Below, in pieces: positions 1 through 64,000 of a DNA stretch of 64,000 bases (the stretch's first letter is position 1; the number at the start of each line of letters is the position of its first letter). The notes under the pieces are model-generated. The model did no database searches, was not told the origin of the DNA, and worked only from the letters and a program-made list of their open reading frames with translations. Both the position numbers and the translations under genes were made by a program. Location: assembly GCA_963717935.1 (NCBI GenBank), contig CAVQXP010000004.1:96001-160000 (forward strand), written 5' to 3'. The DNA comes from Candidatus Eiseniibacteriota bacterium (GTDB lineage: Bacteria; Eisenbacteria; RBG-16-71-46).

Positions 1-1
1 G

Positions 2-958
2 GCTCCGCGCATCGGCGGCCGGTTCGAGTACGCCACGGGACGACGGCGCGCGCTCTACGGCGTGCAGCTCGAGCAGCCGCTGCTGCCCCCCGGCCGGCTG
101 GCCTTCGGCGTCTCGATGTCGCGCCGCACCGACCACAGCGAGTTGCAGCAGGTGGACGACGTCGAGAACAGTCTGGCGCTGCTGTTCGCCCGCCAGGACT
201 ACCGCGACTACTTCGAGCGCGAGGGCTTCGGCGCCCATCTGGCCTGGCGCGTCCCCGACTTCTCGGTCGTCAGCCTGCACGCGCGCAACGACACCTACCG
301 TTCGCTCGTGCTCCAGGGCGGCACGCGCTCGATCTTCGAGCGCGACCGCGTGCTGCGCGACAACCCGCCGGTGGACGAGGGCGACATCCACGCCGTGCTG
401 CTGCGGCTGGAGCGCCAGACCCGGCGCACGGCGCGCACACGCGCCGGTCTCTATCACTGGATCGAGCTCGAGCGCGCCGGCCACGGGATGGGCGGTGACT
501 TCGAGTACACGCGTGCGCTGGCCGACCTGCGCGGCGTACTGCGGCTCTCACCGACCGCCACGCTGGCCCTGCGCGCCGTGGGCGGGACCACGATCACCGG
601 CGGGCTGCCGGCACAGAAGGAGTTCACCACCGGTGGCGTGGACGGGCTGCGCGCGCACGCCTTCGCGCAGTACCGCGGCAACCAGCTGCTGCTGGCGCAG
701 GCCGAGTACACGACCGCGCTGTGGCGCGTGCGGCCGAGCGGGTTCGACGCGGGGCTGCACGCGATCGCGTTCGTGGACGCCGGCCGGGCCTGGGACGACG
801 CGGAGCACGCGTGGGAGCCCGACCGGCAGCATCTGCAGGTGGACGGCGGCTTCGGGCTGGCCACCGCGGAGGACAACCTGCGGGTGTACGTGGCCCGCAG
901 CCTGCAGCGGCCGCGCTCGGGCGCGGTCTTCAGCGTGCGGCTCCAGCGGCCCTTCTGA
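2..958 (+). CDS. Omp85/BamA-TamA family outer-membrane beta-barrel protein, 5'-truncated by the window edge
   Basis: The frame is open from position 2. It has alternating beta-strand patterns, a GGVDGLRAH motif resembling the Omp85 (V/L)RG(Y/F) loop, FVDAGRAW, and a C-terminal Phe. Confidence 0.7.
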   Translation, partial: APRIGGRFEYATGRRRALYGVQLEQPLLPPGRLAFGVSMSRRTDHSELQQVDDVENSLALLFARQDYRDYFEREGFGAHLAWRVPDFSVVSLHARNDTYRSLVLQGGTRSIFERDRVLRDNPPVDEGDIHAVLLRLERQTRRTARTRAGLYHWIELERAGHGMGGDFEYTRALADLRGVLRLSPTATLALRAVGGTTITGGLPAQKEFTTGGVDGLRAHAFAQYRGNQLLLAQAEYTTALWRVRPSGFDAGLHAIAFVDAGRAWDDAEHAWEPDRQHLQVDGGFGLATAEDNLRVYVARSLQRPRSGAVFSVRLQRPF

Positions 959-1033
959 CCCGGTCCCCTCGTGCGCTCCCCGCTCCCCGCCCGCTCCTCC
1001 GGTCCATCGCGTCCCCCCCGGCAGGCCCAGGCC

Positions 1034-1675
1034 GTGGCGCGCACCGCACTCCTGCTCCTGCTGGCGCTGGCGCCACCCGCGCGGGCGCTCGAGATCACGG
1101 CCCAACCGCCCCGCGAGCGGAGCGGCTATCTGTGGGTGGACATCCAGCTCGGTGACCTGTTCGAGCCGCGCGTCGAGGGCAGCCTCGCGCGCGGCATGCC
1201 GGCGACGCTCACGCTGCACGCCGAGCTATGGCGGCGGCGCGTTGGCTGGTTCGATGGTCTCGAAAGCGTCTTCGATGCCGAGTTGCGCCTGCGCTACGAC
1301 TTCCGCAGCGCCGCCTACCGCCTCGAGCGCACCGGCGCCCGGCCGCTCGTCGTGCCCGGACTGGACTCGGTGCGCGCCGTGCTCTTGCGCCCCCTGCCCC
1401 TCCCGGTCGGGCGCGTCGGTCCGCTGCTGGCGGGCCAGCGCTACTACGTCGTGGTGTCCGCAACGCTCAAGCCCCTGAGCGTGGAGGATGCGGCGGAGGT
1501 CGAGGGCTGGCTGTCGGGCGAGGTCGGAGGCGGACGCAACGAGCCCTTCGGCCTGCTCACCGGCCTGCCCCGCTCGCTGTTCGACGCAGCGCGCAACTTC
1601 GCCGGCTTCGGCGACGAGCACGCGCGCGCCATCACGGAGGAATTCGGGCTGCGGGATCTCTTCGGCGCGCGGTAG
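1034..1675 (+). CDS. DUF4390-like secreted protein
   Basis: Signal peptide ARTALLLLLALAPPARA; pattern LARGMPATL..LWRRRVGWFD..LRYD..Y typical of DUF4390. Start is uncertain (ORF is open from 971). Confidence 0.6.
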   Translation: MARTALLLLLALAPPARALEITAQPPRERSGYLWVDIQLGDLFEPRVEGSLARGMPATLTLHAELWRRRVGWFDGLESVFDAELRLRYDFRSAAYRLERTGARPLVVPGLDSVRAVLLRPLPLPVGRVGPLLAGQRYYVVVSATLKPLSVEDAAEVEGWLSGEVGGGRNEPFGLLTGLPRSLFDAARNFAGFGDEHARAITEEFGLRDLFGAR

Positions 1676-1713
1676 CCACGGCCCGGCACGGCATCAGGCC
1701 GCGCGGAGGAAGG

Positions 1714-2733
1714 TCAGGGCAGCAGGGTCACGCGCGCGCTGGCGCTGCCGTCGCGCACCCGGGCGAAGACCACACCGGGGCCGGCGCGGCGGCCGGACTC
1801 GTCCCGGCCGTTCCAGCTCCAGCGCTGCCAGCCGGCGCCGACCTCGGGCGCGACCGTCGCCAGACGGCGGCCCGCAAGGTCGAACAGGTCGAGCGCCACC
1901 GCCGCCGAGCCCTTCCGCGAGAAGACCACCGCACCGCGCGCCGGATTGGGACGCGCGCCGAGCGTGACGGCCAGCGGCGCTCCGGAGAGCGAGAACAGGA
2001 AGTCCGCCAGGCCCTCGACCTGCGCGGGCGGCGTGAGCGCGGCGTTCTCGATGCTCCCGGTCGAATTGGCGAGCGCGCCACCGAACAGCGCGCGGAAGTC
2101 CTCGGCGAAGATCTCGTGCGGCCGGTCGGCGTGCACCGGGCTCTGGGAGGAGTAGACACTGAAATCGGTGATGCCACGCAGCGCGCGGTAGCGGTCCCAC
2201 GACGCGACATCCAGGTCGGGCAGGCGCGCGTACTGGACGACGTGGCCGAGTTCGTGGTCGAACTCCGCGTGCTGCTGCTCGCGCGGCACCGGGTAGACAC
2301 CTGGCGAGAGCAGGATGAGCCCGGGCCCCGCCGCCGAGGTCAGGCCGGCGCGCCGCGGGTAGGGCAGGATGAAGACGTCGGCCGCCACGTCGTCGAGCCG
2401 GTAGCGCACCGCGGCCAGCGCGGCGCTCACCTCGTCGGCGTCGAAGGCGTGGAAGGACCCGTCGCCGGGGTTCGTGATGGCGGGGTCCTCGGTGGAGGTG
2501 ACCAGTTCGAAGCTCATCCCACCGGGCAGCACGAGCCAGAGTCCGCCTTCCGCGTCCGGGCGGCACCAGTCACGCAGGGTCTCCTGGGCATCGTGGATGA
2601 CGATGTGGCTCGAGGTCGGCGCGCCGCTGGTCGCCAGTTCGTTGGCGAGGGCCGGCGCGGCGAGCAGGACGGCGAGCAGGCCCGCAAGGGCGGCCTGGCG
2701 TGCGACGAGGCGAGTGCGGAGGATGGGCTCCAT
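1714..2733 (-). CDS. Secreted zincin-like metallopeptidase with C-terminal sorting-like domain
   Basis: Signal peptide; HELGH (HExxH) with downstream EIFAEDF; C-terminal RPNPARG..LDLFDLAGR..W.WNGRDESGRRAGPGVVF domain. Confidence 0.65.
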   Translation of the reverse strand: MEPILRTRLVARQAALAGLLAVLLAAPALANELATSGAPTSSHIVIHDAQETLRDWCRPDAEGGLWLVLPGGMSFELVTSTEDPAITNPGDGSFHAFDADEVSAALAAVRYRLDDVAADVFILPYPRRAGLTSAAGPGLILLSPGVYPVPREQQHAEFDHELGHVVQYARLPDLDVASWDRYRALRGITDFSVYSSQSPVHADRPHEIFAEDFRALFGGALANSTGSIENAALTPPAQVEGLADFLFSLSGAPLAVTLGARPNPARGAVVFSRKGSAAVALDLFDLAGRRLATVAPEVGAGWQRWSWNGRDESGRRAGPGVVFARVRDGSASARVTLLP

Positions 2734-2746
2734 GCCGGAGCTTTAA

Positions 2747-2762
2747 CGCCACAAACATGCCA
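2747..2762 (-). promoter_or_regulatory. Possible sigma54 -24/-12 element
   Basis: Minus strand reads TGGCATGTTTGTGGCG (GG-N10-GC), with the GC 14 nt before the ATG at 2733. The -12 element is imperfect. Confidence 0.3.
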
Positions 2763-3068
2763 TCCACGGGGCCCTCGCGCGGCACCGGTCGAGCGGCGCG
2801 GTGGCTCTGGCAACTCGATGTCGTGGAGGTGCTTGCGGGGGAAGCTTCCGGGCCGGCCGGGCGGCGGCGCGGCGCGGTTTCCACCGCACAGGGGCGCGGA
2901 GCGGGGAATAGCACCCAGGGGATCACAGGCCATGGGGGGAAACCCACTCCGGGGTGCTCGTCTCGGGGGGGGCGGGCTCCGGGAGGTGCGGAGGACGGCC
3001 AATTACCCACACGCTCGCCCTCCACACCTCCGGAGCCCGCCCTGAGCGGAGCGCCGAAGCGCGGGGGG

Positions 3069-4232
3069 CTAGACGGCGGAGGGGGCGGCGGCGGCGGCCG
3101 GGGACGCGGGCTGCGTGGGACGCGAGCCCACGCGCGAGAGGATCAGAGCGCCGGTCCCGATGATCGAGAGCCCCACGATCAGCAGCACCCCCAGCAGGGT
3201 GAAGAAGAGCGAGAGCGTGCGCGGCAACCCCTCGGGCACGGCAAGCGCCGCGCCCAGCCCGAAGCACAGGGCGACCAGGAGCGTGCCCACGAGGATCGGA
3301 CCCATCAGCCCGCCCTCACCCGGCCGGCGGCGCAGGATCTTGCAGCCCAGCACGTAGCTCCCGGCGACCTGGCCGGCCCAGATGGCCAGCAGGTAGACGA
3401 ACGGCAGCAGCAGCGCGAACGGGATGCCGACCACGGTGATGAAGAGCAGCGCGAGCGCGATCACGAAGAGCGGCGCCGAGAGCAAGCCGAGGAAGAACGA
3501 GCCCGCGCTGTGGCGCGAGGCCGTGCTCCCGATCTGCAGCATGCGCTCGGAGAACAGCAGGGTGAGCAACCAGCCCAGGATCAGCGTGACCAGCCAGCCC
3601 AGGAACACGACCGTGAGCAGCGTGGCCAGCGTCGGCACGCCCCAGCCAGGCGACAGGATGCCGACTGCCACGCTCTGGCCGCTCACGTACGCGTCCGGAG
3701 GCTGGTCGAGCACGCCGCCGATCGCGATGGCATCGCCCTCCACGTTCGCCCCGGCACGCAGGCGCACCGAGCCGAACACGGCCACCACGTCCCCCTCGAC
3801 CGTACCTTCCACATCCACCGAGCCGAACACGGCCACGACGTCCCCGGGGATGGTCTGCCCGGCGGGCACGTGGGCATCGGCGAACAACCGCACCAGCCCG
3901 GCGTCGCCGGTGTTCACGATGATGGAGGTTCCGCTCCCGGAACCGTCTCCGCCGACGACCACGCTCTCGCCTTCTCCGCTCTCCAGGGTCTCGACGGTCA
4001 ACCCGTGCCGGCCCACCTTGAGCACACCCGCGGGGCTCCTGTGGCTACGCGTCTCCCAGCGGCTCGTGCTGTCTCCGGGGCCGGAGCGTTCGATCTGGAT
4101 GCCCGCGGGCCCGATGCGCACGTGACGCACCACCCGCCCGCTGTCGCTGGCGGCCAGTGCCAGAGCGGGCGCCAGGACCAGGGCGATCGCCAGCAGAACG
4201 CCGGTCGCCGCGCCCCGGGCGCGTCCACTCAC
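3069..4232 (-). CDS. Membrane protein with bactofilin-like beta-helix repeats and C-terminal TM helices
   Basis: GTG start after GAGGAG; signal peptide; repeated GDVVAVFGSV..G.VEGD motifs; several hydrophobic helices. Third gene of the ECF locus. Confidence 0.7.
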   Translation of the reverse strand: MSGRARGAATGVLLAIALVLAPALALAASDSGRVVRHVRIGPAGIQIERSGPGDSTSRWETRSHRSPAGVLKVGRHGLTVETLESGEGESVVVGGDGSGSGTSIIVNTGDAGLVRLFADAHVPAGQTIPGDVVAVFGSVDVEGTVEGDVVAVFGSVRLRAGANVEGDAIAIGGVLDQPPDAYVSGQSVAVGILSPGWGVPTLATLLTVVFLGWLVTLILGWLLTLLFSERMLQIGSTASRHSAGSFFLGLLSAPLFVIALALLFITVVGIPFALLLPFVYLLAIWAGQVAGSYVLGCKILRRRPGEGGLMGPILVGTLLVALCFGLGAALAVPEGLPRTLSLFFTLLGVLLIVGLSIIGTGALILSRVGSRPTQPASPAAAAAPSAV

Positions 4233-4248
4233 CCGCCCACTCCTCACC

Positions 4249-4872
4249 TCAGAACCCCAGGACGCTGACATGACGTACCTCCCGCGCCGCGGCGCCCGCC
4301 CGCGGCCGCATCCACCACAGCAGGGCCGCGCAGACCGCGGCCGCCGACCAGATCGTGAAGGCGATGCTCGGCTCCGTGAGTACGGCACCCAGCGCCCGCG
4401 ACAGCGGTGCGAAGCGCTCGCCGACCACGTGGAGCAGGCTCCAGCCGTCCGCGAGACGCACCGCGGAGGCCCCGAGCATGTTCAGCACGAAGAGCCCCAC
4501 GCCCAGCAACCGCTGCGACAGTTGGCCCGAGAGCGTCACGATCAGTGCGTTCCCCCCGGGCTGGAACGCCCACAGCGCGGCGACCCCGACGCAGGCGGCC
4601 AGCGCCCCCGCATAGCCCCAGCCCAGCGCCACGAGCCGGCGGTGCCGCGCGCGCGACGGCAGCACCCGATCGAGGATCCGCCCGGTGAGCTCGGGCCGCG
4701 GCGCCAGGAGTGGCGCGACCTCGAGCGTGCCGATGAGACTCTGGAACGACGCCACCTCGGCGGCGCAGTCCCGGCAGCCCGCCAGATGCGCGCGGAAGGC
4801 CATGGCTTCCCCGGGCGGCAGCTCGCCGTCCAGGAAATCCTGGATGCGGACGTTCTCACGACAGGGCGTCAT
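4249..4872 (-). CDS. Zinc-binding (ZAS/zf-HC2) membrane anti-sigma factor
   Basis: IQDFLDGEL..HLAGCRDC (HxxxCxxC) plus TM segments; own GGAG RBS and ATG at 4872. As sequenced it is in frame with the upstream sigma factor. Confidence 0.85.
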   Translation of the reverse strand: MTPCRENVRIQDFLDGELPPGEAMAFRAHLAGCRDCAAEVASFQSLIGTLEVAPLLAPRPELTGRILDRVLPSRARHRRLVALGWGYAGALAACVGVAALWAFQPGGNALIVTLSGQLSQRLLGVGLFVLNMLGASAVRLADGWSLLHVVGERFAPLSRALGAVLTEPSIAFTIWSAAAVCAALLWWMRPRAGAAAREVRHVSVLGF

Positions 4873-5436
4873 GACCCGCTCTCCAGTCGTCTCCTTCAGC
4901 AGGGCGCGCGCCCGGTGGATGCGCGCCTTCACGGTGCCGAGCGGCAACCGCAGCGCTTCGGAGATCTCCTCGTACGAAAGCCCCTGCTGGTGCCTCAGCA
5001 CCACGACGATGCGGTAGTGTTCGGGCAGCGCCCCGATCAGCCGGTCGACGCCCCGCTGCTCCTCCCGCTGTTCGGCCAGTTCTTCGGGCCCCGGCCCGGG
5101 ATCCGCAAACTCGACGATGCGCTCCTCCCCGGAGTCCGGTTCGCTGCGGAAGAACGGGACCGTCTTCACCCGGCGCCGGCGCAGCTGGTCGATGCTCAGG
5201 CGCGCGGCGATGGTGAGCAGCCAGGCCGGGAAGGGCCGGGAGGGGTCGTAGCGGTCGAGGGCCTTGAACATGCGGACGAACGTCTCCTGGGTGAGGTCTT
5301 CGGCATCCTCGGCCACGCGCACCATCCTCATGGCCACCGAATAGACCTGCCTCTCGTAGCGCTCGATCAGCTCGCGGTAGGCTCGCTCGTCCCCGGCCAG
5401 GCATTGCCTGACCAGTTCGGGATCGCTGAGGCTCAC
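4869..5436 (-). CDS. ECF sigma factor, SigW-like
   Basis: Region 2 (DAEDLTQETFVR, WLLTIA) and region 4 (LSYEEIS..GTVKARIHRAR). Probable true stop is TGA 4871-4869 after removing one extra base. Confidence 0.9.
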
Positions 5437-5457
5437 CGGCCGACCTTCAACTCCGCC

Positions 5458-5484
5458 TACGGGCGGCGGGCGGGGAAGGTTTCA
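5458..5484 (-). promoter_or_regulatory. SigW-like autoregulatory ECF promoter
   Basis: TGAAAC-N17-CGTA about 20 nt upstream of the sigma start; matches the B. subtilis SigW consensus TGAAAC-N16/17-CGTA. Confidence 0.7.
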
Positions 5485-5584
5485 TGGCTGCGGACATTAG
5501 GCGTCCGGTTCGGTGATGGTCAAGGACCTGCGGGACTTCGAGTTGGCCAGCGGACCGCTTGACGGCCGCCAGAGCCGAACGTAG

Positions 5585-6919
<1,335 letters not shown>

Positions 6920-7080
6920 CGCGGAACGCATCGCGGATACATCTTGTGGGGTGCGGTCGGACGCAGCGAGCGTCCGGCCCGCCCTGACCGGCTGGTGCAG
7001 CAGTCGCAGGCTCGGCACTCGCAAGGATGCGAGACCCCGGCCCCCCCGGACCGGGGACGATCGAGGAGGACAGGGACGTC

Positions 7081-7437
7081 ATGCGCGACATCGGCACCCG
7101 CATCCAGCGCTACCGCCTCTCCCGCTACGCCCCGCCCGAGGACCGCGTGCGCCGCAACCTGCGCTGGGCCTGGCTCGCCGGCGCGCTCTGGCTCGTCTGG
7201 GTCGGGTTCGTGAGCGAGCACAACCTCATGCGGCTCCGGCAGCTCTCCCGCGAGTGCCAGCGCTCGGAGGCCACGTTGCAGCGGCTCAACAGCGAGATCG
7301 CCCGCCTGGACGCTCAGCAGCGCGATCCGGCGGCCCAGCGCTCCCTGGCCGAACACGCCCTGCGCGAGAAATCGGGCATGGCCAAGCCCGACGAGATCAT
7401 CTACCAGATCCGGCCCGGCGGCCCGGGGAAGCACTGA
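7081..7437 (+). CDS. ftsB: Septum formation initiator FtsB/DivIC
   Basis: One TM helix, coiled coil, EHALREKSGMAKPDEIIY motif; follows eno; GAGGAGG RBS. Confidence 0.8.
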   Translation: MRDIGTRIQRYRLSRYAPPEDRVRRNLRWAWLAGALWLVWVGFVSEHNLMRLRQLSRECQRSEATLQRLNSEIARLDAQQRDPAAQRSLAEHALREKSGMAKPDEIIYQIRPGGPGKH

Positions 7438-7552
7438 AAGGACGCGGTCCCCGCGAAGCGGGGGCCATCAGGCTCGCTGCCGGACGGAACAGCGAAGCGG
7501 CACGGGCACGGCCCGCGCCGCTTCGCTCTCCGCAGTCCGCAGGAGAGCCCGA

Positions 7553-8395
7553 CTAGAAGCCGATCCCCAGGGCCATTCGCACGCCGACGCCGCTCAGGTC
7601 CAGATCGGAGATGCGGACCGGCTTGCCCCCCAGGTCCAGAAGCATCTTCTTGAGGGGGACCTCCGACTGCGGTCGGTCGGGATCGGGCACCAGGACGACG
7701 CCCTCGGTCGCCAGGTTGCGGACCTTCATGCTCCGGTAGACGGCGCCCACCATGACGGAGTAGCGCGCTGCGAAGAACAGGTGCGCTCCCACCTCGGCAT
7801 AGTACCCCGGGCTGTCCCCGCGGGCGACGAGCTCGTTGTTCCCGCCCAGTGAGGCGACATCGAGCGTGTCGCCGCTTCGGATCGGCAGGCCCGCCTCGAC
7901 GGTCAGGAAGCGCGCCCGGGTCGCCGTCAGGCTCATCAGCCCGCCGCCCACGAAGGCGCGGGCCTGGAAGTCGCCCTGGTTGTAGGGTGCGAGGTAGTAC
8001 TGAGCGCCGACGTGGAGCGGCACCGAAAGCACCTCGCCGCTCACGTTGATGGACGTCCCGATGCTCGGCAGGAACTCCCGCTTGGTCAGGACCTTGAGGT
8101 GGCCTACGCCCGCGGCCAGGGCGAAGCTGGGGCGCACGAAATAACGCAGCTCGCCGTCGAACAGCCAGCCCATGCCGAGCTTGTCGATTTGCTCGAAGCC
8201 ACGGGCCCCGAGCGGATACTGGTTGTAGCGCTCGAGCAGGCTGTTCATGCCGCCACCGTCGAGCTGGCTCGGCATGGCCGAGATCACCAGGTTCAAATGG
8301 TGCACCTCAGCCGCCGCCATGGCCTCCGGGGAAAGGCTGAAGGCGCCGAAGGCCACGGCCAGCGCCAGCAGGGCCCCGAGACGAAGACGAGTCAA
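7553..8395 (-). CDS. Outer-membrane beta-barrel protein
   Basis: Probable TTG start after GGGAGG; signal peptide; amphipathic strands; ends ALGIGF. Confidence 0.65.
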   Translation of the reverse strand: MTRLRLGALLALAVAFGAFSLSPEAMAAAEVHHLNLVISAMPSQLDGGGMNSLLERYNQYPLGARGFEQIDKLGMGWLFDGELRYFVRPSFALAAGVGHLKVLTKREFLPSIGTSINVSGEVLSVPLHVGAQYYLAPYNQGDFQARAFVGGGLMSLTATRARFLTVEAGLPIRSGDTLDVASLGGNNELVARGDSPGYYAEVGAHLFFAARYSVMVGAVYRSMKVRNLATEGVVLVPDPDRPQSEVPLKKMLLDLGGKPVRISDLDLSGVGVRMALGIGF

Positions 8396-8530
8396 CGCGA
8401 ACCTCCCCACATAAAGAGCCAATCCCGATGCGTGAGCCCCAGAATCCCGGTCAGAGTGCCGCATACTATCCGGCCGGCGGCCCCAGATGCAAGGCGCAGA
8501 AGGGCCTTCCGGGGCGCCCCGGGGCGCCAC

Positions 8531-8560
8531 TTGACAGCCCGCGGGCCGGGAGCATAACGT
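8531..8560 (+). promoter_or_regulatory. Sigma70 promoter of the tRNA gene
   Basis: TTGACA-N18-TAACGT ending 12 nt before the tRNA. Confidence 0.65.
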
Positions 8561-8572
8561 TTGTGCCGTTGA

Positions 8573-8649
<77 letters not shown>

Positions 8650-8652
8650 AAT

Positions 8653-8690
8653 GGGCCCCGGAGCCGGTCGGCTCCGGGGCTCGCCCTTTT
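8653..8690 (+). terminator. Intrinsic terminator after the tRNA
   Basis: GGGCCCCGGAGCC-ggtc-GGCTCCGGGGCTC hairpin followed shortly by TTTT. Confidence 0.65.
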
Positions 8691-8925
8691 CAGCAGATGC
8701 TGCGCGGGTCGCCCGGCGCGGCGGGCGCGTTGGCACACGGGCGCCCGGTAGGATCCAGTCCTCGAGGTCGGGCGGGCGCATCAGCGGATGGCGGAGCAGA
8801 CCCGGCGCTCTCACCGAACTTGCCCCGCGAGCGTGCTGCAGGTCACAATCGTCGGCAGCATGGAACCTGGCGCCGCCCCACCCGCCAACGAAGTTCATCC
8901 CGCGGAAGTGCAGCGCGGGCGCCCC

Positions 8926-9942
8926 ATGCGAACTCGCAAGGGCGCTTGGGCCGCGCTCGCACTCGTGTGCCTGTGGGTTTCGGCCGCCCTCGTCTACCCG
9001 CCCATCACGAAGTACCAGCTCTACGATCCCGGGCTGGGCGGCCGGGGCGGAGACGTCGGGCAGTACGTCCGGATCTACCGGGGCGTCCCGCTGCAGGAAA
9101 TCGCGCGGCCCTGGCGTTACCGGGTGCTCACGCCGCTGATGGCCCGGCTCGTGCCCACCCCACCGCAGCCCCTGCTGCGCTACTTCGACGTGAACGCGGA
9201 CAAGCTCGTGATGTACCACTTCGGGATGGTGAACCTCCTGGGGCTCGCCCTGGCCGGCCTGCTCATGGTGGGGTTCTGCGAGGCGCTGGGGTTCACGACC
9301 CTGGAGGGGGTGCTGGGGGCGCTCCTGTTCTACACCTCGTTCCCCGTCGTCAACTTCGCGGGGACGCCCATGGTGGATGCCTGGGCCTACGCGTTTCTCC
9401 TGCTCGGGCTCCTCGCAGCACTGCGCGGCTCCCTGGCATGGCTGCTCGTCGCGTCCCTCGTCGGGATGCTGGCCAAGGAGACCACCCTGCTGCTCGTGCC
9501 GGCCGTGCTCCTGCTGGGCGGCCCACCACGCACGGTGGCCCGGAAGCTCTTCGCGCTGCTCCCGGGCGTGGTCATCTACGCGGTGTTCCGGTTCGTGCTC
9601 TTCCCCGGGGGCTACGGCCACCCCAGCGATTCGGGCACGGCCTGGTCGACACTCGTCTCGCGCATGCAGGAGGGCCCCTACTGGGCGTGGCTCCTGTTCG
9701 ACGGTGGCATGGCCTTCGGGTTGCTCTGGCTGCTGGCTGGGGTCGGCGCGTGGAGCCTGCGCGGCTCCCGCCACCATCCCCTGCTCCGGTTGGCCTGGCT
9801 CGTGCCGGGGATCCTGCTGGTGCCGTTCCTGATCGGCACCAACATCGGCCGGGTCTGGTTCTACGCGTTCCCGGCCTTGATTCCACTTGTCATCACCGGG
9901 ATCCGGCGACTGATGAACGGCCCCCGCGTTCCCGCTGTCTGA
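8926..9942 (+). CDS. Polytopic membrane protein, possibly a GT-C-fold glycosyltransferase
   Basis: Many TM helices; GDVGQY, PWRYRVLTP and LAKETTLL motifs reminiscent of GT-C proteins. Confidence 0.45.
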   Translation: MRTRKGAWAALALVCLWVSAALVYPPITKYQLYDPGLGGRGGDVGQYVRIYRGVPLQEIARPWRYRVLTPLMARLVPTPPQPLLRYFDVNADKLVMYHFGMVNLLGLALAGLLMVGFCEALGFTTLEGVLGALLFYTSFPVVNFAGTPMVDAWAYAFLLLGLLAALRGSLAWLLVASLVGMLAKETTLLLVPAVLLLGGPPRTVARKLFALLPGVVIYAVFRFVLFPGGYGHPSDSGTAWSTLVSRMQEGPYWAWLLFDGGMAFGLLWLLAGVGAWSLRGSRHHPLLRLAWLVPGILLVPFLIGTNIGRVWFYAFPALIPLVITGIRRLMNGPRVPAV

Positions 9943-10042
9943 GCCGCGGGCAGGGCCGCCGCGGGGAACGGGGACCCAGAGCCTGCGACCGGGAGGGCGG
10001 GATGGAGCCCCGCGCGCAGAGGGTGCTACGCTGCGAACCCTC

Positions 10043-11071
10043 ATGAGCCCGCCGCCCTCATCCGAAGACCGCGCCTGGTGCGACGCCGAGCTGCCGCGCG
10101 TCTCGCGCACCTTCGCGCTCAACATCCGCCTCCTCGCGGGCACGTTCCACGAGGCGGTGAACATCGGCTACCTGCTCTGCCGGGCCGCCGACACCATCGA
10201 GGACTCGTGGCCCGGAAGTGCGGACGAGATCCGCGCCCGCTTCCGGCTCCTGCTCGACTCGTTCGGAGAGGACGACGCCCCCGCCGAATCACTCGCCGCC
10301 CGGGCGCGCGCAGCCGCCGGCGGGGAGAACGACCTCGAGCTGGTGGCTGAGCTGCCCCGGGTGCGGCGCGTCTGGCGGGCCCTGCCCACCGGCGACCGCG
10401 AGGTCCTGGCCGAGTGCGTGCGCACCATGGCCACGGGCATGTGCCGCTACGCTTCGCGCGCCGCGGAACGCCCGCCCGGGGCCCCCTACCTCGACACCGA
10501 GGCCGAGCTGCACGACTACTGCTGGGTGGTGGCGGGCTGCGTGGGCGTGATGCTCACCCGGCTGTTCGAAGCGCGCCAGCCCGCCGGCGATCCCGCGCTG
10601 GAGCGACGGCGGCTCGAACTCGCCCCGTCCGTCGGCGAAGCGCTGCAGCTCACCAACATCCTGCTCGACTGGTCGGCTGACGCCAGGCGCGGCCGCTGCT
10701 ACCTGCCTGCCGCGTGGCTGGCCGAGCACGGCCTTGCGCCGCGCGACCTGGTGGGGAGCGCGCGACCCGGCGTGGCGGCGCTCGAGCGGCGGCTCGAGGC
10801 GCAGGCGCGCGCCGCCCTCGCCCGCGTGCCCGACTACCTCGATGCCCTCCCGCCACGGGCCCTGCGCTATCGCCTGTTCGCCCTGCTGCCCGCGCTCTGG
10901 GGACTCGCCTCGCTCGAGCACGCGCGCACCGATCCCGAGTTCCCGTGGGGCGCGCGGCGCCCGCGCCTGCCACGCGCGCGGCTCTGGGGCGAGGCGCTGA
11001 GCGGGCTCCTCGGGCACCACGGCGCTGCGCTGCGGCGACTGCGCGCGGCGAACGGCCCCGCCGGCGCGTGA
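10043..11071 (+). CDS. Squalene/phytoene synthase family protein
   Basis: VSRTFAL, YLLCRAADTIED, YCWVVAGCVG, LQLTNILLD..D..RGRCYLP. Confidence 0.9.
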   Translation: MSPPPSSEDRAWCDAELPRVSRTFALNIRLLAGTFHEAVNIGYLLCRAADTIEDSWPGSADEIRARFRLLLDSFGEDDAPAESLAARARAAAGGENDLELVAELPRVRRVWRALPTGDREVLAECVRTMATGMCRYASRAAERPPGAPYLDTEAELHDYCWVVAGCVGVMLTRLFEARQPAGDPALERRRLELAPSVGEALQLTNILLDWSADARRGRCYLPAAWLAEHGLAPRDLVGSARPGVAALERRLEAQARAALARVPDYLDALPPRALRYRLFALLPALWGLASLEHARTDPEFPWGARRPRLPRARLWGEALSGLLGHHGAALRRLRAANGPAGA

Positions 11072-11096
11072 CCCGTGGCCGCGGCGGGCGGCGCGG

Positions 11097-12374
11097 CTAC
11101 TCCAGCCGCTCGGTGGGCGCCGGCTGCGCGGCGCGGTCGCTCTGCAGCCGCGCCAGCAGGGCGAAGCGCCGGGCCGCCAGCACGAACCCGATCAGCATGA
11201 CCCCGGCGCTGACCGTCGTCGAGACCGGCGCCCCCCAGCGCTGGGCGATCGCCCCCGAGCCGAGTGCGCCGATCGGGACCGTGCCCGCGAACATGAGCGT
11301 GTAGAGACTCATCACGCGCCCGCGGAAGCGGTCCTCGGTCGTGAGCTGGAGCAACGTGTTCGTGCTCGCCACGTAGACGATGAGACCGAAACCGGCGAGC
11401 GCCCCCGCGCAGAGCGAGAGCGGGATCGAGCGCGACCAGGCGAAGAGCGCCAGGCCCGCGCCGCAGGCCGCCAGGCCCAGCAGCAGGTTGCGGCGCAGGC
11501 CCGAGCGAGCGGACCTCCCGGTGAGGCGCACCGCCCCGAACAGCGCGCCGGCGCCGAAGGCCGTCACCAGCAGGCCGTAGGCCTTCGGGCCCGCGTGCAG
11601 GATGTCGCGCGCGTAGACCGGCAGCAGCAGCAGGTACTGGAAACCGAGGCCGGCGGTCACGCCGAGCAGCAGGAGCAGGTTGCGGATCGGCCGCACGGCC
11701 CAGGCGTAGCGCACCCCTTCCCTCAGACTCGAGCCCAGCGCGCGGCCACGGTGGAAGAACTCGCGCTTCGGCAGGTCCAGGCGCGCGAGGCTCGCCAGCA
11801 CGGCCACGTAGGAGAGCGCGTTGAGCCAGAAGCAGCCGCCCTCGCCGACGGTAGCCAGGAGCACGCCCGCCACCGCCGGCCCCACCATGCGCGCGGTGTT
11901 GAACGCCGCCGAGTTGAGCGCGATGGCGTTGCCGAGATCCTCCTTGCCCACCAGCTCGACCACGAAGGACTGCCGCGCCGGCATGTCGAAGGCGTTGATG
12001 ATGCCGAACGCGCCAGCCAGGGCGAGCACCATCCACGGGCGCGTCACGCCCGCGGTCACGACCGCAGCCAGGATGGCCGCCTGCACGAGCGCGGCGCCCT
12101 GGGTGAGGCAGAGCAGGCGGCGGCGGTCCATGCGGTCGATCATCGCGCCGGCCCAGAGCGAGAGCAGCATCACCGGCAGGAACTGGGTGAAGCCGAGCAG
12201 GCCGAGCCAGAAGGCCGAGTGCGTGAGCCGGTGCATGAGCCAGCCCTGCGCCACGCTCTGCATCCAGGTGCCGACGAGCGAGACGAGTTGCCCGCTCCAG
12301 TAGAGCCGGAAGTTGCGGTGGCGAAGCGAGCTGAAACGCGCGACAAGGACCTCGCGGAAGGACGATCCACTCAT
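11097..12374 (-). CDS. MFS transporter (MFS_3-type)
   Basis: FRLYWSGQLVSLVGTWMQ, DRMDRRRL, DMPARQSF, RGRVMSLY; about 12 TM helices. Confidence 0.9.
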   Translation of the reverse strand: MSGSSFREVLVARFSSLRHRNFRLYWSGQLVSLVGTWMQSVAQGWLMHRLTHSAFWLGLLGFTQFLPVMLLSLWAGAMIDRMDRRRLLCLTQGAALVQAAILAAVVTAGVTRPWMVLALAGAFGIINAFDMPARQSFVVELVGKEDLGNAIALNSAAFNTARMVGPAVAGVLLATVGEGGCFWLNALSYVAVLASLARLDLPKREFFHRGRALGSSLREGVRYAWAVRPIRNLLLLLGVTAGLGFQYLLLLPVYARDILHAGPKAYGLLVTAFGAGALFGAVRLTGRSARSGLRRNLLLGLAACGAGLALFAWSRSIPLSLCAGALAGFGLIVYVASTNTLLQLTTEDRFRGRVMSLYTLMFAGTVPIGALGSGAIAQRWGAPVSTTVSAGVMLIGFVLAARRFALLARLQSDRAAQPAPTERLE

Positions 12375-12517
12375 GAGTCCCGGACGCTACTACGGCCCCC
12401 GCCATCGTGCCAGCCGGAGCCCACCGGCCGCGGCCTTTCCATTACGCGCTCCGTGGGCGAGACTGGGCGGACCGTCGCGCCCCGGACGCGCGGCAGGTTC
12501 TCACGCGAGCGAGGGAC

Positions 12518-13852
12518 ATGGACCGCATCCTCACCCGATTCCCGCAGGGGTTCCACTGGGGGGCCGCCACCTCGGCGCACCAGGTCGAGGGCGGTAACCG
12601 AGGGAACGACTGGTGGCGTTTCGAGCAGCGGCCCGGCGCGATCCGCGGCGGCGCGAGGAGCGGCGACGCCTGCCGCCACTGGGAGCGCTTCGACGAGGAT
12701 TTCGCGCGCGCGCGCGGCTACGGTCACACGCTGCACCGGCTCTCGCTCGAGTGGAGCCGCATCGAGCCCGAGCACGGCCGCCACGACGCGGCGGCGATCG
12801 CGCACTACCACGAGGTCTTCGCCTCGCTCGGGCGCCACGGTCTCACGCCGCTCGTGACGCTCCACCACTTCACCAATCCACTGTGGATCGCCGACGCCGG
12901 CGGCTGGGAGGCACGCTCGACACTCGACCGCTTCGACGAGTTCACGCGCTTCTGCGCGCGCGAGTTCGGCGGCGAGGTGGACTGGTGGTGCACGGTGAAC
13001 GAGCCCGAGGTCGGCGCCTTCCGCTCGTACAGCGAGGGCGTCTGGCCCCCGGGCCATCGCGACGACGGCCGGGCGCTCCGCGTGATGGCGAACCTGCTCG
13101 AGGCACACGGGCGCGCCTACCGCATCCTGCACGACGAGGACCGCGCCGACGCCGACGGCGACGGCCGCGCGGCGGTCGTGGGCTTCGCCAAGCACCTGCC
13201 CCAGTTCGTGCCCGACCGGCCCTGGTTCATCCCCGACCTGGTGCGAGCGAGCGTCGAGGACCGCGTGTTCAACACCGCCGTGCTGCACGCGGCCGTCACC
13301 GGGGACATCGCGCTCTCGATCCCCGGCGTGGCGGCAGTGAGCCGGCACGTGCCCGAGCTGGACAGGAGCCTCGACTACCTCGGGCTCAACTACTACACGC
13401 GCTGGCGCGTGCGCACGTTCGCGCGCGTCCCGCACGTCGCGCGCCGTGGCGCGCCGCTGAACGACCTCGGCTGGGAGGTCTGGCCCGCGGGGCTCGTCGA
13501 GGCCGCCCGCCGCGCAGCCGGGGCCGGCGTGCCCGTGATCGTCACCGAGCACGGGCTCGCCGACGGCGCCGATGCGCTGCGCCCGCGCGCGCTGGTGGAG
13601 TCGCTGCTCGGGCTCGGCCGCGCGATCGGGGCCGGCACACCCGTGATCGGTTACCTGCACTGGTCCCTGATGGACAACTTCGAGTGGTCCGAGGGCTTCG
13701 CGGGCCGCTTCGGCCTCGAGCACGTGGACTTCGACGACCCGGCGCGCGCGCGCACCCCGCGGCGCAGCGCCGGGATCCTCGCGCGCATCGCGAAGGCCAA
13801 CGCCATCGACGAGGACCTGGCGCGCGAGGTGGGCGCGGACACCGGCGACTGA
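12518..13852 (+). CDS. Glycoside hydrolase family 1 (beta-glucosidase-like)
   Basis: FHWGAATSAHQVEG, RLSLEWSRIEP, TVNEP acid/base, VTEHG nucleophile, WSLMDNFEW. Confidence 0.95.
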   Translation: MDRILTRFPQGFHWGAATSAHQVEGGNRGNDWWRFEQRPGAIRGGARSGDACRHWERFDEDFARARGYGHTLHRLSLEWSRIEPEHGRHDAAAIAHYHEVFASLGRHGLTPLVTLHHFTNPLWIADAGGWEARSTLDRFDEFTRFCAREFGGEVDWWCTVNEPEVGAFRSYSEGVWPPGHRDDGRALRVMANLLEAHGRAYRILHDEDRADADGDGRAAVVGFAKHLPQFVPDRPWFIPDLVRASVEDRVFNTAVLHAAVTGDIALSIPGVAAVSRHVPELDRSLDYLGLNYYTRWRVRTFARVPHVARRGAPLNDLGWEVWPAGLVEAARRAAGAGVPVIVTEHGLADGADALRPRALVESLLGLGRAIGAGTPVIGYLHWSLMDNFEWSEGFAGRFGLEHVDFDDPARARTPRRSAGILARIAKANAIDEDLAREVGADTGD

Positions 13853-13933
13853 GCGCGGGGCGGGCCGGAATCGTGCGCAGCCGGTCGAATGGGCTCGGGG
13901 TGGGCGGTGGAAGGCCGGAGGGCGGCGCCCGCG

Positions 13934-13962
13934 TTGAGCGCCTCCTCTGCCTGCGCTAGACT
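13934..13962 (+). promoter_or_regulatory. Sigma70-type promoter of the microprotein-hsp20-lon operon
   Basis: TTGAGC-N17-TAGACT ending 29 nt upstream of ATG 13992. Confidence 0.55.
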
Positions 13963-13991
13963 CCGGCCTCCGCCAGCGAAAGGACCTTCGG

Positions 13992-14174
13992 ATGTGCCCC
14001 TTCTGCAAGGAACACGACGGCAAGCCCTGTAAGGTCACCGAGAGACCGAACGGCCGCCTGGCCTGTGAGTGCGGCAGGCACTCCTGGCCGAACTCGGGCG
14101 TCCTCCTCGAGACCTGCCGGCGCCAGAGCCTGACGATCACCGGCTTCCCGCAGATCTGGACGCAGAGCTACTGA
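13992..14174 (+). CDS. 60-aa Cys/His-rich, zinc-finger-like microprotein
   Basis: AAGGA RBS, high GC3 codon usage, CPFCxxH..C..CECGRH..C; lies between a promoter and hsp20. Confidence 0.7.
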   Translation: MCPFCKEHDGKPCKVTERPNGRLACECGRHSWPNSGVLLETCRRQSLTITGFPQIWTQSY

Positions 14175-14188
14175 GCGCGGAGCCGACC

Positions 14189-14635
14189 GTGACGCACGAG
14201 CCTCCGAATCCGCTCGAGAGCCTGCAGCGCGAGGTGGAGCGCCTGTTCCACGACCTCGTCTACCGGCGGCATCCGGCCTCGCACTTCGCCGAGCCGCGCT
14301 GGTCGCCGGCCGCCGACCTGGTCGTGGGCAAGAAGTCGGCGCGCGTCATCTTCGAGCTGGCGGGGGTGCCGCGCGAGAGCGTGAAGGTCCTGCTGCGCGG
14401 CAACGTGCTCGAGGTGAGTGGCCGGCGCAGCCCGCCGCAGGAGCCGGCCGGCACCCACTACCACCGCGCGGAGATCTACTTCGGCGACTTCCGCCGCCTG
14501 GTCGAGCTGCCCTGGGAGGCCGACGAGACCAGGGTCGAGGCCGTCTACCGCGAGGGCATGCTCGAAGTGCGGCTCAAGCGCGCACCCGGGACCGAACGCA
14601 AGGAGATCGAGATCGAGGAGCCGGAAGCCCGCTGA
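14189..14635 (+). CDS. Small heat-shock protein, Hsp20/alpha-crystallin
   Basis: WSPAADL, ELAGV, LEVSGRR, EIYFGDFRR..LP, AVYREGMLEV, IEI tail. Confidence 0.92.
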   Translation: MTHEPPNPLESLQREVERLFHDLVYRRHPASHFAEPRWSPAADLVVGKKSARVIFELAGVPRESVKVLLRGNVLEVSGRRSPPQEPAGTHYHRAEIYFGDFRRLVELPWEADETRVEAVYREGMLEVRLKRAPGTERKEIEIEEPEAR

Positions 14636-14663
14636 GGGCGGCCGGCCGCTCGAGAGGACGCCC

Positions 14664-17097
<2,434 letters not shown>

Positions 17098-17207
17098 CGG
17101 GGCCCGTCATCCTTCCCGGCCTCGTGCGCCAGCCACGGGGGCGGGACGGAGTCCGTCAAGGCCGCGCCCGGCGCCCACCTGGACCGTCCCGGGCCCGGAA
17201 GCTGCCC

Positions 17208-17660
17208 TCACCCCCGCGGGCGCCGCAGCGCGTGGACCGCCCGGTCCAGCGCCTGCAGGAAGCGCGAGCGATCCCGCGGGTCGAAGGGTGGCGGACCGCC
17301 CGCCTCCAGGCCGGCGCCCCGCATCTCGGAGAGCAGGTTCCGCGTCGCCAGGGCCTCTCCGATGTTCGACTCGGTGAACGGCCGGCCGGTCGGGCCCAGC
17401 ACGTACGCGCCGCCTGCGAGGCACCGGGAGGCGAGCGGGATGTCCGCCGTGATCACGATGTCGTCCGGCGCGACGTGCGCGACGATCCAGTCGTCCGCGG
17501 CGTCGAAGCCCTGGTCCACGACCTCGAGGGCGATGCCCGGGCCGCTCGGGACGCGCATCCAGGAAGCCGCCACGAGCGTCACGCCGAGCCCGTAGCGTTG
17601 GGCGACCCGATGGACCTCCTGTTTCACGGGACAGGCGTCGGCGTCAACGTAGATGCGCAG
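17208..17660 (-). CDS. YaiI/YqxD family (DUF188) protein
   Basis: RIYVDADACPVK, DAADDWI, DIVITADIPLA, DRSRFLQALD; apparent CTG start. Confidence 0.9.
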   Translation of the reverse strand: MRIYVDADACPVKQEVHRVAQRYGLGVTLVAASWMRVPSGPGIALEVVDQGFDAADDWIVAHVAPDDIVITADIPLASRCLAGGAYVLGPTGRPFTESNIGEALATRNLLSEMRGAGLEAGGPPPFDPRDRSRFLQALDRAVHALRRPRG

Positions 17661-17671
17661 GGATGGATCCC

Positions 17672-18580
17672 CTATCCGGTCGGAGCGGGCGCGGGGCGCG
17701 GGGCCGGGCCGCATTGCGCCGCTGCCCTCCGCAACTCCACCGTCACCTCGTCCATCTCCGCCAGGTCGGGCGCCACACCGTGCGCGCCGTGCTCCAGCGC
17801 GTAGCGCACACCTTCCTCGAGGCTGCACAGCCCACCCGCCCGCAACTCGGTGGCGATGAACGGCACGCCGCCACGCGCGAGCTCCGCCAGCGTCTCCACG
17901 GGGCGCGGCTTCATCCCCAGGCCCCTCGGGTTCACCGGGCCCACGATGAAGTCGGGACCCACGCCCCATTCGCGCAGGCGCTGCAGCAGCAGGCCGGGAT
18001 TGCGGGTCTCGAAGCCCGCGGCGGCGTGGAAACGCGCGCGCACGAAACGCGGCAGCGACTCGAAGAAGACGCGATGGCCCCCGGCAAGCGCCGCGTCCGT
18101 GAGCGGCGCGGCGATGACGATGCCCGTCACACCCCGGCGCGGCAGCAGGCGGGCCCCGGCCTCGAGCAGCACGGGCACGCGCGCGGTGAAGTCGCCGCGG
18201 CGGAAAGCCGAGAACCGCAGGGCTCCGGTCACGCTCATGCGCAGGCGGCACGCGAGGCCCGCATCGCGCCGCGCGCGCGTGATCAGCGGCTCCACGCCGG
18301 GCTCGAGCATGCGGTAATCCTGCGCGCTGAGCGCGGGCAGGACGGCGTAGATGGGCACGACTCGCTCCAGTTCGGCGAGCGCGGTGCGCAGCGCCGGCGA
18401 GGGCGAGCCGAGCACGCCGGCGGCCCCCACGTCCACCGCCTTCACCAGCGTGACGGCCAGGGACTCGGGCTCGCGGAAGCGATTCTGGATCTCGAGCAGG
18501 CGCTCGCGCGTGGCACGCGTCACGCCGTCGAGCGAGCGGACCGAGAGCAGCAGGCGCGGCGCGGCGTAGATGCGCTTCAT
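17672..18580 (-). CDS. Hypothetical protein, possibly a TIM-barrel / aldo-keto-reductase-like fold
   Basis: ATGA overlap with the upstream Gfo/Idh/MocA gene; GFETRN..PVNPRGLGMKP pattern. The fold call is inference. Confidence 0.5.
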   Translation of the reverse strand: MKRIYAAPRLLLSVRSLDGVTRATRERLLEIQNRFREPESLAVTLVKAVDVGAAGVLGSPSPALRTALAELERVVPIYAVLPALSAQDYRMLEPGVEPLITRARRDAGLACRLRMSVTGALRFSAFRRGDFTARVPVLLEAGARLLPRRGVTGIVIAAPLTDAALAGGHRVFFESLPRFVRARFHAAAGFETRNPGLLLQRLREWGVGPDFIVGPVNPRGLGMKPRPVETLAELARGGVPFIATELRAGGLCSLEEGVRYALEHGAHGVAPDLAEMDEVTVELRRAAAQCGPAPRPAPAPTG

Positions 18581-19665
18581 GAGGCCACCTTCACGGTGAT
18601 GCCGCCGGCCGCGGCCGAGCGGTAGAGCGCATCCATCACGCGGTGCGTGTCGAGCGCGGCGAGAGCCTCGTTGGGCGGCACCGGGCCACCGGCCACCCAG
18701 TCGAGGAACGCGGCATCGTGCGACCAGAGCGTCTCGCCCCCGAAGTCGAACCGCGCGGGCGCGTCGAAGTCGGCATCGCGCACCCGGGTGTAGCCCGCCG
18801 GGAAGCCGGCCCCCGCGCGCGTGAGATCCACCTCCAGAGCCTCGTCGGAGGCGAGCAGCTTGCCGTCGGGACCGGCCAACTCGATGACGGTGGAGGCACG
18901 CGAGTAGCCGGGCACGCTCCAGGAACAGTCGAAGCCCACCTCGGCGCCGTCGGGCAGGGTCATCATGCCGTGCAGCTCGTCCTCGACCATGCCGTAGAGC
19001 AGGTTCCACTCGGCGCGGACTTCGACCGGCACACCCAGCATCCGCACCAGCACGAACAACAGGTCCGAGGCCAGGTGCGCGACCACGCCGCCGGCCACCC
19101 GCTCCGGGTCGAGCCGGCCGGGACCCCGGCGCGGACGCGGCGCGAAGACGCGCGAGACGAACATGGCGGAGCGGGCGTGCCGTACGGAGCCGAGCGCACC
19201 CGAGCGCACGACCTCCTGGACCCGCGCAAAGACGGGCTCGAAGGCGAGCGGGTGCCCCACGGCGAGCGGAACGCGGCGCTCCGACGCCAGCCGGACGAGC
19301 GTTTCGGCCTCCTCGAGCGTGCGCGCCATGGGGCGCTCGAGCAACACGGGGATGCCCGCCCCGAGCACGATCTGCGCCACGCGGGCGCGCTCGTACTGCG
19401 CGGCGCACACCACCACGGCGTCGGGGCGAACCTTCTCGAGCAGGCGCTCGACGCGGGCGAAGGCGGGCACCGTGAAGCCCATGCCGCGCAGCGCGGCGCG
19501 GGCGCTGGCGCGCGGGTCGGCCACGGCGACCAGCTCGCAGCCGGGGATGTGGGTGAGCATGAGCGCATGCGCGACGCCGGCGCGGCCGAGGCCGACCACG
19601 GCCAGGCGCTGACTGGCGAGCGGAAGCACGGCAGAGCCGTCGGGTGGGCCAGCCATGGCACTCAT
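18577..19665 (-). CDS. Gfo/Idh/MocA family oxidoreductase
   Basis: AVVGLGRAG Rossmann motif, VAVAD, VLLERPMA (EKP variant), GGVVAHLASD. Confidence 0.85.
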   Translation of the reverse strand: MSAMAGPPDGSAVLPLASQRLAVVGLGRAGVAHALMLTHIPGCELVAVADPRASARAALRGMGFTVPAFARVERLLEKVRPDAVVVCAAQYERARVAQIVLGAGIPVLLERPMARTLEEAETLVRLASERRVPLAVGHPLAFEPVFARVQEVVRSGALGSVRHARSAMFVSRVFAPRPRRGPGRLDPERVAGGVVAHLASDLLFVLVRMLGVPVEVRAEWNLLYGMVEDELHGMMTLPDGAEVGFDCSWSVPGYSRASTVIELAGPDGKLLASDEALEVDLTRAGAGFPAGYTRVRDADFDAPARFDFGGETLWSHDAAFLDWVAGGPVPPNEALAALDTHRVMDALYRSAAAGGITVKVAS

Positions 19666-19956
19666 GCTCCTCCTGTGCTTCGCGCCGGGTGGCGCGACGG
19701 TGACCGGACGCATGGGCGCCGGCCTGCGGAATCCATTCCCGGATGGCGACCCCCACAGGCTACACGCGTGCCGCCGCCGCGGCAATGCAGCACCGGAGGC
19801 GGCACCACCGGAGGCACGCGGGGCGGGCGGCGATGTCCCGGCGCGATCGCCGGGCGCTGGCGGACGCGAGCCACGGCGATACCACGTGGGAACGTCGCGG
19901 CCCCCGGCGAGGACCCGCCGGGGGCCGCGCTGCGCCGCGCTCGAGCGGGCTCCGAC

Positions 19957-20526
19957 TCAGGCCTTCGCCACCTCGGGCGAGCGGCCGGCCAGCAACTCCT
20001 CGGCGTACTCCCGGCCCTTCTCGAAGGCCTTCCGGTTCAGCTCCTCGGTCCCGGACGGGACCGAGAGGCGGAGCGCCTCGCGCATGGCCTCCATCGGCAC
20101 CAGCTTCGTGATGGCGGAGAAGAAGCCCAGCATCACCACGTTCTGCACCAGCACGCGGCCGAGCACTTCGGCGATGCGGGTGGAGGGGATGCCGTGGGCG
20201 CGCTGCGTGGGCTTGACGACCGGATGGACCAGGTTCGACTCGTAGATCAGCACGCCGTCGTCCTTCAACTCGTTCTTGTACAGCTCGAAGCCCTCGGACG
20301 ACATGGCCACCAGGACGTCCGGATGACGCACGTACGGGTAGAGCACCTCGGTCTCCGACATCGCCAGCGTGGCGCTGCACGACGAGCCGCGCGCCTCGGG
20401 GCCGAAGCTCTGGATCATGGCGGCGTGCTTGCCGGCGTGCACGGCCCAGGCGCGGCCGATCACCGTGCTGATGAGCACGACGCCCTGGCCGCCATAGCCG
20501 GTGACGCGGACCTCAGTCCTGCCCAT
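19957..20526 (-). CDS. korC: 2-oxoacid:ferredoxin oxidoreductase gamma subunit
   Basis: VTGYGGQGVV, QSFGPEARGSSC, NVVMLG, NRKAFEKG. Confidence 0.9.
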   Translation of the reverse strand: MGRTEVRVTGYGGQGVVLISTVIGRAWAVHAGKHAAMIQSFGPEARGSSCSATLAMSETEVLYPYVRHPDVLVAMSSEGFELYKNELKDDGVLIYESNLVHPVVKPTQRAHGIPSTRIAEVLGRVLVQNVVMLGFFSAITKLVPMEAMREALRLSVPSGTEELNRKAFEKGREYAEELLAGRSPEVAKA

Positions 20527-21415
20527 GGAGCATCCCCCCCTCGGGCGGCATCGGCACGTACTTGTCGCCGAGCACGCCACGGTAGTGCGCCTCCATCGCC
20601 TCGAGGAACGTGGGCCGCTCCTCGTCCACGAACTTCCCGCAGATGATCTTGCTCTGGAAGTCGAGGTCGAGTTCGCGCGTGTCGGCCTTGTTCTTGATCT
20701 CGAAGTTGTCGCGGTAGTAGGTCATCAGGTCGAGCCCGGTCCCGAGCTTGTTGAGGCGCGCGTACAGGGTCGAGCAGGGCGCGATCACCTCGATGAAGCG
20801 GAAGCCCTTGCGCTTCAGGGCCTCGGTGAAGGTCCGGGTCATCTGGGCGGTGTGCATGCTGGTCCAGCGCGCCACGTAGGTGGCCCCGCAGGTGGCGGCC
20901 AGGTGCGGCAGGTTGAACGGCCGCTCGAAGTTGCCCAGCGGCATGGTCGAGGAGCGCGCGCCCAGCGGCGTGGTGGGCGCGTTCTGCCCGCCGGTCATGC
21001 CGTAGATGAAGTTGTTCACCAGGATCACCAGCAGGTCCATGTTGCGGCGGGCGGCGTGGATGAAGTGGTTGCCGCCGATGCCCATCAGGTCCCCATCGCC
21101 CGAGATCACCGCCACCGTCAGCTCGGGCCGGCCCAGTTTGAGGCCGGTGGCGAAGGGCAGCGCGCGTCCGTGGGTCGAGTGGAAGCTGTCCATCTTCACG
21201 TAGCCCGCCACGCGTCCCGTGCAGCCGATGCCGGAGACGACGCTCACCTTGTCGAGGTCCAGCTTCGAGCGGCCCAGCGCCGTGGCGAAGCACTTCACCA
21301 CCGTGCCGATGCCGCAGGTCGGGCACCAGATGTGCGGCATCCGGTCCATGCGGATGTAGGGGGTGATCGGGTGTTCGCGTTCCTCGCCCGTGCCGAGCTC
21401 GATCAGCGTGCTCAT
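20513..21415 (-). CDS. korB: 2-oxoacid:ferredoxin oxidoreductase beta subunit (TPP-binding)
   Basis: WCPTCG, SGIGC, HGRA, GDGD..NN..YGMTGGQ. Confidence 0.93.
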   Translation of the reverse strand: MSTLIELGTGEEREHPITPYIRMDRMPHIWCPTCGIGTVVKCFATALGRSKLDLDKVSVVSGIGCTGRVAGYVKMDSFHSTHGRALPFATGLKLGRPELTVAVISGDGDLMGIGGNHFIHAARRNMDLLVILVNNFIYGMTGGQNAPTTPLGARSSTMPLGNFERPFNLPHLAATCGATYVARWTSMHTAQMTRTFTEALKRKGFRFIEVIAPCSTLYARLNKLGTGLDLMTYYRDNFEIKNKADTRELDLDFQSKIICGKFVDEERPTFLEAMEAHYRGVLGDKYVPMPPEGGMLHGQD

Positions 21416-22608
21416 CGTGCCGCTCCCAGGATGGCCTGGCAGATCGCCTCGGGATCGTGGACCCCACCGCCGGCGTGCGGGATCCCGATCGTGGCGGCCT
21501 GGCCCGCCGCGCAGCGCTCCACCTCCAGTGACATCTGCCCGAAATTGATCTCGGGGACCACGAAGGCCTTGATCCCGCGGGCCAGCTCGCGGATGCGGGC
21601 CTCCGGGAAGGGCCAGCACACGACCAGCCGCAGCGTGCCCACCTTCGCCCCCTGCTCGCGCGCCAGCTCCACACCCAGCTGCGCGACGCGCGAGGTGATG
21701 CCGTAGCTCACCACCACCACGTCGGCGCCGGCGGTCTGCTCCTCCTCGATGCGGATGATCTTGTCGACGTTCTTCTGGATCTTGTCCACCAGGCGCCGCA
21801 CCAGGGTCTGCTGGGTCTCGATGGTCATCGCCGGGTAGCCGCGCTCGTCGTGCGTGAGGCCGGTGGTGTGGAAGCGGTAGCCGTCGCCGGCCCGGACCAT
21901 CTCCGGCACCAGGCTCTCGTCGGCGCGGTACGGCAGGTACTCCGCGGGGCTCTTCTTCGTCAGCCGGCGCGGGACGATCTCGATCTGCCCGGCCGGCGGG
22001 ATGACGACCTTCTCGGTCATGTGGCCGACGCACTCATCCATCATCATCAGCACCGGGACGCGATAGAGCTCGGAGAGGTTGAAGGCATCGATGGTCAGGT
22101 CGAAGGCCTCCTGCGGCGAGCGCGGGCTGAGCGCGATCAGGCTGTAGTCGCCGTGCGAGCCCCAGCGGGCCTGCATCATGTCGCCCTGGCCGACCATGGT
22201 CGGCAGCCCGGTCGAGGGCCCTGCGCGCTGCACGTCAACGACCACGACCGGGGTCTCCATCATCGCCGCCAGGCCGATGTTCTCCATCATCAGGCTGAAG
22301 CCGGGGCCGCTGGTCACGGTCATGCACTTGGTGCCCGACCACGAGCCGCCCACGATGGCCGCCATGCTGGCCAGCTCGTCCTCCATCTGGATGAAGATGC
22401 CGCCCACCGTGGGGAAGCGGCGCCCGATGCGCTCGACGACCTCGGTCGAGGGGGTGATCGGGTAGCCCGCCACGAACCGGCAGCCGGCGGCCATGGCGCC
22501 CTCGCCGCAGGCGAAGTCGCCGTCCAGATAGTGCGTGCCGGTGAGGACTCCGCGGGGGTCGGCCTTGACGGTGCGCGTTCCGGAGGCTTCCAGGTAGTGG
22601 GGGCGCAT
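21412..22608 (-). CDS. korA: 2-oxoacid:ferredoxin oxidoreductase alpha subunit
   Basis: GYPITPSTE, QMEDELA, TSGPGFSLMME, QRAGPSTGLPT. Confidence 0.93.
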   Translation of the reverse strand: MRPHYLEASGTRTVKADPRGVLTGTHYLDGDFACGEGAMAAGCRFVAGYPITPSTEVVERIGRRFPTVGGIFIQMEDELASMAAIVGGSWSGTKCMTVTSGPGFSLMMENIGLAAMMETPVVVVDVQRAGPSTGLPTMVGQGDMMQARWGSHGDYSLIALSPRSPQEAFDLTIDAFNLSELYRVPVLMMMDECVGHMTEKVVIPPAGQIEIVPRRLTKKSPAEYLPYRADESLVPEMVRAGDGYRFHTTGLTHDERGYPAMTIETQQTLVRRLVDKIQKNVDKIIRIEEEQTAGADVVVVSYGITSRVAQLGVELAREQGAKVGTLRLVVCWPFPEARIRELARGIKAFVVPEINFGQMSLEVERCAAGQAATIGIPHAGGGVHDPEAICQAILGAAR

Positions 22609-22931
22609 CACTTGGCCTCCTCGTTCCCGTTCTCCTCGCCGGCCGCACCGTCCGCCAGGCGGACGGTGAAGATCGCGAAGTCGGGGCAGATCATCTCGCA
22701 GGTGTCGCAGTTCTTGCAGTTGTCGGGGTTGACGACCTTGGGCGGGTGATAGCCCTTGCGATTGAACTTCTCCGAGTTCTCGAGCACGTCCCGGGGGCAG
22801 AACTCGACGCAGAAGCCACACCCCTTGCACCAGTCCGTGATGATGCACAACTCGCCGCGCGGTACACGGACACGCTCCACGTCCGGCGGCTTGCGCTGGG
22901 GTACCGACTCAGTCCCCTCGACCGGCTTCAT
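22608..22931 (-). CDS. korD: 2-oxoacid:ferredoxin oxidoreductase delta subunit (2x[4Fe-4S])
   Basis: WCKGCGFCVEFCP and CKNCDTCEMICPDFAI. Confidence 0.92.
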   Translation of the reverse strand: MKPVEGTESVPQRKPPDVERVRVPRGELCIITDWCKGCGFCVEFCPRDVLENSEKFNRKGYHPPKVVNPDNCKNCDTCEMICPDFAIFTVRLADGAAGEENGNEEAK

Positions 22932-23290
22932 CCGATGCCCTCCGCGATCGTCTCGTCCCCCGCCCCTCGCCTCCCGGGGCCGTGCTCCGCTGGACCGGCT
23001 GTCAGGCGGACTCTGACGGACTCTACTTCCGTTCAGGCAAGCAAGATACAGGCCCCCGCCACGGTGGGCCCGGAGCCCGCTGCCTGCGACCGCGCGATGC
23101 GCCCAACGGCTTGGGGAGAACGGGATTGGGACGAGCGGCGCTCCGGATGCCGTGGACCCGTGAGCGCCCCGGACACGGGCGCGCGCCTGCCATGCGACAG
23201 CCCGGGTCTGTGACATGGCAGGAAGACGGAGCGGCCCCCGGTGGGGGTCCACCGGGGGCCGCGCGTGCCGCTCGGAAGGCCGGGGTCGGG

Positions 23291-23869
23291 TCAGCCCGCC
23301 ATGGCGAACTTGATCTCGACGTCCTGGCGGTCCTCGGCCGTCGCGTGGAACAACTCCGCCGGGGTGAAGGCGAGCCAGCCCGCCACCCACTTGTCGGGGA
23401 TCTGGCCGAGCCGCGTGTTGAAGGTGGCGACGGTGTCGTTGTAGTACTCGCGGCGGTCCGCGATCTGGCTCTCGATCTCGCTGATGCGCGACTGCAGCTG
23501 CAGGAAGCCCTGGTTGGCCTTGAGGTCGGGATAGGCCTCGGCCACGGCGAAGATGCCGCCCAGCGCCCGGGTCAGCAGGTTCTCGGCTTCGGCGCGCTGC
23601 CCCACGCCCTGCGCCCGGAGCAGCGCCCCTCGCGCCTCGCTCAGCTTGTCGAACACCGAGCGCTCGTGCTGCATGTAGCCTTCGCAGGTCTTCACGAGCT
23701 TGGGCAGTTCGTCGTGGCGCTGCTTCAGGAGCACGTCGATGTTGGCCCACGAGCGCGCGATGGCGTTCTTGAGGGCGACCAGGCTGTTGTAGATGGAGAA
23801 CCACACGCCAGCCAGCGCCACGACGCCGAACAGCACCGCGGCCGTACCAAGGATCTCACCGGGATGCAT
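23291..23869 (-). CDS. lemA: LemA family protein
   Basis: N-terminal TM helix, YNSLV, WANIDVLLKQR, EAYPDLKA, IADRREYYN. Confidence 0.95.
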   Translation of the reverse strand: MHPGEILGTAAVLFGVVALAGVWFSIYNSLVALKNAIARSWANIDVLLKQRHDELPKLVKTCEGYMQHERSVFDKLSEARGALLRAQGVGQRAEAENLLTRALGGIFAVAEAYPDLKANQGFLQLQSRISEIESQIADRREYYNDTVATFNTRLGQIPDKWVAGWLAFTPAELFHATAEDRQDVEIKFAMAG

Positions 23870-23911
23870 CCGCTGCCTCCTGGGGGTTGCCGGCGGGGCC
23901 GGCGGACGGGG

Positions 23912-24724
23912 TCATCGGAACCACTGGCTCGTGCTCAGAGCGTGGAGCCAGTACGCGAGACCGAACAGCGTGAGCGCGGGCCCGCCGATCAGCTCGGCCG
24001 TGGCCCGCAACCCCAGCTGCATCGTCAGCTCGCGCTCGGACTGCTGGGAGATGATGTAGGTGCGCTCGTTCTCGCCGCGCCGGATGATCGCCTGCGTCTC
24101 GTGATCGAGGCTCCGCAGCCGGCGGGCGCGACGGTCGTCGGTGCCGGTCGCCTCGAGCTCGTCGTCCATCGAGATCGCGACCGACTGCGGCCGCGGCATG
24201 GCGGTCCCCAGCACGTAGACGCGCTGGCCGGCCTCCAGCACGCGCTCACGGAAGCGCAGACTGCCCAGGCGCCACAGCGCGCTCCCGGCGGGGCGGTGCT
24301 CATGCAGGTACTGGGCGTAGAGGTCGGGGAGCGAGATCCCCAGGCACTCTTCCTGGATCTGGAAGTTGAGCCGCACCGTGGCGTCCTGCGGGTAGACCAG
24401 CGCCACGCCGGTCTCGTCGCGCAGGAAGAAGGGGCTCCCCGAGGCGTTGCGGTGCACCACGTGCCAGGTGTTGCGCCGCGAGCGCGTGGCGATGTCCACC
24501 TGCCAGTAGGCGCACGGCCGGCCGGAGAATGGCGCCACGAGTTCGCTGCGCGGGCTCGCCTCGCCGTCGATCTCCACGAGCCCCATGGGCATCGAGCGGA
24601 TGCGTGCGGTCGGCGTGTTCTGGATGAGCCGCTGCACGCGCAGGTCACGGAAGCTGCGCCAGAACAGGACGGGCCCCGTGCCCAGCGCCAGCGAAGCCCA
24701 GAAGGGCAGCTCGAGACCGTGCAT
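23912..24724 (-). CDS. GIDE/BAM-domain membrane protein
   Basis: TM helix, IQNTPTARIRSMPMGLVEIDG, APFSGRPC, PFFLRDETG..VYP, RFRERVL..VYVLG, C-terminal TM helix. Confidence 0.75.
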   Translation of the reverse strand: MHGLELPFWASLALGTGPVLFWRSFRDLRVQRLIQNTPTARIRSMPMGLVEIDGEASPRSELVAPFSGRPCAYWQVDIATRSRRNTWHVVHRNASGSPFFLRDETGVALVYPQDATVRLNFQIQEECLGISLPDLYAQYLHEHRPAGSALWRLGSLRFRERVLEAGQRVYVLGTAMPRPQSVAISMDDELEATGTDDRRARRLRSLDHETQAIIRRGENERTYIISQQSERELTMQLGLRATAELIGGPALTLFGLAYWLHALSTSQWFR

Positions 24725-24733
24725 CGCCGCCGC

Positions 24734-25564
24734 CTAGAAGCGTCCCAACGCGCGCAGGTAGTCGGCCACGGCGGCCAGATGGAGCAGGCCGAGCAGGCTC
24801 AGCGCCGGCCCGGCGAACACGCCCAGCGCCCGCCAGGCGGGCACGGCAAGGTCGCGGGCCACCGGCGCCCGGTCGGAGACGAAGAGGAAGTCGAGGAGCT
24901 CGCCCGGACCCAGCCACAGGTCGCACACCTGCGCGGTGGCGCTCGCGGGGGCCACCTCGAACGTGGAGTCCGTGCCGGTCCGCACGAGCTCGAGGGCCAC
25001 CGGCTGATCGAGCGGGTGCGAGCGCCGCGCGAACCCCACGACGTGGCAGGACGAACCGGCGAGCAGCGCGCGCTCGACCAGCCGCAGCCGGCCTCCCGCG
25101 CGGCGCCACCACAGCGCCTCGGGGACCTGCTCCAGCAGCCGCGCCAGGCTCTCCGTCAGGGGCTCGTCGGCCGCGACCTCGCGCTCCGCGGTGGCAGAGA
25201 GCGACCAGCGGCCCTCGGCCGATTCCAGGCGTGCCAGGGCCTCGCGGCCCGCCACGCGGAAGGGACGGCGCTCCTCGACGGTCTTCACGATGTGCGCCCC
25301 GACGGCGTGCACTTCGAGCTGGAAGCCGGCGCACGGGGCGGCGGAGAGCGGCGTGAACATGGGGCTCTCGAGCGCCACGGTGCCGCTCACGTGCACGAAG
25401 CCCGCAAGACCATCGGCCAGCGGCCTTTCCGCGAGGCCGGCGAGGTGCCTTCGCAGCCGCAGTGAGCGCAGGCCGTCGCTGAAGATCGGCGCCCCGGCCA
25501 CGACGGCGCCGATGGCGCACGCGAGCCCCCCGGCAGTCGGATGAACGAGCTGGGTAAGGTCCAT
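24734..25564 (-). CDS. Divergent GIDE/BAM-domain paralogue
   Basis: Colinear motifs shared with the neighbour (TPLSAAPC, RLVERALLAG..VVG, TGTD, GPALSLLGL). Confidence 0.65.
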   Translation of the reverse strand: MDLTQLVHPTAGGLACAIGAVVAGAPIFSDGLRSLRLRRHLAGLAERPLADGLAGFVHVSGTVALESPMFTPLSAAPCAGFQLEVHAVGAHIVKTVEERRPFRVAGREALARLESAEGRWSLSATAEREVAADEPLTESLARLLEQVPEALWWRRAGGRLRLVERALLAGSSCHVVGFARRSHPLDQPVALELVRTGTDSTFEVAPASATAQVCDLWLGPGELLDFLFVSDRAPVARDLAVPAWRALGVFAGPALSLLGLLHLAAVADYLRALGRF

Positions 25565-25650
25565 CGTCCCGGGTTATCGGCGCCCCGGACGCGGGACATC
25601 AGCCGGAAATGAGGCCCGGGATGGGTCGGCGGAGACGCTCTACCCGCCGC

Positions 25651-26427
25651 TCAGCGCGCGCTTTGCAGCTGCCTGCCCCCATCGATCGGGACCGTCGCTC
25701 CCGTGATCCACGCAGCTTCGTCGCTCAGCAGGAACAGCACCAGCGCGGCGATCTCCTCGGGCTGCCCCACGCGGCCCAGCGGGTGCGTGGTCTTCGAGCG
25801 CTCGAGGAAGCCCGCGTAGTCCGGCACCGCGTTCGTGACGGTCTGCAGCTCCGTCACCACGACGCCCGGGTTCAGCGCGTTCACCCGCACGCCGTGCGGC
25901 GCCAGGTCCAGCGCGGCGCAGCGCGTGAAGGCATCCACGCCGGCCTTGCTCACCACGTAACCCATGAGGTTGGCGTACGGGCGCGGCCCCGCGACCGAGG
26001 AGAGGTTCACGACCGCGCCGCGGCGCTTGATCAACTCGGGCGCGGCGGCGCGGGTGAGCAGGTACATGGCGCGCAGGTTCGTGTCCATCATGCGGTCCCA
26101 TTCCACGGGCTCGAGGTTCAGCAGCCCGCCGCCACCCATCACGCCGGCCGAGTTCACGAGCCCGTCGAGTCCCCCACAGGACTCCACGGCCACATCCACC
26201 CAGGAACGGCAGGCACTCTCCTCGCGTACGTCGCCCGCCACGGCGATCGCCTCGCCACCGGCGCCGCGGATCCGTGCCACGACCTCGTCGAGCCGGGCCT
26301 GCCGGCGTCCCGCGGCGACCACCTTCGCGCCCTCTGCGCCCAGCGCGAGAGCACACGCCCGGCCGATGCCGCTGCTCGCGCCGGTGACGAGGTAGACGCG
26401 GTCCCTGAAACGGGCCTGGCCAGTCAT
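25651..26427 (-). CDS. Short-chain dehydrogenase/reductase
   Basis: TGASSGIG, NSAG, YVVSK (YxxxK), VRVNALNPG. Confidence 0.95.
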   Translation of the reverse strand: MTGQARFRDRVYLVTGASSGIGRACALALGAEGAKVVAAGRRQARLDEVVARIRGAGGEAIAVAGDVREESACRSWVDVAVESCGGLDGLVNSAGVMGGGGLLNLEPVEWDRMMDTNLRAMYLLTRAAAPELIKRRGAVVNLSSVAGPRPYANLMGYVVSKAGVDAFTRCAALDLAPHGVRVNALNPGVVVTELQTVTNAVPDYAGFLERSKTTHPLGRVGQPEEIAALVLFLLSDEAAWITGATVPIDGGRQLQSAR

Positions 26428-26748
26428 TCGTCTCTCTCCATTCGAGTTAGGGAGGTGCTGAACAAGTCCGGAATCGGTCCGGCCGGGAGGTTATCCAAGG
26501 CGTCGGCCCGAGTCCAACTTTCCACACCCTGGAGTGCGTGCACGGGTCCACGGAAACCCCTGCGCGAGGTCTTCATCCAGGGGCGCGGCGGCCGACGCAT
26601 CCCCGATCGATTCGAGGGCGGCCTGGAAGAACCGCGAGTGGCTCGACGCCCTGGGCGTCGAGGTGCTCTCGCTCGATACCGAGGAGGCCGGAGCGCAGGT
26701 GCTGCGCGTCATCGACCAGGCGCGGGTCCGCCCGCGCGCCTAGCCTCG

Positions 26749-27174
26749 CTACCGGACGCTTCCCCGTTCGGCCTTCGCCAGCACGGCCAGGAATCCGCGG
26801 TCCGCGTCCAGCACCTCCGCCGGATCGACCTCGGAAGGCCGGTTCCAGCGCACCTCGTGGACCTCGGGGCTGGGCGTGAAGTCGAGCGAGTCCAGCTCGC
26901 AGCGCACGAAGTGCAGCTCGACCGAAAGGCCGTGAGCGTACTCGTGCGTCTCCACGGCCAGCGTGCCTTGCGGCACGGAGCCCACCCCCAGCTCCTCGCG
27001 CAGCTCGCGCACCAGGGCCTGCTCGGCCGTCTCGCCGGGCTCGAGCTTGCCGCCGGGGAACTCCCACTTGAGCCCGAGCGGCCCACCCGGCGGGCGACGC
27101 GTCAGGAGCACCCGCCCGTCGCACCAGACGACCGCGGCGGCCACCTTGACGGGGCGGGAGCTGGCATCAGCCAC
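26749..27174 (-). CDS. MutT/NudG-like Nudix hydrolase
   Basis: WEFPGGKLEPGETAEQALVRELREELG Nudix box. Confidence 0.92.
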   Translation of the reverse strand: MADASSRPVKVAAAVVWCDGRVLLTRRPPGGPLGLKWEFPGGKLEPGETAEQALVRELREELGVGSVPQGTLAVETHEYAHGLSVELHFVRCELDSLDFTPSPEVHEVRWNRPSEVDPAEVLDADRGFLAVLAKAERGSVR

Positions 27175-27775
27175 GGCGCGGCCCCTCCCCCAGCGCCTCG
27201 CGCACCTCGCGCTCGAAGAGCAGGAGGTAGCGCCGCTCGCCCGACTCCCGCGCGGCGATGGCCCGGCGCGCCGCCTGACAGAGGAAGGCCGCCGGTTCGG
27301 GATCGAGCCTGCGGCAGCGGCGCAGCGGCCCCGGCAGCCGCAGGTAGCCCGGGGGCGCGTCGTTGAGCAACGGTGAGCGCGCGAGTGCCCACAGGTCGCA
27401 GGCGCGCTCGCCGCGCGGCACCTCGCGGCGGGCTTGCAGGAGGTGCGTGAACTCGTGCGCGATGGTGAAGTACGAGAGCCGGCGGGGGCGCACCCAGATG
27501 CCCGGGCGCTCGGGGTCGAGCGAACCCCAGCCGAGCACGCCGCGCTTCTGAGCCAGCCCGACGCGCACCGTACGGTCGGCCAACTCGGGAAAGAAGCGCC
27601 GCACGAACTCCAGGCGCTCGAGGATGCGCGGCCGGTGCGGTGAGCGCTCGACCAGCCTCGAGAGGTCCCAGCGGGGACGCGGCGGCCCGAAGTCCATCGC
27701 GAGCTGCTCGAGCGGCACGATCCGGCGGCGGCGGCGCACGGACCGCGGCTGCAGAGCGACGGAGAGAGCGGGCAT
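27167..27775 (-). CDS. Hypothetical zincin-like protein
   Basis: TIAHEFTHLLQ..GERACD; stop overlaps the Nudix start. Start is uncertain. Confidence 0.6.
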   Translation of the reverse strand: MPALSVALQPRSVRRRRRIVPLEQLAMDFGPPRPRWDLSRLVERSPHRPRILERLEFVRRFFPELADRTVRVGLAQKRGVLGWGSLDPERPGIWVRPRRLSYFTIAHEFTHLLQARREVPRGERACDLWALARSPLLNDAPPGYLRLPGPLRRCRRLDPEPAAFLCQAARRAIAARESGERRYLLLFEREVREALGEGPRRG

Positions 27776-28186
27776 CGCGGGACTTTCTAGCACAGGGGGC
27801 GGGACTGGCAAAGGGCGAAGGCGGGCGAGGGCGGAGCTTGCGGCGGGGGCGGCGGGAATCGTGCAGGCCGGAGGACGGCTAAGTACGGACACGCTCGCCC
27901 TCCGGCCTGCACGATCCCCGCCGCGAAGCTTGGACCATGGACGATGCAGCCGGCATGGGCGAGAGGGACGACGCAGAGCCCGCAGCGAGGGTCCGGGCCC
28001 CGGCCGACGCAGGATGCGGCGGCCGGGGGATTGCCCGGGAGCGAGCACCGCCAGGATGGCGGCGCGCAGCGTCCTCGCGGAGGGCTTTGCGTCGTCCCTC
28101 TCGCCCATGCCGGGGACAACAGCCTCGGGCCTCGCCGCGAAGCCTGCTGGCCCGGCGGGCCGCCTTCTGCCATGCTCGGCGCGCCC

Positions 28187-28918
28187 ATGAGCGAACCGAC
28201 CCAGGCGCCCGAGATCTCCGTCGTCATCCCGGCCTACGACGAGGCCGAGAACCTGCCCATCCTGCTCGCCGAGCTGCGCCCGGTGCTCGAGGCGACCGGG
28301 CGGACCTGGGAGCTGGTGCTGGTGGACGACGGCAGCCACGACGGCACGGCGGAGCGCATCCGCGCCGAGTCCGTCGCCGACCCCCGCATCCGGCCCGTGC
28401 TGCTCGCGGCCAACGGCGGGCAGAGCGCGGCGCTGGCCGCCGGTTTCGCGCAGGTCCGCGGAGGCGTCGTCGTGACGCTCGACGCCGACCTGCAGAACGA
28501 CCCGGCCGACCTGCCACGCCTCCTGGCCGCGCTCGAGCAGGCCGACGTGGTCTCGGGCATCCGCGCGAACCGTCAGGACTCGGCCGTGCGCCTGATCTCC
28601 TCGCGCATCGCGAACAGCTTCCGTCGCTGGGTGTTGGGCGACCGGGTCACCGACATCGGCTGCTCGTTCAAGGCCTACCGGCGCGAGGCGCTCGAGGGCC
28701 TGCCCATGTTCGTGGGCGCACACCGGTTCCTGCCCGCGTTGTGCGTGTTCCGCGGCGCGCGGCTGGCCGAGGTCGAACTCTCGCACCGCCCCCGGCGTCA
28801 CGGTGTGTCGAAGTACGGTGTCGGCAACCGGCTGTGGCGCGGGCTGCACGACCTCCTGGGTGTGCGCTGGCTCAAGTCGCGGCTAGTGCGCTACCGCGTG
28901 CGCGACGACTCGCGCTGA
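28187..28918 (+). CDS. GT2 polyprenol-phosphate glycosyltransferase (DPM/ArnC-like)
   Basis: SVVIPAYDE, VDDGSHD, GQSAAL, LDADLQNDP, HRFLP, GVSKY. Confidence 0.92.
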   Translation: MSEPTQAPEISVVIPAYDEAENLPILLAELRPVLEATGRTWELVLVDDGSHDGTAERIRAESVADPRIRPVLLAANGGQSAALAAGFAQVRGGVVVTLDADLQNDPADLPRLLAALEQADVVSGIRANRQDSAVRLISSRIANSFRRWVLGDRVTDIGCSFKAYRREALEGLPMFVGAHRFLPALCVFRGARLAEVELSHRPRRHGVSKYGVGNRLWRGLHDLLGVRWLKSRLVRYRVRDDSR

Positions 28919-29070
28919 GGCTGCCACTCCGGCGGACGGCAGGGGGCCCGGCCCGGCCGGCGTCGTCGAAGGTTGTGGCATCGGGGGCCGGGGCGGGCTT
29001 ATAGTGCCGGCACGGCAGCTCCCCCGAACATGGACGTTGGCCCCGAGGACGGATCCTCAAGGAGCCCCGC

Positions 29071-29616
29071 ATGCGCATCATCGTTCGCTTCTGCTTCGTC
29101 ACCCTCCTGCTGCTCGTTTCCGCCGTGCTCGCCCGCGCCCAGGCGCTCTCCGGCGTGGACGTGATGAGTTCCACCGTGATGCAGCAGCATCAGAGCTCGT
29201 TCTCGGGCCTCAGCGCCCGCGTGCGGCTGCGCTCGGCACGCATCGTCGAGGACTTCGACCTCCTGCCCTACGTCGAGTATTGGCGCAACAGCACCCGGGT
29301 CGAACCCTTCGGCATCACCAGCACGCGCAAGGACGCGACCCTGGGCGCCGACGCGCGCTACTCGTTCCGGCGCGAGGGCTGGCGGCCCTACGTGGGAGCC
29401 GGCCTCGGGGTCCACTTCCTCTCGACCGAGGTGGACGCGCCCTCGCTGGGCCTGAACCACGCGACCGACTCGGTCATCAAGGGCGGTCTCTCGGCGCTCA
29501 CCGGGATCACGTTCCCGCTCTCCAAGCGCCTCGACAACTTCATGGAGCTGAAGTACCACCACCTGCCGGGCTACAGCCAGCTCAAGATCAATCTGGGGAT
29601 CGCCTGGAGGTTGTAG
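29071..29616 (+). CDS. Small outer-membrane beta-barrel protein
   Basis: AAGGAG RBS, signal peptide, RPYVGAGLG, terminal strand INLGIAWRL. Confidence 0.7.
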   Translation: MRIIVRFCFVTLLLLVSAVLARAQALSGVDVMSSTVMQQHQSSFSGLSARVRLRSARIVEDFDLLPYVEYWRNSTRVEPFGITSTRKDATLGADARYSFRREGWRPYVGAGLGVHFLSTEVDAPSLGLNHATDSVIKGGLSALTGITFPLSKRLDNFMELKYHHLPGYSQLKINLGIAWRL

Positions 29617-29712
29617 GACGGTAGGAGACATCTGGCGCCCCCGGGCACGACCGCGAGGCCCGCCTCGTGGTCGTGCCCCCGGAGAGCGCGCCCCCGCCGC
29701 GCTCCGCGGCCT

Positions 29713-29739
29713 GGTAACGTTCCCCTCCCCTGCGGCGTA
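29713..29739 (+). promoter_or_regulatory. ECF-type autoregulatory promoter
   Basis: GGTAAC-N17-CGTA (AAC/CGT signature) 20 nt upstream of the sigma ATG. Confidence 0.55.
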
Positions 29740-29759
29740 GTCCCCTCGGAGGGTCGAGG

Positions 29760-30245
29760 ATGCTGACGTTCCAGGAGTTGTACGAGGCTCACGCGGTAGC
29801 CGTGTACCGCTTCGCGCTCTCGCTGACGCGCGACCGGCATCAGGCGGAGGACATCACCTCCGAGACGTTCGTGCGCGCCTGGGCGAGGAACGACCGCATC
29901 CGCACCGAGACCCTCCTGGGTTATCTGTTCACGATCGCCCGCAACCTCTTCCTGGACGGACGCCGGGGCGGCAGGCGGCAGGTCGCCCTGGACGAAGCGC
30001 TCGTGGATCCCGCCCCCGGCCCGGCCGAGCGCGCGGTGGCCGGGATCGCGCTGGAGCGTGCGAATCGGGTGCTGCGCACACTGCCCGAAGCCGACCGCTC
30101 GGCTTTCCTGCTGCGCGTCCAGCAGGACCTGCCTTATGCCGAGGTCGCGCGCGTCCTCGGCATCTCGCTGGTCGCCGCCCGGGTGAGGGTGCACCGCGTC
30201 CGCGCCAGACTGATCGCCGCCTGCATCGGAAAGGAGCCGTCCTGA
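29760..30245 (+). CDS. ECF sigma factor
   Basis: AEDITSETFVRAW, YLFTIARN, YAEVARVLG..RVRVHRVR. Confidence 0.92.
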   Translation: MLTFQELYEAHAVAVYRFALSLTRDRHQAEDITSETFVRAWARNDRIRTETLLGYLFTIARNLFLDGRRGGRRQVALDEALVDPAPGPAERAVAGIALERANRVLRTLPEADRSAFLLRVQQDLPYAEVARVLGISLVAARVRVHRVRARLIAACIGKEPS

Positions 30246-30562
30246 TGGAAGTGACTCGAAACGTGATCCTGGATCTGCTGCCGCTGTATCTGGCGGAGGA
30301 GGCCAGCGCGGACACGCGCGCCCTGGTGCAGAGACATCTCGAGAACGATCCCGAGCTGGCGCGCGCCGCGCGCGAGATGATGGGAGCGGTGTCCTCGCGG
30401 GACGTGCCGGTCCCGCTCAACAAGGAGGCTGGGATGGAGGCCTATCTGGAGGCCAGGCGTCTGCAGTACCGCCGTACCGTGCTGTTCACGGTGACGGGGG
30501 CCGCGATGGGGATCCTGGTCCCGCTCGTGATCGCCGTCCTCTATCTGCTCGTGAAGGGCTAG
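30245..30562 (+). CDS. Membrane anti-sigma factor, Cys-less ZAS-like domain
   Basis: Start overlaps the sigma stop; ILDLLPLYL..AS.DTRALV..HL; C-terminal TM helix. Confidence 0.75.
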   Translation: MEVTRNVILDLLPLYLAEEASADTRALVQRHLENDPELARAAREMMGAVSSRDVPVPLNKEAGMEAYLEARRLQYRRTVLFTVTGAAMGILVPLVIAVLYLLVKG

Positions 30563-30664
30563 CCCCGCTGGCAGGGGTGGCGCTTCCCGCCGATCCTCGG
30601 GCCCGCCCGCGGGAACCCGCGGCCGAGCGTCTCGGTCGCGGATTCCTGCTCGCCGTCGCTCGCG

Positions 30665-32617
30665 CTATTCCAGCACCGCCACGCGCGCCACCCGCGTGCT
30701 CGTGCCCTGCCGCAGGCACACCAGGTAGAGCCCCGGTGCAAGGCGGCGCCCCTCGCCAAGGTCGAATGCGTGGTGTCCCGCACCGAGCGGTCCCACCTCG
30801 CGCGCGACGATTCGGCGCCCCGCCACGTCGAGCAGTTCAAGCGAGGCTGGCGCCGCACTTGCGAGCGTGAAGTGCGCCGTCAGCGCACCTCCCGCCGCGG
30901 GATTCGGGCGCACGGGATCGAGCGTCAACGCGAACGAGGCCTCGCCGTCGAGCGTTGGCAGGTCGACCCACACCTCGCCGTAGAAGCCCTCGACGCCCGC
31001 GTCGACGATCCCGAGCCGGTAACCCAGGCGGGTGGCCGTGGCATCGACGCGGTCCGTGTACCGCAGGTAGCCCATGCCGTCCACCGCGACCTCCCCGATC
31101 CGTGTCCACTCTGCACCCACCGAGCACCGGTAGACGGTGGCCACGGCGCTCTCGCTCCCGCCCGCGAACCACGTGAGATCGATGTGGTCCACGCCCACGT
31201 CGACGCTGACGAACGAGAGCAGCACGGGAGTGGTCCCGTCGGCCCAGATCCGCTGGGCGTGGATGTCCCAGTTGCCGCTGCGCTGGTCCTGCCAGGCGAC
31301 GATGGCCCCGGCCGCGCCGTCCGGGACGACGGTGGGGTACCACTGATCGCCGAGGGCGGTGCAGAGGACCTCGCCGTCGGCCGTCCACTGGACCGCGCCG
31401 GCGGCCGAGATCCGCTGGGCGTAGATGTCCCAGTTGACGCCGCGGTTGTCGTCCCAGGTGACGATGACCCCGCCCGCCCCATCCGAGACGAGGGTGGCGT
31501 CTTCCTGCTCGCTGATGTCGGTGCAGAGGGCCACGCCGTTGGCCGTCCACTGGACCGCGCCGGCGGCCGAGATCCGCTGGGCGTAGATGTCGGAGTTGGT
31601 ACCGCTGCGGAAATCGTCCCAGATGACGATGGCCCCGCCCGCGCCGTCCGAGGCGAGGGTGGGCGTGTACTGCTCGCCGGTGGTGGTGCAGAGGGCCACG
31701 CCGTTGGCCGTCCACTGGACCGTGCCGGCGGCCGAGATCCGCTGCGCGTAGATGTCGTAGTTGCCGCTGCGGTAATCGTACCAGGTGACGATGGCCCCGC
31801 CCGCGCCGTCCGAGACGAGGGTGGGGTAGTACTGGTTGCCGGTGGCGGTGCAGAGGACCGCACCGTTGGCCGTCCACTGGACCGCGCCGGCGGCCGAGAT
31901 CCGCTGGGCGTAGATGTCGGAGTTGGTGCCGCTGCGCTCGTCGTACCAGGTGACGATGGCCCCGCCCGCGTCGTCCGAGACGCTGGTGGGGTAGTACTGG
32001 CTGCCGGTGGCGGTGCAGAGGCCCACGCCATTGGCCGTCCACTGGACCGTGCCGGCGGCCGAGATCCGCTGGGCGTAGATGTCCCCGTTGCCACTGCGCT
32101 GGTCCTGCCAGGCGACGATGGCCCCGGCCGCGCCGTCCGACGCGATGGTGGGGCCCTCCTGCTCGCCGGTGGCGGTGCAGAGGGCCACGCCGTTGGCCGT
32201 CCACAGGGGCGTACCGTCGGCCGAGATCCGCTGGGCGTAGATGTCCCCGTTGCCGCTGCGCTCGTCGTGCCAGGTGACGATGGCCCCGCCCGCGCCGTCC
32301 GACGTGATGGTGGGGCCCTCCTGCTCGCCGGTGGCGGTGCAGAGGGCCACGCCGTCGGCCGTCCACTGGACCGTGCCGTCGACCGAGATCCGCTGGGCGT
32401 AGATGTCCTGGTTGCCACTGCGCTCGTCGTGCCAGGTGACGATGGCCCCGCCCGCGCCGTCCGAGACGCTGGTGGGGTAGCACTGGTCACCGGTGGCGGT
32501 GCAGAGCGAAACGTTCACGAGGGAGTCGGCTGGCCAGGCCGCAGCGGCGGAGCGCGGCAGCAAGAGCGCCAAACCGAGCAGCCCCGCACAGACGAAGAAC
32601 GAGCCGGACTTGTGCAT
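30665..32617 (-). CDS. Secreted repeat protein (putative 8-blade beta-propeller) with C-terminal sorting-like domain
   Basis: GGAGG RBS, signal peptide, eight 54-55 aa repeats, Fn3/Ig-like segment, PVRPNP..LELLDVAGR..PGLYLV tail. Confidence 0.75.
   Translation of the reverse strand: MHKSGSFFVCAGLLGLALLLPRSAAAAWPADSLVNVSLCTATGDQCYPTSVSDGAGGAIVTWHDERSGNQDIYAQRISVDGTVQWTADGVALCTATGEQEGPTITSDGAGGAIVTWHDERSGNGDIYAQRISADGTPLWTANGVALCTATGEQEGPTIASDGAAGAIVAWQDQRSGNGDIYAQRISAAGTVQWTANGVGLCTATGSQYYPTSVSDDAGGAIVTWYDERSGTNSDIYAQRISAAGAVQWTANGAVLCTATGNQYYPTLVSDGAGGAIVTWYDYRSGNYDIYAQRISAAGTVQWTANGVALCTTTGEQYTPTLASDGAGGAIVIWDDFRSGTNSDIYAQRISAAGAVQWTANGVALCTDISEQEDATLVSDGAGGVIVTWDDNRGVNWDIYAQRISAAGAVQWTADGEVLCTALGDQWYPTVVPDGAAGAIVAWQDQRSGNWDIHAQRIWADGTTPVLLSFVSVDVGVDHIDLTWFAGGSESAVATVYRCSVGAEWTRIGEVAVDGMGYLRYTDRVDATATRLGYRLGIVDAGVEGFYGEVWVDLPTLDGEASFALTLDPVRPNPAAGGALTAHFTLASAAPASLELLDVAGRRIVAREVGPLGAGHHAFDLGEGRRLAPGLYLVCLRQGTSTRVARVAVLE
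31229..32506 (-). repeat. Intragenic tandem repeat, 8 units of about 162-165 bp
   Basis: Recurring near-identical blocks such as gagatccgctgggcgtagatgtc and gacgatggccccg on the plus strand; the last unit is slightly truncated. Confidence 0.95.
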
Positions 32618-32872
32618 GACGGCCTCCGGGGTCAGGGGGCCTCCGTGGGGACCGCATTGTAGCCCAGAGGCCGGCCGCGTGGCTCCACTATTCCACCCGC
32701 CCCGCCCCGCCCGGTGCACGGTCTCGCTCGAGCGCACGACGTCGTGCACGGCCGGCACCACGCGCGGGAGATCGACGCCACCGCCCGGGAAGGTGAGGGT
32801 GAGCGCGACGGGGTCGCGCGGCCGCGTCCGGCGCGGAGGCCGGGGTCCCGTCGGGGACGGTGTCGCCCCGGG

Positions 32873-33739
32873 CTAGGCCTCCGCGGGTGGGGCCTCCTCC
32901 GGCACCGGGAGCTGCCCCATGCGGTGCAGGATGACGCTCGGGCAGACGTCGACGCAGATCTCCTCGCAGGACGGGCCCCAGGCCACGCACATCTCGTGGT
33001 CCACGACGATGGTCTGGCCGTCCCAGGTGATGGCCCCCGCGGGGCACTTCGCCACGCACCGGCGGCACAGCGTGCAGCCCACCATGCAGGCGGCGCGCAC
33101 CACGCTGCGTTTGTCCACCGCGACGCACGACAGCTCGACGCGATGGTTGCGCGGGACGAAGCTCCACAGGTCCTTGGGGCACGCGGTCACGCAGACGCCG
33201 CAACCGGTGCACTTCGCGTGGTCCACCTCGGGGATCCCGCCCGCGGTCATCGCGAGCGCCCCGAAGGGGCACGCGGTCACGCAGTCGCCCAGCCCCAGGC
33301 AGCCGTTCTTGCAGGCCTTGGGTCCGCCGAAGACGAACGAGGCCGCCGCGCAGGTGCGGATCCCGGAGTAGCGCGCCTCGTCGGGCGCGAAGGCCGAGGT
33401 GCCATGGCAGCGCAGCACCACGACGCGGTCCACGACCGAGCCGAGCTGCTTGCCGGTGAGTTCGGCCACCGCGCCCGCGACCACCGCTCGGCCGGGGATG
33501 CAGAGGTTGGGCGATACCTCGCCGCGCTCCACCACCGCCTCGGCGTAGGCCTGGCAGCCAGCGAAACCGCAGGCGCCGCAGTTGGCCGCGGGCAGCCGGT
33601 CGCGCACGCGCTCGACCACCGGGTTCACCGGCACCTGGAACCTGGCCGCGGCCGCGGCCAGCGCGAAGCCGAACACCAGGCCGAGCAGGGTGAAGACGGC
33701 GAGCCCCCACACCACGATGCCGAGCGCCGAGGATTCCAT
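32873..33739 (-). CDS. rnfB: Rnf complex subunit B
   Basis: TM anchor, LPAANCGACGFAGC, CLGLGDCVTACPF, further CxxCxxCxxxCP motifs. Confidence 0.95.
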   Translation of the reverse strand: MESSALGIVVWGLAVFTLLGLVFGFALAAAAARFQVPVNPVVERVRDRLPAANCGACGFAGCQAYAEAVVERGEVSPNLCIPGRAVVAGAVAELTGKQLGSVVDRVVVLRCHGTSAFAPDEARYSGIRTCAAASFVFGGPKACKNGCLGLGDCVTACPFGALAMTAGGIPEVDHAKCTGCGVCVTACPKDLWSFVPRNHRVELSCVAVDKRSVVRAACMVGCTLCRRCVAKCPAGAITWDGQTIVVDHEMCVAWGPSCEEICVDVCPSVILHRMGQLPVPEEAPPAEA

Positions 33740-33747
33740 CGCCGTTC

Positions 33748-34668
33748 CTACCGGAAGAAATCCAGGCCCGAGAAGCCCATGAACGCCAGCGCGAACAGGC
33801 CGGCGAGCGCGAAGGCGATGGGCAGGCCCTGGAAGGGCCGCGGCACGCGCGCGTACTCCAGGCGCTCGCGAGCGCAGGACATCAGGAACAGCGCGAGCGC
33901 GAAGCCCGCGCCCGAGCCGATGGCCAGCGCCAGCGCGTCGAGCGGCCCGGCGGAGGCCTGCGCGTTGAGCAGCGGCACGGCCAGGATGATGCAGTTGGTG
34001 GTGATGAGCATCAGGTAGATGCCCCACTTGCGGTGCAGCACCGGGTGGGTCTTGCGCAGCATGGTGTCGAGGAACTGCACCACGAAGGCCACCACGCCGA
34101 TGAACACGAGGATCTGGAAGAAGCCGAGCTGCAGCGGGCGCAGCACGAAGGTGTCGAGCGCCCACGACGCCATGGCGGTGAAGATCATCACCAGGGTGAA
34201 GGTGATGCCCATGCCGATGGCGGTGTCGCGCTTCTTCGAGACCCCGAAGAAGATGCAGAGCCCGAGGTAGCGGGTGAAGACGAAGTTGTTGATGAGCGCG
34301 GCCGCCAGCATCACGGTCAGGAGCAGCGCCCAGGTCGCGGGCCCCACGTCGCGCGCGAGCGGCGGGTCGGCCAGCTCGAGCCGGTAGTGCTCGGCGGGCA
34401 TGAGCCGCTGCTCGAAGGTCAGGACCACGCGGGCCCCGCCCGCCAGCCTGACCCGCGCGACCGGGATGGGGATGTCGGGCGCCTGCGCGTGGGTCAGGCG
34501 GAAGTTCTCGGCGTCGGCGCGCGGCAGCGGCGCCGTGAAGCGCAGCCGCAGCTCGTTGGGCGCGACCACGCGCGCGCTCAGCACGCGGACCTCCGTGGCG
34601 CGGGCCTGGCCCGCCGCCAGCAGCAGCGTGGCGAGCAGCGCCGCCAGCGGCGCCCGCGCCCTAGACAC
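33748..34668 (-). CDS. rnfA: Rnf complex subunit A with N-terminal signal peptide and Ig-like domain
   Basis: Core NNFVFTRYLGLC..LITTNC..RERL..PFQGLPIA, preceded in frame by about 110 extra aa. Confidence 0.92.
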   Translation of the reverse strand: MSRARAPLAALLATLLLAAGQARATEVRVLSARVVAPNELRLRFTAPLPRADAENFRLTHAQAPDIPIPVARVRLAGGARVVLTFEQRLMPAEHYRLELADPPLARDVGPATWALLLTVMLAAALINNFVFTRYLGLCIFFGVSKKRDTAIGMGITFTLVMIFTAMASWALDTFVLRPLQLGFFQILVFIGVVAFVVQFLDTMLRKTHPVLHRKWGIYLMLITTNCIILAVPLLNAQASAGPLDALALAIGSGAGFALALFLMSCARERLEYARVPRPFQGLPIAFALAGLFALAFMGFSGLDFFR

Positions 34669-35323
34669 CGTGGCCTCCCGCCGGTCGCGCCGGACCGGCC
34701 TTGCCGCCCTGCGTGCGGCGCTCGACCCAGTTGAAGAGCGCCATCAGCAGCGCGATCGAGAAGAAGCCGCCCGCCGGCAGGGCGAAGAAGAGCAGCGGCT
34801 TGCCGGGCGCGAGCGGGATGCCGGCGAACGAGCCGCTGCCGAGCAACTCGCGGAAGGCGCCGATGGTGAGCAGCGCGAGCAGGAAGCCGAGCCCCATCCC
34901 GAGCCCGTCGAAGAAGGTCGGCGCGAGCGGCTGGCGCGAGGCGAACACCTCGAGCCGCGAGATGATGATGGCGAACGCCACGATGAGCTTCACGTAGAGT
35001 CCGACCTGCGCGTAGAGCGCGGGCCAGAAGGCCGCCAGCGACATGTCGATGGCGCTCACCCACACGGCGATGATGATGGTGTAGACCGGGATCCGCACGC
35101 GCGGGTGGATGAGGCGCTTCGCCAGCGTCACCGTGACGCTCGAGAGCACCTGGACGCACAGCACCGCCACGCCCAGCAGCAGGCCGTTCAGCACCGTGGT
35201 GGTCACCGCCACCGCGGGGCACAGGCTCAGCGCCAGCCGGAACACGGGGTTCTCGGCAAAGATGCCGTTCAGGATCAGCTGCCGCGCGCTCGGCGCGGGC
35301 CCGGGATGGAGCACGGTGCTCAC
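34661..35323 (-). CDS. rnfE: Rnf complex subunit E
   Basis: ENPVFRLALSLCPAVAVT, VRIP, DGLGMGLGF, RELLGSG, PAGGF; GTGA overlap with rnfG. Confidence 0.93.
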   Translation of the reverse strand: MSTVLHPGPAPSARQLILNGIFAENPVFRLALSLCPAVAVTTTVLNGLLLGVAVLCVQVLSSVTVTLAKRLIHPRVRIPVYTIIIAVWVSAIDMSLAAFWPALYAQVGLYVKLIVAFAIIISRLEVFASRQPLAPTFFDGLGMGLGFLLALLTIGAFRELLGSGSFAGIPLAPGKPLLFFALPAGGFFSIALLMALFNWVERRTQGGKAGPARPAGGHGV

Positions 35324-36180
35324 AGCGCGCCCTCCAGGTGCGGCGCCAGCAGCCACCAGCGCCGGCGGAAGTGATCCACCGTCTTGCGCACGCCCTCGGT
35401 CACCGCGCGGCTCGAGATGGTCGCGCCGGTCACCGCGTAGATGGGCCTGTGGCGCTCGCGCTCGAGCAGGGCGCGGTGCCGCGCCGGGCCATCCGGGGCG
35501 CGCCTGGCGAAGGCCACGAGCGCCGCCTTCCAGTCCTCGGGCATCGGGTCCCTGGTCACGTCGAGCTTCGCGATCTCCTCGGCGGTGCGGCCGACGTACT
35601 GCTCGCGGAACCAGGGCTGCGCCACCTCGGCGCCGAGCCCGGGGTCGTCGGTCGTCTCGATGATCCGCATGTCCACGATCTCGAAGTCGGGCTCCATCGC
35701 CACGAAAAGACGGATCGGAGCCTTGTAGCCGCGCGTCTCGCCCTGCACCACGAAGCCCGCGGGCCGGCCGGCCCGGGTCGCCACGAACATGCGGCCGAGC
35801 GGCATCCACTCCTTGCCGACCGGGACCGCGACCGGCACGTCGCGCTCCCTCGCCAGCGCCCCGTCGAGCGTGAAGGTCACCTCGTGCGCCGTCCCGGCCG
35901 TGGCTCCCAGGACCGCCGCGCGGTAGACGACCTGGCGCGTGCCGGGCACCAGGTACTGGCGCACCTCGAGCAGGCGCGCGTCCGCGTCCAGGCCCAGCAT
36001 CTCGTGGATGGCGCTGCGCTCCCTGGCCTCGGCGGAGGCGCGCCGGTAGCGGTCGGTGCCGAGGTAGACGAGGCCCAGCACGGCCGCGCCCACCAGGCAC
36101 GCCAGGCTCATCGAGAGCACGATGCGGGTGAGTTCGCGCGCGGTGAGCTTCGGCTTCGGCTGGATCACGTTCAGGCTCAC
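35320..36180 (-). CDS. rnfG: Rnf complex subunit G (FMN-binding)
   Basis: TM anchor, RGYKAPI, DPGLG, AVTGATISS flavinylation motif. Confidence 0.9.
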   Translation of the reverse strand: MSLNVIQPKPKLTARELTRIVLSMSLACLVGAAVLGLVYLGTDRYRRASAEARERSAIHEMLGLDADARLLEVRQYLVPGTRQVVYRAAVLGATAGTAHEVTFTLDGALARERDVPVAVPVGKEWMPLGRMFVATRAGRPAGFVVQGETRGYKAPIRLFVAMEPDFEIVDMRIIETTDDPGLGAEVAQPWFREQYVGRTAEEIAKLDVTRDPMPEDWKAALVAFARRAPDGPARHRALLERERHRPIYAVTGATISSRAVTEGVRKTVDHFRRRWWLLAPHLEGAL

Positions 36181-37163
36181 GATGGCGCCCCCGTGGTCTG
36201 CACGCGGCGCGGGCGGAACCACATGTCGAGCGCCGGCACCAGGGCATTGGCCATGAGGATGGCGAAGCAGATGCCCTCGGGGTAGCCGCCCCAGAGGCGG
36301 ATCAGTCCCGTCAGGAGCCCGATCAGCACGCCGAAGACGAACTGCCCCGGGCGCGTGACGGGCGAGGTGACGTAGTCGGTCGCCATGAAGAACGCGGCGA
36401 GCCAGACGCCGCCCGAGAGCAGGTGCAGCCAGGCCGCGCCGCTGAACGAAGTCATGATCGCCAGGCCGGCGAAGACGCCGAGCGGCGCGTACAGCCGGAT
36501 GATGCCGCGCGCCAGCAGCACGAGGGCGCCCAGCAGGATGAGGACCACCGAGACCTCGCCGATCGAGCCCGGCCGCAGGCCGATGAGCAACCGGAACCAG
36601 CCCTCGGGCCCGCCGATCAGGTGCAGCGCGGCCTGCAGGTCGTGCTCGCGCATGACGCCGAGCGGCGTGGCCGTGGTGATGGCCTCGAGCCGCGAGTACC
36701 AGGCGCGCGGGACGGACCAGCCGATCGTCATGGCCACCGGGAAGGAGGCCATCATGAACGCGCGGCCGATCATGGCCGGGTTGAAGAGGTTGTAGCCCAG
36801 CCCGCCGAAGACCATCTTGCCGAGCAGGATGGCGAACACGCCGCCGATGAGCGCCGCCCACCAGGGCACGAGCGGCGGCAGCGTGAGCGCGAGCAGGAGC
36901 CCGGTGCATACGGCGCTGCCGTCCTTCACCGTGAGGCGCTGCTTCATGAGCCGGTTGGCGAGCGCCTCGGAGCCCACCGCGCCGGCGACCGCGCCCAGGA
37001 TGACCTCGAGCGCGGGGGGACCGAACACCCAGACTCCCCAGGCCGCGGTCGGCACCAGCGCGGCATTCACCCACCACATGATGCTGGCCGTGCTCTCCGA
37101 GGTCCGCAGGTGCGGTCCCGGGGTCACGACGAAGGGCGGCCGCGGGGCGGGTTCCTCGCTCAT
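36177..37163 (-). CDS. rnfD: Rnf complex subunit D
   Basis: PGPH, FGGLGYNLFNPA, ITTATP, GSIGE, FMATDYVTSP, GGYPEG. Confidence 0.95.
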   Translation of the reverse strand: MSEEPAPRPPFVVTPGPHLRTSESTASIMWWVNAALVPTAAWGVWVFGPPALEVILGAVAGAVGSEALANRLMKQRLTVKDGSAVCTGLLLALTLPPLVPWWAALIGGVFAILLGKMVFGGLGYNLFNPAMIGRAFMMASFPVAMTIGWSVPRAWYSRLEAITTATPLGVMREHDLQAALHLIGGPEGWFRLLIGLRPGSIGEVSVVLILLGALVLLARGIIRLYAPLGVFAGLAIMTSFSGAAWLHLLSGGVWLAAFFMATDYVTSPVTRPGQFVFGVLIGLLTGLIRLWGGYPEGICFAILMANALVPALDMWFRPRRVQTTGAPS

Positions 37164-38545
37164 CGCGTCACCGCCGCAAGGTTCTCGCGCTGTTTGCGCA
37201 GCGCGCTCTTCGCGACCTGCAGGAACTGCACGAGCGGGCGCTGCGAGGGGCAGACGTAGGCGCAGGCGCCACACTCGTAGCACTCCACCGCGCCGAATTC
37301 CGCGCTCTCGGTGGCGCGCCCGGCCTCGACCCGGATCGAGACCTGGTTGGGCTCGAGCCCCAGCGGGCAGGCGTCGAGGCAGCGCCCGCACTGGATGCAC
37401 GGTCCGTAGCCCTCCTCGAACGGGCCGCGGCCGGTCAGCAGCACCAGGCCGTTCATGCCCTTGACGAGCGGCACGTCGAGGCGCGGCAGCGAGCGGCCCA
37501 TCATCGGTCCGCCCGAGACCACGCGCGTCGCCCCCCCGGTCAGCCCTCCGCAGAAGCGCACCAGGTCGGCGAGCAGCGTCCCGATCGGGGCGCGCACGTT
37601 GCGCGGCTGCACCACGCCGGGGCCGGTCACGGTCACGACGCGGTCGAGCAGCGGCCGGCGGTAGCGCACGGCATCGTGCACCGCGGCCGCGGTCGCCACG
37701 TTCTGCACCACGACGTGCACCGCGTAGGGCAGCGCCCGCGGAGGGATCACCCGGCCGGTGAGCGCGGTGACCAATTGCTTCTCGGCGCCCTGCGGGTAGC
37801 GCGCCGGCACCACCCGGACCCGGAGGTCCAGGCCGTCCGCCGCGACCTCCTTCGCCGCCGCCTCGAGCGCGGCCGCCGCGTCGCGCTTGTCCGATTCCAC
37901 GCCGAACAGGACGCGCTGGACCCCAACGACGCGCGCCAGCAACCGCGCGCCCTCCACGATGGCGCGCGGCTCGGCCAGCATCAGGCGATAGTCCGAGGTC
38001 AGGTACGGTTCGCACTCGGCGCCGTTGATGATGAGCGTGTCCACCGTCACGCCCGGCGGCAGCCTGAGTTTGCGGTAGGTCGGGAACGCTGCGCCGCCCA
38101 GGCCCACGATGCCGGCCTCGCGGATGCGCGCCAGCAGTTCCTCGCGCTCGAGCGCGCGCCAGGCCGGGTCCTCGGGGAACTCGAGGTCAGTGGCCTCCGT
38201 CGCGGTCAAGCGCGTCAGCACGATGGCCTGCGCCTGCACCAACGTGGGATGCGCCTGCTTGTCGATGGACTTGACCTTGCCGTTGATGGTCGCGTGCAGG
38301 GGCACGCCGCTGCCCGCGGCCTCGGCGATCTTCTGCCCGCGCCGCACCACGTCGCCCTTCTTCACCACCGGCACCGCCGGGTCGCCCAGGTGCTGCACGA
38401 GCGGCAGCACGACCTCCGCGGGCGGCGGCAGGTCTTCGATGGGGCGGCCCGCGGTGGCTTCCTTGCGCGGGCCGGGATGGCTCGGGCCCCGGCCGAGCGT
38501 CAGCAGATCGAATAGCCGCGCGCCGTGGGTTTCCAGATGGGTCAT
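37160..38545 (-). CDS. rnfC: Rnf complex subunit C
   Basis: QHLG, AGIVGLGGAAFPT, NGAECEPYLTSD, YPQGAEKQL, GGPMMG, two CxxCxxCxxxCP motifs. Confidence 0.96.
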   Translation of the reverse strand: MTHLETHGARLFDLLTLGRGPSHPGPRKEATAGRPIEDLPPPAEVVLPLVQHLGDPAVPVVKKGDVVRRGQKIAEAAGSGVPLHATINGKVKSIDKQAHPTLVQAQAIVLTRLTATEATDLEFPEDPAWRALEREELLARIREAGIVGLGGAAFPTYRKLRLPPGVTVDTLIINGAECEPYLTSDYRLMLAEPRAIVEGARLLARVVGVQRVLFGVESDKRDAAAALEAAAKEVAADGLDLRVRVVPARYPQGAEKQLVTALTGRVIPPRALPYAVHVVVQNVATAAAVHDAVRYRRPLLDRVVTVTGPGVVQPRNVRAPIGTLLADLVRFCGGLTGGATRVVSGGPMMGRSLPRLDVPLVKGMNGLVLLTGRGPFEEGYGPCIQCGRCLDACPLGLEPNQVSIRVEAGRATESAEFGAVECYECGACAYVCPSQRPLVQFLQVAKSALRKQRENLAAVTR

Positions 38546-38554
38546 GGCCCGGGC

Positions 38555-39574
38555 CTACAGGAACAGGGCGTCGAGGGCGCCGGGCCAGTCGCGGAAGCGG
38601 CTCGGACCGAGCAGGAACGCGGCCGTCGACATCTGGTCGGACTCCACCCCCGTGCGCGCCAGAACGCTCGCGCTGACGTGGCCCTCCGAAGGAACGCCGC
38701 GCTTCGCGTCGAGGATGTGGCCGAGGTGGTGACCCGCGATCGAGCGGTGGCGCTCGTTGTTGGCGCTGGTCGCCACCGCGGCGTCGCGCAAGGTGAAGAT
38801 GCGCTCGGTGCGGCCGGTGCGCGGGTGGAACAGCGCGACCGACCAGCCGTCGGCGCCGTCCTCGGGGACACCCAGGCCGTAGACGTTGCCGCCGGCGTCC
38901 ACCAGGCCCGACGTGACGCCCTCGGCCCGCAGCGCGGCCACCGCGCGGTCGACGGCCCAGCCCTTGCCGATCGAGCCGAGGTCGAGACCCATGCCGCGCC
39001 GGGCCAGGGAGACCGTGCCCGCACCGCGATCCACCCGCACGTCCTCGAAGGCCACCGCGGCCAGCGCGCGGTCCACCTCGGCGGTCGTGGGCAGGCTCGC
39101 GCGCCCGGGGCCGTAGAACCCGTAGAGTGTCATGAGTGGCAGCACGGTCGGATCGTAGAGACCGCCCGAACGGTGCGCGGATGCGCAGGCCTGCTCCACC
39201 ACGTCGAGCAGCGCCGGCGAGACGCGCACCGGCCCGAGGCCCGCGGCGCGGTTCAGGCGCGACAACCCGCTGTCCGCGCGGTGCACGCTCATCTGCCCGT
39301 CCACTTCGCGCATCGCGGCGAACGCGCGCTCGACCGCACGCGTCGCGCGGTCGCGGTCGGGATGGCGCGCGACGACCCGCACCCAGGTGCCGAGGAGCGG
39401 ACGGCCCGCCTCGATGCTCGCGGACGGCGACCGCTGCGCACGGCGCAGTACGGGGGCCAGGACTCCGGCGCCCGCGAGCAGGCCGAGGCCGGCAAGGAAG
39501 TGGCGACGGGTGAAGGCTCTCGCCCGGGAGGGCGGGCCGGCGGACGGAAACGGCGAAGACTGGGAGTGCGCCAT
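38555..39574 (-). CDS. apbE: FAD:protein FMN transferase with a Tat-like signal
   Basis: TRRHFL twin-arginine motif; YDPTV, LDLGSIGKGWAVD, DAGGN, ATS, HILD. Confidence 0.93.
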   Translation of the reverse strand: MAHSQSSPFPSAGPPSRARAFTRRHFLAGLGLLAGAGVLAPVLRRAQRSPSASIEAGRPLLGTWVRVVARHPDRDRATRAVERAFAAMREVDGQMSVHRADSGLSRLNRAAGLGPVRVSPALLDVVEQACASAHRSGGLYDPTVLPLMTLYGFYGPGRASLPTTAEVDRALAAVAFEDVRVDRGAGTVSLARRGMGLDLGSIGKGWAVDRAVAALRAEGVTSGLVDAGGNVYGLGVPEDGADGWSVALFHPRTGRTERIFTLRDAAVATSANNERHRSIAGHHLGHILDAKRGVPSEGHVSASVLARTGVESDQMSTAAFLLGPSRFRDWPGALDALFL

Positions 39575-39757
39575 GGGGCTACGACTCCTCGGCCTGGCGA
39601 TGCAGGTCTTCCCCGGCGGCCCCGGGCGGGAAGGCGGGCTGCCCTTCCCGACTAGCATGATTCATGCAGGGTAGCATAGGTTCGGTGAAGTCCTGCCCGG
39701 CGCCTGCCGCCGGGCCCAGCGAGGCCGTACCCCGCCAACTCCAGAAGGAGCGCCAAA

Positions 39758-39967
39758 TTGGGCAAGGTTCCCGAGTTCTACGTGGACGCCGATCTGTGCA
39801 CCGAGTGCGGCGACTGCATCACGGCCATCCCGGAGGCCTTCCGGAAGGTCGCAGATGAAGAACTGGCAGAGGTTTACAACACCGACCTGGACGAGAGCTT
39901 CCTGCCAAAAGTGGAGAAGATTATGGCAGATTGTCCGGCCGCCGCCATCCTCTGGAAGAAGAAGTAG
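39758..39967 (+). CDS. Monocluster ferredoxin
   Basis: AAGGAG RBS with TTG start; VDADLCTECGDC...CPAAAI. Confidence 0.9.
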   Translation: MGKVPEFYVDADLCTECGDCITAIPEAFRKVADEELAEVYNTDLDESFLPKVEKIMADCPAAAILWKKK

Positions 39968-39997
39968 AGGACGTCCGCAGTCGGCGGGCCGCACCGC

Positions 39998-40030
39998 GGG
40001 GCCGGGCGCTGAGTCCGGCCCCTTCTGCTT
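39998..40030 (+). terminator. Probable intrinsic terminator after the ferredoxin
   Basis: GGGGCCGG..CCGGCCCC stem followed by TTCTGCTT. Confidence 0.5.
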
Positions 40031-40173
40031 GGGCGGTTGGCGGGCGGCCCCGATTCACGGACCGCGACCCGGAATGAAACGGCGGGCGGCCCCGCCGCCC
40101 GCCATCCCTCCGCCGTGCCCCATCCTGCCCGGACTCACCTGCCGGGCGGCGCTGCCACCCCTCCGCCCGGGTT

Positions 40174-41166
40174 CTACGCCTTCCACTCCTGCAGGATCTG
40201 GATGTAGTTCGCGCGCTCGTAGGCCGTCGGGTTCGGCGACTTCATGAGGTTCATGCTGCCCCGCATCTGGTCGAGCGACTCGTACTCGTGCGCCTCGAGC
40301 CACGCCGACAGCTCGTCCCGCAGTTGCCGCAGATGCGCCGGCCCCTTCTGGAGCAGGGCCGACACGACCTGGACCGCGTGCGCGCCGGCCATCACCGCCT
40401 TCACGACGTCCGTCACCGTGTGCACGCCCCCGGACACCGCCAGCGCCGGACGCACCCGTCCGGAGAGGATCGCCAGCCACCGCAGGCGCAGGTTCAGCTC
40501 CGCCGAGGTCGAGAGCTGGAGCGTGCGCCTGGCCTCGAGCTGCTCCACGTCGATGTCCGGCTGGTAGAAGCGGTTGAACAGCACGAGGCCGTCCGCCCCG
40601 GCGGCTTCCAGACGGCGTGCGAAGTGGGGCGGCGACGAGTAGAACGGCCCCAGCTTCACGGCCACCGGGATCGTGATGCTCTTCTTGATCTCCTTCACCA
40701 TCTCGACCGCCGTGCCCTCGACCTGCTCCCCGGTCACGGCGGGATCGGTCGGCAGGTGGTAGACGTTCAGCTCGAGCGCGTCGGCCCCCGCCTGCTGGAT
40801 CTGCCGGGCGTAGGACAGCCAGCCGCCCCGGGTGACGCCGTTCAGCGAGGCGATCACCGGGATCTTCACCGCGGCCTTGACCTTGGCGATCAGCGCGAGG
40901 TAGTCGTCGGGACCGAGCCGGTAGCCCTCGGGCCGCGGGAAATAGGACGTCGCCTCGGCGGAGGAGTCGGCGTGGGCGTCCACGTGGTCGAGGGCCGCGG
41001 CCTGCTCCATCGCGATCTGCTCCTCGAAGAGCGAGTGCATCACGATCGCCGCGGCGCCGGCGTCCTCGAGGCGGCGGACCTTGTCGAGGTCGGTGGCCAG
41101 CGGCGAGGAGCCGGGCATGAGCGGGTGCGCCAACTTGAGTCCGAGGTACGTCGTCGAGAGATTCAT
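40174..41166 (-). CDS. Dihydroorotate dehydrogenase-like flavoprotein (nifJ-associated type)
   Basis: STTYLGLKL, SLFEEQI, GADALELN, LFNRFYQPDID, YERANY; directly downstream of nifJ. Confidence 0.9.
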   Translation of the reverse strand: MNLSTTYLGLKLAHPLMPGSSPLATDLDKVRRLEDAGAAAIVMHSLFEEQIAMEQAAALDHVDAHADSSAEATSYFPRPEGYRLGPDDYLALIAKVKAAVKIPVIASLNGVTRGGWLSYARQIQQAGADALELNVYHLPTDPAVTGEQVEGTAVEMVKEIKKSITIPVAVKLGPFYSSPPHFARRLEAAGADGLVLFNRFYQPDIDVEQLEARRTLQLSTSAELNLRLRWLAILSGRVRPALAVSGGVHTVTDVVKAVMAGAHAVQVVSALLQKGPAHLRQLRDELSAWLEAHEYESLDQMRGSMNLMKSPNPTAYERANYIQILQEWKA

Positions 41167-41174
41167 CGCCCCCC

Positions 41175-44100
41175 CTACTTCTCTTCCGCCGGCGCGCCCG
41201 CGCCCGCTTCGCCTTCGGCCTTGGGAATCGTGAGCCCCGCGAGGTGCTGATAGACCGCGTAGCGCTGGGTCGTCTCCATCTGTGCCTGCGCCATCAACTG
41301 CTGGAACCGCTTCGGATCGAGCTTCTCGACCATGCGGAAGCGGGTCTCGTTCTTCGTGAAGTCGCTGACCCGCGCCCCCGTCGGCTGCACGTCAAGGATC
41401 AGCGGAGGCTGTCCCTCGGCGATCCGCCGTGGATCGAACCGGTAGAGCGGCCAGATGCCCGCCTCGACGGCGAGCTTCTGATGCTGGCAGCCGTCGACCA
41501 GGTCGTAGCCGTGGGCGATGCAGTGGCAGTAGGCGATGATCAGCGAGGTCCCGGGGTACGAGTCGGCTTCCATGAACGCCCGCACCGTCTGCTGGTCCCG
41601 CGCGCCGATCGCCACCCGCGCCACGTAGACGTGGCCGTAGCTCATGGCCATCATCCCGAGGTCCTTCTTGCCGAGGCCCTTGCCCGCGGTGGCGAACTTC
41701 GCCGCCGCGCCCATCGGCGTCGCCTTCGACGCCTGCCCGCCCGTGTTCGAGTAGACCTCGGTGTCGAGCACCAGGAGGTTGACGTTCCGGTTCATCGCCA
41801 GGACGTGGTCGAGGCCGCCGTAGCCGATGTCGTAGGCCCAGCCGTCTCCGCCAACCCCCCAGACGCTCTTCTTCACGAGGTAGTCGGCGATCGCCTCGAG
41901 TCGCCGAGCCTCGGGGTCGGGAAGGGACGCGAGCTTCGTCCGCAGGACCGCGACCCGCTCCCGCTGCTGGCGGATCCCCAGCTCGCCGTCCTGATTCGCC
42001 TCGATCAACGAGGTGACCAGTTCGTCGCCGAGCCTGCCGGCGAGGTTCCGCAGGAGGTCGTGCGCCAGCCGTTGCTGGGCGTCCACCGCCAGGCGGAAGC
42101 CGAGGCTGAACTCGGCGTTGTCCTCGAAGAGCGAGTTGGACCAGGCCGGTCCGCGCCCCTCGTGGTCCACCGCGTACGGCGCCGTCGGCAGGTTGCCACC
42201 GTAGATCGACGAGCAGCCGGTCGCGTTGCCGATGAGCGCCCGGTCGCCGAAGAGCTGCGTCAGGAGCTTCACGTACGGCGTCTCGCCGCAGGCCGCGCAG
42301 GCGCCCGAGTACTCGAAGAGCGGCCGGAGGAACTGCGACCGCTTGCTGTCGGCCTTGATCTTCGTCCGGTCCGGATCGGGCAGCCCGAGGAAGAACGTGT
42401 AGTTCGCCGCCTCCGCTTCCCGCAGCGGCATCTGCGGCGCCATCTCCAGCGCCTTGTGCTTCGGGTTGCTCTTGTCCTTGGCGGGACAGACCTCGACGCA
42501 TATGCCGCAGCCCGTGCAGTCCTCCGGGGCGACCTGGAGCACGTACTTCATCCCCTTGAAGTCGCCGGCCTTGTAGTCGATCGACTTGAACGTCGGCGGC
42601 GCGCCGTCGAGCAGGCCCGGGTCGCAGACCTTCGCGCGGATGGCCGCGTGGGGACAGATGAGCACGCACTTGTTGTCCTGGATGCAGACCTTCTCGTCCC
42701 AGACGGGGATCTCGATGGCGATGTTCCGCTTCTCCCACTGGCTCGTCGCCGTGGGCCAGGTGCCGTCGGGGGAGAAGGCGCTGACGGGCAGCGAGTCGCC
42801 CTGCTGCTCGATGATGACCGCCGACACCTTCTTGACGAAGTCGGGGGCCGACTCGGAAACGATCGCCGGGCGGCCGCGGGTGGCGGTGACCGCCGCCGGC
42901 ACGCGGACCTCGTGCATGTTGGCGAGCGTCTCGTCCACGGCGGCGTGGTTCTTCTGGACGACCTCCATCCCCTTCCTCGCGTAGGTCTTCTCGATCGTCT
43001 TCTTGATCTTCGCGATGGCTTCCTCGGGGGGCAGGACACCGGAGACCGCGAAGAAGCAGGTCTGCATGATGGTGTTGATGCGTCCGCCCATCCCGGTCCT
43101 CTTGGCCACCTCGATCGCGTCGATCACGTAGAACTTCAGCTTCTTCTCGATCAGGTCCCGCTGGACCTCGCGCGGCAGGTGGTTCCAGACCTCGTCCTTA
43201 CCGAAGGGCGCGTTGAGGAGGAAGATCCCGCCCGGCACCGCGTAGCCGGTCATGTCGTACCGCTCGAGGAACGAGAACTGGTGGCAGGCGACGAAGTTCG
43301 CCCGCTTGATCAGGTACGTCGAGCGGATCTTCCGGGGCCCGAAGCGCAGGTGCGAGATCGTGACCGCGCCAGCCTTCTTCGAGTCGTAGACGAAGTAGCC
43401 CTGCCCGTCGTTCTCCGTCTCCTCGGCGATGATCTTGATCGAGTTCTTGTTCGCCCCCACGGTGCCGTCGCTGCCGAGCCCGAAGAACACGCCGCGGACC
43501 ACGTCGGCCGGCTCCGTGTCGAACTCCGGGTCCACCGGCAGCGAGAGGTGCGTGACGTCGTCGACGATGCCGACGGTGAAGTGCACCCGGGGCGCCGGCT
43601 TCGCCAGATCGTCGAAGACCGCCTTGACGCAGGCCGGCGTGAATTCCTTGGAGGACAGCCCGTAGCGGCCGCCGACGACCCGCGGATCCGCCGCGAAGGG
43701 CGAGAAGCCGGCGTCCTTCGCCTCGCGCAGGGCCGCCAGCACGTCGAGGTAGAGCGGCTCCCCGACGGCGCCCGGCTCCTTCGTCCGGTCGAGCACGGCG
43801 ATCGACTTGACGCTCTTCGGCAACGCGGCGATGAACTGCCGGGTCGCGAAGGGCCGATAGAGCCGGACCTTCAGCATCCCCACCTTCTCGCCCTTCGCGA
43901 CCATCCAGTCGACCGTCTCGTGCGCCGTCTCGGCGCCCGAGCCCATCAGGATGATCACGCGCTCCGGCGCGGGATGCCCGACGTAATCGAACAGGTGGTA
44001 CGCCCTTCCGATCCGCCCGGCGAACTCGTCCATGGTCTGCTGGACGATCTCGGGGCACCGGTCGTAGAAGAGGTTGCACGCCTCGCGCGCCTGGAAGAAG

Positions 44101-44774
44101 ACGTCCGGGTTCTGCGCGGTACCGCGCAGGACGGGACGGTCCGGCGTCAGGGCACGCTCCCGGTGCTCCCTGACGAGCGCGTCGGGGATCATGAAGCGCA
44201 GGTCGTCGTCGGTCAGCAGCTCGATCTTGGCGACCTCGTGCGAGGTCCGGAAGCCGTCGAAGAAGTGCAGCAGCGGGACGCGCGAGCGCAGCGTCGCCGC
44301 CTGGCCGATCAGGGCCATGTCGTGCGCCTCCTGGACCGAGCCCGAAGCGAGGAGCGCGAAACCCGTCTGCCGGCAGGCCATCACGTCCGAGTGGTCGCCG
44401 AAGATCGAGAGCGCGTGCGTGGCCACGGTGCGGGCGGCGACGTGCATGCAGTAGCTCGACAGCTCCCCACCGATCTTGTACATGTCCGGGATCATCAGCA
44501 GCAGCCCCTGCGCCGCCGTGAACGTCGTGGTCAGCGCCCCGGCCTGCAGCGCCCCGTGGACCGCCCCCGATGCGCCCCCTTCCGACTGCATCTCGATGAC
44601 GTCCGGGATGGTGCCCCAGATGTTGCGGCGCCCGAGGGCGGACCACTCGTCGGCCCATTCCCCCATGTTCGAGGACGGGGTGATGGGGTAGATGGCGATG
44701 ACCTCGTTCGTACGGTGGGCGACCGACGCGGCCGCCTCGTTGCCGTCTATCGCGACCAACGATCTTCCTGCCAT
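41175..44774 (-). CDS. nifJ: Pyruvate:ferredoxin/flavodoxin oxidoreductase
   Basis: DGNEA, IYPITPSS, QSEGGA, GLGSDGTVG, ATGCSSIYGG, GGDGWAYDIG; 1199 aa; AGGAGG RBS. Confidence 0.98.
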   Translation of the reverse strand: MAGRSLVAIDGNEAAASVAHRTNEVIAIYPITPSSNMGEWADEWSALGRRNIWGTIPDVIEMQSEGGASGAVHGALQAGALTTTFTAAQGLLLMIPDMYKIGGELSSYCMHVAARTVATHALSIFGDHSDVMACRQTGFALLASGSVQEAHDMALIGQAATLRSRVPLLHFFDGFRTSHEVAKIELLTDDDLRFMIPDALVREHRERALTPDRPVLRGTAQNPDVFFQAREACNLFYDRCPEIVQQTMDEFAGRIGRAYHLFDYVGHPAPERVIILMGSGAETAHETVDWMVAKGEKVGMLKVRLYRPFATRQFIAALPKSVKSIAVLDRTKEPGAVGEPLYLDVLAALREAKDAGFSPFAADPRVVGGRYGLSSKEFTPACVKAVFDDLAKPAPRVHFTVGIVDDVTHLSLPVDPEFDTEPADVVRGVFFGLGSDGTVGANKNSIKIIAEETENDGQGYFVYDSKKAGAVTISHLRFGPRKIRSTYLIKRANFVACHQFSFLERYDMTGYAVPGGIFLLNAPFGKDEVWNHLPREVQRDLIEKKLKFYVIDAIEVAKRTGMGGRINTIMQTCFFAVSGVLPPEEAIAKIKKTIEKTYARKGMEVVQKNHAAVDETLANMHEVRVPAAVTATRGRPAIVSESAPDFVKKVSAVIIEQQGDSLPVSAFSPDGTWPTATSQWEKRNIAIEIPVWDEKVCIQDNKCVLICPHAAIRAKVCDPGLLDGAPPTFKSIDYKAGDFKGMKYVLQVAPEDCTGCGICVEVCPAKDKSNPKHKALEMAPQMPLREAEAANYTFFLGLPDPDRTKIKADSKRSQFLRPLFEYSGACAACGETPYVKLLTQLFGDRALIGNATGCSSIYGGNLPTAPYAVDHEGRGPAWSNSLFEDNAEFSLGFRLAVDAQQRLAHDLLRNLAGRLGDELVTSLIEANQDGELGIRQQRERVAVLRTKLASLPDPEARRLEAIADYLVKKSVWGVGGDGWAYDIGYGGLDHVLAMNRNVNLLVLDTEVYSNTGGQASKATPMGAAAKFATAGKGLGKKDLGMMAMSYGHVYVARVAIGARDQQTVRAFMEADSYPGTSLIIAYCHCIAHGYDLVDGCQHQKLAVEAGIWPLYRFDPRRIAEGQPPLILDVQPTGARVSDFTKNETRFRMVEKLDPKRFQQLMAQAQMETTQRYAVYQHLAGLTIPKAEGEAGAGAPAEEK

Positions 44775-45084
44775 GAACTCCTCCTGGTGAGCCGGGGAAC
44801 CGAAGGCGCCCTTCTCAAGGGCTTGCCGCCCGGGCGCACGGCGCCCGCTCCACCCCACCCCGGGCCCGGCGTGAGACGTAGCAAGCAGCGCAGGCACCTG
44901 CGCGCGCGCGGTGCGGATCGATCGCATCCGGCCCCCCTCTCGGGCCGACGACGCTCACGATGCCGCACCTCAATGTTTTCGAGTGGACTGCGTGACCCGA
45001 ACCTGCTGTCAGGACATGCTGCTACAGCAGCAGCGCGGTTCGTCGGCCGCACGCTGCCTGCCCTGATCCGAGTTACCGACGCGT

Positions 45085-45113
45085 ACTATACAACCCGGCC
45101 CCGGTTTCGTCAC
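45085..45113 (-). promoter_or_regulatory. Putative sigma70 promoter of nifJ
   Basis: GTGACG-N17-TATAGT on the minus strand, about 310 nt upstream of the ATG. Confidence 0.45.
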
Positions 45114-45230
45114 GAGACGCCTCTTCCCGAGCCGGTAGCGCCACGATCGCCGAGCCCGGGCGTCACGACTCGATCGGGCGGGAATCGTGGATTGACGGCC
45201 CCCAGCCCGCGGCGCCGCCGCGTGGCCTGC

Positions 45231-46679
45231 TCAGGCTCGCGCGGGTCCCCGCGCCCCGGCGGCGGCGGCGCCCTCCCCCGCCCGCAACAGCCCCGGCCGC
45301 GCGATGAGCAGGACGGCCCACGCCAGCAGCAGCACCGCGCCGACGAGCACCGCGCCCGCGGGACCGATCTTCTGGCCGAGCGATCCGGAGAGGATGCTCG
45401 AGATCGGCATCATGCCCATGAACGCCAGCACGAACAGCGCCATGACGCGGCCGCGCAGGTGGCCCGGCACCGCCATCTGGATCGACGTGTTGGTCAGCGA
45501 ACTCGAGGCGAGCAGCGCCGCGCCCGCGAACGTCGAGAGCGCCAGGGTGAGGGGCAGCCAGCGCGACAGCGCGAAACCGACGAGCAGCACCGCGAGCGCC
45601 GCGAGCGTGAACGGGATGACCCGATCGCGCCGCAGCGTGGCCGGCATGCCCGCCACGGCGAGCGCGCCCACCAGCGCGCCCAGGCCGTTCGCCGCCATCA
45701 CGAACGCCACCGCCCGCGACAGGCCGTTGCCCGAGAGGCCGAGCGACGTGCTCACGATCGCCGGGAGCAAGGTCAGGTAGGGGAACGCGCAGATGGTCAT
45801 GACGGCGGTGCTGAGGATGAGCAGGCCGACGACGCGATCCTCGCGCGCATAGCGCAGACCGGCGGTCAGCATGCGCCAGGAGCCTTCCCGCCAGCCCGGC
45901 GGGCGGGCGCGGTCGGCGGCCCCGGCCGCGGCGTGGGGCCCTCCGGGATCGGAGGCGGAGCGCAGCCGGATCGCCCGGAGCGCCGCGATGACGAAGAGGA
46001 AGCTCGCCGCGTTCACGTAGAAGACCTCGCCCATGCCCGCGCCCGCGAGCACGAGAGCCGCGGCCGCGAGCGGCCCGAGCAGGCGCGCGGACTGGAACTG
46101 CACCGAGCTGAGGGCGATGCCGTTCATGAGCAGCCGCCGCGGCACGAGGTCGGGCAGCATGGACTGGAACGCCGGCGCCATGCACGCCATGAAGATGCCG
46201 CCCACGAATCCGAGCAGCGAGATGCGGACCAGCGAGCCGACCGGATCGCTGGAACCCAGCAGGCCCGCGTTGTAGAGGACACCGAGTGCGGCCGCCTGCA
46301 GGAGGAGCACGACCTGGATCAGGATCAGCAGCTTGCGGCGGTCCACGCGGTCGGCGATCGCGCCGGCGGGCAGGGCGAGGAAGAGCACCGGGATGCCCGC
46401 GAGGAAGTTGACGAGACCGAGATCGAACGACGACTTGCGGAAGTTGAAGACGACGATCCCGAGCGCGTACATCTGCATCCACGTGCCGATGTTGCTCACC
46501 AGCGCGCCGAGCCAGAAGAGCGTGAAGTCGCGGTACTGGAACGACTCGAAGGTCCCGCGCTGCCGGCCCACGGTCTGCGGCGGGGCCTCGACGTCGGCCT
46601 CCAGCGTCAGGGTCTGCTCTTCGGCGGACCCGGCCCAGACCGGAGCGTCCACCCCGGCGGGCTTCCTCTCGTCCGTCAT
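45231..46679 (-). CDS. MFS transporter (MFS_3-type)
   Basis: FTLFWLGALVSNIGTWMQ, ADRVDRRKL, RGRVMAL; same family as 11097-12374. Confidence 0.9.
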   Translation of the reverse strand: MTDERKPAGVDAPVWAGSAEEQTLTLEADVEAPPQTVGRQRGTFESFQYRDFTLFWLGALVSNIGTWMQMYALGIVVFNFRKSSFDLGLVNFLAGIPVLFLALPAGAIADRVDRRKLLILIQVVLLLQAAALGVLYNAGLLGSSDPVGSLVRISLLGFVGGIFMACMAPAFQSMLPDLVPRRLLMNGIALSSVQFQSARLLGPLAAAALVLAGAGMGEVFYVNAASFLFVIAALRAIRLRSASDPGGPHAAAGAADRARPPGWREGSWRMLTAGLRYAREDRVVGLLILSTAVMTICAFPYLTLLPAIVSTSLGLSGNGLSRAVAFVMAANGLGALVGALAVAGMPATLRRDRVIPFTLAALAVLLVGFALSRWLPLTLALSTFAGAALLASSSLTNTSIQMAVPGHLRGRVMALFVLAFMGMMPISSILSGSLGQKIGPAGAVLVGAVLLLAWAVLLIARPGLLRAGEGAAAAGARGPARA

Positions 46680-46713
46680 GCGATCAGGCGCGGCCCGTGC
46701 ACCGCGGCTCCGC

Positions 46714-47439
46714 TCAGGTCGAGAACCCGAGCAGCCCGGGGTCCGGCATCATCCCGGGGCTCCAGGCATCGGGCAGGATCTCGACCTCGCAGGGTTGGTC
46801 CACCACGCTCATCGCCGCCTGCTTCACGTCCTGCGTGAGCTGGGGCGCGTACGGACAGAAGGGTGTCGTCAACAGCATCCGGACGAGCGTGCGCCCCGGC
46901 TCGATCACGATCTCGCGGATGAGTCCGAGGTCCACGACCGAGAGCTGGATCTCGGGGTCCATCACGGTCTCGAGCGCCGCGCGCACGGCGAACTCCTGCT
47001 GCGTGGGCGCGCGCGTCGTCCCCGGCGTGCCGGCCGTCGTCGCGGCCGGCGCCACCGAACGCCGCACGGACGGCTGCCCGGCGGGCGGGTTCGCGGCCTC
47101 GGCCGCCGCCTGCCTCTCGTCGCAGGTCTCGCACGCCACCTGGATCTGGTCCCCGATCACGCGCACGGCGTGGCGCGGCACCGCGCCCGTCGCCGGCAGC
47201 GCGAGCGCCGCGCCGGTGCGGATGTCGAAGCGCGCCCCGTGGCGTGCGCACTCGATGACGTGGCCGTCGAGCACGCCGTCCGACAACTCGCCGCCGTCGT
47301 GGGTGCAGAGGTCCGCGAGCGCGTAGTACTGCCCGCCGACGTGGAACACCGCGACCGGGTCGTCGTCCACGCGCACGACCTTCACCCCGCCCTCGGGGAT
47401 CTCCCCCACCTTCGCCACCGTCATGAACCGGTCACTCAC
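46714..47439 (-). CDS. Rieske ferredoxin fused to SufT/DUF59
   Basis: CTH..CARH Rieske ligands; CETC plus Ala/Pro/Thr linker; DPE..SVVDLG..TTPFCP DUF59 motif; GTGA overlap with sufU. Confidence 0.9.
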   Translation of the reverse strand: MSDRFMTVAKVGEIPEGGVKVVRVDDDPVAVFHVGGQYYALADLCTHDGGELSDGVLDGHVIECARHGARFDIRTGAALALPATGAVPRHAVRVIGDQIQVACETCDERQAAAEAANPPAGQPSVRRSVAPAATTAGTPGTTRAPTQQEFAVRAALETVMDPEIQLSVVDLGLIREIVIEPGRTLVRMLLTTPFCPYAPQLTQDVKQAAMSVVDQPCEVEILPDAWSPGMMPDPGLLGFST

Positions 47440-47843
47440 GCCGTCTCCTCCTCCTCGCCGGGCCACTGGGTGATGCCGTAGGCGCCCGCCTTCAGGGTCT
47501 TGAGGGCCAGCAGCGCGCACTTGAGGCGCACCGGCCCGAGCTCGATGCCCAGCAGTTCGAGCACGTCCTCGCGCGTGAGCGCCTTGACCTCCTCGAGCGG
47601 GCGGCCCTCCATGCGCTCGCACAGCATCGAGGCCGCGGCCTGGCTGATCGAGCAGCCGTGCCCGGAGTGGCGGATCTGCTCGATCTTCCCGTCCTTCAGG
47701 GCGATGTCGATGCGCAGCTGGTCGCCGCAGAGCGGGTTCGCGTCCTCGTAGGTGATGTCGGGATGCTCGAGCGTCCCGCGGTTCCGCGGGTGCTTGTAGT
47801 GGTCGAGGATGTTCTCGCGGTACAGTTCGTCCCATTCGCCCAT
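47436..47843 (-). CDS. sufU: SufU / NifU-N-like sulfur-transfer protein
   Basis: LYRENILDHYKHPRN, NPLCGD, GCSISQA, RLKCA. Confidence 0.95.
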   Translation of the reverse strand: MGEWDELYRENILDHYKHPRNRGTLEHPDITYEDANPLCGDQLRIDIALKDGKIEQIRHSGHGCSISQAAASMLCERMEGRPLEEVKALTREDVLELLGIELGPVRLKCALLALKTLKAGAYGITQWPGEEEETA

Positions 47844-49117
47844 CAGCCGAACACCCTGCGCGCGTGGTGGAGCCCCTCGACCAGGGCGTCCACGTCCTGT
47901 GGCACGCTGTAGCAGTGGAACGAGGCGCGCGCCGAGGCGTGCACGCCCAGACGTTCGTGCAGCGGCATGGCGCAGTGGTGGCCGGCGCGCACCGCGACGC
48001 CGCGGTGGTCGAGCACCGTGGCCACGTCGTGCGGATGGATCTCGCCGAGCTCGAACGCCACGACCCCGCCGCGCTTCTCCGCCGGAGGCCCGAGGATGCG
48101 GAGGTCGGGCACCTCGCGCATGCGCTCGAGCGCGTAGGCCGCCAGCTCACGGTCGTGCTCGAAGATCTGCTCCATCCCCAGCTCCTCGCAGAACGCCACC
48201 GCCGCGCGCAGGCCGACCGCCTCGGCGATGGGCATCGTGCCGGCCTCGAACTTCCAGGGCAGCTCGTTCCACTTCGAGCCCTCGAGCTTCACCTCGCGGA
48301 TCATCTCGCCGCCACCCAGGAAGGGCGGCATGGCCTCGAGCAGTTCGCGCCGCGCCCAGAGCGCCCCGATGCCCGTGGGCCCGAGCATCTTGTGCCCGGT
48401 GAGCGCCAGGAAGTCGCAGCCCAGCGCCTTCACGTCCACCGGCATGTGCGGCACGCTCTGCGAGGCGTCCACCAGCGTGAGCGCGCCCGCGGCGCGGGCC
48501 TGTCGGGCGATCTCCTCGACCGGGTTCACCGTGCCGAGCACGTTCGAGATGTGCACCACGCCGACCAGCCGCACACGGCCGTCGGCCAGCAGGCCGGGCA
48601 GCGCCTCGAGCTCCAGCTCGCCCGAGTCCGTGACCGGGATGAAGCGCAGTTCGATCCCGCGCTCCGCGGCCAGGACGTGCCACGGCACCAGGTTCGAGTG
48701 GTGCTCCATCACCGTGAGCAAGACCGCGTCGCCCCGCTTCAGCGCCGAGCGCCCCCAGGCGTAGGCCACCAGGTTGATGGCCTCGGTGCTGTTGCGCGTG
48801 AAGATCACCTCGCGAGCCGGCGCGCCGATGAAGCGCGCGAGCCGCGCGCGGGCGTCCTCGTAGGCGGCGGTCGCCTCCTCGGCGATCGCGTAGATGCCAC
48901 GGTGGATGTTGGCGTTGTAGCGGCGGTAGTAGTCGTCCATCGCCGCGAGCACGCTCTCGGGCTTCTGGGAGGTGGCGGCGCTGTCCAGGTAGACGAGCGG
49001 CGGTTCGCGCCGGGCGGTGAGCAGCGGGAAGCGCCCGCGCACCTCGCGCGGATCGAAGCGTCTGCGGCTCGTGGCCGGAGCGGTCGTGGTCCCGGCCGGC
49101 GGTGTCGACACGGTCAC
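47843..49117 (-). CDS. sufS: Cysteine desulfurase
   Basis: YLDSAATSQKP, EHHSN, TGHKMLGPTGIG, RAGHHCA. Confidence 0.97.
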   Translation of the reverse strand: MTVSTPPAGTTTAPATSRRRFDPREVRGRFPLLTARREPPLVYLDSAATSQKPESVLAAMDDYYRRYNANIHRGIYAIAEEATAAYEDARARLARFIGAPAREVIFTRNSTEAINLVAYAWGRSALKRGDAVLLTVMEHHSNLVPWHVLAAERGIELRFIPVTDSGELELEALPGLLADGRVRLVGVVHISNVLGTVNPVEEIARQARAAGALTLVDASQSVPHMPVDVKALGCDFLALTGHKMLGPTGIGALWARRELLEAMPPFLGGGEMIREVKLEGSKWNELPWKFEAGTMPIAEAVGLRAAVAFCEELGMEQIFEHDRELAAYALERMREVPDLRILGPPAEKRGGVVAFELGEIHPHDVATVLDHRGVAVRAGHHCAMPLHERLGVHASARASFHCYSVPQDVDALVEGLHHARRVFG

Positions 49118-50464
49118 CTATCCGATCTTGGCCTGGATCACCCCGCGCAGTCGCTCGCGCACGCTCTCGAGCGGGATGCGGTCCAGGACCGGTGCGAAGA
49201 ACCCTTCGACGACGAGGCGCTGGGCGTCGTTGCGGGGCAGCCCGCGCGTCATGAGGTAGTACATCTGCTCGGCGTCCACCGTACCGACGGTCGCCCCGTG
49301 CGTGCAACGCACGTCGTTGGCCAGGATCTCCAGGCCCGGGATGCTGTCCGCGCGCGCCGTCCCCGACAGCAGCAGGTTGCGGTTGGCCTGGTAGGCGTCG
49401 GTGCGCTGCGCTCCGGCCGCCACCTGGATCATGCCCTGGTAGACGCTGCGGGACCGGTCCTTGAGCGCGCTCCGGATGTGCAGGTCGCTGGTGGTCTGCT
49501 CGGCCAGGTGCTTCTGCAGGGTGTGCAGGTCGAAGTGCTGGCGCTGGTCGCCGAACATGAAGCCGTGCACGTAGGCCTTCGCTCCCGCTCCCACGAGCTG
49601 GAAGTAGGAGTTGGTCTTGGTCATCCTGCCACCCAGGAAGGTCTGGATCCACTGCAGCTCGCCGCCGCGCTCGATGCGCGCGCGCTGGTTCGAGTAGTGG
49701 AAGACGTTCCGGCCCCAGTCCTGGAGATGGCCGTAGACCAGCTTCGCGTCCTCGCCGACGAACACCTCCGTGCCGCCGCTGAAGAACGCGGGGCCCTCCG
49801 CCGTCTCGGAGAGGCACTCCTCGAGCACCGTGGCGCTCGCGCCGCGGCCCAGCACGATGACCGTCGCCGGCGCACCGGCGACGCCCGCGCCGTCCAGCCA
49901 CTGGACGAGGCGGATCGGCAGCCCGGCCCGGACGCCGTCCGGCACCCAGACGAACGCGCCGCCCGCGCGCATCGCCTGGTGCAGCGCGGCGTAGCGGTCG
50001 AGGTCGGTCTCGATGAGCGCATGGAGCCGGCCCTGGAGCTTGTCGGCGTGCTCGCGCAGCGCGCGCTCCATCGAGCAGACGATCACGCCCTGCTTCGCCA
50101 GCGCCGGGTGCGTCCGTTCCAGCACCACCTCGCTGTTGCGCTGGACCAGCAGACCGAGGTTCGACGCCTCCCCCGCCAGACGCGCGATCACGGCGGGCGG
50201 CAGGTCGTCCACGTCGCGGGCCTTCAAGCCCGGCGCGAACGGGTCCAGCTCACCCAGCGTGAGCGCGCCGAAATCGGTGCGCCGCCACAGTTCGAGCCGC
50301 CGGTCCGGGAACGCCAGCCGCGCCGCGATCCCGGCCGCCGCCCGCCGCTGCTCCAGAGCCCAGTCCGGCTCGTTCGCGCGCACGGCGCGCTCCAGCGCCA
50401 GCGCGGGCCAGGCGTCGAACCCGCCCTCCACCGGCCTCGTCGGGGTCCGCGTGTCGGCCGTCAT
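49118..50464 (-). CDS. sufD: Fe-S assembly protein SufD
   Basis: ELWRRT, beta-helix, AQRTDAYQ.NRNLLLS, PGLEILANDVRCTHGAT. Confidence 0.95.
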   Translation of the reverse strand: MTADTRTPTRPVEGGFDAWPALALERAVRANEPDWALEQRRAAAGIAARLAFPDRRLELWRRTDFGALTLGELDPFAPGLKARDVDDLPPAVIARLAGEASNLGLLVQRNSEVVLERTHPALAKQGVIVCSMERALREHADKLQGRLHALIETDLDRYAALHQAMRAGGAFVWVPDGVRAGLPIRLVQWLDGAGVAGAPATVIVLGRGASATVLEECLSETAEGPAFFSGGTEVFVGEDAKLVYGHLQDWGRNVFHYSNQRARIERGGELQWIQTFLGGRMTKTNSYFQLVGAGAKAYVHGFMFGDQRQHFDLHTLQKHLAEQTTSDLHIRSALKDRSRSVYQGMIQVAAGAQRTDAYQANRNLLLSGTARADSIPGLEILANDVRCTHGATVGTVDAEQMYYLMTRGLPRNDAQRLVVEGFFAPVLDRIPLESVRERLRGVIQAKIG

Positions 50465-52890
50465 CCTACCGAGCCCTCCATCTGGAGCTGGATGAGGCGG
50501 TTCATCTCGACCGCGTACTCCATCGGCAGCTCCTTCACGACCGGCTCGATGAAGCCGGCGACGATCATCGCCGCCGCCTCGTCCTTGGGCACGCCGCGGC
50601 TCGTCAGGTAGAAGAGCTGTTCGTCGCCGATCTTCGAGACCGTCGCCTCGTGGCCGATCGAGACCTGGTCCTCCTCGATCTCCATGGTCGGGTAGGTGTC
50701 CGAGCGCGAGGTCTCGTCCAGGATCAGCGCGTCGCAGTTCACCGTGCTGCGGCAGTCCACCGCGCCCTTGACGACCTTCACGAGCCCGCGGTAGCCGGCC
50801 CGCCCGCCGTCCTTGCTGATGGACTTCGAGACGATCTTGCTGGTGGTGTTGGGCGCGGCGTGCACCGCCTTCGCCCCCGCGTCCTGGTGCTGGCCCTTCC
50901 CCGCGAAGGCGATCGAGAGCACCTCGCCGTGCGCCCCCGGCTCCATCAGGTAGATCGCGGGGTACTTCATCGTGAGCTTGCTGTTGTGCACCACGAAGCC
51001 GTTGGCCACGAAGTTGTGCGTCCCTTCGATCTCGATGTCCCAGGTGTCCTGGACGTCGAGCATCTCGATGGCCGAGACGCGGCTGAAGTACACAGGCTGC
51101 TCGAGGCGACCCTCACCGAAGTAGAGGAAGTAGTGCGTGTACTCCTTCTCCTCTTTCCCGAGGGGCTTCCTCTCGACGCGGCTCCAACGGCTGATCTTGC
51201 GCGGATCGAGGCCGCAGGCGATGGCCAGGGCCTTCACATCCTCCAGCAGAGGGCGATTGACGCTCGTGATGGAGATGTTCTTGTGATTCGCGCGGAAGTG
51301 CCCGTCCGCGGCGACGTAGCCCTCGATGAACGCGAGCCGCTGCTCGCGGGGGAGCTGATACACCCACGCCGGCACGCGCTTCTCATGCGCCCTGCCAGCG
51401 AAGCCGAGGTGCATCAACCAGTCTCTCAGCAGCACCGAGTTGACCCGGATCACGCCCCGGCGAACCTCGAGGTCGACGCCAAAGAGTGCGGCCAGCGATT
51501 CCAGGACCCGGGTGTGCGACTTGTCCGCGGGCGGCACAGCGAAGTACACACGGTTGCGCTCCGCATACCCATCGCCCACGTAGACACCCAGGAGCCACAT
51601 CAACTCCTCGGTGCTCGATTCGGGCAGCGTGACCGGCTTCGTTCCGTGGTTCGGGATCGGTTCGAACGCCTTCGCCTTGCCGTGGTCCGGCAGGGTCCCG
51701 GAAATCGCCACCAGGTCCTTCGTGGTCAACTCGTCGAGTTGCTTCCAGGCCAGCGCGACGTGTTTGCCCTGCTTGGTGAGGGCCAGGAATGGGTGGTTGG
51801 CCGTGGCCCTGACCTCCCGGTGGTTCTCGGTGCGCAGCAGGTACACCTGCTGCCGCCCGCTGAAACGCTTGGCCAGCACCGGACGGCGCTGCCACTGCAT
51901 GTCATCTCCAAGTGAATAGACCATCGCGCCCGGCTCGATCCGCTCGATCGGCACGACGTCGTTGTTCACCAACACGCCGGAGTCCCCGGTCAGGCACCCC
52001 AGATTCCCGTCGACCCACTCCATGGTCGCGTCACGGTAGGCGGCGGCGCGCTTGGTCACCAGGTTGTAGACGTTGTTCGACCAGTTCTGGATGGTCGTGT
52101 AGCGGCAGCGCCCGCCGGCCTTGACGATGATCTCGACCACCGCCGAGTGCAGCGAGTCGCTCGAGTAGGTGGGCGCGGTGCAACCCTCGACGTAGTGCAC
52201 GTAGGCGCCCTCGTCCACGATGATGAGCGTGCGCTCGAACTGGCCCATGTCCCTGGTGTTGATGCGGAAGTAGGCCTGCAGCGGGACGTCCACGCGCACG
52301 CCCTTCGGCACGTAGATGAACGAGCCGCCCGACCAGACCGCGGAGTTGAGCGCCGCGAACTTGTTGTCGGTCGGCGGGATCACCGTGCCGAAGTACTGCC
52401 TGAACAGCTCCTCGTGGTCGCGCAGCGCGTGGTCGGTCGAGAGGAACAGCACGCCCAGCTTCTCGAGGTTCTCCTTGATCTTGTGGTAGACCACCTCGGA
52501 GTCGTACTGCGCGCCGACGCCCGAGAGGAACTTCTGCTCGGCCTCGGGGATGCCCAGCCGGTCGAAGGTGCGCTTCATGTCGGCCGGCACGTCCTCCCAG
52601 GACTTGGCCTCCTGCTCGGTCGGCTTGACGTAGTAGTAGATGTCGTCGAAATCGATCTGCGAGAGGTCGCCGCCCCAGCGGGGCAGGGGCTTCCTGCGGT
52701 AGGTCTCCAGCGCCTTGAGCCGGAACTCCAGCATCCAGGCCGGCTCGCCCTTCATCAGCGAGATCCCCCTGACGATCTCGGGGTCGAGGCCCTTGCGCGC
52801 CTTGAAGACGAACTGGTCGGCATCGTGGAAGCCGTACTTCTCCGTGTAGCTGTCGCGGATGCCTCCGGTGGGGCTCTCCGAAGCGGTCAT
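50461..52890 (-). CDS. sufB: Fe-S assembly scaffold SufB, intein-containing
   Basis: [40 protein letters not shown]; 471 aa after removing the intein. Confidence 0.97.
50983..51996 (-). mobile_element. Intein with LAGLIDADG homing endonuclease (338 aa)
   Basis: [65 protein letters not shown]. Confidence 0.97.
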
Positions 52891-53690
52891 CGCGTCGCCG
52901 ACTCCTTCCCTTCGCGGACGAAGTCGTAGCCGCGGCTCTCCAGCTCGAGCGCCAGCTCCGGGCCGCCCGACAGCGTGATGCGTCCGTCCAGCAGGACGTG
53001 GACGAAGTGCGGCTTGATGTAGTCCAGGATGCGCTGGTAGTGCGTGATCACCAGCACGCCGAGGTCCGGCCCCGAGAGGGCGTTCACGCCCTCGGAGACG
53101 ATGCGCAGCGCGTCGATGTCGAGCCCCGAGTCGGTCTCGTCCATGATGGCGATCTCGGGCTTGAGCATCGCCATCTGCAGGATCTCGGTGCGCTTCTTCT
53201 CGCCGCCCGAGAAGCCGTCGTTCAGGTAGCGCAGGGCGAACGATTCGTCCATCTTGAGCAGCGCCATGTGCTCGCGAAGCAGCGCGCGGAACTCCTTGGG
53301 GGCGATGCCGCGCTTCGCGGGCATGGAGCCGTCCGTGGCGGCCGTGCGCGGAGCGAGCCGCGCGTTGAGCGCGGTGCGCAGGAAGTTGGAGACCGTCACG
53401 CCGGGGATCGCGACCGGGTACTGGAAGGCCAGGAACAGTCCGGCGCGCGAGCGCGCGTCGGACTCCAGTCCGAGGAGGCTCTCGCCCTTGAAGAGGATGT
53501 CGCCGCCGGTCACTTCGTAGCGCGGGTGTCCCATGAGCGTGTTCGCGAGCGTGCTCTTGCCCGAGCCGTTCGGCCCCATCAGGGCGTGCACCTCGCCCTT
53601 GCGCACCTCGAGGCTCAGGCCCTTGAGGATCTCCTTGCCCTCCACCGCGACGTGGAGGTCCTTCACGACGAGATCGGCTGTCTGGCTCAT
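52887..53690 (-). CDS. sufC: Fe-S assembly ATPase SufC
   Basis: [36 protein letters not shown]. Confidence 0.97.
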
Positions 53691-53737
53691 GTCCGGCCCT
53701 GCTCCTTCTTCGTTCAGGCCGCTCGCGGCCCGGGTCT

Positions 53738-54292
53738 TCACTGGATCTCTTCGACGCTCACGAACACCGGGTGCGAGCGTCGCGGGCCGCGGCCCGGCGA
53801 CGCGCTCTTCAATCCGGCCACCAGCGCCGGCGCCTGCTCCATCCCGTGGTCCTGCTGGCAGCCCACGCAACCCTTGGCCGTCGAGGCCGGGGCCGCGCAG
53901 ACGCGGCAGGCTTCGAGGTACGAGAGCCCGGCGGCCAGCTCGTGCTCGAGCTGCCGGGAGCGCCGCACCGCTTCACGCGTGTCCTCCAGCTTGCGCTTGA
54001 ACAGCGAGCGCAATTGGTCCATGGCCTCGGGGCCCAGCCCCGCGTCCCACCAGGCGTGGACCAGCTCGCGCATCTCCTGCAGCGAGAAGCCCATGCCGTT
54101 GAAGAGCTCGATCCAGCGCACGCGCTCGGCCGCGCTCGGCTCGTAGAGGCGGAAGCCGCCACTGGTGCGCGAAGCGGGCTGGAGGAGTCCAAGCTCCTCG
54201 TACAGGTGGATGGCCCGGACGGTCTTGCCCGTCAATCGGGCCAGATCACCGATGCGCAGGAGCCTGGGTGCTCGGGTCAGGTTGGTCGTCAT
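53738..54292 (-). CDS. MerR-family regulator with C-terminal four-Cys motif
   Basis: [37 protein letters not shown]; coiled coil; CRVC-x9-CVGC-x3-H. Confidence 0.92.
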
Positions 54293-54487
54293 CAGTCACA
54301 CCCTTACGTACGCGTTAGATTCGACTCGCAAAGTAAATGATTCAAAAGGATATTTCAATCCTGGAACCCGTGGGTGGCGATGGGTCAGGCAGCCAGGCTC
54401 CCGAGACCAAATCTGGTCTCAATCTTGCCCGGCAAGCACCTCCGGCACCGGTGAGCACCGCTCAAACCCGTCGTCGTCCGTGGCGGA

Positions 54488-55546
54488 TCAGACCGCCCGC
54501 CGGTCGAGCTTCACGCCGTGGGCCGTGAGCCCGTCGAGCATGTGGCGGTACGCCCGCGGGTCGCGGGCCACGCGCTCGAGCGGCTGCACCCCCGGCGGCG
54601 GCACGAGCCCGCCCGCCACCATCTGCGCCGTGACCGCGGTCGTGAACGCCGTGGTCCGGGCCATGGCCGTCAGGCCCGTGGCCGGGTCGTAGCGGTCCAC
54701 CAGCGTGATCCGCTCCCCGCCGTCCGCCCAGCGCATGCGCACCAGCAGCACCACGAGGTCCAGCGGCGGGTCGAGCGTGCAGCGCGCGCGCAGCTCCTCG
54801 GCCAGCCTCCCGGCCGCGACCAGCGGCTTCACCGCCTCGGCGTGGCCCGGCCAGCGCAGCGTCTTCTCTCCCATCTCCGCCACGCCCGGCAGCGTGTCCA
54901 TGAGCGAGCGCAGTCCGTCGCTGTAGAAGGCCTCCATCTCGCCCACGCCCTCGACCGGCACGCGTTCCATGCCGCTGAAGACCGGTACGGCCACCTGCCG
55001 TCCGCCCTGCACGATGCGCGCGGGACGCACGTACTCCTCCAGCAGGTCGTCCAGCGACCAGGTCACGCAATAGCCGTAGGGCTGCGAGCGGTCCTGCGCC
55101 ACGCCACCCACCAGGATGACCAGCTCCTGCGGGGCGCCGCGCCGTGCGTACGCCTCGCCCGCCACCAGGTTCGAGATGCCCGGCGCCAGCCCCGCGTCCG
55201 GGACGATGGTCACGCCCGCCGCGCGCGCCTCGCCGTCCAGCCCGAGCGCGTCCTCGCCGCAGAAGGAGACGTCCACCAGGTTGCGCTTCGCCTCGATCGC
55301 GGCCCTCATGGCGGCGAAACCGTAGCGCGAGGGCAGCGCCCCCACCGCGAAGTCGTGCTCACCCATCAGGCGCACGACGGTCTCGGACGCCGAGCAGTCC
55401 GCCTGGCGCCAGACCAGGTTCGCGAGCGCGGGCAACCGCGGGTCGCGCACGTCGGCGACCGTGACGCGGGCCCGCGGCAGACGGGTGGCGAGATCGACGG
55501 CGATGACGCGCCCCTGCGCGCCTCCGCCCAGGACGAGGATCTTCAT
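54488..55546 (-). CDS. Saccharopine dehydrogenase-like / lysine 6-dehydrogenase family protein
   Basis: KILVLGGGAQG, DAGLAPGISN, Y.VTWS, EAFYSDGLRS, EKTLRWPGH, AMARTT. Confidence 0.88.
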   Translation of the reverse strand: MKILVLGGGAQGRVIAVDLATRLPRARVTVADVRDPRLPALANLVWRQADCSASETVVRLMGEHDFAVGALPSRYGFAAMRAAIEAKRNLVDVSFCGEDALGLDGEARAAGVTIVPDAGLAPGISNLVAGEAYARRGAPQELVILVGGVAQDRSQPYGYCVTWSLDDLLEEYVRPARIVQGGRQVAVPVFSGMERVPVEGVGEMEAFYSDGLRSLMDTLPGVAEMGEKTLRWPGHAEAVKPLVAAGRLAEELRARCTLDPPLDLVVLLVRMRWADGGERITLVDRYDPATGLTAMARTTAFTTAVTAQMVAGGLVPPPGVQPLERVARDPRAYRHMLDGLTAHGVKLDRRAV

Positions 55547-55988
55547 GGCTGCAGCCCTCCTGTGCTCGACGGGCGGATGGCCCGCTCCTGGGTCCTGCAG
55601 GGCGGCGTCCTCCCCCCGAAACACGGCAAGTTAGCAGAGAAGGCCGAGCCCCGCCCGCGCGCTTCCAAAGGCCCTGACACTCTGACAGAATGGGGACCAT
55701 CTTGGCTGGTCGGGCAGAAGAACCACGCCCCGACGGGCCCGGCTGGTGGAGGTGGGTCGGCGGACAACCACCTCCGCCGAAATACATTCAGTCACGGGAA
55801 TTAGGCTTCGCTCCGCAGGATACGGCCCGCCCTGCTCCCGCGCCGGGTGTCCGCGTTCCGGGCCGCCCGCCGGACAGGCCGGTTCGCGGGTCTGTGGCGC
55901 CGGTCGGCACAAGTGCTGCATGATGTCCGCCAACCGCTGCCGCGCACTGTGGTTGCACCACTCGAACGGCTCAGGAGAAAGGTCGCCC

Positions 55989-57140
55989 ATGCTCATCGGA
56001 GTCCCGCGAGAAGTCGCTCCCGGCGAGACCCGTGTCGCCGTCGTCCCCGAGACCGCAGGCAAGCTGGTGAAGGCCGGCCTGCAGGTCCTGGTGGAGACCG
56101 GCGCCGGGGTTCGCGCCCATTTCACCGACGAGGCGTATCGCGCCGCGGGGGCCAGCATCGCCCCGGACGCGCGCGAGGTCTTCACGAAGGCCGACGTGGT
56201 GCTCAAGGTGCAGGAGCCCATGCAGAGCCCGGCGCTCGGCGCGCACGAGGCGGACGTGATCCGCGAGGGTGCGGTGTACGTCTCGTTCCTGGGACGCGAT
56301 CCCGAGAGCGAGGCCGCGAAGAAGCTCAAGGCCCGCAAGGTCACCGCGCTCTCGATGGAGATGGTGCCGCGCACCTCCCGCGCGCAGAAGATGGATGCGC
56401 TGTCGTCCATGGCCTCGGTCGCCGGCTACAAGGCCTCGTTGATCGGCGCCCTGCGGCTCGGCAAGTTCTTCCAGCTCATGATGACCGCCGCCGGCACCAT
56501 CGCGCCCTCGCGGGTGTTCGTGTTCGGCGCGGGCGTGGCGGGCCTGCAGGCCATCGCCACCTGCCGCCGCCTCGGCGCCGTCGTCGAGGCCACCGACATC
56601 CGTCCCGCGGTGAAGGAGGAGGTGCAGAGCCTGGGCGCCACCTTCGTGGGCGCCGAGCTGCTCGACGCGTCCATGGTGGCCGCGGGCGGCTACGCCAAGG
56701 AGCTGACCCCCGAGCAGCGCGAGAAGCAGCGCCAGATCGTCGCCGAGCGCGTGAAGCAGGCCGACCTGGTGATCTGCACGGCCGCGGTCCCCGGACGGAA
56801 GGCGCCGGTGCTGGTCACGGCGCAGATGGTCAGGGACATGAAGCCCGGCTCGGTGATCGTGGACATGGCGGCCGAGACCGGCGGCAACTGCGAGCTGACC
56901 AAGGCCGGTGTCGAGACCGTCGAGCACGACGTCATCATCCTGGGCCCGGTCAACCTGCCGGCCCAGCTGCCGCTGCACGCCAGCCAGATGTACTCGCGCA
57001 ACCTGCACGCGCTGGTCATGAACTTCGTGAACAAGGAAGGCCAGCTCAATCTCGACTTCTCGGACGACATCAACCGCGACTCTTGCCTGGTCAAGGGGCC
57101 GGCCGTGAAGGAAGCGGCGGCGACGGAGAAGGCGTCATGA
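55989..57140 (+). CDS. pntA: NAD(P) transhydrogenase alpha, part 1 (dI)
   Basis: IGVPRE..GETRVA, RAQKMDALSS, GAGVAGLQA, GGYAKE, GGNCE. Confidence 0.96.
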   Translation: MLIGVPREVAPGETRVAVVPETAGKLVKAGLQVLVETGAGVRAHFTDEAYRAAGASIAPDAREVFTKADVVLKVQEPMQSPALGAHEADVIREGAVYVSFLGRDPESEAAKKLKARKVTALSMEMVPRTSRAQKMDALSSMASVAGYKASLIGALRLGKFFQLMMTAAGTIAPSRVFVFGAGVAGLQAIATCRRLGAVVEATDIRPAVKEEVQSLGATFVGAELLDASMVAAGGYAKELTPEQREKQRQIVAERVKQADLVICTAAVPGRKAPVLVTAQMVRDMKPGSVIVDMAAETGGNCELTKAGVETVEHDVIILGPVNLPAQLPLHASQMYSRNLHALVMNFVNKEGQLNLDFSDDINRDSCLVKGPAVKEAAATEKAS

Positions 57141-57445
57141 CCGAAGCCACGCTGATCCTGTACTCGATCTACATCTTCATGCTCGCGGTGTTCGTGGGCT
57201 TCGAGGTCATCTCGAAGGTGCCGGTGCAGCTGCACACGCCGCTCATGTCCGGCACGAACGCCATCCACGGCATCGTCATGCTGGGCGGCATGCTGGTGCT
57301 CGCCAAGGCCGACACCGCGCTGCTCACGTGGCTCGGGTTCGCGGCGGTGGTGCTGGGCGCGATGAACCTGTTCGGCGGGTTCGTGGTGACCGACCGCATG
57401 CTCGAGATGTTCAAGACCAAGAAGCCCGCCGGGAGGAAGGCATGA
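57137..57445 (+). CDS. pntA: NAD(P) transhydrogenase alpha, part 2 (membrane)
   Basis: VP..LHTPLMSGTNAI, GGFVVTDRMLEMF; ATGA overlap. Confidence 0.96.
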   Translation: MTEATLILYSIYIFMLAVFVGFEVISKVPVQLHTPLMSGTNAIHGIVMLGGMLVLAKADTALLTWLGFAAVVLGAMNLFGGFVVTDRMLEMFKTKKPAGRKA

Positions 57446-58863
57446 ACCCGAAACTCCTCTCCGACGTCGCCTACCTCACTTCGGCGATCCTCTTCATCAT
57501 CGGCCTGAAGTTCCTCAGCCATCCCAAGCGGGCGCGGCGCGGCAACCAGATGGCCGCCATCGGCATGCTGTTCGCCATCGTCGCGTCGTTCATCTTCATC
57601 TGGGGCGGCGGCGTCCAGGAGCTGTCGACCCGGAACGGCGTACTCATCATCGTCGGCATCCTGGTGGGCGGCCTGGCTGGCACGCTCGGCGCGCGCATCG
57701 TCGCGATGACCGACATGCCGCAGATGGTGGCGCTGCTCAACGGCTGCGGCGGCGGCGCCGCGGCCCTCATCTCGACCGTCGAGTTCGCGAACTTCGCGTC
57801 CGGCCGGGGCGAGAGCGATCCGCTCGCCTTCGGGGCCACGCTGTTCGGCGCCGTCATCGGCTCCCTGTCGTTCTGGGGCTCGCTGATGGCGTTCGGCAAG
57901 CTGAGCGGATTCATGGAGCACGCCATCACCTCGGCGTTCCAGAAGTTCGTCACGGTGGTCGTCTTCCTCGCCGTGATCGCGACGATCGTCTGGATCAGCG
58001 TGGGCGGTGGTGTCGTCGCCTTCTACACCCTGCTCGGCGTCTCGCTCCTGTTCTCGATCCTGATGGTCGTGCCCATCGGCGGCGCCGACATGCCGGTGGT
58101 CATCTCGCTGCTGAACTCGTGCACCGGTCTCGCGGTGGCGGCCACCGGCTTCGCACTGCGGGAGCCTGCGCTGATCATCAGCGGAACACTGGTGGGCGCG
58201 TCGGGCACGCTGCTCACGCTGCTCATGTGCAAGGCCATGAACCGCTCCATCACCAACGTGCTCTTCGCCGGCGTCGGCTCGGCACCGGCGGCCACCCCGG
58301 GCGCCACAGGCCCGAAGGGCCCCGCGCAGACCGCCCGCGAGATCTCGGCCGACGACCTGGCCATGCTGCTGGCCAACATCCAGTCGCTGATCGTCATCCC
58401 GGGTTACGGCATGGCCGTGGCGCAGGCACAGCACGTCACGCGCGAGCTGGCGGACATGCTGACGGCGAAGGGCGTGGACGTGAAGTACGCGGTGCACCCG
58501 GTGGCCGGCCGCATGCCCGGTCACATGAACGTGCTGCTGGCCGAGGCCAACGTCCCGTACGAGCAGCTCTTCGACCTCGACCAGATCAACCCGGAGTTCG
58601 AGCGCTGCGACGTGGCGCTGGTGATCGGCGCCAACGACGTGGTGAACCCCTGCGCTCGCTACGACAAGGCCAGCCCGATCTACGGCATGCCCATCCTGGA
58701 CGCCGACAAGGCCAAGAACATCATCGTGGTGAAGCGTAGCCTCAAGCCGGGCTTCGCCGGCATCGACAACGAGATCTACTTCAATCCGAAGACCTACATG
58801 TTCTTCGGCGACGCCAAGAACGCGATCCAGAAACTGGTGGAGGCGGTCAAGGCGGGCGACTAG
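57442..58863 (+). CDS. pntB: NAD(P) transhydrogenase beta
   Basis: MTDMPQMVA, IGGADMPVVIS, PGYGMAVAQAQ, HPVAGRMPGHMNVLLAEA, GANDVVNP. Confidence 0.97.
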   Translation: MNPKLLSDVAYLTSAILFIIGLKFLSHPKRARRGNQMAAIGMLFAIVASFIFIWGGGVQELSTRNGVLIIVGILVGGLAGTLGARIVAMTDMPQMVALLNGCGGGAAALISTVEFANFASGRGESDPLAFGATLFGAVIGSLSFWGSLMAFGKLSGFMEHAITSAFQKFVTVVVFLAVIATIVWISVGGGVVAFYTLLGVSLLFSILMVVPIGGADMPVVISLLNSCTGLAVAATGFALREPALIISGTLVGASGTLLTLLMCKAMNRSITNVLFAGVGSAPAATPGATGPKGPAQTAREISADDLAMLLANIQSLIVIPGYGMAVAQAQHVTRELADMLTAKGVDVKYAVHPVAGRMPGHMNVLLAEANVPYEQLFDLDQINPEFERCDVALVIGANDVVNPCARYDKASPIYGMPILDADKAKNIIVVKRSLKPGFAGIDNEIYFNPKTYMFFGDAKNAIQKLVEAVKAGD

Positions 58864-59043
58864 CCGCTTTCCTCGCGGCCCTTGCCGGTCGTGGACGGGC
58901 GGGACGCAAGTCCCGCCCGTTCCGCGTCCCGGGGCCCGCCACCGCAGGCCCGCTTTCGGGGCTGACACCGGACGGAGGCGGTCCTAGACTGGTGTGCGGG
59001 AGGGGCGTCCCGCCCCACCCGCAGCCAGACGAAGGAGGCCTTC

Positions 59044-59766
59044 ATGCCCTCCATCGACAGCATCCTCGACCGGCAGGTCCGGAGGTGGGAATCGGAGAAG
59101 TCCGCCCACGTCCACGAGCCCGGCTCGCGCGACCGGCCCGGAGCGACCGCCCAGCCCATCCTCACCGTCTCGCGCCAGCGCGGCAGCGGCGGCGCCCTCC
59201 TCGCGGAGCGGCTCGCCGGGCGCTTCGGCTACACGCTGCTCCACCGCGACCTGATCGACCGCATCTGCGAGTCCTCGGGCTACAAGCGCCGCATCGTCGA
59301 ATTGCTCGACGGGCACTCCCGTTCGCAGCTGCAGCTCTGGTTCGAGTCGGTGCTGCAGGGCGCCTACGTGGACGCCGGCGACTACCTCAAGGCCCTGCTC
59401 GAGGTCATCTACTCGATCTCGCAGCTCGGCGGCGTGGTCGTGGTGGGCCGCGGCGCCAACTTCATCCTCGGGCACGAGCGCGGCTTCCACATCCGGGTGG
59501 TGGCTCCGCGCGAGGTGCGCGTCAGGAACCTCGTGGAGCGCGAGAGGCTCGCCGAGCGCGACGCCCTGCGGGAGATCGAGAAGAGCGACCACGAGCGGAG
59601 CGATTGGATCCGCAAGGCCTGCGGGCGCTCGATCGACGACCCGCTGGGCTACGACCTGGTCATCAACCACCTCTCGATCTCGATGGAGTCGGCCACGAGC
59701 CTGGTGGCCGCGGCCGCGCAGGAGAAGTTCGAGAAGCTGAGGGCCGGGAGTCAAGGACTTGCCTGA
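59044..59766 (+). CDS. Cytidylate kinase-like family protein
   Basis: LTVSRQRGSGG, VVVGRGANFIL, SDHERS, YDLVIN. Confidence 0.85.
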   Translation: MPSIDSILDRQVRRWESEKSAHVHEPGSRDRPGATAQPILTVSRQRGSGGALLAERLAGRFGYTLLHRDLIDRICESSGYKRRIVELLDGHSRSQLQLWFESVLQGAYVDAGDYLKALLEVIYSISQLGGVVVVGRGANFILGHERGFHIRVVAPREVRVRNLVERERLAERDALREIEKSDHERSDWIRKACGRSIDDPLGYDLVINHLSISMESATSLVAAAAQEKFEKLRAGSQGLA

Positions 59767-60048
59767 CTTGAACAGGCGGGGCGCGCCTGCCAGCGTCTGC
59801 CCGCGGAGCGTCTTCCCTGCGCTGGGCCCCTGAGGTAGTCCGGTAATTGTCCGACAGGGGCGCCTGAGAAGGCGCCTGGTCTGCGTTCTCCGCGAGCCGC
59901 GCGGGCGGGCGGCTCCTTCGGGTCAAGAACGGGGTTCCAGCGGCGGGGAGAATCGGCGACAATCGCCCCGAATCACGCCACCCTGGGCCGCGCGGTGGAA
60001 TCGCGACGCCCCGCCGGACCACCCTCACGCCCTGACCGGGAGAACCGC

Positions 60049-60933
60049 ATGACGCCCAGCCGCTGGTCCCCCGTCGTGCTCGCGGCCGCGCTGCTCTGCC
60101 CTGCCCCCGCCGAGGCCGCCATGCCCGCGGCGCTCGACTCGCTGGTCGCCGCCGAGCGCGCCTTCGCCGGGATGTCGGTCGAGCAGGGCGTGCGCAACGC
60201 CTTCCTCGAGTACCTCGCCGGGGACGGCGTCATCTTCAGCCCGCTGGCGACCAACGGCCGGCAGGCCTGGGAGTCACGTGCCCCGGTCGCCGCCACGCTG
60301 ACGTGGGAGCCGGTCTTCGCGGAGGTCTCCGCGGCGGGCGACCTCGGGTACACGACCGGGCCCTGGGAGTTGAGGCCGAACGATTCGCAGCGCCCCACCG
60401 GCTACGGGCACTACGTCTCGGTCTGGCAGAAGCAGGCCGACGGGGCGTGGCGCGTGGCCGTGGACATCGGCATCACCCACGCGCAGCCCATGCGCGGCCT
60501 CGGGAACGTGGACTTCACCCCGGGCCCGCTCCACGTGGCGCCCCGGCGCAGGGCGGGCCCGATCGACCTCGCGGCGCTCGACCTGGCGTGGACCCGGGAC
60601 GCGCGCGCGAAGGGCTCGGCGGCGGCCTTCGCGCGCCGGGCCGCGCCCGACGTGCGCTTCTGCCGCGACCTCGTGGCCCCGGTGCTGGGCCTGCGCGGCG
60701 CGCGCGAGATGATGCTGGCCATCCCGGGCGTCACACTCTGGAATCCTCAGGCGCAGAAGGTCGCGCGCTCGGGTGACCTGGGCTGCACCTACGGGATCGT
60801 CGAGCGCCGGGGCCTGGGCGGCACCGCGCCCGACTCGAGCGTCTATCTCCACGTCTGGCGCCGGAACGCCGACGGCAGGTGGAAGGTAGCGCTCGCGCTG
60901 GAGAACGCGCTGCCCGGGAGCGAGAGGAAGTAG
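60049..60933 (+). CDS. Secreted tandem NTF2-like (DUF4440/SnoaL) protein
   Basis: Signal peptide; two copies of W.P...V...GDLG.T.G..Y..VW..ADG.W.V. Confidence 0.75.
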   Translation: MTPSRWSPVVLAAALLCPAPAEAAMPAALDSLVAAERAFAGMSVEQGVRNAFLEYLAGDGVIFSPLATNGRQAWESRAPVAATLTWEPVFAEVSAAGDLGYTTGPWELRPNDSQRPTGYGHYVSVWQKQADGAWRVAVDIGITHAQPMRGLGNVDFTPGPLHVAPRRRAGPIDLAALDLAWTRDARAKGSAAAFARRAAPDVRFCRDLVAPVLGLRGAREMMLAIPGVTLWNPQAQKVARSGDLGCTYGIVERRGLGGTAPDSSVYLHVWRRNADGRWKVALALENALPGSERK

Positions 60934-60939
60934 CGACTG

Positions 60940-62375
60940 CTACCCGATCCGCCCCATCTCGATCGCGTGCGTGGGCAGCGAGCCGGGCGAGGGGCGTGCC
61001 GCGCGCGCGAGGAACCGTCCGGCGCCGCGCTCGACGTCGAGCCTGCCGCCGGCGAAGCAGACGCGCCCGTTCACGATGACGTGGGTCGGGCTCCCCTTCA
61101 CGGCGAAGCCCTCGTAGGGGTTGCGGTCGCACTTCGAGTGGTGGGTCTTCGCGCTGCGCACCGACGTGCCGGCTCGGGTCGTAGAGCACCAGGTCGGCGT
61201 CGCTGCCGACCGCGATCTCGCCCTTGCGCGGGTAGAGCCCGAAGATGCGGGCCGGGTTCGTGCTGCCGAGCGCCACCATGCGCTGCAGGTCGAAGCGGCC
61301 CTCGCACACGCCGTAGGTGTAGAGCAGCTGGAGCCGGTCCTCGATCCCCGGCAGGCCGCCCGGGATCCTCGTGAAATCGTCCCGGCCCAGGCGTCTCTGC
61401 TCCATGGTGAACGGGCAGTGGTCGGTGCCGACCGTGTCCAGCACGCCGCCGGCCAGCCCGCTTCCACAGCGCCTCGTGGTGGCCGCGGCCCGCCGGGCGG
61501 ATGGGCGGGCTGCAGACGTAGGCCGCAGCTTCGAAATCCGGCTTCGCGAACACGGTGTCGTCGAGCAGCAGGTACTGCGGGCAGGTTTCGCCGTAGCAGC
61601 GCTCCCCCGCGGCGCGCGCGCGCGCCAGGGCCTCGACCGCCTCGCGGCAGGTCATGTGCACGATGTAGACCTCGGTGCCGTGGAGCTTCGCCAGCACCAG
61701 CGCGCGGTGCGTGGCCTCGCCCTCGAGGCAGCTCGGCCGCGAGACCGGGTGGAACTCCGGACCGAGGTCGCCCCGGGCGCGCAGATCCTGCTGGAGCGCG
61801 GCCACCGCGTCGCCGTTCTCGGCGTGCACCAGCACCACCGCGCCCAGCCTCGCGGCGTGCTTCATGACCTGGTAGAGCTCGCCGTCGTCCACCATCAGGG
61901 TGCCCTTGTAGGCCATGAGCACCTTGAACGAGGGAATGCCGTGCTCGGCGACCACCGCGCGCATCTCGCCGGCGGTCCGTTCGTCCCAGCCCGTGATGCC
62001 CATGTGGAACGTGTAGTCGGCGACCGAGCCCTTCGCCTGCTCGCGCCGGGTGCGCAGCGCCTCGAGCAGGGACTGGCCGCGGTCCGGCACCACGAAGTCC
62101 ACGATGGTGGTGGTGCCGCCGGCCACGCCGGAGGCCGTGCCGGTCTCGAAGTCGTCGGCCGAGACGGTGCCACCGACCGGCAGCGCCAGGTGCACATGCG
62201 GGTCCACGAAACCCGGGAAGACGAAGCGCCCCGAGGCGTCCAGCACCTCGTCCTTCGCGGAGCGCCGCTCGAGGTTCGGACCGATGGCGAGCACGCGGCC
62301 ATCGTCCGCGTAGAGGTCGGCGACGTAGCGCTCCGTCGCGGTCACGATCTCGCCCTGCTTGATCAACAGGCCCAT
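60940..62375 (-). CDS. hydA: Dihydropyrimidinase/hydantoinase, interrupted by two one-base frameshifts
   Basis: PGFVDPHVH, GGTTTIVDF, SFKVLMAY, VHAENG, GETCPQYL; then TDHCPF, GLPGIEDR, KGEIAVGSDAD and NPYEG in successive frames. Confidence 0.92.
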
Positions 62376-62511
62376 GACGCCTCCCCTCCCGGCGACTGCG
62401 CCCGGCGCTCCGTGCGGCGCGGCTCGGACGCCTGCCGCGGGCTACGGTACAGCATCCGCCCGTGGCGCACCGCCATCAAGAACTCCGGCGCGGCGAACCG
62501 GACCACGCAGG

Positions 62512-63084
62512 TCACCCGCCCCCCACCTTCCGCTTCACGTCCCGGAACAGAGCGCTCATGTGCTTCCAGGCGTAGCGTGCGTCGCGGCCACCGAGCCGCG
62601 CGAGCGGGACCCACTCGGCGCTGGCGGCATCGTCGGCGGCGCGGGGCACCCCCCTGCGCCAGCGGCCCAGGAAGTAGAAGTTCAGGGTCGGGATCCAGCC
62701 GAAACCCCTGAGGAAATAGCGGTCCCAGTAGATGCCGAGCGACTCGACGCGCCCGAGCGTGAGACCGGTCTCCTCCTCGAGCTCGCGCCGCGCGGCGCGC
62801 TCGATGCTCTCGTCGGCGTCCATGAAGCCACCCGGCACGTCGAGGCGGCCCCGGCGCGGCGCGTGCGCCCGGCGCAGGAGCAGCACGGCGTCGTCCTTGA
62901 GCACGACGAGGCCCGCGCACGGCCGCGGATAGTCGTAGATCAGGTAGCCGCAGCGCGCGCAGCCGATCTTGCGCGGGCGCCCGCCCGCGGTGCGGCGCAC
63001 GGGGCGGCCGCAGCGCGCGCAGGGGAAGGCGGGGCCGCGGCCCCGCGGCCCGGTCCGGCCGCGCTTCGCAGCCACGGCGCTCAC
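62512..63084 (-). CDS. Nudix hydrolase with N-terminal zinc ribbon
   Basis: CARC..CARCG..Y..P, PGGFMDADESIERAARRELEEETGL; GTGA overlap with the upstream gene. Confidence 0.9.
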   Translation of the reverse strand: MSAVAAKRGRTGPRGRGPAFPCARCGRPVRRTAGGRPRKIGCARCGYLIYDYPRPCAGLVVLKDDAVLLLRRAHAPRRGRLDVPGGFMDADESIERAARRELEEETGLTLGRVESLGIYWDRYFLRGFGWIPTLNFYFLGRWRRGVPRAADDAASAEWVPLARLGGRDARYAWKHMSALFRDVKRKVGGG

Positions 63085-63917
63085 GGCGCGCTCACCGTGA
63101 TGACCGCCGGCAGCGCCACGGGCGGCAACGGCGCGTCCCGCGGGGCGCGGCCGTGCTCCCACTGGCCGAAGCTGGCGTAGCGGAAGTGGGCGGTGCTCAC
63201 CACCATCTCGGCCTCCAGTCCGCCGTCCATGGCCATCGCCTGCGACAGCTCCAGCGGCAGGGTCTTCAGCAACTGGGCGAAATCCCAGAGCGTGTAGCCG
63301 CCCTCGCTCGTCAGGACGACGATCCTCCCGCCGCGGTCCTCGGCAACCGCGGTGCGGCCCGCGACCTGGTCACTGTGCCGCACGCGCACCGTGCCGTCGC
63401 GGTCGAAGAGCATGAAGGACTGCGCGACCTCGTCCCAGCCGAGCGAATCGGGGCCGAGCCGCTCTCGCGACAGGTCCAGCACCCGGATGGCCGGGCCGCC
63501 GGCGCGGGGACCCGCCACCAGCACGGCCTTGAACGTGGGGTGGGCCCGGCGCGAGATGACCTTGCCTCCGCTCGCCAGCAGGCCCATGTACGAATAGTCG
63601 CCGTAGTACTGGCCCGCGTTGAAGACGGCGAGCGCGTCGGTGCGCCGCTGCCACTCCAGGATGTCCAGCGGCCGCGACTCGGGCTCGCGGGTGAAGTGGC
63701 GGACGCGGATGCGCACGCGCGACGGGTCCAGGCGCAACGCGGCGACGGTGGCCGAGCCGTGGCGGCAGTAGGGCTCGCCGCGCAGCGTCGCGAACTCCAC
63801 GCCGGGCCGCAGCGTGCGCCAGTGCGGGCCACCAGCGCGCTGGGTGATGAGAAAGGCCCCGACCACGAGCGCGGCGAGCGCGCTCACCCGCGCTACGGGG
63901 AATCGCGAGCGCATCAT
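63081..63917 (-). CDS. Phosphodiester glycosidase (NAGPA-like) family protein
   Basis: N-terminal signal/TM segment; FNAGQY, RTAVA, AMAMDGG. Confidence 0.7.
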   Translation of the reverse strand: MMRSRFPVARVSALAALVVGAFLITQRAGGPHWRTLRPGVEFATLRGEPYCRHGSATVAALRLDPSRVRIRVRHFTREPESRPLDILEWQRRTDALAVFNAGQYYGDYSYMGLLASGGKVISRRAHPTFKAVLVAGPRAGGPAIRVLDLSRERLGPDSLGWDEVAQSFMLFDRDGTVRVRHSDQVAGRTAVAEDRGGRIVVLTSEGGYTLWDFAQLLKTLPLELSQAMAMDGGLEAEMVVSTAHFRYASFGQWEHGRAPRDAPLPPVALPAVITVSAP

Positions 63918-64000
63918 GCGGACAGTGTGACGGCCGCCCGCGGACCCGTCAACGGCGGCCCGGCGGCCGGACCCACCGGCCGGGAGCACGATCGGGGGCG

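Follow-up and report, generated by a model that had tools for sequence, protein, structure and literature searches.

A four-cysteine MerR-family protein at the head of suf and isc operons is a candidate Fe–S-sensing autorepressor

We identified a MerR-family regulator as the first gene of a SUF operon in the window, that is, the whole 64,000-nucleotide stretch of DNA analyzed here. Its four conserved cysteines, its place at the head of operons for Fe–S assembly (suf or isc) in two phyla, and one 22-base site together make it a likely repressor and probably an Fe–S sensor. We propose that this four-Cys MerR acts as the autorepressor of its suf operon by binding a predicted 22-bp operator located just 3′ of the promoter. 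While on DNA, its four cysteines would hold an Fe–S cluster built by the SUF machinery; under iron shortage or upon exposure to oxidants, the protein would become cluster-free and leave the operator. Judged from sequence, it very likely binds the predicted site and controls the operon, and it probably represses rather than activates by DNA twisting. An Fe–S cluster, either [2Fe-2S] or [4Fe-4S], is the cofactor we favor, with somewhat less assurance. By analogy with IscR, RisR, and SufR, the holo form would be the repressor. Taking all steps jointly, as they are not independent, we give an Fe–S-sensing autorepressor on a MerR fold about an even chance.

The initial annotation had described the gene order merR-sufC-sufB(intein)-sufD-sufS-sufU-[Rieske-SufT] on one strand, with a 47-nt gap after merR and overlapping or abutting junctions thereafter. 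Pfam and NCBIfam assignments bear out this order; all seven genes lie on the minus strand, and the junctions measure 47, −4, −4, 0, −1, and −4 nt. SufB, SufC, SufD, SufS, and SufU each score above the NCBIfam cut-off, giving a complete SUF system with SufU. The features are as follows:

54353–54358, minus strand: predicted sigma70 −35 box, TTGAAA (TTGAC consensus in relatives), from sequence, position conserved in 56/62 loci
54330–54335, minus strand: predicted −10 box, TACTTT, separated from the −35 box by 17 nt; its first base lies 14 nt ahead of the operator
54300–54321, no strand assigned: 22-bp imperfect palindrome, predicted MerR operator, from sequence and position weight matrix (PWM)
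53738–54292, minus strand: merR regulator gene, 184 aa (PF00376, PF13411, PF09278)
53846–53908, minus strand: predicted cofactor site, C129-x2-C132-x9-C142-x2-C145-x3-H149
52887–53690, minus strand: sufC ATPase (TIGR01978, 335 bits, cut-off 213)
50461–52890, minus strand: sufB scaffold with intein and LAGLIDADG domains (TIGR01980, 695 bits, over cut-off)
50983–51996, minus strand: intein in sufB, 338 aa, LAGLIDADG domain, C299–N636, Ser+1
49118–50464, minus strand: sufD (TIGR01981, 271 bits)
47843–49117, minus strand: sufS cysteine desulfurase (TIGR01979, 556 bits)
47436–47843, minus strand: sufU sulfur-transfer protein (TIGR01994, 110 bits)
46714–47439, minus strand: Rieske ferredoxin fused to a SufT/DUF59 domain (PF00355 and PF01883)

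Orthologues of the regulator occur in 85 of 151 genomes of the window's phylum, Eisenbacteria (here, as for all genome and locus counts, related genomes are not independent samples). In 80 of these 85, sufC follows on the same strand at a distance of no more than 800 nt. The gene sufA, absent from the initial annotation, usually sits between merR and sufC in relatives, and in 57 of 80 GTDB loci the stop codon of merR overlaps the start of the following gene. As a second phylum we sampled 301 genomes of the Myxococcota, the phylum of a Polyangia record. The family is present in 78 of them, with iscS directly after merR in 76 of 85 places; nine of the 85 copies pair with an ECF sigma factor instead of Fe–S assembly genes. 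These linkage counts in two phyla led us to reject chance or local gene order as the source of the adjacency, which holds among homologues for suf and also for iscS. Loci carrying the NCBI labels 'Binatia', 'Hyphomicrobiales', 'Acidiferrales', and 'Limnocylindrales' were rejected as further phyla because they have the Eisenbacteria-type operon, and no named cultured host appears among the homologue names listed. The regulator had been proposed to fill the role of SufR. Its assignment as a suf regulator is supported, since cysteine conservation, operon linkage, and family membership could each have spoken against it and none did, but the proposal is too narrow: the IscR slot of isc operons is also occupied, which points to a general regulator of Fe–S biogenesis and not merely a SufR stand-in.

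In sister lineages, the slot of the four-Cys MerR is taken by Rrf2 genes, which head 16 of 20 fetched suf loci from MerR-less genomes and 13 of 26 isc loci from genomes without a family match. The window's genome (G000, 93% complete) yielded no match to Rrf2 or SufR, and iscU, hscB, and iscX were not found in it.

The 22-bp palindrome lies inside the upstream stretch 54293–54430, where the initial annotation missed it, at approximately +2 to +24 relative to the predicted transcription start, overlying the likely ribosome-binding site. A likeness to the LiuR motif, though conceivable, found no confirmation. A PWM built from 46 loci, all of Eisenbacteria, detected the site at 12 bits or more in 81 of the 86 upstream regions kept out of training and in none of 860 shuffles; five of the 86 held-out loci lack the palindrome. 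At 32.7 bits, 54300–54321 is the top site of the window's genome. The 26 control isc loci from genomes without a family match gave a maximum of 2.5 bits (0/26 with a site), and an exact pattern search matched 18 of the 28 carrier genomes and none of the 93 non-carriers. The operator-like palindrome comes and goes with the merR gene. A Shine-Dalgarno sequence as the sole cause of this conservation was rejected, since both arms are conserved, a symmetrized PWM finds the site, and it lies 40–277 nt from the HTH codons.

Additional sites were evaluated as a possible regulon. The window's genome holds only one convincing site, and a wider regulon was rejected there: the next-best hit (21.5 bits) falls in an AT-rich region where the GC3 filter left no gene call, and neither of the two stand-alone genes for A-type carriers has a site. 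Among the matches listed, extra one-mismatch sites in Eisenbacteria number 15, compared with 17 for a reversed-pattern control, and were rejected as chance level. A possible exception is a 28.5-bit site overlapping the predicted −10 box of an FTR1 iron permease gene (L271). In Myxococcota, nine extra exact sites were found, only three of them before Fe–S or cysteine genes; such sites lie upstream of an ErpA-type carrier gene (L285) and of two cysteine synthase genes (L301, L302).

The four cysteines are located in the tail CRVC-x9-CVGC-x3-H, which the initial annotation had placed after the coiled coil. The AlphaFold model agrees, with a long coiled-coil helix spanning residues 87–131 and the tail (C129, C132, C142, C145, and H149) directly after it. 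The pattern CxxC-x8/9/10-CxxC is kept in 118 of the 120 best homologues, the remaining two having a frameshift-like tail; such conservation places the tail beyond chance. The histidine is not universal, occurring in 63 of 83 Myxococcota proteins. Paired CxxC motifs are classic Zn sites, and the two CxxC (or CxxxC) knuckles, 8–9 residues apart, look like Zn-binding knuckles. It is thus possible, if on the unlikely side, that the protein is a dedicated operon repressor whose cysteines form a Zn site or a thiol/redox or persulfide switch. The linkage and operator data suit Zn equally well, and the sites before cysteine synthases suit sulfur or redox sensing. However, the known dedicated regulators of this slot, IscR, RisR, and SufR, bind clusters according to the available text of PMC8593673 and PMC9973013, and one of the extra sites lies before an iron permease gene. 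Cluster binding is also known for a near-identical cysteine spacing: the anamorsin/Dre2 M2 motif CX2CX7CX2C, from an unrelated eukaryotic protein and hence an analogy only, binds [2Fe-2S] in human or [4Fe-4S] in yeast, as the accessible part of PMC8251831 reports. We prefer an Fe–S cluster as the cofactor, and SoxR demonstrates that a loop on the MerR fold is able to carry one.

The predicted promoters suggest how the regulator would act. Within the taxonomic order that includes the window's genome (families f1 and f3), the spacer at the conserved offset is 17 nt in 49 of 62 loci and 18 nt in seven, so that a predicted promoter with a 17/18-bp spacer precedes the operator in 56 of 62. In family f7, the operator is found within an 18-bp spacer (22 of 26 loci, predicted promoters). 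Canonical MerR activators require a 19–20-bp spacer, as stated in the accessible portion of PMC11672702, and we counted 19 for each of the soxS and copA promoters. The prevailing predicted layout in f1 and f3, and likewise in f7, does not place the operator within a 19–20-bp spacer. As predicted, the promoter layout of the window's family is a repressor geometry, unlike that of canonical MerR activators. A strict consensus scan did not call the window promoter, its −10 box TACTTT failing, and promoter geometry is inconsistent across the Myxococcota loci. MerR proteins generally remain DNA-bound with or without inducer (PMC11672702, same portion), so that a regulator leaving an operator downstream of its promoter would depart from the canonical mode.

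In a SoxR-like mode, the cluster would stay in place and its oxidation state would turn the dimer, bound to DNA, into an activator of the twisting type. We regard this as unlikely. SoxR ranks first in VIA-align against the MerR model (Z 11.6, tied with other MerRs), the f7 operator sits between the −35 and −10 boxes, and family f1 has a weak TATGA-like remnant 3′ of the operator; yet the f7 spacer is 18 bp rather than 19–20, the conserved promoter of the window's family lies upstream of the operator, and the SoxR cluster motif CIGCGCLSxxC was not found in the MerR protein. SoxR (TIGR01950, [2Fe-2S], PDB 2zhg/2zhh) shares the MerR fold, four cysteines right after the coiled coil, and a similar GTTAAC-type operator center, and C129 and C132 pair with its C119 and C122. 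The two proteins are only 23% identical and, as the initial annotation stated, their motifs differ (CxxC-x8/9-CxxC here, CxxCxC-x5-C in SoxR); moreover, the four-Cys MerR heads Fe–S assembly genes and has its operator outside a 19-bp spacer.

Membership of the MerR superfamily is supported by PF00376, PF13411, and PF09278, all over cut-off, and by a winged HTH with a coiled coil. The best Foldseek and VIA-align matches to the model are all MerR proteins, and an ESM Atlas search with the whole protein returned generic MerR clusters only. Described subfamilies were not reached: SoxR (TIGR01950) gave 38.8 bits against a cut-off of 116.9, CueR 57.7 against 147.4, and ZntR 57.8 against 167.95. There was no match to PF02082 (Rrf2), the IscR/RisR domain, nor to TIGR02702 (SufR), and the SufR motif C-X12-C-X13-C-X14-C is absent from the protein. 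The four-Cys MerR is not SoxR, CueR, ZntR, IscR/RisR, or SufR; profile scores and motifs thus uphold its placement outside the described suf-regulator families. By HMM and PDB sequence search, its closest relatives are CueR, ZntR, CadR/PbrR, and MerR: ZntR and CueR give the highest NCBIfam scores, the nearest PDB sequences are metal-sensing MerRs, and homologues bear the database label 'copper efflux regulator'. A sensor of toxic metals (Cu, Ag, Co, Cd, Zn) of the CueR/ZntR kind, switching on Fe–S repair upon cluster damage, is nevertheless improbable. All cut-offs are missed by far, the column of ZntR C79 at the start of helix 5 is Met91 in the window protein, the HTH and coiled-coil core is free of cysteine in 204 of the 217 proteins from these loci, none of the examined loci showed an efflux pump as the following gene, and the predicted promoter layout is of the repressor type, with the operator not in a 19-bp spacer. 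The label 'copper efflux regulator' is a mislabel for this family. That the protein regulates only itself or another target, its suf/isc position being incidental, is highly improbable: the ECF-sigma-linked paralogues do retain the palindrome despite lacking Fe–S assembly genes, but the stop/start overlap with sufA or iscS, the linkage to two unrelated machineries, and the alternation with Rrf2 in one slot argue against it.

In heading an Fe–S assembly operon and having a conserved operator of its own, the proposed Fe–S-sensing autorepressor resembles IscR, RisR, and SufR. With IscR/RisR (Rrf2; E. coli and Myxococcus xanthus) it shares the head position in isc/suf operons, a Cys-rich C-terminus, and a palindromic operator of its own, and holo-RisR represses isc as well as suf (PMC9973013, available text); it differs in its MerR fold, in having four cysteines rather than three (plus His in IscR), and in its operator sequence. 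SufR (cyanobacteria, Mycobacterium Rv1460) is likewise a dedicated suf autorepressor, with a [4Fe-4S] cluster and four cysteines (PMC8593673, available text), but has a non-MerR HTH, the cysteine spacing given above, and a CAAC-N6-GTTG site, none of which was seen for the four-Cys MerR. MliR from Bizionia also belongs to the MerR family and is linked to iron homeostasis; the accessible text of PMC9478572 describes it as lacking an effector domain and cysteines, in contrast to the four invariant cysteines here; the same text has no match for 'isc' and one for 'suf', in the reference list. A four-Cys MerR regulator of suf or isc was not found in the literature listings and open-access texts searched, and 'MerR' has no match in the available text of PMC9973013 and PMC8593673. 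In its available text, the latter review names only IscR-type and SufR-type dedicated regulators of Fe–S biogenesis and describes the control of many suf loci as unknown.

If correct, which we rate at about even odds, our model adds a third protein scaffold for dedicated Fe–S regulators beside Rrf2 and SufR: a MerR dimer that takes its cluster from the machinery it controls, acts as an on/off repressor and not a twister, and moves between ISC and SUF together with its operator, its control extending in some myxobacteria to an ECF sigma factor, to A-type carriers, and to the supply of cysteine. To our knowledge, SoxR is the only MerR subfamily with an Fe–S cluster so far; the four-Cys MerR would be the second, and a repressing one. 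The small protein and the base-level definition of its operator open the idea to direct tests in E. coli or M. xanthus.

Contigs from RNA libraries of near relatives (X1 record 8, X2 record 15, X3 record 21) span the merR–sufC junction; they are no proof of a single transcript or a transcription start site, may derive from DNA, and are left out of the argument. The intein was rejected as part of the circuit because it is sporadic among relatives, with a sufB of intein length in three of 69 other loci. The Rieske and SufT domains are separate genes in 49 of 56 related loci and fused in seven, by which an assembly error was rejected as the origin of the fusion in the window.

The initial annotation had described seven genes running from merR to a Rieske-SufT fusion, and gene calls, domain families and a junction check bore out all seven together with their order and junctions. 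The nearest named relatives are Ca. Eisenbacteria, with identities of up to 91%. The regulator heading the operon (53738–54292, minus strand) is 184 amino acids long, and its sole cysteines, C129, C132, C142 and C145, followed by H149, form a site immediately C-terminal of the coiled coil. The protein has a MerR fold, yet it does not pass the tests for SoxR, CueR, ZntR, CadR and MerR; the identities Rrf2, SufR and MliR were ruled out.

The CxxC-x8/9/10-CxxC motif is kept in 118 of the best 120 homologues, the remaining two having a frameshift-like tail. It is also present in 116 of the best 150 cluster representatives, and many of the other 34 appear truncated or frameshifted; 190 clusters (50% identity) reach E ≤ 1e-30. 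In Myxococcota, the four cysteines are retained at 83 of 85 places, with CxxxC as the first pair in 13 of these, while the tail histidine occurs in 63 of the 83 proteins and hence is not universal. A literature search confined to the main texts of open-access papers listed nothing on a MerR protein heading suf or isc genes, and the four-Cys MerR is a real and widespread regulator subfamily that is apparently undescribed.

Using a clear score gap (136 versus 72 bits), we identified an orthologue in 85 of the 151 genomes that share the window's phylum. In 80 of these 85, sufC lies on the same strand within 800 nt downstream of merR, linkage counts that are not independent, as the individually fetched loci and the GTDB loci overlap and are related. 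The other five comprise one genome with sufC cut by a contig end, three without a sufC match on the same contig, and G097, in which the regulator heads an isc operon. The usual order in relatives is merR-sufA-sufC-B-D-S-U-Rieske-sufT, and among the loci examined the loss of sufA from between merR and sufC is confined to the window's genus-level group. The merR stop overlaps the start of the next gene in 57 of 80 GTDB loci. Unknown small genes lie between sufA and sufC in four loci: in the two with a merR–sufC gap of about 800 nt (L005, L011) the product is acidic and some 135 aa long, and in the other two (L037, L038) it has about 80 aa.

In same-phylum genomes lacking the regulator, 20 of 34 sufC loci were fetched, and an Rrf2 (IscR/RisR family) gene heads 16 of them. 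The genome taken as the window's own (G000, 93% complete) yielded no Rrf2, no SufR and one weak Fur match. Searches there for iscU, hscB and iscX gave no match, which leaves the suf operon as the sole scaffold system detected in it.

The G097 operon (L044) reads merR-iscS-iscU-iscA-hscB-hscA-iscX, an order identical to that in a Polyangia record (L122). In Myxococcota, the phylum of this record, the family occurs in 78 of 301 genomes at 85 places, all of which were fetched for inspection. At 76 places, in 76 genomes, merR immediately precedes an IscS-type desulfurase gene; one of these (L197, genome G400) is a hybrid operon, merR-iscS-A-type carrier-sufB-sufC. The other nine couple merR to an ECF sigma factor gene (three of the nine sigma factors were scanned), frequently with queG further on. 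This ECF-coupled four-Cys MerR is a paralogue (L166, L169, L172–L178), and the downstream queG encodes a 4Fe-4S enzyme. Among 26 iscU loci from Myxococcota genomes without a family match, tblastn placed an Rrf2-like gene before iscS in 13; one has a diverged Cys-rich MerR, ten have no regulator and two are too short. The diverged protein (L242, genome G159) precedes iscS, and the family operator is absent there. A quick 64-row tree groups the 18 suf-linked proteins into a single branch (SH-aLRT 95) within the isc-linked diversity and places the ECF-linked copies outside, a topology that hints at a possible move of the gene from isc to suf.

Three elements were predicted upstream of merR:

54300–54321, predicted operator, a 22-bp palindrome (sequence and PWM)
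54335–54330, minus strand, predicted -10 box (conserved promoter layout)
54358–54353, minus strand, predicted -35 box (conserved promoter layout)

A symmetrised operator PWM built on 46 Eisenbacteria loci was run on 86 held-out upstream regions, 85 from Myxococcota and one from L044; 81 of these reached at least 12 bits, versus 0 of 860 shuffles, and the maximum was 2.5 bits in 26 control isc loci without a family match. The window operator is the highest-scoring site of G000. An IUPAC operator pattern with one mismatch was found in 85/85 carriers of the family and 5/66 non-carriers, and the exact pattern in 18/28 carriers, 0/93 non-carriers and 31/50 further carriers, a comparison that is partly circular because the pattern was written after both sets had been seen. 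Myxococcota upstream regions frequently contain two operator sites, or ones with a 6-nt overlap. In two genomes (L283, L284), a lone sigma gene carries the operator and the merR-iscS locus does not. L300 (genome G362) holds two copies of a ~100-nt repeat 1.25 kb apart, each with an operator match and without a gene call at the filter used. About 45 nt upstream of the window's -35 box lies an inverted repeat, GAGACCA-GATT-TGGTCTC (54403–54420), with both arms changed in L002 and L003 (GAGACCT-GATT-AGGTCTC); candidate roles for it are a second operator and a hairpin terminating the upstream gene.

A TTGAC-17/18-TAnnTT promoter, its -10 beginning 14 nt before the operator, is kept in 56 of 62 loci from the window's taxonomic order (families f1 and f3), and the window operator spans about +2 to +24 relative to the predicted start. 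In family f7, the operator instead lies within an 18-bp spacer (22/26 loci). Canonical MerR activators have 19–20-bp spacers according to PMC11672702, and the soxS and copA spacers counted here are consistent with this; the four-Cys family differs in both of its arrangements, each of which would be compatible with repression. Against a repression layout, a strict promoter scanner called no promoter in the window, and the Myxococcota upstream regions gave no consistent promoter layout.

Comparative genomics supports well the view that the four-Cys MerR regulates the operon it heads, which we consider highly probable. Its function most likely resembles that of IscR, RisR and SufR. The candidate ligand is an Fe-S cluster, argued from the targets; from the precedent of IscR, RisR and SufR, cluster sensors that regulate Fe-S assembly (PMC8593673 and PMC9973013); from SoxR, whose cluster is carried in the loop corresponding to the four-Cys tail; from the comparable cysteine spacing of the anamorsin M2 motif (PMC8251831); and from extra operator sites. 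Myxococcota yielded nine extra exact sites. An ErpA-type carrier gene begins within one of them; two lie ahead of cysteine synthase genes, two ahead of the ECF sigma gene, and single sites ahead of a Crp/Fnr gene and an RpoH-like gene; the last two lack a gene call. Exact searches with control patterns gave two matches in 121 genomes and none in 50. Eight distal one-mismatch sites fetched from Eisenbacteria are at chance level as a set; among them is a site of 28.5 bits that overlaps the -10 box predicted for an FTR1 iron permease gene. Zn/thiol sensing by the four cysteines is a possible alternative to cluster binding, as is Cu/Co sensing; the helix-5 cysteine of ZntR and MerR is absent from the family. 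The full model, in which the four-Cys MerR would be an Fe-S-sensing autorepressor of its operon, we regard as evenly poised.

Around the operon, a saccharopine-dehydrogenase-like gene (54488–55543) lies 195 nt upstream of merR and is not conserved as its neighbour. An MFS transporter gene (45231–46679), seen at this place in the closest relatives only, starts 34 nt past Rieske-SufT and may be co-transcribed. Downstream of it lies a pyruvate:ferredoxin oxidoreductase-like gene (41175–44927), an Fe-S consumer named by eye. The SufB intein (50983–51996) is inserted at GNLG|SK with Ser+1, in contrast to the Cys+1 of the M. tuberculosis SufB intein; SufB insertion sites differ between species (both from PMC8891592). 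Such an intein occurs in 3 of 69 related loci.
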